Positions 1-40,165 of a stretch of DNA of 40,165 nt are shown piece after piece. Source of the stretch: a virus. Lineage: Duplodnaviria > Caudoviricetes. Under the pieces are notes generated by a model that was given only the letters and a program-made list of their open reading frames with translations, was not told the origin of the DNA and searched no databases. The stretch is taken from positions 1 through 40,165 of IMG/VR virus record IMGVR_UViG_3300018757_000006; one strand, 5' to 3'. The position numbers and the translations under genes are program-made. How positions within the stretch are numbered: position 1 is the first letter of the stretch; each line of letters starts with the position of its first letter.

Positions 1-65
1 GCTTTGGATTTGCGGATGTCCTTGACGGGGAGGTTGATCCACAGGTCCTTAGGCATTTTGGGCAT
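1..65 (-). CDS. Host gene, N-terminal fragment; VOC/glyoxalase-family protein
   Basis: Minus-strand translation MPKMPKDLWINLPVKDIRKSK... with an AAGGAG RBS upstream. The INLPVKD...S motif is typical of VOC-family N-termini. Runs off the window. Confidence 0.6.
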   Translation of the reverse strand, partial: MPKMPKDLWINLPVKDIRKSK

Positions 66-235
66 AATGATTCTCCTTTCAGGAGCAGGATTGATGATGC
101 AAGCATATCATGAGGGGAGAAGAGAGGTTTCTCATGGATTGCGGTCTCTGACGTGATTTTTGTCTATGTTGATGGAGCAATTATAGACAAAAGGGAAAAT
201 GTCGGATGTTGCGGAAAAATGGTATGTATTTTTTG

Positions 236-264
236 TTGACATTGAAATTTGTCCATGCTAAGAT
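236..264 (+). promoter_or_regulatory. Sigma-A promoter of the tRNA gene
   Basis: TTGACA(236-241)-17 bp-TAAGAT(259-264) with extended TG, just upstream of the tRNA. Confidence 0.7.
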
Positions 265-277
265 AATTCTTGTCCAT

Positions 278-353
278 GGGGCATTAGCTCAGCTGGGAGA
301 GCGCTACACTGGCAGTGTAGAGGTCAGCGGTTCGATCCCGCTATGCTCCACCA
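278..353 (+). tRNA. tRNA-Ala (anticodon GGC), prophage integration target
   Basis: GGGGCATTAGCTCAGCTGGGAGAGCG...CTACAC-TGGCA-GTGTAG...GGTTCGATCCC...CTCCACCA. 76 nt, canonical cloverleaf, encoded CCA. Confidence 0.98.
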
Positions 354-358
354 TAAAG
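307..358 (+). repeat. attL core (52-bp direct repeat)
   Basis: CACTGGCAGTGTAGAGGTCAGCGGTTCGATCCCGCTATGCTCCACCATAAAG is identical to 40096..40147. Confidence 0.96.
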
Positions 359-366
359 GAAACTTG

Positions 367-393
367 AAAACCCTTGACCCACAAGGGTTTTTT
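367..393 (+). terminator. Inverted repeat/terminator after the tRNA, supplied by the phage
   Basis: AAAACCCTTG-ACCCA-CAAGGGTTTT followed by a T run. Near-identical copy at 40035..40061. Confidence 0.7.
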
Positions 394-443
394 CTTTTAT
401 CTCTGGAATGATACATGGCCGGAGTTTTTTTATTTTGGCCTCT

Positions 444-465
444 TGGGGACGAATTGGGGACGAAT
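444..465. repeat. Putative integrase arm-type sites (left)
   Basis: Tandem TGGGGACGAAT x2. The same motif occurs at 39963..39983 near attR. Confidence 0.7.
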
Positions 466-1667
466 TATTTTACACCTTTTTTTAACCCACTAAACGCCAC
501 TGCAGCTCGTTTGTTCATTTCTGCGAGGAAGTGGGTATACAATTCTCCAGTGATACGAATATTGGAGTGACCTAGGAGCTCCTGGATCTCTTTCAACGAG
601 TACCCTTTAAATAATAAGTACGTCGCATAAGTATGGCGCAAGCCGTGTAGAGTCACATTTTTGTGGTCGAGACTATGCCTCTTGAGGAATTTGCTAAACC
701 AGGAGAGGGGGGTATCTGGATAGGTTGGTAGCCCGTTGTCTTGTCCAAATAAGAGCATCCTGTCCTCTCCTTGCCACTTCTCTCCAAGAACAAGTTTGCT
801 TTTCCTTACATCTATCGCTAGCTTCTGGATCAGAGGGACGACCTCTGGGGTAACCGCGATGGAACGCCGGGACTTCTTTGTTTTTAAGTCCTTGATGATC
901 ACCTGACCAGATGCTTTCGCTACGGATTCCCGTACATCGATAAACAAAGTATCCTCCCCGTCTATCTTCTCCCAACGCAGGTGTTTGTTAATATCGATCG
1001 CCAGCAGTTCTCCGCGCCTCATCCCTGTAGTCACGGCCAACTCAATGAAGGTTCGCCATTTCAAGGGCTCGTCTGACAGTTTTTGAAACATGAGGACCAG
1101 CTCGTCTTCCACGAAAATCTCTTTTTCCTTTGTATCGATTTCCGGTTTTTTAACACCTTCAATTGGGGTGGACTTAATGAGCTTCCATTCGACAGCTCGT
1201 TCAAAGATGTCGTTGAGTACCCGGTAAACGTATCGCCGCGAGGTGCCGGACAAATTCTCAGACCGTTTCCCTTTTAGCTGATCGAAAAAGTTTACAATTT
1301 GTATGGTCTTGATTTGATCGATCCGAAGATGACTGAAAACAGGGAGGATATGATTCTTTAGATGGCTATTGTACGTGTCCAGGACCGTAGGAGACAGGTG
1401 TCTTTCCCCATGCTTCTTTCGCCATTCCTCTACAAACACCCCGAATGTCATTTTATCAGGGGCGATATATTCGCCAGCTTCTACTTCGATTTTGAATTTG
1501 TGCAGCTCGTCATTGAGGTAGTCCCTTAGTTTCTTTGTGGTCCGAAGTAGAGCATCGTCCTCGACCCGGATCGTCTTGTACCGCTTGATCCGTTTCCCTT
1601 GGGCATCATACCCGGCTTCAACCACCAGACGCCAAGAATTGGTGCCGCGTTTTTCAATGGATGCCAT
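465..1667 (-). CDS. int: Tyrosine recombinase (phage integrase, ICEBs1-like)
   Basis: N-terminal arm-binding domain, TGMRRGELL (catalytic R), HGLRHT, LGHSNI..T...Y. Adjacent to attL. Confidence 0.96.
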   Translation of the reverse strand: MASIEKRGTNSWRLVVEAGYDAQGKRIKRYKTIRVEDDALLRTTKKLRDYLNDELHKFKIEVEAGEYIAPDKMTFGVFVEEWRKKHGERHLSPTVLDTYNSHLKNHILPVFSHLRIDQIKTIQIVNFFDQLKGKRSENLSGTSRRYVYRVLNDIFERAVEWKLIKSTPIEGVKKPEIDTKEKEIFVEDELVLMFQKLSDEPLKWRTFIELAVTTGMRRGELLAIDINKHLRWEKIDGEDTLFIDVRESVAKASGQVIIKDLKTKKSRRSIAVTPEVVPLIQKLAIDVRKSKLVLGEKWQGEDRMLLFGQDNGLPTYPDTPLSWFSKFLKRHSLDHKNVTLHGLRHTYATYLLFKGYSLKEIQELLGHSNIRITGELYTHFLAEMNKRAAVAFSGLKKGVK

Positions 1668-1687
1668 ATCATTTTCTCCTTTCTCTG

Positions 1688-1699
1688 GAACGTATGTTT
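1688..1699. promoter_or_regulatory. Putative LexA (Cheo) box upstream of int
   Basis: GAACGTATGTTT (GAAC-N4-GTTY) lies between a minus-strand TATAAC -10-like hexamer and the int RBS. Confidence 0.55.
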
Positions 1700-1745
1700 G
1701 GTTATAAATGTATGAGAAACAGCCTTGCGGCTGGTAAGCGCAAAG

Positions 1746-2207
1746 TTATTCAAATAATTCAAGTACACCCAATGGCTCAAAGATGACGGTATAATTGCCT
1801 ACTGGTGCGAGAAGACCGTATTTTTCAATGTATCTATTGATTGCAGCGTCTAGGAAATCTTCTGTTACTCCGAGAAAATCAGCTAATTCGAATCGGTTTT
1901 TAATACCTTGTTTATGGGCTTGTACAATCAATTTGAGCGGAACGAGTTTTTCATAAGCCCAGCTTCTGGCCCGATTCTCTTGTTGACGATTTTCAATTTT
2001 AGATTGATCTAGAATATTTCCAGAAGTTTTGTGATGGTGCCCCAACTCTTCTGCAAGAACACAGGCTTTCTCAATGATTGTAGGAATTAGTTTATTAATT
2101 GCAATTATGTTATCACAGTATAGACCTTTAATTCTTGGTTTTAAAGGCATTTCATAGATGTCAATTCCCTGATGCACAGCCTCCTTTTGTAGATCCTCGT
2201 AGGTCAT
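1746..2207 (-). CDS. ImmA/IrrE-family metallopeptidase (anti-repressor protease)
   Basis: CVLAEELGHH zincin-like motif and QENRARSWA. Sits between repressor and integrase, as in ICEBs1/phi105. Confidence 0.88.
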   Translation of the reverse strand: MTYEDLQKEAVHQGIDIYEMPLKPRIKGLYCDNIIAINKLIPTIIEKACVLAEELGHHHKTSGNILDQSKIENRQQENRARSWAYEKLVPLKLIVQAHKQGIKNRFELADFLGVTEDFLDAAINRYIEKYGLLAPVGNYTVIFEPLGVLELFE

Positions 2208-2211
2208 TCTG

Positions 2212-2907
2212 TCACTCCTGTAATTTTCTCTTCATTTTTACAAACTCTTTAAAGCGCTCGATCTCTGCAAGTTCTTCTTCTGTCCAATCTTCGCCATCAT
2301 GGTGCGCAGCGATGGTTTGGATATCATTTTTTATACTTTCTTCATAGCTTGGTTCTGCCATTGCATCTTTAGCCTCAGCTTCTTTGAATTTTGCATAAGC
2401 TATCACCATTTCACTTTCAGACATACCCTGCTTTTGGTAATGGTGTAGTAGTTCCAAAGGGATATTATCTAATAAGTCTCCGCTCAATTCGTCTAGATCG
2501 TGTCCCGCCGCTTTAAAAAGTGATTTAGCATCAACTAACCATTCGTTATCATTATGAATTGCAATCTTCAAAACGGTGTCAACAGAAGGCTGCTTATACT
2601 CGATACCAGAACAAAGCCTATTTAGATAAAATTCATCCAAACCAGTATCTAGGGCAAATTCCTTTGTCGATCTTCTGTATTTAACCAGATTAACAAGTGA
2701 AGTGAACTCACTTTTATCAAAGCCGTAAAGTAAGAAGTCGGTGGAGACCCCAAAAAATTCAGCTACCTTCTGCACCTTATCAACAGAAGGGGAGTTTTTA
2801 TCCCAGTTGCGGATAGTTCCTCTACCAAGCTCAATCTCCCTTTCTAACCCTATTAAAGTAGTGTTTTTACTACTGCATAAATCCTGGATACGCCCAACTA
2901 AAGACAT
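2212..2907 (-). CDS. Immunity repressor (XRE family, two HTH domains, acidic C-terminal tail)
   Basis: N-terminal HTH (LIGLEREIELGRGTIRNW...SPSVDKVQKVAEFFGVSTDFLL), a second HTH-like segment, and a C-terminal TIAAHHDGEDWTEEELAEIERFKEFV typical of ImmR-like proteins. Start placed at ATG 2907 after an AAGGAGG RBS. Confidence 0.88.
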   Translation of the reverse strand: MSLVGRIQDLCSSKNTTLIGLEREIELGRGTIRNWDKNSPSVDKVQKVAEFFGVSTDFLLYGFDKSEFTSLVNLVKYRRSTKEFALDTGLDEFYLNRLCSGIEYKQPSVDTVLKIAIHNDNEWLVDAKSLFKAAGHDLDELSGDLLDNIPLELLHHYQKQGMSESEMVIAYAKFKEAEAKDAMAEPSYEESIKNDIQTIAAHHDGEDWTEEELAEIERFKEFVKMKRKLQE

Positions 2908-2931
2908 AGAAATACCCTCCTTCATAATCGG

Positions 2932-2984
2932 AGTATTAAATTTAGCATTTTAATATTGACTAGTAGGAAATTTGAGACTATACT
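2932..2984 (+). promoter_or_regulatory. Rightward early promoter with two putative operators
   Basis: TTGACT(2956-2961)-17 bp-TATACT(2979-2984). Related quasi-palindromes AGTATTAAATTTAGCATT (2932-2949) and AGTAGGAAATTTGAGACT (2962-2979). Confidence 0.72.
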
Positions 2985-3051
2985 TAGATCAACAGCTTAA
3001 CCAATGGCAAAAAAGGCAACAAAAAACCAGAGGGTACCACACCCACTTTTG

Positions 3052-3126
3052 AAAAATCGTCCCCCAACGACTTTTATTTGGTTATGCCTTCTTTATGATG
3101 GTAGTACATTTACGACCGTATGTCAA
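3052..3126 (-). ncRNA. Candidate antisense micro-transcription unit 1
   Basis: Minus strand TTGACA(3126-3121)-17 bp-TACCAT(3103-3098), then hairpin AAAAGTCGT-TGGGGG-ACGATTTTT. Confidence 0.45.
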
Positions 3127-3169
3127 CGATTAAGCTGTGCTTTTTACAAACTTTAGGAGGCGGTTTAAA

Positions 3170-3367
3170 GTGACTCATTACACTGAATTTGGAGCAGAGG
3201 CTAGAAAGATCATGCTTCAAAAGAAAATCAAAATGGTAGACGTAGCAAGAGAGCTAGGAGTTTCGGTTACATACATCTCAGAAATTTTCAAAGGCACACG
3301 TGAAGGTAAAAAGCAAAAGCCACTAATCGTAAAGATGCTTGGCATGGAAAGCGAGGTAGCGGAATGA
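3170..3367 (+). CDS. Cro-like XRE regulator
   Basis: 65 aa HTH (MVDVARELGVSVTYISEIFKG), divergent from the repressor. GTG start after AGGAGG. Confidence 0.85.
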   Translation: MTHYTEFGAEARKIMLQKKIKMVDVARELGVSVTYISEIFKGTREGKKQKPLIVKMLGMESEVAE

Positions 3368-4101
3368 ACGATTTACTCCCAACACATTCCAATGAGAATG
3401 GGAGCCTGCTCGTAAGCGGTCGTGATCTTCACGAATTTTTGGAAGTCGGAACTCAATATTCTATTTGGTTCGGCCGTATGGTCGAGTACGGTTTCACTGC
3501 TAATGCGGACTTCATTGAAGTTAATCAAAAAAGAGTAACATCACATGGACGTGAGCATGACATGATTGACCATCACATGCGTATCGAAATGGCGAAAGAA
3601 ATTTGTATGATCCAGCGTAACGATAGGGGTAGACAAGCCCGGCAATATTTCCTCGATCTTGAACGTAAATGGAACAGCCCCGAAATGGTGATCAAACGAG
3701 CGCACGAATTTCTTGAGCGCAAAGTGGCTGCTCTCACCACAGAGAACATGGTTCTTATCCAGCAGAACAACGAACTTAAACCCAAAGCTTCCTACTATGA
3801 CTTAGTTCTGCAAAATAAATCACTACTTTCTGTTTCTAAGATAGCCAAGGATTACGGAATGAGCGCGGTGGCTCTCAACAAGAAGTTGAACGAACTTGGT
3901 GTTCAGTTCAAGCAAGGAGACATCTGGCTGTTGTATGCGAGATATCAGGATAAGGGCTACACCCAGACAACGACACACGTCATAGATGCTGACAACTCAC
4001 GGGTGAGCACGAAATGGACTCAGAAAGGCCGGCTCTTTATCTATGATTTGCTGAAACAGGAAGGCATCCTGCCAATGATTGAAAGGGAAGAGGCGTCATG
4101 A
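3364..4101 (+). CDS. Phage antirepressor (AntA N-terminal + KilA-C/ANT)
   Basis: VSGRDLHEFLEV...MAKEICMIQRNDRGRQARQYF, and C-terminal KPKASYYD...IAKDYGMSA...TKWTQKGRLFIY. Confidence 0.92.
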   Translation: MNDLLPTHSNENGSLLVSGRDLHEFLEVGTQYSIWFGRMVEYGFTANADFIEVNQKRVTSHGREHDMIDHHMRIEMAKEICMIQRNDRGRQARQYFLDLERKWNSPEMVIKRAHEFLERKVAALTTENMVLIQQNNELKPKASYYDLVLQNKSLLSVSKIAKDYGMSAVALNKKLNELGVQFKQGDIWLLYARYQDKGYTQTTTHVIDADNSRVSTKWTQKGRLFIYDLLKQEGILPMIEREEAS

Positions 4102-4403
4102 CCGGATTGGAAAATGCAATTCGCTCTATTATCGTCGAGGAAGTCGTAGCAATGGAACGCCGCCTTCGTGAAAGCCTGTCAGTTCAAGCGGAACGCACTC
4201 TCTCGTTTTCAGAAGCATGCGAGTATTTGCACATGTCAGAGTATACGCTTAGACGATTGTGCCGTGAAAAACGAATCCCGCATCGGACATATGGTGCTGA
4301 CGGATCGAAGAATCCCCGGTATTTGTTTAGCACGACTAGTTTGGATCGGTGGATTCGGGATCAGGAAAATTCGAATTATCGGGAGGGAAAGGGAAATGAC
4401 TGA
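4098..4403 (+). CDS. Excisionase-like HTH protein
   Basis: LSFSEACEYLHMSEYTLRRLCREKRIPH...YLFSTTSLDRWI, the HTH_17/Xis pattern. Confidence 0.78.
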   Translation: MTGLENAIRSIIVEEVVAMERRLRESLSVQAERTLSFSEACEYLHMSEYTLRRLCREKRIPHRTYGADGSKNPRYLFSTTSLDRWIRDQENSNYREGKGND

Positions 4404-4611
4404 ACATAGCAAACGAGCTATCTGGCTTGCAGTTAACTCGGAACACGGTAATCGGTTAGTGGGAATCACCCGGGAGCACACGCGTTTGGCTCGCGAACTT
4501 GCCGAACACGCGGAGCACATGTCGGAGGACGCCAAAAATGTTCTCTCCGCTCGCATAAATCAGCTTCGCGATGAACGCGATGCTATCATTTCACAGTTTG
4601 AAGGGATGTAA
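4396..4611 (+). CDS. Hypothetical phage protein (coiled-coil)
   Basis: ATG at 4396 with RBS, overlapping the previous stop. 71 aa. Confidence 0.6.
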   Translation: MTEHSKRAIWLAVNSEHGNRLVGITREHTRLARELAEHAEHMSEDAKNVLSARINQLRDERDAIISQFEGM

Positions 4612-4615
4612 AGCG

Positions 4616-4888
4616 ATGAGATACGACTTTCAAGCTGCTGAGCAGCGTATCGCGGAACTGGGTCTGATTTACGCAAGGATGAAGGACAAGCACCAAGAGA
4701 ACGGCACCTGGGATTGGTGGATCGCAACTCAGATCGATGAGATCCAGTTGGAGATGGCGGAGGCAAAAAGCAAAATGGCCGTCGGGCAGGACGGCCATCA
4801 AGCGAACGTTAAGACAAATGTTCTTTTTCCGATTATACCTGCTTGGAAGTTGCAGAGCAAGGAGACGGTACAGAATGGGAGCCTATAA
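4616..4888 (+). CDS. Hypothetical phage protein
   Basis: ATG at 4616 just after the previous stop. The 3' half overlaps antisense unit 2. Confidence 0.55.
   Translation: MRYDFQAAEQRIAELGLIYARMKDKHQENGTWDWWIATQIDEIQLEMAEAKSKMAVGQDGHQANVKTNVLFPIIPAWKLQSKETVQNGSL
4765..4860 (-). ncRNA. Candidate antisense micro-transcription unit 2
   Basis: Minus strand TTGCTC(4860-4855)-17 bp-TATAAT(4837-4832), then terminator ATGGCCGTC-CTGCCC-GACGGCCAT-TTTGCTTTTT. Predicted RNA about 60 nt. Confidence 0.55.
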
Positions 4889-5030
4889 AGAGATGTCAGT
4901 ACCAGACGAATCGGACGAGCCGATTGACCATTGCAATGATTGCGGCAAAGGCATCCATGAAGGGCAAAAGGCATGGGTGGTGGACGGCGAGATCTACTGC
5001 AACAGTACCTGCTACAAAAATGCAAAATGA
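4875..5030 (+). CDS. Small putative zinc-binding protein
   Basis: MGAYKEMS...CNDCGKGI...YCNSTC (CxxC...CxxxC) with an AGGAG RBS. Confidence 0.65.
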   Translation: MGAYKEMSVPDESDEPIDHCNDCGKGIHEGQKAWVVDGEIYCNSTCYKNAK

Positions 5031-5125
5031 GTCGAAACCAGGGCTCCAAGCCCTCGGTCGTAGGGAGTTGACCGTCCCTGCCTGATGACCGCGAGAGCGG
5101 ATCAGTACGCTGATGACAGGTCTAC
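5031..5125 (+). ncRNA. Type II hammerhead ribozyme variant with a two-hairpin insertion
   Basis: GTC-GAAAC(5031-5038); stem III 5037-5044/5050-5058; GTC cleavage triplet 5057-5059; stem I GTAGGGA/TCCCTGC; core CTGATGA 5082-5088; GAC 5115-5117 closes stem II; loop I GTTGACC pairs with the 3' tail GGTCTAC (pseudoknot). Confidence 0.8.
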
Positions 5126-5227
5126 ATACGCGGGGGCCAAAACGGGGAGCAGCCATCGGAGCTGTAACGGCTGGCAGAGAGGTTGGGCTGTCGGCGACCA
5201 CGCAAATACAGGAAGGGAGGTGTGGGT

Positions 5228-5350
5228 GTGGGAGAAATAGCCGACATGGTCCTATCTGGCCTGTTGTGTCAAGTGTGTGGAGCTTATATGGACGATTTCA
5301 AAGAACCTGGGCATCCAAGAACTTGCGAAGATTGTAAGGAAGAAAAGTAA
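5228..5350 (+). CDS. 40-aa zinc-finger microprotein (not in the ORF track)
   Basis: GTG start after GGAGG: MGEIADMVLSGLLCQVCGAYMDDFKEPGHPRTCEDCKEEK, with two CxxC pairs. Confidence 0.72.
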   Translation: MGEIADMVLSGLLCQVCGAYMDDFKEPGHPRTCEDCKEEK

Positions 5351-5431
5351 AAGACCCAGCGCGGCAACGCTGAGTCGCAGGCAAACCATTTCGATTGCCT
5401 CCATTGTACATACCTGGAGGCGTAAAAACAA
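5341..5431 (-). ncRNA. Candidate antisense micro-transcription unit 3
   Basis: Minus strand TTGTTT(5431-5426)-17 bp-TACAAT(5408-5403), then terminator GACTCAGCG-TTGCCG-CGCTGGGTC-TTTTACTTTT. The stem has a G-U pair on the minus strand but a C-A mismatch on plus. Confidence 0.55.
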
Positions 5432-5441
5432 GGAGGTACTT

Positions 5442-5951
5442 ATGTCCGTACAAATTCAGATCAACGGCGAAAACGCCGCAGAAACAGTTAAAGAGCTGAC
5501 CAGTCTGGCTTCTCATTTTATGCACGTTCCTGTTACCTCTGCAGCTATTTCAGTAGCTCCAGCAGGTGCTCCCGCGCAAGCACAAGAGCCTTACCAGCAA
5601 AATGTCGCTCCCGGCGCCCAGTCATTTTATCTACCTGAGCAGCCTCAGCAAGCTGTTCCGGCCGTGCCAGTAGCACCTCCAATGCAGAGTGCACCCTCAG
5701 CAACTCCACAAGGACAACCTGCAGCGCCTTCTGCTGCACCAACGCCGCCGCCTGGAACGGTGCCTACCGCATCCCAATCTTATACGATCGATCAGCTGGC
5801 GGTAGCTGCGACTCAGCTTGTGGATGCAGGGCGCCAGGGTGAAGTCGTGCAGATGTTACAGCAGTTTGGAGGACCGCCCCTGACGGCTGTTCCAAAAGAA
5901 CATTACGGAGTCGTTGCTACGCAGTTGCGAGCGTTGGGGGCGAAGATATGA
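5442..5951 (+). CDS. Conserved phage protein upstream of DUF2800 (Pro/Gln/Ala-rich linker, helical C-terminal domain)
   Basis: ATG after AAGGAGG. The C-terminal YTIDQLAVAATQLVDAG...FG...LT.VPKEHY pattern is typical of this position in DUF2800-DUF2815-PolA modules. Confidence 0.75.
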   Translation: MSVQIQINGENAAETVKELTSLASHFMHVPVTSAAISVAPAGAPAQAQEPYQQNVAPGAQSFYLPEQPQQAVPAVPVAPPMQSAPSATPQGQPAAPSAAPTPPPGTVPTASQSYTIDQLAVAATQLVDAGRQGEVVQMLQQFGGPPLTAVPKEHYGVVATQLRALGAKI

Positions 5952-7129
5952 CCACTGTGGCACATGTGGAGCGTCCCCACGCGCTCCTCTCGGCCAGCGG
6001 GGCTTACCGCTGGCTGGTATGCACGCCGAGCGCAAGACTTGAGGAGTCGCTGCCAGACACGACCAGCGAGGCTGCCAAGAAGGGTACATTGGCCCACGAG
6101 ATTGCTGAACTCAAGCTGCGGAAGTATTTCATAGAGCCGATGGGGCCACGTAAGTTCAACGCCGCAATGAAGAAATTTAAGGCGGACCCCCTGTACGAAC
6201 CGGATATGGACACCCATACCAACGCCTATCTGGAGTATGTGCAGTCCATCGTGCATGCCTTCAGCTCGCCGCCTTATGTGGCGATTGAAAAGCGGGTAGA
6301 CCTGGACGCTTACGTGCCTGAATCTTTTGGCACGTCTGACTGCATCATCATCGGCGGTAAGCAGCTGCACGTCATCGACTACAAAAACGGCCAGGGTGTA
6401 CCTGTTCCGGCAGAGGATAATCCGCAGATGAAGCTGTACGCTCTTGGTGCGTTGCAGGCATACTCCATGCTTTACGAAATCGAGACGGTTCATCTGGCGA
6501 TTGTGCAGCCGAAGGTATGGGACAGGCCATCTGAGTGGTCGATAAGCGCGGCAGATCTGCTCGCCTGGGGTGAAGCAATTAAGCCGATCGCGGCCAAGGC
6601 GTTCGCTGGTGAAGGTGAGTATACGGTTGGCGAGCATTGCGGCTTCTGCCGAGCAAAGGAAACCTGCAGGGCGCGAGTGGATCATCTAATGTCTGCAGGC
6701 GACTTGGCACCGATGAAGCCACCGCTTATCGGTTGGGATGAAGTCGGCGAAGTGCTTCGCAGAGCAGAGGGGATCGTGTCCTGGTACAACAGCTTGAAGG
6801 AGGCAGCCCTTGCAGAAGTTCTAAAGGGTGGGGAAGTACCAGGATGGAAAGCAGTGGAGGGGCGCGGATCCAGACAGTACGCGGACATCGACGCGGCGTT
6901 TGCGCATCTGCAGGCTAGCGGCATCGACGAGGCTCTGTTGTACGAACGTAAGCCGCTGACCGCAGCAGCTATCGAAAAGGTGCTGGGCAAAAAGCAATAC
7001 AGTGAGCTGCTTGAGGGGCCAGGGCATGTAATTAAGCGACAAGGTGCGCCGACACTCGTACCAGTCGATGACGGACGTGCAGCTATTAGCGGTCAGGTTA
7101 CTCCGGAGCAGGCGTTTGGTAATGGGTGA
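5948..7129 (+). CDS. DUF2800 Cas4-like PD-(D/E)xK exonuclease
   Basis: HALLSASGAYRWLVCTPS, GTLAHE, FGTSDC...VIDYKNG.G, NPQMKLYALG, HCGFCRAK..C. Confidence 0.9.
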   Translation: MTTVAHVERPHALLSASGAYRWLVCTPSARLEESLPDTTSEAAKKGTLAHEIAELKLRKYFIEPMGPRKFNAAMKKFKADPLYEPDMDTHTNAYLEYVQSIVHAFSSPPYVAIEKRVDLDAYVPESFGTSDCIIIGGKQLHVIDYKNGQGVPVPAEDNPQMKLYALGALQAYSMLYEIETVHLAIVQPKVWDRPSEWSISAADLLAWGEAIKPIAAKAFAGEGEYTVGEHCGFCRAKETCRARVDHLMSAGDLAPMKPPLIGWDEVGEVLRRAEGIVSWYNSLKEAALAEVLKGGEVPGWKAVEGRGSRQYADIDAAFAHLQASGIDEALLYERKPLTAAAIEKVLGKKQYSELLEGPGHVIKRQGAPTLVPVDDGRAAISGQVTPEQAFGNG

Positions 7130-7208
7130 GTTATCGGATTATTACGTAGATCAAATGGCATCGGGTCGCTGGTCAAGCGGCAATTATAAATCGGGAGTGA
7201 ATCGACAA

Positions 7209-8003
7209 ATGGCGAATCAAGAAGCGACAGTTGTAACGACAGGACAAGTGAGATTGAGCTATGTACACCTTTTTCAACCTTACGCGAATCAACCAAATCA
7301 AGAGCCAAAGTACAGCACGACCATCCTTATTCCGAAATCGGATGTGGCCACGATGCAACGAATCCATGCTGCAATTGCTGCAGCGATTGAAAAAGGCGTG
7401 TCCGGTGTGTGGAACGGGGCGAGGCCGCCCCAGCCAAAAACGCCACTCTGGGATGGCGACGGCGTGCGGCAAAATGGAGAACCGTTTGGGCCCGAGTGCA
7501 AAGGCCATTGGGTACTTACGGCTTCCAGCAAGCAGCAACAAGCTATCGTTGATGCCAACATGAATCCGATCATTGATCAAACTCAGGTCTATTCTGGCAT
7601 GTATGGTCGAGTAAATATCAACTTCTTCCCATTTTCGAATAGCGGAAATCGCGGTATTGGCGCGGGACTTGGACCGGTACAAAAACTTGCGGACGGGGAA
7701 CCTCTTGGCGGCCGCATTAGTGCAGAGCAAGCCTTTGGCGGCGCACCGATGCCGCAACCGGGTATCGGGGCACCTCATCAGCATCCTCCTGCATACGGCC
7801 AACAGCAGCAAGGCTATATGACTCAACAAGGGTATGCTCCGACTGTTCAGACCTCAATGTATCCAACTCAACAGGCGTATGGTCAACAGCCTCTGCAGGG
7901 TTATGCTCCAGTGCCGGGACAAGCCCCTGCCTACCCGCAGCAGCCTGCTCAGATCGATCCGATCACCGGTAAGCCTTTGAACGGCGGCATTATGGGGCTG
8001 TAG
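7209..8003 (+). CDS. DUF2815 (T7 gp2.5-like) ssDNA-binding protein
   Basis: TGQVRLSYVHLF.P...KYSTTILIPKSD...DGD...VYSGMYGRV.INFFPF...GNRGI..GL..VQKL.DGEPLGG. An alternative in-frame start exists at 7122. Confidence 0.9.
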   Translation: MANQEATVVTTGQVRLSYVHLFQPYANQPNQEPKYSTTILIPKSDVATMQRIHAAIAAAIEKGVSGVWNGARPPQPKTPLWDGDGVRQNGEPFGPECKGHWVLTASSKQQQAIVDANMNPIIDQTQVYSGMYGRVNINFFPFSNSGNRGIGAGLGPVQKLADGEPLGGRISAEQAFGGAPMPQPGIGAPHQHPPAYGQQQQGYMTQQGYAPTVQTSMYPTQQAYGQQPLQGYAPVPGQAPAYPQQPAQIDPITGKPLNGGIMGL

Positions 8004-8006
8004 GTT

Positions 8007-9968
8007 ATGAGGCACCTCAATATTGACATCGAAACATTCAGTAGCATCGACATCAAGAAGGCGGGACTGTACAAATACGTGCAGTCCCCTGATTTTCAAA
8101 TCCTCTTGTTCGCGTACTCCTGGGACGGGGGGCCGGTGGAAATTGTTGACCTTGCACAGGGTGAGTCGTTGCCGATGGAAGTCATTCACGCGTTGTACGA
8201 CCCGCAAGTTATAAAACATGCCTACAATGCCGCTTTTGAGTGGTATTGCATTAATAGCGTGTTGCACTCCCCGATAGAGCAATGGCAATGTACGCAGGTG
8301 CACGGGCTGTATAACGGTTATCCGGCCGGGCTTGGAGCTGTCGGGGAGGCGCTAGGTATCCCACAGGATAAACGCAAGCTGGGAACAGGCAGCGCACTTA
8401 TTCGGACGTTCTGCATCCCGACGAAACCCACTAAGGCAAACGGCTTCCGTACACGGACGCTTCCACACCATGAGCCTGAGAAATGGCGACTCTTCAAAGA
8501 ATACTGTATCGGCGACGTAGTAGCGGAAATGGAGATCCTTAGCCGGTTGTCAGCTTTTCCAGTACCGGAACAGGAGTGGCAACTCTGGTATATTGACCAG
8601 CGGATCAACGCTCACGGTCTGTCCTGCGATCTGCAGATGGTAGAGGGTGCCTTGGCCATCGATCAACAAGTGAGTAACGAGCTAAGAACTGAGGCAATCA
8701 GGCTGACCGGTCTGGACAATCCGAAGTCCGTTCAGCAGCTGACCAAGTGGCTGGAGGAGGAGACGGGGGAAGAGGTTGAAAACCTGCAAAAAGGTACGGT
8801 AAGTAAGCTGGTTGACAAGCTAGACGAAGGTAAAGCCAAACGTGTGCTAGAGATCCGACAAGAGCTCAGCAAGACCAGTGTCAAGAAGTACGCAGCGATG
8901 CAAATAGCCGCCTGCGCTGACGACCGGGTGCGAGGACTGCTCCAGTTTTACGGGGCGAACCGGACCGGTCGCTGGGCGGGCAGGCTCGTGCAGATTCAGA
9001 ACCTCCCGAAAAATAAGGAAGGCTTTCCGCTCGACTTGGCTCGGCGGCTCGTAAAGGCGCAGAACGTCGAGGCGCTGAAACTGATCTTCGGAAACATACC
9101 CGACGCGCTTTCGCAGCTAATTAGGACGGCATTTGTGGCACCAGAAGGAAAGGCGCTGCTTGTAGCTGATTTCTCAGCGATCGAGGCCCGTGTTATAGCT
9201 TGGTTGGCCGGTGAGAAGTGGCGGTTAGATGTTTTCAATACGCACGGCAAAATATACGAGGCGTCCGCTAGTCAAATGTTTGGTGTACCGATCGAGGAGA
9301 TCGGGAAGGGCAGTGACTTGCGGCAACGGGGGAAGGTTGCGGAGCTGGCCCTCGGCTACCAGGGGGGCAAAGGCGCGCTTATCAGCATGGGCGCGCTAGA
9401 GCAAGGGCTTACCGAAGATGAACTGCCCGAGATTGTGCTGCGTTGGCGGAACGCCAATCGCCGAATTGTGGACCTGTGGTACAGCATGGAGGCGGCAGCT
9501 CTGGAGGTCATGCAGTCAGGTCAGCCAGTAGGTGTGAAGGGACTGATCTTTGCACGGGAGAGCGATTATAGGACGCAGCAGAACTTCTTCACAATCACGC
9601 TTCCGTCAAGGCGCAAGCTTTACTACGCAAAGCCTTTCCTCAAGGAAAACGACTTCGGCAAGCCAGCGCTACACTATTGGGGTGTGGATCAAACAAAGAA
9701 GAAGTGGACCGTGCTCAACACATACGGTGGGAAGCTGACGGAGAACTGCGTCCAGGCTATTGCGCGAGACTGTCTTGCCGTCGCTATGACTCGGCTCGTG
9801 GCTGCCGGTTATGAGATTGTCCTCCACGTACACGACGAGGTAGGAGCAGAGGGAAGCGCCGACCAGCTCGGCTGGATGCTGGAGATCATGAGCCTGCCGA
9901 TTCCCTGGGCACCCGGGCTTCCACTCAAGGCTGACGGCTTCACTACGGATTATTACATGAAGGACTGA
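8007..9968 (+). CDS. Phage family A DNA polymerase
   Basis: Exo I DIETFS, motif A ADFSAIEARV, motif B RQRGKVAELALGY, motif C HVHDE. Confidence 0.96.
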   Translation: MRHLNIDIETFSSIDIKKAGLYKYVQSPDFQILLFAYSWDGGPVEIVDLAQGESLPMEVIHALYDPQVIKHAYNAAFEWYCINSVLHSPIEQWQCTQVHGLYNGYPAGLGAVGEALGIPQDKRKLGTGSALIRTFCIPTKPTKANGFRTRTLPHHEPEKWRLFKEYCIGDVVAEMEILSRLSAFPVPEQEWQLWYIDQRINAHGLSCDLQMVEGALAIDQQVSNELRTEAIRLTGLDNPKSVQQLTKWLEEETGEEVENLQKGTVSKLVDKLDEGKAKRVLEIRQELSKTSVKKYAAMQIAACADDRVRGLLQFYGANRTGRWAGRLVQIQNLPKNKEGFPLDLARRLVKAQNVEALKLIFGNIPDALSQLIRTAFVAPEGKALLVADFSAIEARVIAWLAGEKWRLDVFNTHGKIYEASASQMFGVPIEEIGKGSDLRQRGKVAELALGYQGGKGALISMGALEQGLTEDELPEIVLRWRNANRRIVDLWYSMEAAALEVMQSGQPVGVKGLIFARESDYRTQQNFFTITLPSRRKLYYAKPFLKENDFGKPALHYWGVDQTKKKWTVLNTYGGKLTENCVQAIARDCLAVAMTRLVAAGYEIVLHVHDEVGAEGSADQLGWMLEIMSLPIPWAPGLPLKADGFTTDYYMKD

Positions 9969-10897
9969 TGCAAATGAACGACAGAGCAAAGGCGGCCCTG
10001 AACAAGCTAGGGGCGCTGCCAGGAATGTTCGCCATTAAAAACCAGGTTGAACAAATGATACAGTTTAGCAAAATTTCAAAGCTGCGGACACGCCACGGCT
10101 TAAAGGCATTGCCTCAATCAAATCATATGATTTTTACAGGTAATCCGGGGACCGGAAAAACAACGGCTGCTCGACTGATCGGAGAGGCTTTTGCAGCACT
10201 CGGGATGCTAAAAACGAGTCAAGATGAACCGCCATTTGTCGAGATCCACCACGCAGATGTGACACATCCTCACGTGGGGCAAGCGGAAAGAACATTAAAA
10301 GCTAAGTTCAAAGAGGCTCGAGGCGGTGTTCTTTTCATCGATGAAGCCTATGCTTTTGTTGCAGGTGAGTCATCGCACATGACAGGGGATAAAGTGATCG
10401 CTGCTATCGTTCAACTCATGGAGGACATGCGCGACGAAATTGTCGTTATTGCGGCTGGCTACCCTGAAAACATGGACGAATTCCTCGATGAAAACCCTGG
10501 ACTACGTTCCCGATTCCCTACAACGATTCATTTCCCAGACTATGAGGTTTCGGACCTTGTTCAGATCGCTGCCTTCCTGTGTGCCGAAAGAGAATACAAA
10601 ATGTCGAAGTCCTATGTGGATGTCCTGGCGGCGAAGCTCTGGGAGGAGAAGCGGAAGCCCGGATTCGGTAATGCTAGGACGATCCGAAACATTATCGAGC
10701 AGTCGATTCGTATGCAGTCAGTACGCGTGGCCCAGCTGCCCGCTCCAAGTCGAGAAGAATTGATTTTACTGACCGAATACGATATGTCAGCGCCTGTGAC
10801 CACTAAATCGGAGAAAGAGATGCTTTTGCAGTCGATTGAGTCTTTGCATAAACGACTGAAGGAGATCGAACGACGTGAAATTTTATACGGCCGGTAA
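9968..10897 (+). CDS. AAA+ ATPase, SpoVK/CbbX-like
   Basis: HMIFTGNPGTGKTT (Walker A), GGVLFIDEAY (Walker B), VIAAGY, NPGLRSRF...IHFPDY, GFGNARTIRN. Confidence 0.88.
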   Translation: MQMNDRAKAALNKLGALPGMFAIKNQVEQMIQFSKISKLRTRHGLKALPQSNHMIFTGNPGTGKTTAARLIGEAFAALGMLKTSQDEPPFVEIHHADVTHPHVGQAERTLKAKFKEARGGVLFIDEAYAFVAGESSHMTGDKVIAAIVQLMEDMRDEIVVIAAGYPENMDEFLDENPGLRSRFPTTIHFPDYEVSDLVQIAAFLCAEREYKMSKSYVDVLAAKLWEEKRKPGFGNARTIRNIIEQSIRMQSVRVAQLPAPSREELILLTEYDMSAPVTTKSEKEMLLQSIESLHKRLKEIERREILYGR

Positions 10898-11021
10898 TCT
10901 ACGTTAAAGGAGTGAAAAGAGTACAGTAAAAGTTGATTTACCTTGACAGAAAAATTTAATCAATCTGCAAATTGCAGCATAGTAATTACCTTTCGTCTCG
11001 TATCCTTCGGTGATTAGTAAA

Positions 11022-11555
11022 TTATGCACGTTCTTTTTTTGTCTCGAGAATAGCTATCTTTTGCTTAAGTTCTTCGTTTTCCATCTTTAGAAGTTCATTT
11101 TTTTCCAGTAAAAGGTCAATACGTGCTGCGCTTTCCAATAATGAATCTCTATTCTGATTCAACTGTTCGGTAGCTTGTTGAAAAATTAAAGTCTGTTCTT
11201 CCGATGATTTGTAACTGATAAGAATCAGTGTAAATCCAAAGGCTACCAAAGTAAAAGAGTCGTTCCATTCACTTAGTGTAATAGGGTCAATTTTTTTCCA
11301 AATAGGAAAGTGAGGTAGCACAATAATTGACATTACGGCGAAAAATAAGAGTGCATCGCTGAAGAACTTCAATTTTTTGTGTTCTAACATCTGAATATTT
11401 GATTTTCCAAATGTAACAAATTCATTAAAAACAAATAGAAATGCTGAAATGGATAGGCCAAGAATATATTCCGACCCCAAATCAAGGTCGCTTCTCAACA
11501 TCGCTAATAAAAAGTAGCCCATTCCTAATGACATTACGATTTTATTTACGTTCAA
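11022..11555 (-). CDS. AT-rich moron: membrane protein (about 4 TM) with C-terminal coiled coil
   Basis: Four hydrophobic segments followed by a heptad-rich tail. Opposite strand to its neighbours. TTG start after a GAGGTG RBS. Confidence 0.72.
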   Translation of the reverse strand: MNVNKIVMSLGMGYFLLAMLRSDLDLGSEYILGLSISAFLFVFNEFVTFGKSNIQMLEHKKLKFFSDALLFFAVMSIIVLPHFPIWKKIDPITLSEWNDSFTLVAFGFTLILISYKSSEEQTLIFQQATEQLNQNRDSLLESAARIDLLLEKNELLKMENEELKQKIAILETKKERA

Positions 11556-11644
11556 ATGTTATCACCTCTACTATTCAGTATCGCATGCTCTGAATAAATG
11601 AAAAAGACTAAATTCAAAGATTCTATTCTTCACTCGATGAAAGG

Positions 11645-14050
11645 ATGGCTGCCATGATTTACGACCGACAACTTACCATATCCTCCGCTGGCAGCCGCAA
11701 GGCGACGCACTGGCCGGCGCAAAAAATCTACTGGTCAGAGCTGGTGGAGCGACTGCGAGTTGCGGTTCGCGGCACCGAAACGCTCGCCGAATACCTGCAG
11801 CTTCCGAAAGGCAAACAGGACGACCTCAAAGACGTCGGTGGTTTTGTGGCAGGTACGTTGGCAGGCAACCGACGTAAGGCAAACGCTGTTATCGGCAGGG
11901 ACGTTATCACGCTTGACCTGGACAATATCCCTGCCGGGGGCACAGCAGACGTCTTGCGTCGCCTGGACGGGCTTGGTTGCGGATACGCAGTTTACAGCAC
12001 GCGTAAGCATGAGGAAGCCAAGCCACGTCTTAGGGCACTCGTGCCTCTTAATAGAACGGCAACAGCAGACGAATACGAGCCACTGGCCCGTAAGCTGGCG
12101 GCGATTATCGGGATAGAGCTGTGCGACCCGTCGACATTTGAGGCTTCACGACTCATGTACTGGCCGAGCTGCAGCGCGGATAGCCAATTTATTTCTCAGC
12201 ACGCGGACAAGCCTTTTCTGGATGTTGACGGTCTGCTAGCAACCTACACCGACTGGCGCAATGTAGCAGAGTGGCCGCAGGTGCCAGGAGCCCAACAAGC
12301 GCATGTCCGGCTGGCTGCAAAGCAAGGGGACCCGACCACAAAGCAGGGGATCGTTGGGGCGTTCTGCCGTCAGTACGACGTGTACCAAGCGATGGAGTCA
12401 TTCCTGCCGGGGGTATATGTTCCGACAGATGACGGGACTGGCCGCTTTACCTTTGTAGGGGGTAGCACGACTGGCGGGGCAATCATCTACGACAACGGAG
12501 CATTTTTATTCAGCCATCACGCAACAGACCCTGTAGGCGGGCGACTGGTCAACGCGTTTGATCTGGTCCGGCTGCACAAGTTCGGAGATCTGGACGATGA
12601 TGCAACGCCTGGCACGCCGACTAACCGGTTGCCGTCCTTCACAGCTATGTGTGGTTTCGCCCTGCAGGATGCGGGTGTGGCGACTTTGCTGAATCAGGAA
12701 CGCTATGAAAAGGCGATCCAGGACTTCGGCAACCTGCCGGTAGGTGAAGAGGAAACGGCCAACTGGATTAGCAAGTTGCAGGTCAGCACGACGACAGGAA
12801 TGCCTGCGAAAACGACGGACAACGTGCTGATCATACTCGAGCATGATCCTCTGTTAAAGGGGAAGTTAGCATTCGATGAATTCGCCAACAGGGGAGTCGT
12901 GCTCGGGGCTCTGCCTTGGAGTAGCAGTACCGAACAGAGGGGCTGGACTGACGTTGATGACGCCGGGTTGCGGCACTATTTGGAGCGGTCCTACGGAATC
13001 TCAGGTAAAGAGCGAATCTTTGACGCGGTAGCCCTCTGCGCCCACAGGCACACTTTTAATGAGGTACAGGACTGGTTGACTTCGCTAAAATGGGACGGCG
13101 TGAAGCGCTTGGATACTCTACTGACGGACTATTTGGGCGCCGCAGATTCTACATACGTGAGAGCAGTTTCGCGGAAGGCTGTAGTGGCCGCCGTCGCCCG
13201 TGCATTGAGTCCAGGGTGCAAGTACGACCAAATGCCGATATTAGCGGGGCCGCAGGGCCTTGGAAAGAGCACGTTTCTCCGCCTCCTGGGCAGACGTTGG
13301 TACTCGGACAGCCTGCAGACGTTTGAAGGCAAGGAAGCATCCGAAATGCTCCAGGGTATCTGGATCAATGAAATCGGTGAGCTGACGGGCATGTCGAAGT
13401 CAGAAGCCAACGCCGTGAAGCAGTTTCTCAGCCGGACAGAGGATATCTATCGGGAGCCGTTTGGGCGTCGGACAAAGGCTTTTCCCCGACGTTGCGTGTT
13501 TTGGGGGACGACCAACGACAGCGAGTTTCTGAAAGACAGGACCGGGAATCGGCGCTTTTGGCCCGTAGATGTCGGGGTTCAGATTCCGACGAAAAGTGTT
13601 TTCAACCAGCTGGAGGAAGAGGTCCCGCAAATTTATGCGGAGGCATTCATTTACTGGCAGATGGGAGAGCCGCTGTATTTGACGGGACAAGCTGAAGCAG
13701 AAGCAAAGGAGCAGCAGGAGATCCACCGGGAGAGCAGCGCGAAAGAAGGTGTGATCCGTGAGTTTGTGGAACGCCAGGTGCCGATAGGCTGGGAAAAACG
13801 TTCGTTGGCAGAGAGGCGACTCTATTGGTCGGGCGAGTTCCGGCGCACGGAGGGTGAGACCGTGGAGCGCGATCGGATATGTGCTGCAGAGGTATGGTGC
13901 GAGTGCCTGGGCGGGGATCTGAAGTACATGAAGCGTTCTGATGCGCTGGAGATCAATGGAATTTTGGCTATGATTCCAGGATGGAAAAGGCACAACAGTA
14001 CGGCACGATTTGGTCCATATGGGATCCAGAAAGGCTTTGTAAAACTGTAA
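11645..14050 (+). CDS. Primase-helicase with VapE-like (virulence-associated E) ATPase domain
   Basis: N-terminal LKDVGGFV.G...TLDLD...YSTRKH...PRLR; Walker A GPQGLGKST; WINEIGEL; GTTND..FLKDRTGNRRFWPV. Confidence 0.92.
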   Translation: MAAMIYDRQLTISSAGSRKATHWPAQKIYWSELVERLRVAVRGTETLAEYLQLPKGKQDDLKDVGGFVAGTLAGNRRKANAVIGRDVITLDLDNIPAGGTADVLRRLDGLGCGYAVYSTRKHEEAKPRLRALVPLNRTATADEYEPLARKLAAIIGIELCDPSTFEASRLMYWPSCSADSQFISQHADKPFLDVDGLLATYTDWRNVAEWPQVPGAQQAHVRLAAKQGDPTTKQGIVGAFCRQYDVYQAMESFLPGVYVPTDDGTGRFTFVGGSTTGGAIIYDNGAFLFSHHATDPVGGRLVNAFDLVRLHKFGDLDDDATPGTPTNRLPSFTAMCGFALQDAGVATLLNQERYEKAIQDFGNLPVGEEETANWISKLQVSTTTGMPAKTTDNVLIILEHDPLLKGKLAFDEFANRGVVLGALPWSSSTEQRGWTDVDDAGLRHYLERSYGISGKERIFDAVALCAHRHTFNEVQDWLTSLKWDGVKRLDTLLTDYLGAADSTYVRAVSRKAVVAAVARALSPGCKYDQMPILAGPQGLGKSTFLRLLGRRWYSDSLQTFEGKEASEMLQGIWINEIGELTGMSKSEANAVKQFLSRTEDIYREPFGRRTKAFPRRCVFWGTTNDSEFLKDRTGNRRFWPVDVGVQIPTKSVFNQLEEEVPQIYAEAFIYWQMGEPLYLTGQAEAEAKEQQEIHRESSAKEGVIREFVERQVPIGWEKRSLAERRLYWSGEFRRTEGETVERDRICAAEVWCECLGGDLKYMKRSDALEINGILAMIPGWKRHNSTARFGPYGIQKGFVKL

Positions 14051-14305
14051 ACTTTCTCTGTAAACTTACCCGATTTTGTAAACTTTCTCCGTAAACCAGG
14101 TAAACCTTCGAATTTCAGAAAGTTTACGAGAAAGTTTACAGCCCAAGCCAGCGCCAGCAAAGGGATTCTTACTATCTGTAAACCTTGTAAACTTTAAAAT
14201 CTATATAAATTAAAAATAGAGAGATTAGAGGGTATTGGCGTATGCCTGTCCCGCCTAACGCGCCTAATGTAATAAATATAAAGAGAATATGACGCCAAAG
14301 TTTAC
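14047..14305. repeat. Iteron cluster, probable phage replication origin
   Basis: GTAAAC at 14047, 14060, 14078, 14091, 14100, 14178 and 14187; inverted GTTTAC at 14122, 14134 and 14300; AT-rich tract at about 14195-14220. Directly after the primase-helicase. Confidence 0.75.
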
Positions 14306-14351
14306 AACCCGGAATTTCCCCAATGTTACGAAATTGATCGGAGGAATGAAC

Positions 14352-14660
14352 ATGCGAGAGCGAGATATAGAAAAGTATCTCCGTGAACAGGTGAAAGCAG
14401 CAGGTGGTCGGGCCTACAAGTGGACCAGTCCAGGAAATAACGGTGTACCGGACCGGATTGTCATGTTACCAGGTGGCCGCCTCGCCTTTGTCGAGCTGAA
14501 AGCGCCAGGCAAAAAGCCGACGGCCTTGCAGGTCAACCAGCAGGAGTTTATCGCACGCCTTGGCCAGCAGGTAGTGGTGGTCGATAGTAAGGACGGTGTC
14601 GACAAGCTTCTCCAGCAGATGCAAGCGCAGAAAGGGGTGCAGCTATGGCGGGAACAGTAG
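14352..14660 (+). CDS. VRR-NUC domain nuclease
   Basis: MRERDIEKYL...KWTSPGNNGVPDRIV.LPGG...FVELKAPGKKPTALQ. Confidence 0.92.
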   Translation: MRERDIEKYLREQVKAAGGRAYKWTSPGNNGVPDRIVMLPGGRLAFVELKAPGKKPTALQVNQQEFIARLGQQVVVVDSKDGVDKLLQQMQAQKGVQLWREQ

Positions 14661-16039
14661 CCGTAGCCAAGCCCAGAACGAAATACGTCCCGCACGCCTA
14701 CCAGCGATACTGCATCAACCGCGTGCTGACCGACGAGGCTCTGGGGCTGTTTTTGGACATGGGTCTTGGAAAAACAGTCATCACCCTTACTGCAGTGAAC
14801 GACTTGAAGTATAACCGCTTTGCAGTCGGGAAAGTGCTTGTGATTGCCCCGAAAAAAGTCGCGGAGGCAACTTGGAGCAAGGAGACCGAGAAGTGGGATC
14901 ATTTGAAGCTGCTTCGAGTTGTGCCAGTGCTTGGATCAACAACTAAACGGATCCGAGCGCTGAACACACCGGCTGATGTATACGTGATTAACCGTGATAA
15001 CGTTGCATGGTTGGTTGAGCATTACCGCAATGCCTGGCCATTTGACATGGTTGTAGTCGACGAACTGAGCAGCTTTAAAAATCATCAGGCGAAACGTTTT
15101 AAAGTTCTGACCTGGGTTCGGCCCCATATCAAACGAATCGTAGGCTTAACCGGGACTCCTGCACCGAACGGATTGCTTGACCTTTGGGCGCAGATCTTCC
15201 TGCTTGACCAAGGGCAACGGCTTGGAAAAAACATCACGCAATACCGCGCAAGGTATTTCGAGCGAAACTATAACGGGTTTGGCTACACTGCAAAGCCAGG
15301 GGCGGACGACGCGATCCAGCAGAAGATAGCTGACATCTGCATCAGCATGAAGGCGGAAGATTACCTGGAACTGCCAGACGCGATCACGAACGTCATTCCT
15401 GTCGTTCTTGATGACAAGGCGCAAAAGTTATACGACCAGATGGAAAAGGAACTGCTTCTGCAAATCGAGGATACCGAGATAACGGCTACAAGCGCCGCTG
15501 TATTGACTGGCAAGCTGTTGCAGTTATGCAATGGGGCGTTGTACGACGAGGACCGAAATGTCCATGAGATCCACGACAATAAGCTGGAGGCGTTTACGGA
15601 ACTGATTGAGCAACTAAACGGCAAACCCGCGTTGACGTTTTACAGCTACCAGCACGACCTAACTCGGATCAAAAAAGCGCTGGGCAAGTCGGGATTACAA
15701 GTACGCGAAATTAGAACGCCACAAGACCTAGATGATTGGAATGCCAGGAAGATAGACGTTGGTCTGGCCCATCCAGCAAGCACAGCATACGGCCTTAACA
15801 TGCAAGATGGAGGTAACCATATCGTGTGGTACGGATTACCGTGGAGCCTGGAACTTTACCAACAAGCCAACAAACGTTTGCACCGGCAAGGCCAAAAGCA
15901 AAAGGTCATCCTGCACCATCTTGTGGTGCAAGGTGGAGCTGATGAAGATGTCATGGAGGCGCTTGAGTCAAAGGCAACTACCCAGGATAAGCTGTTGAAT
16001 GCTTTGAAAGCGCGGATTGATAAATTGAAAACCGAATAA
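14645..16039 (+). CDS. SNF2-family DEAD/DEAH-like helicase
   Basis: LFLDMGLGKT, VVVDELSSFK, GLTGTP, GLNMQ, QANKRLHRQGQ. Confidence 0.93.
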   Translation: MAGTVAVAKPRTKYVPHAYQRYCINRVLTDEALGLFLDMGLGKTVITLTAVNDLKYNRFAVGKVLVIAPKKVAEATWSKETEKWDHLKLLRVVPVLGSTTKRIRALNTPADVYVINRDNVAWLVEHYRNAWPFDMVVVDELSSFKNHQAKRFKVLTWVRPHIKRIVGLTGTPAPNGLLDLWAQIFLLDQGQRLGKNITQYRARYFERNYNGFGYTAKPGADDAIQQKIADICISMKAEDYLELPDAITNVIPVVLDDKAQKLYDQMEKELLLQIEDTEITATSAAVLTGKLLQLCNGALYDEDRNVHEIHDNKLEAFTELIEQLNGKPALTFYSYQHDLTRIKKALGKSGLQVREIRTPQDLDDWNARKIDVGLAHPASTAYGLNMQDGGNHIVWYGLPWSLELYQQANKRLHRQGQKQKVILHHLVVQGGADEDVMEALESKATTQDKLLNALKARIDKLKTE

Positions 16040-16074
16040 TCCCAAGCGTTTGGGAATTTCATCAGCAGGAGAGG

Positions 16075-16503
16075 GTGAACAGCATGGGGATCATCCAGTC
16101 CTATCAAGATCTTTGCAGAGAGATCGATATCTTTGAAATGCGCATCAGCGATCTGGAGTGGGAATATGAGTTCTGGTATCGTGCATGTTTCAGTTCCTCA
16201 AGGAAATTGTCGACTCCTTTGGATATCTGTCTGGAGCGCATGGAGAAGATATGCGACCAGGTTGAGACGTACAGCACGATTCTCGAATCGAAAGAAAAAA
16301 CGAGGAAGGCCATCGAGAAGCGACTGAACGAATTGGACGGGCTGGAACATAAAGTCTCCTATATGCGTGACGTGGAAGGGAAGACGCTGGCTGAGATTGC
16401 AGCTGATCTGGGTTACTCCTATGACTGGATCAAGAAGATCAGCAGAAGGGCAAAGAAGGCACCAAGAAGGCACCACGCAGTTGCAAAAAACGTGTTACGA
16501 TGA
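16075..16503 (+). CDS. Late-gene transcriptional activator (sigma-70 region 4-like HTH; RinA/ArpU position)
   Basis: C-terminal KTLAEIAADLGYSYDWIKK. Last gene before terS. Confidence 0.75.
   Translation: MNSMGIIQSYQDLCREIDIFEMRISDLEWEYEFWYRACFSSSRKLSTPLDICLERMEKICDQVETYSTILESKEKTRKAIEKRLNELDGLEHKVSYMRDVEGKTLAEIAADLGYSYDWIKKISRRAKKAPRRHHAVAKNVLR
16453..16501 (+). promoter_or_regulatory. Probable late promoter with activator-binding direct repeat
   Basis: AAGAAGGCACC x2 in tandem (16453-16474), then extended -10 TGnTACGAT (16493-16501), upstream of terS. Confidence 0.6.
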
Positions 16504-16591
16504 TAGCGTAAACAAATTGTATCTTGGTATGAATGGGCCGCCCAATTTTTGGGTGGCTCTATCCTTTTTATCCATTTTAGGAGGTGGGAAC

Positions 16592-17059
16592 ATGGCCGGA
16601 AGACCGAGCAAGTATAAAGACGAATACGCTGGGCAGGCATATAAGCTTTGCTTGCTTGGCGCGACCGACAAGGAGATTGCAGACTTTTTTAACGTGTCCG
16701 AGCAAACGATCAACTCGTGGAAGAAGGCTTATCCTGCATTTCTTGAGTCCTTAAAAAAGGGCAAACTTGCAGCCGATGCCGTCGTGGCTACGAAATTGTA
16801 CCACCGGGCTATCGGGTATGAGCATCCAGAAATCATTACAGCCACCTTTCAAGGCGAGATTACAGACACCATGGAAGTCACCAAACACTATGCGCCTGAT
16901 ACTACAGCAGCCATTTTCTGGTTGAAAAACAGGCAGCCTGCCAAGTGGCGAGATAAACAAGAAATTGATCAGAACGTCACTGGCACAATGACCAACACGG
17001 TCGATCTGTCAGGACTGTCGATAGAAGAACTCCGCAAGCTCGCAAGCAAAGAAAGCTGA
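16592..17059 (+). CDS. terS: Terminase small subunit
   Basis: GRPSKY...LGATDKEIADFFNVSEQTINSWKK..P.F...PDTTAAIFWLKNRQP.KWRDK. ATG after AGGAGG. Confidence 0.88.
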   Translation: MAGRPSKYKDEYAGQAYKLCLLGATDKEIADFFNVSEQTINSWKKAYPAFLESLKKGKLAADAVVATKLYHRAIGYEHPEIITATFQGEITDTMEVTKHYAPDTTAAIFWLKNRQPAKWRDKQEIDQNVTGTMTNTVDLSGLSIEELRKLASKES

Positions 17060-17223
17060 TATGAAAAACGGAGTAAAACGGAGCTAGAGCGAGATCGTGC
17101 ATCTTGGCTGTTTTTCCGCATTTGTCCGCGTGAGGTGGACGTTTCGGGTAAATTTCGACTTACTTCCGAAGTGATAAACTCCAAAAACGGGCAAAAACGC
17201 CCGAATTTGGGGGATCGAGTTGT

Positions 17224-17251
17224 AGTTAACATAATACCTATTATCGGGACC
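17224..17251 (-). other. dif-like (XerC/XerD-type) recombination site
   Basis: Minus strand GGTCCCGATAA-TAGGTA-TTATGTTAACT has the 11-6-11 layout. Compare E. coli dif GGTGCGCATAA-TGTATA-TTATGTTAAAT and B. subtilis dif ACTTCCTAGAA-TATATA-TTATGTAAACT. Confidence 0.75.
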
Positions 17252-17276
17252 CAATTTTGAGGGGGTTTTGTTGTGA

Positions 17277-18797
17277 ATGAAGCTATCCGAAGAACAACTA
17301 CAAGAGATAGCGAAACAAGCAAAACAAGAACTCGCCCGCCGTAATTATTATGACTATGTGGCCTATACGCATGGTCATATTTTTGTTTATACACGGCATG
17401 GGGAGTACATCTGCAACAAGGTAAACGCCATGATTGAGCGCAAAGAGCGCATGCAGGCTGGTCTGGAGCCAAAGCGCCGACAATATATGGTTCTTTCCGT
17501 TCCTCCCCGCCATGGAAAATCCTTGCACCTGACTGAGACTTTACCAAGCTACTTTTTGGGTAAGTTTCCCGACGAACGGGTAGTCGTTGCTTCTTATGGT
17601 AGCGATTTCGCAGTTCGTTTCGGGAAGAAGAACCGGGAAAAGATTAGCCTATATGGCAACGATCTGTTTGGTATCGAGATTAGCAGTGAGTCTGCTTCTG
17701 CGACTGACTGGGATATCGAGGGTAGGCGGGGCGGCATGAACAGTCGAGGTATGCAGGCAGGCTTAACGGGTTTAGGGGCCGACCTAATGATCATTGATGA
17801 CCCAATTAAGAACCGCGAGGAAGCTAATTCAGAAGCATACCGAAAAAAGCTATGGGAAGAGTGGGTAGATTCGGCATCCTCCCGTCTCAACGGCCCAGAC
17901 GCCATAGTCATTATCATCATGACCCGCTGGCATGAGGATGATCTGGTGGGCCGGCTGCTTAACGAAGAGTATGGGGAGGTTCTTGACTGGGACGTGGTGA
18001 ATCTCCCGCTTGAGTGTGACGAGAAGCATATCAACGATGAGGGCAATCCGCTAAATAGGGAAATAGGTGAACCGCTCTGGCCTGAGAATTTTGGCAAAGA
18101 CTTCATAGCCGAACGCAAAGGGCATCCTCAGTCGTTTAACAGCTTGTACCAGGGCAGGCCTACTGCCCAAGAGGGGAACATGCTCAAACGCGATTGGTGG
18201 CGGTACTACGATGTGCTGCCGGAGATCGCGGACATGATTATATCCGTAGATGCCAGCTTCAAGGACACGAAGGATAGCGCCAAGTGCTCTATTCAGGTAT
18301 GGGGCAAGACTGGTCCGAACATTTACAAGATTGATAACGTCACTGCCCGCATGAATTTCGTGACCGCTTTACAGACGATCCGCAACGTGTGCGCGAAGTA
18401 CCCGCGAGCCGGTGCCAAGTACGTAGAGGATAAGGCGAACGGATCGGCTATTATTAACGTCCTCAACTTGGAGATAGGCGGTTTTATCCCGGTTAAGGCT
18501 GACAGCGGTACAGGAGGTAAGGAGGCCCGTGTGCAGGCCGTATCACCCTGGATTGAGTCAGGCAACACGTTCCTACCTCGAGGAGCTGCATGGGTGCATG
18601 ACTTTGTAGAAGAGTGCGCCAGCTTCCCGCAGGGGGCATATGCAGACCAGGTAGACGCTATGTCGCAGGCGCTAAACCTGTTGATCTACCATCGCGGGCA
18701 ATTGCCTAAAGGGGAGCAGCACCCAGCTACGCCGGAAGAGAGGTTCTGGAAGCATGTGAAGAAGAGTAATAAACGAAAAGGAGTGAGAATGGAATGA
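17277..18797 (+). CDS. terL: Terminase large subunit
   Basis: VPPRHGKS Walker A, IIDDPIK Walker B, IMTRWHEDDL, nuclease SVDASFK...DQVDAMSQA. Confidence 0.95.
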   Translation: MKLSEEQLQEIAKQAKQELARRNYYDYVAYTHGHIFVYTRHGEYICNKVNAMIERKERMQAGLEPKRRQYMVLSVPPRHGKSLHLTETLPSYFLGKFPDERVVVASYGSDFAVRFGKKNREKISLYGNDLFGIEISSESASATDWDIEGRRGGMNSRGMQAGLTGLGADLMIIDDPIKNREEANSEAYRKKLWEEWVDSASSRLNGPDAIVIIIMTRWHEDDLVGRLLNEEYGEVLDWDVVNLPLECDEKHINDEGNPLNREIGEPLWPENFGKDFIAERKGHPQSFNSLYQGRPTAQEGNMLKRDWWRYYDVLPEIADMIISVDASFKDTKDSAKCSIQVWGKTGPNIYKIDNVTARMNFVTALQTIRNVCAKYPRAGAKYVEDKANGSAIINVLNLEIGGFIPVKADSGTGGKEARVQAVSPWIESGNTFLPRGAAWVHDFVEECASFPQGAYADQVDAMSQALNLLIYHRGQLPKGEQHPATPEERFWKHVKKSNKRKGVRME

Positions 18798-19090
18798 CAG
18801 ACATGGAAGCTTTGATATTCATGATGGGAGTAATTGCAGTCGTCCTCTTGTTCGGGTTTATCCTTCACCATAGCGACAGGAGCTGGCGAAAAATGTACGA
18901 AGCAGCTATGGAGATGGTGACAAAGCAAGAGCTGCAACTGGCGAAAGAACGTATAGAGTGGTACGAGGAACGTAAGCAGCTCCTTGACCGCATCCAGGCG
19001 CAATCTTTCAACGAGTTCAAACTGGCTGAGATCCGCATGGCGAAAGTGGAAAAAGGGGAGCAGCCAAAGCAAACATTTCATTTGGAATAG
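18794..19090 (+). CDS. Small protein with N-terminal TM and coiled coil
   Basis: Hydrophobic LIFMMGVIAVVLLFGFIL. Overlaps the terL stop (ATGA). Confidence 0.7.
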   Translation: MTDMEALIFMMGVIAVVLLFGFILHHSDRSWRKMYEAAMEMVTKQELQLAKERIEWYEERKQLLDRIQAQSFNEFKLAEIRMAKVEKGEQPKQTFHLE

Positions 19091-19101
19091 GAGGGGTTTT
19101 T

Positions 19102-19377
19102 ATGAATTTCGGACAAGCATTAGAGGCGATGAAGTCTGGCAAAAAGGTAGCCCGCAAAGGCTGGAACGGTAAAGGAATGTTTGCGTTTTACCAAAAGGCA
19201 TACCCAGACGGTATTCCAATTAACAAGAATACATCGGAAGCCACAGGCATTCCAGAAGGTACAGTTTGCAGCTTCAGGCCTTACTTCATGTTGAAAACGG
19301 CACAAGATGATTTTGCCCATTGGGTTCCTTCTACAAGTGATATTCTCGCTGAAGATTGGGAGGTAATTGAATCATGA
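19102..19377 (+). CDS. DUF2829 / Tad2-family anti-defence nucleotide sponge
   Basis: MNFGQALEAMKSGKKVARKGWNGKGMF...PYF.LKT......WVPSTSDILAEDW is the DUF2829 signature. Confidence 0.85.
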   Translation: MNFGQALEAMKSGKKVARKGWNGKGMFAFYQKAYPDGIPINKNTSEATGIPEGTVCSFRPYFMLKTAQDDFAHWVPSTSDILAEDWEVIES

Positions 19378-19571
19378 ATCTCTATCAAGCAGAGCAAAAC
19401 GGCTATACGTACTTTGGCGTAGGCAAAGATGAGTCTGACTTTGCTGACCATGTGCGCAAAATAGCCCAGCAGAACATTATCCCGAGTACCTTCTCGTTTT
19501 TAAATTTTACGGTCAAGGAAATCACGGTAGACGGCTATGACATCATTTTGCGAAAGCGTAAGGAGGCGTGA
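19374..19571 (+). CDS. Hypothetical protein
   Basis: 65 aa, overlaps neighbours at both ends, GGAGG RBS. Confidence 0.65.
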   Translation: MNLYQAEQNGYTYFGVGKDESDFADHVRKIAQQNIIPSTFSFLNFTVKEITVDGYDIILRKRKEA

Positions 19572-21739
19572 CTGTGGCACGCAAGGACGAGCGTAGAAAG
19601 GAATCAGATTGGGTGTCTCTCGTCCAGGATCGTGTGCGACAGGCTGAGGACTGGGAGAGCGTTCGCCAGATCATGGTGCAGGTCAACTACTACCGAGGCA
19701 ATCAGTGGATTTACTGGCAGCCAACGGAGAAGAGGGTAATGCCCGCGCCGAATGAGGATGGCCAGGAGCGCATTACCTATAACGTCATCAAGCCTCGTGT
19801 GATGGCGAAGCTGGCGAAGCAGACAAAAAACCGGATCAAGTTTGACGTGGTGCCTGATTCCAATGACCAGGAGCGCATCGAGATTGCTGCAGCAGCCGAA
19901 AAGTTCTTGGACTACTGGTGGGAAGAGGAGGAAATGGACCGTAAAACACGCGACATCTTCCTGAACAACAGTGTTAAGGGCTGGTGTGCGCTGAAAGTCT
20001 ATTTCGACCCAATGGCCGGACAGGACATCACGCCGAAGGAAGGCGAACCGGGGCATGAGGAGGGTATGGATCCGCTGTATACGGGTGAGGTGAAGGCAAG
20101 AGTCTGCGATCCTCTCACACTCTATATTGACCCAAGCGCCACGACGGACGATGAAATCCGATGGATTGTCGAGCGTAAACCACGGGACGTGGATTACATC
20201 AAGGACGTGTACGGTAAGGAAGTAACAGCGGACGAAAATGTAGAGTACATCCAGACATACGACATCGGTACATCATCGGGACTGGGAACGAACAAGCAGC
20301 GTAAAATGCAAAACATGGCCATGGTCGATGAAATGTGGGTAGCTCCGTGCAAGAAGCATCCACATGGGCTGAAGGTTACGATCGCAGGCAACACGCTCCT
20401 GGACATTGAGGAAAAGGCGGGGCCAATCCCGTTTTTTATTTTTGGAGACATCCCGATTCCTGGCAGCGTGAAATATGACGCGTTCATCCGGGACATGTTG
20501 CCGGTGCAAAAACAAATCAATATCCTTCGCACCATGATGACTACCCATGCAAAACGCATGGGTAATTCTATTTGGGCCCTGCCGCACGGTTCAAATGTAG
20601 ATGAGGACGAATTGACCAACGAAATCAGTACCGTTATCCACTACAGCCCTCAGGGAGGAAAACCCGAGCGTATTAGCCCGCCAGACCTACCCAGTTTTTA
20701 CGACCGTGTGATCGAATACTCGCTCCGAGACATTGACGATATGTCTGGTGCCCGTGAAATTACACAAGGCAGGCTGCCTGCCGGATTGGACACGCTGGGC
20801 GGTCTGGAGCTGATGGTTGAACAGGAGAACGAGAAGTTGGCCGTCTCCGCGCAAAACTACGAGCGAGGCATGAAAAAGGCGCTCAGACGTGTGCTGGAAC
20901 TGATGAAAAAGCATTACACAGAGGAGCGCATGGGGCGGATCCTTGGATCTGACAATGAAATTGAGTTGGTGGCCTTTACCGGATCGGATCTGAGCGGCGG
21001 CGAGGACATTGACATCGTGCAAGGCTCGTCCCTGCCAGAGATGAGAGCAGCCCAACAGGATCGCATTATGACGATGTGGGGTGCTGGTGCGATTGTTGAT
21101 GACAACGGCCAGCCAGACCACAGGAGATTTTTACGGCTCATGGGCATGGGTGACTCACAGGAACTATTCGAGCAGCGCCTCCTGGATGAAAACAAGGCAC
21201 GGTCGGAGAATCGCATTTTTCAGCAGATGGCAGAGGATCCAGCGATTGAACAAATGCTGGCTCAGTACTATGCGCAATTGGATCAGTACAACTCAATTGT
21301 GCAGCAATACCAGGCGGAGGGACTTGATCCGGCTCAAGCAGGCTTGCAGCCTCCGAAGTTACCGCAGGGCTTACCTATCGTGCGTGATTTCTATGATCAC
21401 GTCGTTCACATAGAGGAACATAATACTTTCCGTAAATCCAATGCTTACGAGGATTTGCCGCCGAATATTCAGCGTTTTGTGGACGAGCATGTCCGGGAGC
21501 ATATCAACATCTTGGAGGCTCCAATGAGAGAGCAGCAAGCAGCCCAGCAGCAGGATATGGAACAACAAGCAGCTCAGCAACAAGCCCAACAGGAGCAAGA
21601 AATTGCTGTCAGGCAGATGAATGAGCAGCAGCAAATCGAACGACAGCAAATGGATATGAAGAAGCACAACGACAACATGCAGCTGCAAATGGGCAAATTG
21701 GGCGTTGATGCCATGAAAGCGTTGAATGGTCGGGGATAG
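19568..21739 (+). CDS. Portal protein (P22-like, long Gln-rich C-terminal barrel)
   Basis: Position after terL; YYRGNQW...YNVIKP; Q..IN; ID...G.....G; Q-rich helical tail. Confidence 0.85.
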   Translation: MTVARKDERRKESDWVSLVQDRVRQAEDWESVRQIMVQVNYYRGNQWIYWQPTEKRVMPAPNEDGQERITYNVIKPRVMAKLAKQTKNRIKFDVVPDSNDQERIEIAAAAEKFLDYWWEEEEMDRKTRDIFLNNSVKGWCALKVYFDPMAGQDITPKEGEPGHEEGMDPLYTGEVKARVCDPLTLYIDPSATTDDEIRWIVERKPRDVDYIKDVYGKEVTADENVEYIQTYDIGTSSGLGTNKQRKMQNMAMVDEMWVAPCKKHPHGLKVTIAGNTLLDIEEKAGPIPFFIFGDIPIPGSVKYDAFIRDMLPVQKQINILRTMMTTHAKRMGNSIWALPHGSNVDEDELTNEISTVIHYSPQGGKPERISPPDLPSFYDRVIEYSLRDIDDMSGAREITQGRLPAGLDTLGGLELMVEQENEKLAVSAQNYERGMKKALRRVLELMKKHYTEERMGRILGSDNEIELVAFTGSDLSGGEDIDIVQGSSLPEMRAAQQDRIMTMWGAGAIVDDNGQPDHRRFLRLMGMGDSQELFEQRLLDENKARSENRIFQQMAEDPAIEQMLAQYYAQLDQYNSIVQQYQAEGLDPAQAGLQPPKLPQGLPIVRDFYDHVVHIEEHNTFRKSNAYEDLPPNIQRFVDEHVREHINILEAPMREQQAAQQQDMEQQAAQQQAQQEQEIAVRQMNEQQQIERQQMDMKKHNDNMQLQMGKLGVDAMKALNGRG

Positions 21740-21815
21740 GATGAGAGTTACTATCCCCAAACACAAAATTCGGGGCGTTGAAGGTGTGATTCGCCCACAC
21801 ACAGGAGGTCTTTGC

Positions 21816-22628
21816 ATGAAAATTTGTTCAAGTTTCCGTTTTCCAGTCGATTTGCAGTATTTTTCTGAGGGTGAAGAGCCATTTGTTGACGGTCAGGAGT
21901 CTGCCGAAAGCGTTGAAAGTGGAGAGGTCGCGCCTCCACAGGCAGAAGAGAGCCTGGCCCCTGAGGAAACGCCGTCTGATGACGGCATTGAGCAGTCAAA
22001 AGCGTTCGCCAAGCGATTATCGGAGCGCACCCAAGCGAAATTAGCAGAAGAACGCGCAAAGTGGGAAGCTGAGCAGGCGGAAAGGCTTCGAGACTACGAG
22101 CGTTACCGCTCACTGGCTGACCAAATGCTTAAATACAGCGGACACCAAGACATCGACACCTTGCAGCAGACGCTGGAGCAGGAGCTATTGCAAGCACAGG
22201 CCGAGCAGCACCAGGTACCTGTAGAAGTAATGCAGCGACTGAATGAACTGGAGCGCCGCGCTCAAAAAGCGGATGAGCTAGAGCGTCAATGGCAAAGCCA
22301 ACAAGCGGTGAGCACGTTCTATCGTGACCTTGATCAGTACATGCAGGGAAAAGAGGATGTGCCAGCAGAGGCCATGATTGATTTCATGGTGCAGACTGGC
22401 ATTACCAACTTTGACGCTGCTTACAAAGCATTGCGAGCAGATCAGTTGGAGCAGAGGTTGGCGACTGCCGAAGAAGACGCAATCAAGAAGTACCTGGAAA
22501 GTAAGAGAGCGACAAAAGTAGAGGGCTCTGGTAGTGCTCCGGGGTTGATCGCAGAGCAACCAGCCAGGACGTGGGAAGAGGCGAGGGAGCGAGCATTAGC
22601 CCGTCTACGTTCATTAAACGAACAATAA
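21816..22628 (+). CDS. Capsid scaffolding protein
   Basis: Acidic coiled-coil protein between portal and capsid; N-terminal DLQYFSE motif; C-terminal ARTWEEARERALARL capsid-binding-like helix. Confidence 0.8.
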   Translation: MKICSSFRFPVDLQYFSEGEEPFVDGQESAESVESGEVAPPQAEESLAPEETPSDDGIEQSKAFAKRLSERTQAKLAEERAKWEAEQAERLRDYERYRSLADQMLKYSGHQDIDTLQQTLEQELLQAQAEQHQVPVEVMQRLNELERRAQKADELERQWQSQQAVSTFYRDLDQYMQGKEDVPAEAMIDFMVQTGITNFDAAYKALRADQLEQRLATAEEDAIKKYLESKRATKVEGSGSAPGLIAEQPARTWEEARERALARLRSLNEQ

Positions 22629-22641
22629 AGGAGAATGAAAC

Positions 22642-23826
22642 ATGGGAGCTACACTCACCACAATCGCAGATATCCTGAAAATTGATTATTTGCCAAAGGT
22701 TCGAGAGCAAATCAACAACGCGAACCCGATCGTTGCCCAGTTGGAGAAGAAAGTGCAAAAAATCACCGGTGACGGTAAAAAATTCTATGTGCCACACCAC
22801 TTTGGACGTAACTCCGGGGTCGGCGCGATTTCTGAAAACGGAACATTGCCAACCGCAGGCAACCAAGGTTACAAAGCGTCGGAAGGTGTTGCCAAAATGG
22901 TGGCTGGCCGCCTGGAGCTGACTGTGGAAACCATCGAATCGTCCAAGCGTAACGAGACATCTTACCTTCGAGCGATTGAAGCAGAGGTAAAGGGTCTGAC
23001 GACCGACATGAAAAACTACCGGGCGCGAACCTTCTTCGGTGATGGTACCGGAAAGCTGGCCACGACAGGGGCTGTCACTAGCAGCAATAAAATTACCCTT
23101 GACACTACCAAAAACGTATTTGTAGGCCAACGTATTGATATCATTAGTGGTAAAACAGTCGCTGCATCCAAGCGCGAAATCACAGGTATCAACCGCACGG
23201 AGTCTTCGATCACGATTAGTGGGGATGCAGTCACCACTACCGATACTGACTTCATTGTTACGCACGGTTCGTATAACCTCGACCCGATGGGGTTGGGAGG
23301 CATCATCTCTGCTACCAGCGCACTACAGGGACTTTCGCCAGAGGAATACACGTGGTGGATGTCTAACATCTTCGGGAATGGCGGCACAAATCGACCTATT
23401 TCGCAAGAATTGCTCCGAATGGCAGCAGACGAGACAGAAGTTATAAGCGGCAAACAAGTGGAATTTTTGCTTGCTTCCCATGCTGTTCGAGCTGCATATG
23501 AGTCATTGCTCACCACAAACAAACGCTTTGTTAACCCGATGAAACTGGAAGGTGGTTGGGAAGCGCTTGAGTGGGACAGCATGCCGTTTTTGGTGGACCG
23601 CTATATGCCGAACAACCGGATTTGGGCTGGTAACTACGACGACCTCAACATCTACCGCATGGCTGATTTGCAGTTCATGGAGGAAGATGGCAGCATGTTC
23701 AGCCGGGTGCCGAACAAAGCAGCATACGAGGCTACCGCATACATGTACGAGACAATGGTATGCCACGCCCGTAACGCATTTTATGAGCTAGCCGACATCA
23801 CACCAGCAGCCGGATACAGCAAATAA
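22642..23826 (+). CDS. Major capsid protein
   Basis: 394 aa after the scaffold; LK..YLP.VREQIN, FFGDGTG.L, D.YMP; strong RBS and downstream terminator. Confidence 0.9.
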
Positions 23827-23829
23827 TAC

Positions 23830-23871
23830 GAAAAGCGGGGAGGGGGTGAAAATCACCCTCCCTTTTCTTTT
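23830..23871 (+). terminator. Rho-independent terminator after the capsid gene
   Basis: GGGAGGGGGTGA-AAA-TCACCCTCCC followed by TTTTCTTTT. Confidence 0.7.
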
Positions 23872-23886
23872 GTATGGAGGTATTTC

Positions 23887-24303
23887 ATGAGAAAGGGATT
23901 CCAACGTACATTTCTGAACGATGTTTACCACATCGAGGAGCGTCTGCAGGAGTACGACAAAGACCTATATATCCTATACAACCCAGGCACCGGGGAGTGG
24001 CTGATCATGGACGGACTCATGGATTACGCGATCATGAAAATCCCTCAAGCCGGATTTGAAACCCTAGATGCCCGAGTCGCGGAACATATCAAGAAAATCC
24101 ATACTGCAAACGGGTTCTCTGCCAGTGAAGAGGTAGACCGTAATAACGCAGCCTTGCAGCGCGAGCTTGACCGCCAGACAGCAGACGCAGCGGAATATTT
24201 CGCCAAGGAGTCACTGGAGGCAACCCGTAATCTCGCTTTGTATGGCCGGGTAGATGGTTATCGTAAGTACGTGCAGGGAGGGGTGAACCATGGATTTAGC
24301 TGA
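23887..24303 (+). CDS. Hypothetical virion-module protein
   Basis: 138 aa, GGAGG RBS, in the operon between capsid and adaptor. Confidence 0.7.
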   Translation: MRKGFQRTFLNDVYHIEERLQEYDKDLYILYNPGTGEWLIMDGLMDYAIMKIPQAGFETLDARVAEHIKKIHTANGFSASEEVDRNNAALQRELDRQTADAAEYFAKESLEATRNLALYGRVDGYRKYVQGGVNHGFS

Positions 24304-24847
24304 CATCATCAGACAGGTAAGGCGTGATATCGAGGAAGAGCCAGATGCGGGGGACATTGTTGATTGGGCAAACCGTGCACTGGATGACCTTACGTCGATC
24401 GCAAAGAAAGAAGCCAAGGTTTCTTTTGAGATCACACCTGACAATGCTTACATGCTCCCGGAAAACTATCATGATTTTGCTTACGTTGTAGTGGGGCAAG
24501 AGCTGTATGATTGTCTACCGCAGGACAACTTTACGAGCAGAGGTTTTAAGGTATGGGGAGGTACGCTTTCCCTACAACAAGGACCATCAACAGGCACCAT
24601 TGACCTGTACTATTACCGAAAACTCGCCCGGTTATCGACTGCAGACACGAACGCGGTACCTGAGATTGATGAGCCATTCCATGACCTGCTGATCCTATAC
24701 GCATTGGGTCAAATCCAGTTTGCGGAGGAAGATTACGACGACCGTCCGGACTCTATGACACGGTACCAGCAAAGAAAGGCCGAGTATGCCAGTTATATGA
24801 TGAGGAAGCGCCGGAAAGGGCGAACGATTGAAAAGGTGATGTGGTAA
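24290..24847 (+). CDS. Head-tail adaptor (podovirus type)
   Basis: MDLADII..VR...WANRA...Y.LP...YYRK...PEIDEPFHDLLILYA, typical of podoviral adaptors; position supports the call. Confidence 0.72.
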   Translation: MDLADIIRQVRRDIEEEPDAGDIVDWANRALDDLTSIAKKEAKVSFEITPDNAYMLPENYHDFAYVVVGQELYDCLPQDNFTSRGFKVWGGTLSLQQGPSTGTIDLYYYRKLARLSTADTNAVPEIDEPFHDLLILYALGQIQFAEEDYDDRPDSMTRYQQRKAEYASYMMRKRRKGRTIEKVMW

Positions 24848-26385
24848 TGAGTCGATACATGCCTCCATTTGCATTACAAGATTTTTCAGGCGGGTTAAAT
24901 GTAAAAGACGAACCGTATGCGCTGGCAAATAACCAACTGGCAGATGTAGAAAATGCGATTATTACAGGCGGTAGTATAGCCAAAAGAAGCGGATACGAAG
25001 AGGAAGCCATACACCCAGACCCAAATGAGCGATTCACCGATTTATACCAATTCTTTTTTAATGATGTATTCTCTGTTTTTTTACTGGCTGGAAGCGACAG
25101 AAAGCTCTATGACACTGCCGTAGGTGAGGTTAGGGAGATCCCCTTTTCTAGAATATCAGAGTTAAGTTCGAGTGACGTGCAGATGGCCGGATATAAAAAT
25201 AGGGATTTGAATCCTGTCTGTTTATTGGCTGATTATGGGGAGCTGAAAATTTTTGATTATAAATCGGCATTGGTTAAGCCAGTTGTGCCTTACGAACCAA
25301 CGCCAGATGAACAACAAAATATTGGTTTAAATGACCTGGGAAATCTTACAGAATTTCGAACGATAGCATTGAAAAAAGATCGTTTTTTTGCGGCAGCTCA
25401 CCCTGATATCGGTAATCGACTATCATTCTGTCACCGTGACCCCAAGCTTGGCCTTGCTGTCTACGATTATTGGCCGGCCGCATATTTTATTGACATACCA
25501 TCTGACGGGGATGACACCATTGTAAAATTAGAAGTTTTTCGCGGCGATCTTGTGATTTTCTGTAAGAGAACGATCTGGTTGTTAGAAGGCGACGGAACCA
25601 GCGTTAATAGCTACAACCTAAAGAAAATTAATGTACCAAATGGGTGTCTGTCAGCTAGAAGTGTAACCGTAGTAAATAACAGCATCTTCTATTTATCTGA
25701 TGATAACCATGTGTATGAGTTGTTTTCGACGGAAGAAGAGTATGTGTCGGCGCGCGTGATCAGTCAAAACGTAAAAAAGATTATGGAGCAAACAGCATAC
25801 ACCAACAAATTTAGAGCGTCGGGAATCTTCTTTGATAATAAATATTTTCTTTCTTTCAGCGATGGCACGACTCTTGTTTTTGATACACTTTCGGGCTGTT
25901 GGCTTAAGTGGACGAATATCGCAGCACTATCATTTCTTGTCCGTGATCGCAATCTGTACTTCTCCTCACCAAACGGTAAGCTCATGGTGTTTAGGGAAGG
26001 ACACTACAACGATGATGGGGAACCAATCCGTTTCTTAATGCGAACTCGGAATTTTGACTTTGGCTTTCCCGTTCAAAGAAAAAAGCTCAAGAAAATGTGG
26101 ACGATCGCTAAACAATACGAGTCAGAGACATCCACCTACAACATCAGGCTGTTTGTTGATTATGTGGAGCTAACCGCTAAAGATGTGAGCACAGACATAT
26201 CTGGGGTTTGGGATCAAGGAGACTGGGATGAAGTGCAATGGGACTTCATTGACGTGGTAAAAACGACACACCGTTTCAAACAAAAGGGTGAATACTTTCA
26301 AGTCGAAATCAGTAGCGACAAACTGAACGAGCCTTTTACTCTCTTCCAAATTGTCTTCTATTTCAAACTTAAAAAGCCAAAGTAG
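24847..26385 (+). CDS. Tail nozzle / DNA stabilisation protein (P22 gp10/T7 gp12-like)
   Basis: DFSGGLN N-terminus, beta-rich body, GC.S..S, T..FDFG.P...K. Confidence 0.75.
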   Translation: MSRYMPPFALQDFSGGLNVKDEPYALANNQLADVENAIITGGSIAKRSGYEEEAIHPDPNERFTDLYQFFFNDVFSVFLLAGSDRKLYDTAVGEVREIPFSRISELSSSDVQMAGYKNRDLNPVCLLADYGELKIFDYKSALVKPVVPYEPTPDEQQNIGLNDLGNLTEFRTIALKKDRFFAAAHPDIGNRLSFCHRDPKLGLAVYDYWPAAYFIDIPSDGDDTIVKLEVFRGDLVIFCKRTIWLLEGDGTSVNSYNLKKINVPNGCLSARSVTVVNNSIFYLSDDNHVYELFSTEEEYVSARVISQNVKKIMEQTAYTNKFRASGIFFDNKYFLSFSDGTTLVFDTLSGCWLKWTNIAALSFLVRDRNLYFSSPNGKLMVFREGHYNDDGEPIRFLMRTRNFDFGFPVQRKKLKKMWTIAKQYESETSTYNIRLFVDYVELTAKDVSTDISGVWDQGDWDEVQWDFIDVVKTTHRFKQKGEYFQVEISSDKLNEPFTLFQIVFYFKLKKPK

Positions 26386-26393
26386 GTGACACC

Positions 26394-27458
26394 ATGACGG
26401 TAGTAAGGATTACCAATTTCAAGCCCGGCACAACGATCAAATCAGCAGAGGCAAACGCAGAATTTAATAATGTTGTAAAGGGTATTAACGACAACGAAAA
26501 AGTGATCAACAACCATAAGGGTGCGCCTGTACTTGACCACCCAGACGGATCGGTCACCACTGCAAAGCTCGCAAATAATGCAGTCACATCGAATAAGTTG
26601 GCTACGAGCAGCGTTACTCCTGAGAAGATTTCGGATGGTGCTGTGAGCGCTGCAAAAATTGCTGATGGAGCTGTGGTGACGGCAAAGATTGCAAACAGCG
26701 CTATTACATCGACAAAGATTGCTACCGGTGCGATCACAACTGATAAAGTGGCAAACGGAGCGATTACCGCCGACAAATTAGACCCGTCCTTATCCGCGTC
26801 AGACTTATCATTAAATCAGCATCGCTTAGCAGGTACTTTAGACCACCCAGACGGCTCAGTCACAACGGCAAAAATCGCAAATAGGGCAGTCACAGCAAGC
26901 AAAATCGCTTCAGCGGCTGTCACAACCGATAAAGTGGCAGACCGAGCCATTACAGCTGACAAATTAGATCCAGCTTTATCTTTAGGCGATGTAGTGAAAA
27001 TTGCGGACGTCTTATTGACGGGTGCATCTGTGACCATATCCAATTTACCGCAGACATTTGAGCATTTAAGGGCTATTGCTGTCACACGAAGTACCTATAC
27101 GGGTATCAGTGGTGAAGCATCCCATATTCTCAGATTAAACGAGGATAGATCTAACGTGTACTACCAAGTTGGAGCTACTACTGCTGATACGTTTTTTAGC
27201 TTGTCGCCAACGCCTGGAGCGCAAGCAGAACCTAACTGGTTTTCAATGACGGATATTTTTATAGGTAGTTACTCAAGTACAGATAAGGCGAAGACAGTCC
27301 TTGTCTCCCAACTAATAAAAATGAAAATTGGATCTTCAGGAGAAGCGCGGTTAAAAGGGGGAATTTATGGCTCCACTGATGCAATAACATCTCTTACTTT
27401 AAACACTTCATCTGAATATGCGCCCGGTTCAAGATTATTATTATACGGTTATAAGTAG
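26394..27458 (+). CDS. Tail fibre / receptor-binding protein
   Basis: F.PGTTIKSAEANAEFN anchor; 10-aa (G/S)A(V/I)TxxK(I/L)A repeats in two blocks; C-terminal beta domain ending GSRLLLYGYK. Confidence 0.75.
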   Translation: MTVVRITNFKPGTTIKSAEANAEFNNVVKGINDNEKVINNHKGAPVLDHPDGSVTTAKLANNAVTSNKLATSSVTPEKISDGAVSAAKIADGAVVTAKIANSAITSTKIATGAITTDKVANGAITADKLDPSLSASDLSLNQHRLAGTLDHPDGSVTTAKIANRAVTASKIASAAVTTDKVADRAITADKLDPALSLGDVVKIADVLLTGASVTISNLPQTFEHLRAIAVTRSTYTGISGEASHILRLNEDRSNVYYQVGATTADTFFSLSPTPGAQAEPNWFSMTDIFIGSYSSTDKAKTVLVSQLIKMKIGSSGEARLKGGIYGSTDAITSLTLNTSSEYAPGSRLLLYGYK

Positions 27459-27469
27459 GGGGGTCCAGC

Positions 27470-27703
27470 ATGATAAAGACCACATACGACTGTTCAACGG
27501 GTAAGTCTGTTCAAGATAACATGACCGCAGAGGAGATTGCAGAATGGGAGTTGGTAGGGAACACCCCTTCAACTCCGACACATGAGGACTTACTCATGCT
27601 GGCTCTATCTGACGCGCAGCTTAAACTGCAAGATCAACAGAACATGATCGACCAGTTAGCACTGGTTATCAGCGAGATGCAGATAGGAGGTAAGGAGGCA
27701 TGA
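27470..27703 (+). CDS. Tail-fibre-associated small protein (chaperone-like)
   Basis: Follows the fibre; P-rich linker plus coiled coil. Confidence 0.6.
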   Translation: MIKTTYDCSTGKSVQDNMTAEEIAEWELVGNTPSTPTHEDLLMLALSDAQLKLQDQQNMIDQLALVISEMQIGGKEA

Positions 27704-27831
27704 GTCCCAATCACTACATTTGGAAATATCTCTATGATCGTAAATTACGTTCTGCACCTGAAATAGAATTGGCCTATCAAAAAGACGTGCTTACAAAAGA
27801 AGAACGCGACGACATCCTGGGGGTGGGATGA
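27700..27831 (+). CDS. XkdX-like 43-aa protein (not in the ORF track)
   Basis: MSPNHYIWKYLYDRKLRSAPEIELAYQKDVLTKEERDDILGVG; AAGGAGG RBS; ATGA overlap. Confidence 0.65.
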   Translation: MSPNHYIWKYLYDRKLRSAPEIELAYQKDVLTKEERDDILGVG

Positions 27832-27835
27832 AAAC

Positions 27836-28861
27836 ATGGCTACAACAAAGTGGACAGGAAGCAGAGATCAGTTAGGATTTTCTGACTTCATTAATCAGAA
27901 TTCACAGTACAATTCGGATTTCATAAGAGGTTCTGGTAGTGGAGGGATGTTTGTTGAGTCATCCAACAAAAAGGCAGTAGACGCCTATAATGCCTATTTG
28001 ACCAGCATTAATAGCCCGTTGGCACCAAAGCAGCCATCAACTCCTGCGCCGACGACGCCAGCACCTTCAACACCAAAACCGACAACGCCGTCTCCAACAC
28101 CTACCCCAACGCCAGCACCAACGCCGACACCAACGCCGACACCAACGCCGACACCGACACCGACACCGACGCCCCAACCTGTAGCGCCGACCTACACGCC
28201 CACGCCTCTTAACCTACCACAATACAAGCAAATGTCATATGACGACGCGCGAAAGCAAGCTGCAGGGCAATTGGACCCGATGTATCAGCATGCGCTACAA
28301 GAGATACAGCGCCAGCGTGCCGTGAATGAGCAGCAGGCCGGTGATCTTGCTGCCTCGCGTGGTTTGGGCAGAAGCGGTCTGGCCGCGGATCTACAAAACA
28401 AAGTGAACATTGCGGCAATGCAGCAAGGATCCGGGTTAGCGGCACAAAGAGCGACACAGGAAGCACAGATGGCGCAAGCGTTAATCGATCAAGATTTTAG
28501 CCGACAGCAAGCGCTACGTGATGTGGCTCTACGTGAATATCTGGCGCAGAATCAGATCGGTCTGGGGGCAGCGGAATTTGATTGGCGAAAGCAAATGGGG
28601 CTTTCAGACTTGGATCTTCGTAATAAACAGTTCGATTGGCAAAAGCAGCAAGGGGACTCCGATCTGGATTTCCGGAACCGTCAATTCGATTGGCAGAAAG
28701 AACAAAGCGCAGCTGACCGAGCTTACCGCGAACAGCAGTTCAAGCAGCAACAGGAGCAATTCAATCGAGAATATGTCCTTCGTCAACTAGAAGCCATGGC
28801 AAGGGCCGGTATTGATATTTCAAAGTTGCAAGAAGAATATCTGCTCAAACCGTGGGGTTAG
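27836..28861 (+). CDS. Putative DNA ejection (internal virion) protein 1 with Pro-Thr linker
   Basis: (PT)n tract, A.RGLGRSG motif, Q-rich helices, QFDWQK repeats; position typical of podoviral ejection proteins. Confidence 0.6.
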   Translation: MATTKWTGSRDQLGFSDFINQNSQYNSDFIRGSGSGGMFVESSNKKAVDAYNAYLTSINSPLAPKQPSTPAPTTPAPSTPKPTTPSPTPTPTPAPTPTPTPTPTPTPTPTPTPQPVAPTYTPTPLNLPQYKQMSYDDARKQAAGQLDPMYQHALQEIQRQRAVNEQQAGDLAASRGLGRSGLAADLQNKVNIAAMQQGSGLAAQRATQEAQMAQALIDQDFSRQQALRDVALREYLAQNQIGLGAAEFDWRKQMGLSDLDLRNKQFDWQKQQGDSDLDFRNRQFDWQKEQSAADRAYREQQFKQQQEQFNREYVLRQLEAMARAGIDISKLQEEYLLKPWG

Positions 28862-28877
28862 AAAGGAGGAGAAAACT

Positions 28878-30248
28878 GTGGCAAGTGCAAAAGAGGAATG
28901 GGATCGATTTGTCGAGAGGTCGAAGAAAGAATCTGCAAAGAGCCCGCCTAAGGAGAAAGACAGAAACAAGGATCCATACGAAATATCCAGGGACCTTACC
29001 TTTTTTGGGGAGTCTGGACATTATGTAGGTGGCCGTAAGCTGTCGGAGAAAGAATCCGATGATCGATACGCTGCTGGCAACGGTTCAGCGGCAATGGGAG
29101 AGGTTGAAAGAAAGCGCGCACTGGCAGCAAAAAAGGGCTACGGATCAATTGGGGAAATGAATTACTACGAAAAAGACGATCCGGTCCTGGGTCTGGCTGA
29201 GCGTTACGTTTCCGGGAAATCGGGTACAAGCAGTAGCCGTAACCGCAGTGGAGACATCGACAATGACCCCTCTGTTGATCAATATTATCGCGACGATAAA
29301 GGGCGTGGCCGTGTGATGCTCCTTCCCAAGATGCAATACCAAACTGGCGTCAACCAACAGATTATCTCCAATGAAAAGGCAGACCGTGCGTTTCAGGCTC
29401 AACAAGATCAGCTGCAATTTGAAAATGAGCGCAGGCTTGTGGAATGGGAAGCAGCGCAACGCCAACAGGAATTCGCCAATCAAATGGCACAGCGGCAGTT
29501 TGGCTTGCAGGAGGGCCAACTAACTGGACGATACCGCTCGCAGGATGTTTCAAATCTGCTCAATCAGCTCGCCGCCCTCAAGCAACAAGGCTCTGCCGCT
29601 GGACAGTCATCCGACTACTATGCTGGTCTGAAGTCGCAAGCAGACACGATCCGTAATCAACTGGCTATGCAAGGACTTGATACGTCTGGCATCGGTTCAA
29701 GTGCAAGTTTGGATGACTTCTACCGAGCTGCAGGGCAGATGTATAACCCAACGCTTGGTGCGCAGGAAATGAACCAACGTGGGCAACAGTTTTCCCAGGA
29801 GCATGCTTTCCGCCAGCAGCAGGCAGAGATAGAAAATGCCCTACGCCGTGAACAATTCGAACGATCCAAGTTTGAATCGGACAGAGCGCACAGCCTTGAC
29901 CTTTCAAAACTACGTGTAGCTCAGACGAAAGCCAGCCAGCCATCAACACCAAAAGTAAGCAAACAACAAACCTATGCGGATGCACTTGCTGATTTCAAAC
30001 AGTATGTCGAAGAGGCGAAACAGGCAGGAACCTTCCAAGGTGCAGCAAGGATGGAGCAGGAGCTTTTCAGCAATCCAGCGTTTATCCAAAACTTAGTAGC
30101 GCAGGGTTACGACCTTGATGCTGCAGTGGACGCTCTCTACAACGCTGCTACAAATGGTCAGATGCGGACAAAAAAGGACGCTCTTGATTACGCGAAACAA
30201 GTGGAAAGAGAAGCAAAGCAACGGCTTGAAGAGGAATATGCATTTTAA
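28878..30248 (+). CDS. Putative DNA ejection protein 2
   Basis: GTG after AAGGAGG; Q/A-rich helical protein with QFGLQEGQLTG motif. Confidence 0.6.
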   Translation: MASAKEEWDRFVERSKKESAKSPPKEKDRNKDPYEISRDLTFFGESGHYVGGRKLSEKESDDRYAAGNGSAAMGEVERKRALAAKKGYGSIGEMNYYEKDDPVLGLAERYVSGKSGTSSSRNRSGDIDNDPSVDQYYRDDKGRGRVMLLPKMQYQTGVNQQIISNEKADRAFQAQQDQLQFENERRLVEWEAAQRQQEFANQMAQRQFGLQEGQLTGRYRSQDVSNLLNQLAALKQQGSAAGQSSDYYAGLKSQADTIRNQLAMQGLDTSGIGSSASLDDFYRAAGQMYNPTLGAQEMNQRGQQFSQEHAFRQQQAEIENALRREQFERSKFESDRAHSLDLSKLRVAQTKASQPSTPKVSKQQTYADALADFKQYVEEAKQAGTFQGAARMEQELFSNPAFIQNLVAQGYDLDAAVDALYNAATNGQMRTKKDALDYAKQVEREAKQRLEEEYAF

Positions 30249-30260
30249 GGAGAGGTGAGT

Positions 30261-33200
30261 ATGGGGATTTTTGGAGATGCTTTTCAAGAGGCGCATAACA
30301 ACTTATTGAAGAAGGAAGAGGAGCGGCGTCGTATCCGTGAAGAAGAGATTCAACGCGAACGATTGGCCGCTCTTCGCGCCCCAGCCCCACAACCTGTTCA
30401 GCAACCTTCTTCCTTTTCGGGTATCCCGCTGATTGGTGAGGAAGAACAACGAGCCTTGCAAAGAGGTACCACGAGAGGCGGCGCCCCACTTCCCGAAAAT
30501 ACTTTCCTTCGCGGATTGGCATTGCTCGGGGACGCTACCTTAGGCCGTATAGGATTCGCTGAAGAAAGCGATCCAACGGCTACAAAGGCCCTTTCCAGGG
30601 CGATAGACGTCGGGGGCAACATTGCCACGATTGGGGCCTCACATGCGCTGCAGAGTACGCCAGACAATCCGTACCAGCCAATCTCAACGGGTTCGGATGG
30701 TTTAGATAAGACAGCAGACATAGTGGGCACCATTGGCGGGTACGTTGGCTTTGGCCGATCATCTGGGACGGCTGGGGTTGGCCGTGCAGTCGAGCAAAAA
30801 ATAGCCCAGGCAGCTCCTGCTTTGCCGCGTATTGTCCAGCGCGCGGGAGGTGGGGCTGCAGAGGGTTTAATATCTGGGATTGGCGAGGAATTTGCCGATT
30901 ACCATCACGACTTCACAGGCCAGGACGAAACAGTAGGGCAGCGCTTGGGTAATATCGCCTTGGGTACTGGACTGGGTGGCGGGATCGGTGCTGTTGCAGA
31001 GCCCATTGGTAAAGGAATTGGATCGCTTCTTGAGCGATTAAAGAAGCCAGCACAAGAGGTAGCAGAGGAATCGAGATTAATGCCTGGAGAGGAAGCAATC
31101 GATGCAGTGGCCAGTGGACAGACTCCCTCCTTGATATCACGCATTACGGAGCCCATAAGCGATATTGGTGAACGACTTACAGGCGGTCAGCAAATGGGCT
31201 TCATGCCGTTCGCCAAACCAAAACCTTACGAAGCGTCAAAAGCGGATACAGCGTCTCAGATTGTCACCCGTGCGAATAAAGTTCAGATGCCATTGAATGA
31301 GCAGCTGGAAAACCTATATATGAAGTTCGTGGACGATTTGCGCGGCTTGAAGCGATTTGAAAACAGCGTGGAGGACGTCCTAGGACGCCCGTTAAACCCC
31401 GGAGATAAAGCATACATGCAGGCCCTTAATAGCAGAGGTAGCGACATGGTGGCGCGTCAGATTTTGACTGATAAGCTGGTGGATCATGCCGGCAATCCAG
31501 TCGGTAAATCATTGCGAGAAATCCTGCAACCTTTGCCAAAAGGGAAACTTCAAAGATTTGAAGACTATTTGATCAATAAACACGCGATCACCCGTTTTGA
31601 GCGCGGCGAAAAAGTGTACCGGAATGATCTTGAGTGGACGCCGGAGGTAGGAACGGAAAAGATCAAACAATTGGAAGCAGAATATCCTGAGTTTGCACAG
31701 ATGGCTGACGAGCTTTATCAATTCCAAAGGGAAGTCGTGAATAAATGGCTCGTAGATACTGGGTTGATTGATAAAAAAGTAGCTGAAAGCTGGTTTGAAG
31801 CTAATCCCTTCTATGTTCCAAACAAGCGGCAATTTACGGAGTTGGAGAAGCGTGGCGGGGCGGGAACTGGTATTAAGAAAGGATTTGCGAACCAGAAAGC
31901 GCCTGTGAAAGAATACTCGGAGACAGGTTCTCAGCGCCCCATTGTCAGCCCGATAGAGTCCATAATCGAGAACGTGGATGGCTTTGTAAAAGCTGCCAAG
32001 CGAAACGAGGCAATGCAGACGGTTGTCCGTAATCTCAAGCAAGCACCTGATGATTTAAAAGGATGGGCGGAGATTGTGGAGCCTCCGAAAAAAGTCACGG
32101 ATGCTACCAAACTGGATTTGACTGACCCAGATGCTTTGGATGATTTGTTAAGCCGGTTTACTGACGATTTTGACAAGTCCATGCAAAAACAACGGCTAGA
32201 TCACGATAACATTGTCCGGGCTATGGTGGATGGCCAGCCTGTTCATGTAAAGATCAACGACGGGATGCTGCTTGACGCACTTACGTCTCTTGGCCCAGAA
32301 GGAAAGCAATGGTTGTCAGATAAAGTTGGTGCTTTGACCAGGATGTTCAAGACCTTTACCACAGGAGCTAATCCGGTATTTGCCATTGCTCGAAATCTGC
32401 CTCGTGATGTTGTGCAGTCTTATGTGCAGTCAAAAACAGCAAAAAATCCTGTGACGTTCATGCGTGACATAGTTGGTGCATTTTTTGATATCTCGAAAAA
32501 TGGGGAAATGTATCAGAGATACAAAAATGTGGGTGGTGGTTATACAGGGCCAGTTTCCTCGGATATTAACCAGCTTGCGCGCACTAAAAGGCAACTCCTG
32601 CCCCAAACCGCAGGAAATGAATCAACCTCCGCAGGGCGGGTAATTGGGCGCGCTGCAGGCCCGTTAAAAAAGCCAGTTCTTAAAATATGGGATGGCTTTT
32701 GGGATATGATTAACGCGATGGAAAATGCCCCTCGTCTTGCTGAGTTTAAACGCATCTCCAAATATAAGGGCGAAGAAGCGATCATGAAGGCTTTATATGA
32801 AGCCCAGGAGGTATCCGTGAACTTTAGGCGGAGGGGTTCAGTTGCCAAGGAAATCGACAAGTGGTTCCCATACTTCAATGCAGCTATGCAAGGGTTGGAT
32901 AAAATCGCCCGCACTTTCAAAGATGATCCAGCACAAGCTGTTTTGAAATCCATTCTGTCACTTACTGTGCCTACTGTCGTCTTATACGCTCTAAACCGCG
33001 ATGATCCTGCATACCAGCAGTTGAGTAATTCCGTTAAAGACGACAACTGGTTAATCCCGAAGGGCGACGGGACGTTCTGGAAAATTGCTAAACCCCGTGA
33101 GCTAGCAACAGTGTTTAGTGACATTCCGGAACGAATGCTACGGCAATTCGCCGAAGAAGACCCAGAGGCTTGGAAGTCGTTCTCGAAACAGGTTATTAAC

Positions 33201-33866
33201 GCTTTTTTACCCCCAGGGGTGCAGGGTGTAACAAAAGATGTCATCAAAGACGGAATTCCCGGAGTGATGACTGGTGTAGTATCGGATACCATTGCAGCTC
33301 CTGCTGTGGATGTCGCAGCGAATCGAAATTTCTTAGATGCTCCCATTGTTCCGGGGACTCTTCAGAATTTGCCTCCTGAGCTGCAATACGACGAACAGAC
33401 AACCAGTTTGGCCAAAAGTTTGGGCCAAGCAACCGGTTCCTCTCCCAAGAAATTGGACTATCTGATGAGACAATACCTGGGCGGTGCCGCTGAGTTGGCC
33501 CAGCCACTCATGCAGCAAACCACAGGAGGAGAAAACGGGGGACAGAGGCTTTGGGAAGCGCTCAAGAAAAAAGTAACAGCTGACCCCGTTTATAGTAACG
33601 AAATCACCCAAGATTTTTACGAGAAAAAAGAAAAGCTGGATCAGGCTCGCGCGGTCTACATGCAGACAGGAGTTAAAAACGAAGACTTTGATGAATCGTT
33701 ACGAAAACGATACAACAGAGCAGCGGACAAAATTAGCGAACTTCGCAAGCTGGCTCGGAAGGTACAAGCTGACCAAGAAATGAGTGCGGAGCAAAAACGG
33801 CTTAAATTGCGAGAGATTCAGTCGAAAACACTGGAAATTGCACAAAAGGTCAAGAGAACAAATTGA
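30261..33866 (+). CDS. Large putative ejection / polyvalent protein (LPD38-like C-terminus)
   Basis: About 1200 aa; Gly-rich hydrophobic N-terminal segments; YVP, NP.F..RN..RD, NF.R.G...PYFNA..QG.DK, K.AKP.EL, SP.K.DY....Y.GG. Confidence 0.65.
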   Translation: MGIFGDAFQEAHNNLLKKEEERRRIREEEIQRERLAALRAPAPQPVQQPSSFSGIPLIGEEEQRALQRGTTRGGAPLPENTFLRGLALLGDATLGRIGFAEESDPTATKALSRAIDVGGNIATIGASHALQSTPDNPYQPISTGSDGLDKTADIVGTIGGYVGFGRSSGTAGVGRAVEQKIAQAAPALPRIVQRAGGGAAEGLISGIGEEFADYHHDFTGQDETVGQRLGNIALGTGLGGGIGAVAEPIGKGIGSLLERLKKPAQEVAEESRLMPGEEAIDAVASGQTPSLISRITEPISDIGERLTGGQQMGFMPFAKPKPYEASKADTASQIVTRANKVQMPLNEQLENLYMKFVDDLRGLKRFENSVEDVLGRPLNPGDKAYMQALNSRGSDMVARQILTDKLVDHAGNPVGKSLREILQPLPKGKLQRFEDYLINKHAITRFERGEKVYRNDLEWTPEVGTEKIKQLEAEYPEFAQMADELYQFQREVVNKWLVDTGLIDKKVAESWFEANPFYVPNKRQFTELEKRGGAGTGIKKGFANQKAPVKEYSETGSQRPIVSPIESIIENVDGFVKAAKRNEAMQTVVRNLKQAPDDLKGWAEIVEPPKKVTDATKLDLTDPDALDDLLSRFTDDFDKSMQKQRLDHDNIVRAMVDGQPVHVKINDGMLLDALTSLGPEGKQWLSDKVGALTRMFKTFTTGANPVFAIARNLPRDVVQSYVQSKTAKNPVTFMRDIVGAFFDISKNGEMYQRYKNVGGGYTGPVSSDINQLARTKRQLLPQTAGNESTSAGRVIGRAAGPLKKPVLKIWDGFWDMINAMENAPRLAEFKRISKYKGEEAIMKALYEAQEVSVNFRRRGSVAKEIDKWFPYFNAAMQGLDKIARTFKDDPAQAVLKSILSLTVPTVVLYALNRDDPAYQQLSNSVKDDNWLIPKGDGTFWKIAKPRELATVFSDIPERMLRQFAEEDPEAWKSFSKQVINAFLPPGVQGVTKDVIKDGIPGVMTGVVSDTIAAPAVDVAANRNFLDAPIVPGTLQNLPPELQYDEQTTSLAKSLGQATGSSPKKLDYLMRQYLGGAAELAQPLMQQTTGGENGGQRLWEALKKKVTADPVYSNEITQDFYEKKEKLDQARAVYMQTGVKNEDFDESLRKRYNRAADKISELRKLARKVQADQEMSAEQKRLKLREIQSKTLEIAQKVKRTN

Positions 33867-33891
33867 CTCTGTATCATCCAAATGTTACCAT
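33863..33891 (+). promoter_or_regulatory. Sigma-A promoter for a single-gene moron
   Basis: TTGACT-17 bp-TACCAT with extended TG. Confidence 0.6.
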
Positions 33892-33927
33892 GCAAGCAAA
33901 TAAGGCTTGATAGGTGGGATAGGGCGA

Positions 33928-34155
33928 ATGAAGCAAAAAATCAAAGACTATCTCGGTGGTTACCCGAAAGGATGTGGCCGAACAAGACGTGAGGTAATAG
34001 GTGGATGTTTCTTCATTATGTTGGCTGTTGCTCTGTATTTGGGATTACCGGGGTATGTCCTTGAGCTTTTAGGGTGGGCGGCTCCGATTCCCGAAGGGAC
34101 CTATTACGAAATCCGAGATGAAATTGATAACTCAGTTTTTTTCCGCAATCAGTAA
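33928..34155 (+). CDS. Small single-TM membrane protein (moron)
   Basis: 75 aa with VIGGCFFIMLAVALYLGLPGYVLELLGW; has its own promoter and terminator. Confidence 0.65.
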   Translation: MKQKIKDYLGGYPKGCGRTRREVIGGCFFIMLAVALYLGLPGYVLELLGWAAPIPEGTYYEIRDEIDNSVFFRNQ

Positions 34156-34177
34156 AAAATTAACTTCTAACGTATTA

Positions 34178-34205
34178 AAGCACTCTTAATCAAGGGTGCT
34201 TTTTA
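34178..34205 (+). terminator. Rho-independent terminator
   Basis: AAAGCACTCTT-AATC-AAGGGTGCTTT followed by T-rich sequence. Confidence 0.7.
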
Positions 34206-34238
34206 TATTTGTCCCATGAAGAGGGAGGATCGATAACC

Positions 34239-34499
34239 ATGCCTGACATGGAAATGAGCCGTGTTTTAAGCGATATCCGTGAACGAGTAGTTCGGGTCGA
34301 GACGAAAATCGACACGATGACGGATGTACGAGTTACCGCTGAAGAGGCGAAAGAAACTGCAAACGAGGCTTTACAGTACGGGAAATCTGCTCATCATCGG
34401 CTAAATGAAGTTGCCGACAATCAAAAATGGCTCTGGCGAACCGTGGTCGGCGCGGTAATTGCCGGAGCCATTGCACTTATGTGGAAGGGGATGAACTAA
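34239..34499 (+). CDS. XhlA-family haemolysin/holin-like protein
   Basis: I.ER.VR.ETK.D...SAHHRL.....NQKWLWRTVVGAVI. Confidence 0.82.
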   Translation: MPDMEMSRVLSDIRERVVRVETKIDTMTDVRVTAEEAKETANEALQYGKSAHHRLNEVADNQKWLWRTVVGAVIAGAIALMWKGMN

Positions 34500-34787
34500 A
34501 TGAACGAAACAGACTTGTTGACTTTGGCTGGGCAGTTTTTAATGGATCAGGTTTTGATTGTTGCTGTAGCCTTGTTAGCTATTGGAATGCTCATGAAGAA
34601 AACGCCAGGTGTTCCAGACTGGCTCATTCCCTGGATACTGACAGGATGCGGTATTGCTTTCTCCTGGGGTGTCTTAGGTGCATTCGATGTACAATCGGCA
34701 ATTCAGGGTATCCTGGCTGCAGCAGTCGCCAGTTGGGGGCATCAATTGTGGAAACAGACCACGGAAAAGCGAGGTGAAGGGCAATGA
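34500..34787 (+). CDS. Holin
   Basis: Three TM segments; K.TP..PDWLIP.IL...IQGIL.....GHQL.KQ; precedes the endolysin. Confidence 0.85.
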   Translation: MNETDLLTLAGQFLMDQVLIVAVALLAIGMLMKKTPGVPDWLIPWILTGCGIAFSWGVLGAFDVQSAIQGILAAAVASWGHQLWKQTTEKRGEGQ

Positions 34788-35437
34788 ACATTATCCAGGA
34801 TTTTATCCCCGCTGGACGTGCTAATCGACCAGGTAAGCAGCTCATCGGGACCAAATATATCACAATCCACGACACAGGTAACGCCAATCCCGGAGCTGAC
34901 GCCTTGGCCCATGCGAAGTACGTTAAAGGCGATAGTGCAGCCAGCCGTCCCGCCTCCTGGCACTTTACGGTAGACGACACAAACGTTATCCAGCACTTGC
35001 CTCTCAGCGAGGTTGCCTGGCATGCAGGGGACGGTAACGGGTCTGGAAACTCCTCAAGCATAGGAATTGAGATCTGTGAAAATGCAGACGGAGATCGTGC
35101 CAAGGCAGAAGAGAGGGCGGCTGAGTTGGCCGCCTTTCTTCTCAAGACGTACAAGCTTGGAATTGATGCAGTTGTCCAGCATAACAAATGGAGCGACAAA
35201 AACTGCCCCCGAATCATCAGGGGGCGTCCTGGTGGCTGGGAAGGCTTTTTAGAGAAGGTGAAGGATAAGATGGAACAAGCGAACAAATCTGAGAACGGTG
35301 CCGTAGACAAAGCAGCTGCCGAAAAGGTGATCGCTCTTCTTGGCGCCCTATGGACGGCCAGTGCTGACAAGAGTGTCCAAGCGGCGGCTCATCATGCTGC
35401 CAACTCTCTGCGTGATGCAGCCGGTATTCCTCGGTAA
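34784..35437 (+). CDS. Endolysin, N-acetylmuramoyl-L-alanine amidase (Amidase_2, XlyA/CwlA-like)
   Basis: YITIHDTGN, SWHFTVDD, AWHAGDG, SIGIEIC, VVQHNKWSDKNCP. Confidence 0.94.
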   Translation: MNIIQDFIPAGRANRPGKQLIGTKYITIHDTGNANPGADALAHAKYVKGDSAASRPASWHFTVDDTNVIQHLPLSEVAWHAGDGNGSGNSSSIGIEICENADGDRAKAEERAAELAAFLLKTYKLGIDAVVQHNKWSDKNCPRIIRGRPGGWEGFLEKVKDKMEQANKSENGAVDKAAAEKVIALLGALWTASADKSVQAAAHHAANSLRDAAGIPR

Positions 35438-35441
35438 TAGC

Positions 35442-35480
35442 AAAGCCCTCCTTCCGGTCAGCCGGGGGAGGGCTTTTTTT
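35442..35480 (+). terminator. Terminator of the lysis cassette
   Basis: AAGCCCTCCTTCCGG-TCAG-CCGGGGGAGGGCTT followed by TTTTT. Confidence 0.8.
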
Positions 35481-35530
35481 GTCCCAATGGGGTCAAGTAT
35501 GCTTTGGGAAACGAAAGGAGTTGTCACTCT

Positions 35531-35725
35531 ATGTTTCCATCGTTCTACTTTACTGTGACCTGGGAAGAAGCAGCAAATATCCGCCGTCAGCTTAATGATA
35601 TTGGCGTGCCTTATTTGTTAGACGCGTACCACGGCAAAGTGGCATTCCTATTCCCAGACATATCAGTAAGGATATATGGGCGGGTCCGGGAGATATTCGG
35701 TACGGATGGCCAGCGATTTATTTAA
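35531..35725 (+). CDS. Hypothetical protein
   Basis: 64 aa, AAGGAG RBS. Confidence 0.6.
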   Translation: MFPSFYFTVTWEEAANIRRQLNDIGVPYLLDAYHGKVAFLFPDISVRIYGRVREIFGTDGQRFI

Positions 35726-35860
35726 AGAGCTTTTTGATCAATGGGAATAACCTAGTTGTATGCGTACTTCTTCAGGTTTCTCGGCCATCCCCGTTGCGTT
35801 CCGGGAGGGTTTTTTTTGTTTTGTGAAACATAGAAAACGAAAGATAATTAACCTGTTCAC

Positions 35861-35909
35861 TTGACAATTCCAATAAAAAAAGTAAAATAGTTGACATGGT
35901 ACTCGTCAA
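35861..35909 (+). promoter_or_regulatory. Promoter and putative operator of the two-gene accessory operon
   Basis: TTGACA-16 bp-TAAAAT, immediately followed by inverted repeat TTGAC-N9-GTCAA (35891-35909). Confidence 0.55.
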
Positions 35910-35935
35910 TCACTTTGGCAAGGGATGGGATAAGG

Positions 35936-36574
35936 ATGATCAAAGCGTTCCATGAAGTAGTGAGGAAAGAGTTTCCTTTTGAAGTTCGCAAATATTTTGT
36001 TCCAGCTGTAAAAAAGGGTTATGCATTACATAATATGTTGATAAACGATCATGCGTTCTTACAGGACTTCGTTGGCATGAATGTGTACGCTAGATTGCGT
36101 AATATCAGTGTTGCATTTGCATTACGCGAGACTGTGTCTATCAATAAGCTGCCAATAACTTGCAACGATGTTCGTAACCCAAGGAACGGTCACCGAAGAC
36201 TTGAATTGGTTACTTCAAACGCTATAATGACTATTAGTCAAGTGAAACGCCCTAGAGAAGTACCACGTACTTCTTCTTTCAGAATGGCGAGAAGCATGAA
36301 TAACGATCAATTGACAATGTTCGACGAGCATTTTGGTGACCCAAACATGGGTGAGCCATATTATTTCATCATGACTCACGGAACGCCTTTGAATCATAAT
36401 CATCCAGAATTTGTTTATCTTGGCGCCCCTGTACCTGGTGCTAACAAGTGGGTTGATCAATTACCATTGCATAAAGAACCGTTCGAAATTTTTAAACCAG
36501 ATATTGAAGAGATTGAAGAATCATTGCCGTATCTAAAAGAAGAAATTAGAAAAGGAGTGCTAGGAAATGGCTAG
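35936..36574 (+). CDS. Unknown protein, candidate toxin/effector partner of HTH-M78
   Basis: 212 aa, AT-rich, overlaps the next gene by 8 bp; no family recognised. Confidence 0.65.
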   Translation: MIKAFHEVVRKEFPFEVRKYFVPAVKKGYALHNMLINDHAFLQDFVGMNVYARLRNISVAFALRETVSINKLPITCNDVRNPRNGHRRLELVTSNAIMTISQVKRPREVPRTSSFRMARSMNNDQLTMFDEHFGDPNMGEPYYFIMTHGTPLNHNHPEFVYLGAPVPGANKWVDQLPLHKEPFEIFKPDIEEIEESLPYLKEEIRKGVLGNG

Positions 36575-37736
36575 GCATTTCAAACCTAACATTTCGGGCT
36601 TTTCAAACCCAAAACCAGAACAACTTAAGATGGCACGTCTAGCGAGAGGTCTTTCGGTAACTGATTTGTCCGGATTGATAGGGGTGACTAAGCAAGCCAT
36701 CTCTCAGTACGAAAACGGAAAGAGTGTTCCTAGCGCTGATACATTATCCAAGCTAATTCAAGTACTTAAATTTCCTGCTTCGTTTTTTATGGCTCCAATT
36801 AAAAGTTCAAAACACGAGCCAGTTACCTTTTTTCGCTCTTTGAAATCAGCAACTCAGAAAGCAAGAGGTATGCAAAGTGTACGCTCTGACTTTTTGGAGT
36901 GGACATATAACTACCTGAGTAACTACTTGGAATTCCCGTCTTTGAATCTACCCAAAATATCCGAGGACATATTACAAAATCCTTCTGAAGATGATATTGA
37001 GGATATTGCTTCCCTCGTTAGGAGGCACTGGGGTATAGGTGAAGGTCCAATTAGCAATGTAATTTTGTTGATGGAAAGAAATGGAATTGTCATGGGGAAT
37101 AGTCAATCTATAGATGAAAAATTAGATGCTTTTTCCGAGATGAGAGACCGTCCATTTATTATTCTTGGTGATAATAAAAAATCAGCAGCAAGGGCACGTT
37201 TTAATGCAGCCCATGAATTAGGTCATATGATTTTGCATACATGGATACCTAAGGAAGAGTTGGATGAGGTTTTATTAAAAAAAATTGAACGTGAAGCAAA
37301 CCTTTTTGCTGGAGCATTTTTGTTGCCGAGGAGTACGTTTGGAAATGAAGTAATGTCGTCTTCTTTAGAACACTTTATAGATCTGAAGAGAAGGTGGAAA
37401 GTTTCAATACAAGCAATGATATATAGGTGCTCCGAACTAGGTATACTAACAGATAACCAGGTTCTATATTTAAGAAAACAAATGTCGGCTAGGAAAATGA
37501 ACAAAAAAGAGCCATTAGATGATTACCTAGAGAGAGAACAACCAACAATCATAAAACGTTCAATTAAAATGCTTGTTGAACATAGGGTGCTAACCCCAGA
37601 GGAAATTGTGGATAACTTATGTTTACCTTCTGATGAAATTCAAGAATTGTTTAATATTGAAAAAGGATTTTTTAATGAAGTAGATAACATTGTTCCATTA
37701 AGACTCATCAAAACTAATGACACTAACGCAAATTAA
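36567..37736 (+). CDS. XRE-HTH + ImmA/IrrE (M78) zinc peptidase fusion
   Basis: LK.ARLARGLS...L...IGVTKQAISQYENG; R.RFNAAHELGHMILH (HExxH); EREANLFAGAFLLP; W.VSIQAMIYR. Confidence 0.9.
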   Translation: MARHFKPNISGFSNPKPEQLKMARLARGLSVTDLSGLIGVTKQAISQYENGKSVPSADTLSKLIQVLKFPASFFMAPIKSSKHEPVTFFRSLKSATQKARGMQSVRSDFLEWTYNYLSNYLEFPSLNLPKISEDILQNPSEDDIEDIASLVRRHWGIGEGPISNVILLMERNGIVMGNSQSIDEKLDAFSEMRDRPFIILGDNKKSAARARFNAAHELGHMILHTWIPKEELDEVLLKKIEREANLFAGAFLLPRSTFGNEVMSSSLEHFIDLKRRWKVSIQAMIYRCSELGILTDNQVLYLRKQMSARKMNKKEPLDDYLEREQPTIIKRSIKMLVEHRVLTPEEIVDNLCLPSDEIQELFNIEKGFFNEVDNIVPLRLIKTNDTNAN

Positions 37737-37769
37737 GATTTATTACCGCCCTTTAAGGGCGTTTTTTAT

Positions 37770-37815
37770 TTGCATGTTCGCATGTTGTTCGCATATAATA
37801 TAGGAACAAATGTTC
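37770..37815 (+). promoter_or_regulatory. SOS-regulated promoter with LexA (Cheo) box
   Basis: TTGCAT-18 bp-TATAAT(37794-37799), then perfect GAAC-AAAT-GTTC at 37804-37815. Confidence 0.8.
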
Positions 37816-37834
37816 TTATTTGGAGGCGAACTAC

Positions 37835-38050
37835 GTGGTAAAGGAACTGCAACGCGTCATAGAGCATCAGCAACATATTCGGATCATCTATTTGGACCGG
37901 GATGGCCAGACAACAATGCGAACCTTGCGACCGCTGGAGGTTACAGGAGATCGCCTGAAAGCATATTGCCTCACACGTAAGGCACCAAGGGCCTTTGTCA
38001 TCGACAACATTCTCGCTGTTGCGCCGGTGGTGAGCAGCTGTGCTGTCTGA
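37835..38050 (+). CDS. Stand-alone WYL-like domain protein
   Basis: IRIIYLDRDGQTTMRTLRP.....L.AYCLTRKAPRAF..DNIL; GTG after GGAGG. Confidence 0.72.
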   Translation: MVKELQRVIEHQQHIRIIYLDRDGQTTMRTLRPLEVTGDRLKAYCLTRKAPRAFVIDNILAVAPVVSSCAV

Positions 38051-38282
38051 TATCGAACGGAAAGTGTTACGTGTCATCGGGAATTACTCTGCCGGCCGCC
38101 GCCGCACGCCGTCGGTAGATGAATTGTGCGTCAAGACCGGGCGTAATAGGGGCGGTATTATGACAGTGCTTGAAGTTCTTGCGAAAGATGATTATATCGA
38201 GTGGCAGCGATCAGATCCTGACAAGATCGTTATTCTTGAAGCATGGGAAAGAAAGGGGCCAGTAACGTGGCGAGCAAGGTAG
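38040..38282 (+). CDS. LexA-N-terminal-like winged-helix protein (no peptidase domain)
   Basis: LSDIERKVLR.I.......R.TPSVDEL...TG.......L..L....YI resembles the LexA DNA-binding domain. Confidence 0.6.
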   Translation: MLSDIERKVLRVIGNYSAGRRRTPSVDELCVKTGRNRGGIMTVLEVLAKDDYIEWQRSDPDKIVILEAWERKGPVTWRAR

Positions 38283-38608
38283 AGAACATATTTGGCGCGA
38301 GTAGGTGGGTGCTACCAGAGCAACGGGCGCTTTATTTGCAAATGAAGGAAGACGAGAAGCTGATTCCGCAGCCGACCCTAGAACAAGACGAGCTCGAGTC
38401 TTTCCACTATATGATCCGTGATTCTGCGAGGGAGGATTACGCTATTACAGTTTCCTGGTGGAGTCATATGAAAGGCGATCTTGGATCCACCTGTACTATG
38501 TGGGGCGTGGTCAAATGGATTGATCAACAGGGGCGGCGAATCAAGCTGGTAAATGACACTGACGTTCAGTGGATCGATATGGACCGCATTGTCGATGTCA
38601 AAGGGTAG
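38267..38608 (+). CDS. YolD-like protein
   Basis: SRWVLPEQR..........P.LEQDELE...G.V.WID...IKL......WIDMDRIVDV. Confidence 0.8.
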   Translation: MASKVENIFGASRWVLPEQRALYLQMKEDEKLIPQPTLEQDELESFHYMIRDSAREDYAITVSWWSHMKGDLGSTCTMWGVVKWIDQQGRRIKLVNDTDVQWIDMDRIVDVKG

Positions 38609-38664
38609 AGAAAAAGAGGCAGCTCGGATTAAGAATAATGTCCCCAGTCTTAAATCGAAATAAG

Positions 38665-38703
38665 CAAGAAAAAGAGATGCTTTGAAGGCATCTCTTTTTC
38701 TTG
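38665..38703. terminator. Bidirectional terminator
   Basis: CAAGAAAAAGAGATGC-TTTGAAG-GCATCTCTTTTTCTTG between convergent genes. Confidence 0.85.
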
Positions 38704-38804
38704 ACTAAACAGTTAACCTTTGTCTCGGATAACTCGCCGTCACGCACGATTATTATATGTATAGAGAATATCACACATTCTAAAATTAGTAAAGTGATAA
38801 TAAT

Positions 38805-39827
38805 CTATTTAATCCCTACTTTAGACCAGTCTGAAATATTTTTTCGGCCCATTCTTTCGAATATCTTAATCAGTATATTTTTTTCACGTCTTGAAATACA
38901 ACGTTTAAAATAAAAATCATTAACTAATTTCCTTATGTCCTTTAAACTTTCGAATTGAGAAAGCACTAACAAAGTATCATATAATTTTAGTTCATAGTAA
39001 GTTGAAACACCAGCAGTATTAGTTTTTGTTCTCAAACCTAAATCATTTATCATTCCTGCATCAATTCTTAAGTTATTTGGAGTGCGAAACCTATTAACGA
39101 GTTGAAAATGTGCACAAGTATTTCTTAATTCAATGAAAATTCGTATTGAGTTTATAAACTTTTGTTTATCTATGTATTTCATTCCCATATCTTCAATGAC
39201 TTTTTCAAAAACACTTTTTTCAAATCCCAAGAGCAACTTAAAAAGAGCGCCAAACTCAAGAACTTTAATTGTTACCCAGAACGGCGGGTAATCATAAGTA
39301 GATATGTAAGAATATTTCGCTTTACAAAATTCAATATAATTAGCATAAGTATTACCGTTGAACTGGATATTTGTATTAAATATTTTGTGCTTTGAAATAT
39401 TATATGCTACATCCCTAGGTAAACTTAAATGATTTGAACGTGGATCGGTATAATTATTAATATCAATGTAACATGAGGAATCAGCAGCTGTTAAGAAATA
39501 TTTTTCACAAAATCTATATGCCATAGAAGTTTTTAATCGAAGTTCAAATCTGTCCAATATTTTCAAAATCTCTATATTTAATCTCTTATCGAAATCGTAC
39601 AATAGTAGAAAATCCTCGAAATATTTCTCTTTGTACTCTTTGTTAACAGCTTTAGAATCTATTAACAACAATGTCTCAAATCCATTTATTAAATCAAAAT
39701 AATTTTTCTCTATTAAATGTAGTTTAGCTTTTTCTTCGTTCCTAATAATTAGTTTTCTCTGCTTTAACAATGCGATCTGTTCATCTAGCGACTTAAATGC
39801 TTTAGTAACATGTGTTCGGTTACTCAA
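38805..39827 (-). CDS. Abi family (Abi_2, AbiD/AbiF-like) HEPN RNase
   Basis: K.FKS.DEQI.LL..R.L.I, NYFDLINGF, LY.FD..L....L..L..FE..LKT, PPFWV....LEFG.L, LRNTCAH (Rx4H). Very AT-rich. Confidence 0.9.
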   Translation of the reverse strand: MSNRTHVTKAFKSLDEQIALLKQRKLIIRNEEKAKLHLIEKNYFDLINGFETLLLIDSKAVNKEYKEKYFEDFLLLYDFDKRLNIEILKILDRFELRLKTSMAYRFCEKYFLTAADSSCYIDINNYTDPRSNHLSLPRDVAYNISKHKIFNTNIQFNGNTYANYIEFCKAKYSYISTYDYPPFWVTIKVLEFGALFKLLLGFEKSVFEKVIEDMGMKYIDKQKFINSIRIFIELRNTCAHFQLVNRFRTPNNLRIDAGMINDLGLRTKTNTAGVSTYYELKLYDTLLVLSQFESLKDIRKLVNDFYFKRCISRREKNILIKIFERMGRKNISDWSKVGIK

Positions 39828-39962
39828 ATAAATCTCTCCAATGTTCTATTTTATAACATAAAATATTTTCGAATTTTTCTATCAATCTCTATATGATCTA
39901 ATCTTACCTAAACAAACAACAAAAATCACTCTTTATTATACGTATATCAGGGGAGGTACTCC

Positions 39963-39983
39963 TGGGGACGAAATGGGGACGGG
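39963..39983. repeat. Putative integrase arm-type sites (right)
   Basis: TGGGGACGAAA-TGGGGACGGG matches the tandem at 444..465. Confidence 0.7.
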
Positions 39984-40034
39984 CTTCACTTGGAATCGCA
40001 AAATTTCACTCAGATATGAACGGATACGAACGTG

Positions 40035-40061
40035 AAAAACCCTTGATTATCAAGGGTTTTT
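40035..40061. repeat. Inverted repeat, twin of 367..393
   Basis: AAAAACCCTTG-ATTAT-CAAGGGTTTTT. Confidence 0.7.
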
Positions 40062-40095
40062 GAGATTGGCTCGGATTCACAATCTGAATTATTTT

Positions 40096-40147
40096 CACTG
40101 GCAGTGTAGAGGTCAGCGGTTCGATCCCGCTATGCTCCACCATAAAG
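40096..40147 (+). repeat. attR core (3' half of tRNA-Ala)
   Basis: 52-bp exact copy of 307..358; lacks the tRNA 5' half. Confidence 0.96.
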
Positions 40148-40165
40148 AAGTCGCGAAACGCTTGG

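Follow-up and report, generated by a model that had tools for sequence, protein, structure and literature searches.

A two-hairpin insert splits the core strand in a recurrent natural variant of predicted hammerhead ribozymes

Background

The described hammerheads closest to the locus reported here are the type II pseudoknot hammerheads (RF02276; PMC3088659, cited, as are the other papers below, for the portions available to us), which have the same strand order, a full core and a short stem II, and whose loop I/3' tail pseudoknot and intergenic phage setting are also those of the locus. The window, by which we mean the whole 40,165-nucleotide stretch of viral DNA that was analysed, differs from RF02276 in that 26 nt forming two hairpins lie between A9 and G10.1. 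Type II motifs and small core insertions were reported by Perreault et al. 2011, without the two-hairpin form in the available part of that paper (PMC3088659), and, according to PMC10085705, no more than 1-2 nt separate CUGAnGA from its neighbouring stems in any known hammerhead alignment. The plus hammerhead of CChMVd has the same insertion point and is active with one unpaired base there (PMC3705267). The family of the window differs from it in having 24-40 nt that form two helices, and not one base.

A pseudoknot hammerhead with a helix IV was reportedly first described by Weinberg et al. 2015. Like the window locus it is natural and has a pseudoknot as well as an additional helix (Zhan et al. 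2024, PMC11300833), but its pseudoknot helix replaces helix II, with helix IV as its stem (PMC11300833), whereas the window keeps stem II, has two free hairpins interrupting the core strand and has no A-rich linker. The non-circularly permuted SGC and CSG hammerheads (Eckert et al. 2023, PMC10085705) resemble the window in having a canonical core in a non-standard architecture, but they reorder intact blocks, whereas the window keeps GSC and its type III relatives SCG, with block C split; none of the orders SGC, CSG or GCS was found, the window reading G, S, C. Variants with additional helices are mentioned, citing Weinberg 2015, Eckert 2023 and Forgia 2023, in the available part of PMC13725137; no such extra-helix variant was found in the available parts of Forgia 2023 (PMC10162972), and the available parts of PMC5737381, PMC12192606, PMC8370743, bioRxiv 2024.01.20.576352 and bioRxiv 2026.09.16.752053 hold nothing on a two-hairpin layout. 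The layout was undescribed in our literature searches, outside the scope of which lay Weinberg et al. 2015 and the supplementary alignments of Eckert 2023.

Two hairpins between core and stem II in a type II hammerhead motif

A previous reading, made from the sequence only, had proposed a complete type II hammerhead in the window, and the sequence and its homologues bear out each part at the position given there. The stretch 5031-5125 contains the core, three predicted stems, a predicted pseudoknot and a predicted double hairpin joined without linkers, as follows:

5031..5033, + strand: stem II 5' strand GUC, ending in C11.1 (sequence, type II alignment)
5034..5037, + strand: core G12 A13 A14 A15.1 (GAAA; sequence)
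5037..5044/5050..5058, + strand: stem III hairpin of 8 bp with a bulge at C5055 and a loop of 5 nt
5057..5059, + strand: GUC triplet, predicted cut 5059/5060 (from the hammerhead consensus)
5060..5066/5075..5081, + strand: stem I hairpin, 7 bp with one U-G; loop I 5067-5074
5082..5088, + strand: core C3-A9, CUGAUGA (sequence)
5089..5100, + strand: inserted hairpin 1, 4 bp with a GNRA loop, beginning directly after A9
5101..5114, + strand: inserted hairpin 2, 5 bp; its 5' strand 5101-5105 alternatively pairs with core 5082-5086
5115..5117, + strand: stem II 3' strand GAC, starting with G10.1 (type II alignment)
5119..5125, + strand: 3' tail pairing with loop I 5067-5073 (pseudoknot), 6 of 7 pairs, one U-U

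CUGANGA, GAAA and an NUH triplet are thus all present, with all three stems (I, II and III) around the core and the pairs A15.1-U16.1 and G10.1-C11.1 in place, and as in type II both ends lie in stem II while loops close stems I and III. The direct joint of core to stem II (a three-way junction with at most 1-2 extra bases) is absent, and because the 26-nt insert splits the core strand from stem II we regard 5031-5125 as a variant hammerhead. The earlier reading had the insert in the right position between core and stem II but gave it about 25 nt, where it measures exactly 26 (5089-5114); likewise the motif does abut a stop codon, following TGA 5028-5030 directly and not after the gap of 1 nt that had been described. 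Both hairpins are present as proposed, but the UACG of hairpin 2, which had been counted as a stable tetraloop, is closed by G-C and not by C-G. A C-G closing pair makes UNCG loops extra stable. Homologues, described below, support the identity of the ribozyme, the cut site, the pseudoknot and both hairpins; stem III differs in sequence among relatives with its pairing maintained, and the pseudoknot at 5119-5125 is in the same register as in relatives that have no insert.

The minimum-energy structure for both 5031-5118 and 5031-5130 was the hammerhead fold with the two inserted hairpins, while with longer flanks other folds won in the folding program, which has no means of scoring the pseudoknot. 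A less strict version of the architecture, with neither pseudoknot nor hairpins required, arose in 1 of 300 shuffled windows, and 0.15% of 2000 shuffles of the insert gave a pair of abutting hairpins with 4 bp or more each. A second CUGAUGA (5110-5116) was rejected as an alternative core on inspection of the sequence, having no stem I register and no G10.1 partner. We consider 5031-5125 to be probably a pseudoknot hammerhead of type II whose 26-nt two-hairpin insert is predicted to make a four-way junction at A9/G10.1, with a predicted cut after C5059 that likely needs no trigger; self-cleavage of the 5031-5125 RNA is likely.

Genomic setting

The 40-kb record that makes up the window is a temperate phage, with genes for an integrase, an antirepressor, a DUF2800 nuclease-like protein, an ssDNA-binding protein and DNA polymerase A. 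Its sole Rfam match is a tRNA at 278-350, which adjoins the integrase gene and is probably the attachment site of the phage. As the DNA polymerase A is 81% identical to its counterpart in Paenibacillus phage Pd_22F, a Paenibacillus-like host is likely. The ribozyme lies between two small + strand ORFs, with the same-strand gene run leading to the replication genes, and a consensus scan gave a weakly located promoter-like match upstream of the ribozyme, on the - side of the repressor region. The neighbouring features are:

4875..5030, + strand: small Cys-rich ORF of 51 aa, without a Pfam match; its stop codon abuts the ribozyme
5126..5205, + strand: conserved, structured-looking element directly 3' of the ribozyme, without an Rfam match
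5228..5350, + strand: small ORF of about 40 aa, its start inferred from the ribosome-binding site 5216-5220

Homologues of the upstream ORF lie 5' of the ribozyme in at least 11 loci. The element at 5126-5205 (seen in the window and in L001, L036, L038, L039, L117, L121, L126, L176 and L200) has an invariant segment containing GAGAGGU and stems that apparently covary; in its relatives Rfam gave just weak antisense scores to BsrC. It is present without a ribozyme in L036, L038 and L039, and in L200 an HNH gene (1018-1488, - strand; also in L202, L204 and L209) lies between it and the ribozyme.

Type II relatives with and without the insert

The only match in the phage collection was Brevibacillus phage Emery, where the motif is intergenic and the core is joined directly to stem II. 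Orthologues without the insert were found at the same gene junction in Emery, L128, L117, L121 and L176; L128 has both flanking genes in common with the window and is 72% identical to it over 800 nt, and across 5030-5088 the identity of L176 is 90%. The same 26-nt insert, with a compensatory change, is carried by L200, L202, L204 and L209, to which the insert-less L176 is nearly identical up to the core. L209 has a mismatch in stem III.

A viral scan for type II motifs gave 113 loci. Among 81 distinct motifs whose stem I has 4 bp or more, the partner of stem II follows the core at offset 0 in 61, at offset 1 in 8, at offset 26 in 3 (the window, L127 and L131), and is elsewhere or absent in 9. 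A stop codon abuts stem II in 55 of the 81, a count for which no null was computed. A dependence of cleavage on ribosome termination at 5030 had been suggested for the window, but all 13 of 13 subfamily members have this adjacency with the insert or without it, so that it is not tied to the insert and any coupling to a terminating ribosome would belong to the family as a whole.

In an alignment of 11 type II sequences 97.4% of cells were paired and 6 pairs were changed on both sides (0 of 500 shuffles), this being a closely related set in which two of the three double changes in hairpin 2 come from the divergent L492 alone. Four central pairs of the pseudoknot are kept in 11 of 11 sequences, one of them changed on both sides. 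L492 (Pelotomaculum propionicicum) carries its type II two-hairpin form at 1440-1545, after a Mu Gam-like gene, and has a degenerate GAAA/GUC region, so it is possibly inactive. In L120 and L145, 3-4 canonical type II hammerheads stand in tandem, and each of them sits just 5' of a ribosome-binding site and a short gene.

Recurrence in type II and type III hammerheads

The two-hairpin insert was found in 23 distinct sequences from 10 lineages, including both type II and type III forms, with 24-40 nt in its two helices. A search for no more than the core and hairpin 1 gave 15 loci; 8 of them proved to be hammerheads, 4 being type II kin of the window and 4 type III. In a type III scan, 24 of 86 loci had a stem I of at least 5 bp and a stem III of at least 3 bp, criteria which disregard the segment from core to GAAA and are thus blind to the insert; three abutting hairpins were present in 23 of these 24 blind-picked motifs and in 3 of the 62 remaining loci, those 3 being hammerheads with one extra base before the core. 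Seven of 26 double-hairpin parses were excluded since a canonical parse was also available, leaving 19 distinct sequences that form 8 lineages at 72% identity, and the addition of L439, L447 and L471 (type III two-hairpin forms with one extra C between stem I and core) and of L492 gives the 23 in 10. Shuffled inserts yielded double hairpins at a mean rate of 0.003.

The covariation check proposed in the sequence-only reading came out strongly for hairpin 2, which is 4-11 bp long: its pairs 1-4 form in all 19 of the 19 sequences, each position showing 3-5 types of pair, and its pairing was matched by 0 of 5000 shuffles (8 lineage representatives). Hairpin 1 has 3-6 bp, varied loops and two invariant first C-G pairs, but the conservation of those two pairs and of the core is not independent evidence because the search patterns largely fixed them. 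No open frame runs through 18 of the 19 two-hairpin sequences. We conclude that the two-hairpin insert defines, by sequence, a recurrent natural hammerhead variant with a split core strand; the conserved zero-linker double hairpin common to type II and type III hammerheads, a predicted four-way junction, had been overlooked in the first reading of the window.

Several other parses of the insert were considered and set aside. Placing the insert at position 7, with its 3' GA as G8/A9, was rejected in view of the covariation of hairpin 2 and the absence of that ending from most type III members; a reading of hairpin 1 as the genuine stem II was disfavoured in type II only, where the pseudoknot register is unchanged; a GNRA loop is not a requirement, other loops and stems of 5-6 bp having been found; and L382, a candidate single-hairpin insert, is instead a canonical Rfam match. 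L203 (near 1501) and L345 (near 301-373) are type III motifs with one 4-bp hairpin and a 5-nt linker at A9/G10.1. A test for pairing of loop I with loop II gave no significant result among type III members (856 of 5000 shuffles).

The two-hairpin insert was seen in 0 of 61 loci in a type I scan, in 0 of 120 in a metagenome type II scan (57 of 64 parts covered), in none of the 18 distinct hammerheads among 121 loci of an insert-agnostic type II scan (20 of 64 parts covered), and in 1 of 110 in a scan of cellular genomes (L492, with a degenerate core). By the type I, metagenome and genome scans the form is rare outside viral contigs. Our own scan of 80 DUF2800 neighbourhoods gave no convincing hammerhead, and Rfam, run on 20 of the 80, gave no match.

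Detection by Rfam models

No hammerhead match was obtained for the window in Rfam, with nothing relevant at E values up to 10, and neither the window nor L200 matched RF02276 at the gathering cut-off. The comparison of sequences with and without the insert, which the first reading had recommended, gave a mixed outcome: the insert-less L176 passes Hammerhead_II (37.3 bits against a cut-off of 37) where the window and L200 are unmatched, but the insert-less copy of phage Emery is likewise unmatched by the Rfam hammerhead models, and because that copy is missed too the Rfam blank is not evidence against a ribozyme. None of 11 two-hairpin loci (including the window, L197, L198 and L200) reached an Rfam hammerhead cut-off, some giving weak Hammerhead_3 scores of about 23 bits against a cut-off of 48.5.

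Alternative explanations

The window locus had been proposed to be a two-state switch, in which the 5' strand of hairpin 2 sequesters the core and a protein, a ligand, the ribosome or the speed of transcription controls cutting. The dual pairing of AUCAG 5101-5105 on which this was based is a genuine thermodynamic alternative in the window sequence: the two folds are mutually exclusive and, scored for secondary structure only, lie at -37.4 and -36.9 kcal/mol, and the anti-core pairing takes up 41-53% of the ensemble for 5031-5118 and 5031-5130, reaches 97% when the chain ends at 5106 and is dominant for ends 5106-5114. With any pairing register allowed among the 23 sequences, 3 of 10 lineages have core pairing runs of at least 5, where 0.42 would be expected (P 0.006), and in two lineages hairpin 2 has a single compensatory change, after which the anti-core pair can still form as a wobble. 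However, P becomes 0.053 without the lineage of the window, which had been selected for anti-core pairing, and the expectation of 0.42 is too low, as any member could score and the lineages may have common ancestry. Such runs are absent from 7 of 10 lineages, and in the nearest insert-bearing kin the anti-core fold comes out 3.5 kcal/mol less favourable, with a probability of 0.03-0.04; anti-core pairing is predicted at 0.80-0.97 for L425, L453, L459 and L470 and at 0.52 in the window, but 0.03 in L127/L131 and about zero in most other members. Insert-less relatives show similar predicted core pairing (0.43-0.58) because the program ignores pseudoknot and tertiary energy, no effector was identified, and fast exchange by branch migration would be expected because the two competing CUGAU strands are identical. 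That nearest-neighbour folding has the core of the window bound up in the anti-core helix for roughly half of the time does count against our preferred reading of an intact core. Taken together, the lineage distribution and the insert-less core pairing imply that anti-core pairing is not needed for the variant but may slow some members, and we think a regulated switch unlikely. We are similarly doubtful that the inserted arm has been co-opted, here and in at least two other lineages, as a strand-exchange brake that times the processing of the early replication operon. An 8-nt direct repeat (5082-5089 and 5110-5117) spans the core and hairpin 2/stem II, and it would fit the speculation that an ancient duplication of the core gave rise to the 3' strand of hairpin 2, the anti-core partner having arisen as a by-product.

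Were the insert instead to cripple or silence the ribozyme, the RNA could have been kept as a slow or non-cutting element, for example a protein-binding or stabilising one, and this would agree with the assumption of Eckert et al. that block C is uninterruptible (PMC10085705), with the degenerate members L492 (core) and L209, and with the ribozyme being dispensable, since L036, L038 and L039 match the downstream region only. GAAA, GUC and the stems are nevertheless intact in 7 of 8 viral matches though they had formed no part of the search pattern, and the zero-linker geometry, for which a dead core would have no use, recurs in 10 lineages and two permutations and argues against silencing, so that we hold this to be distinctly improbable. 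We give very little credence to the idea that the insert spread because it confers immunity to a homing endonuclease whose target is ribozyme DNA lacking it: an HNH endonuclease gene does lie directly after the ribozyme in L200, L202, L204 and L209 and not in their insert-less kin, with L176, near-identical to this group up to the core, having neither insert nor gene, but the gene is confined to that one lineage, the window has the insert and no HNH gene, other genes lie downstream in L492, L197, L198 and L203, and the two-hairpin geometry would be left unexplained.

A proposed mode of action

In the preferred reading, that of a hammerhead with an intact core, the two zero-linker helices in the A9-G10.1 strand would turn the junction into a perfect four-way junction. 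Helices in four-way junctions stack in pairs, and hairpin 1 may stack on hairpin 2 as a side arm, with stem II remaining stacked on the A9-G12 pair and the pseudoknot register being preserved. A stacked side arm of this kind would explain why hairpin count and zero linkers are constant despite variable sequence and length, and it fits both the unchanged type II pseudoknot register and the tolerance of a single base in 8 of 81 motifs. In solved hammerheads an A9-G12 sheared pair lies next to G10.1-C11.1 (PMC11300833). An extra C or G at A9/G10.1 is strongly detrimental in CChMVd (PMC3705267), and the base after A9 in the window is a C, which counts against an intact core, but this C is paired. 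Anti-core pairing in the window is likely to act as a transient or partial brake and not as a regulated switch.

The predicted cut after C5059 would part the small upstream genes from those for the DUF2800 protein, the ssDNA-binding protein and DNA polymerase A, and the downstream cleavage piece would carry the insert at its 5' end. Processing of polycistronic transcripts has been proposed for phage ribozymes, a proposal itself unproven (PMC6765202), and by analogy the window ribozyme likely processes an early polycistronic transcript.

Implications

The hammerhead core has hitherto been treated as an uninterruptible three-way junction (PMC10085705), and a naturally occurring four-way version, in type II as well as type III scaffolds, would provide a new site at which whole domains can be plugged in, making the A9/G10.1 step a new attachment point for aptamers in ribozyme engineering. 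It would also mean that standard searches overlook a class of phage ribozymes. The near-identical natural pairs, of the L200 family or the window with L176, make the effect of the insert on cleavage rate directly testable, and such pairs may offer a handle on what phage ribozymes do.
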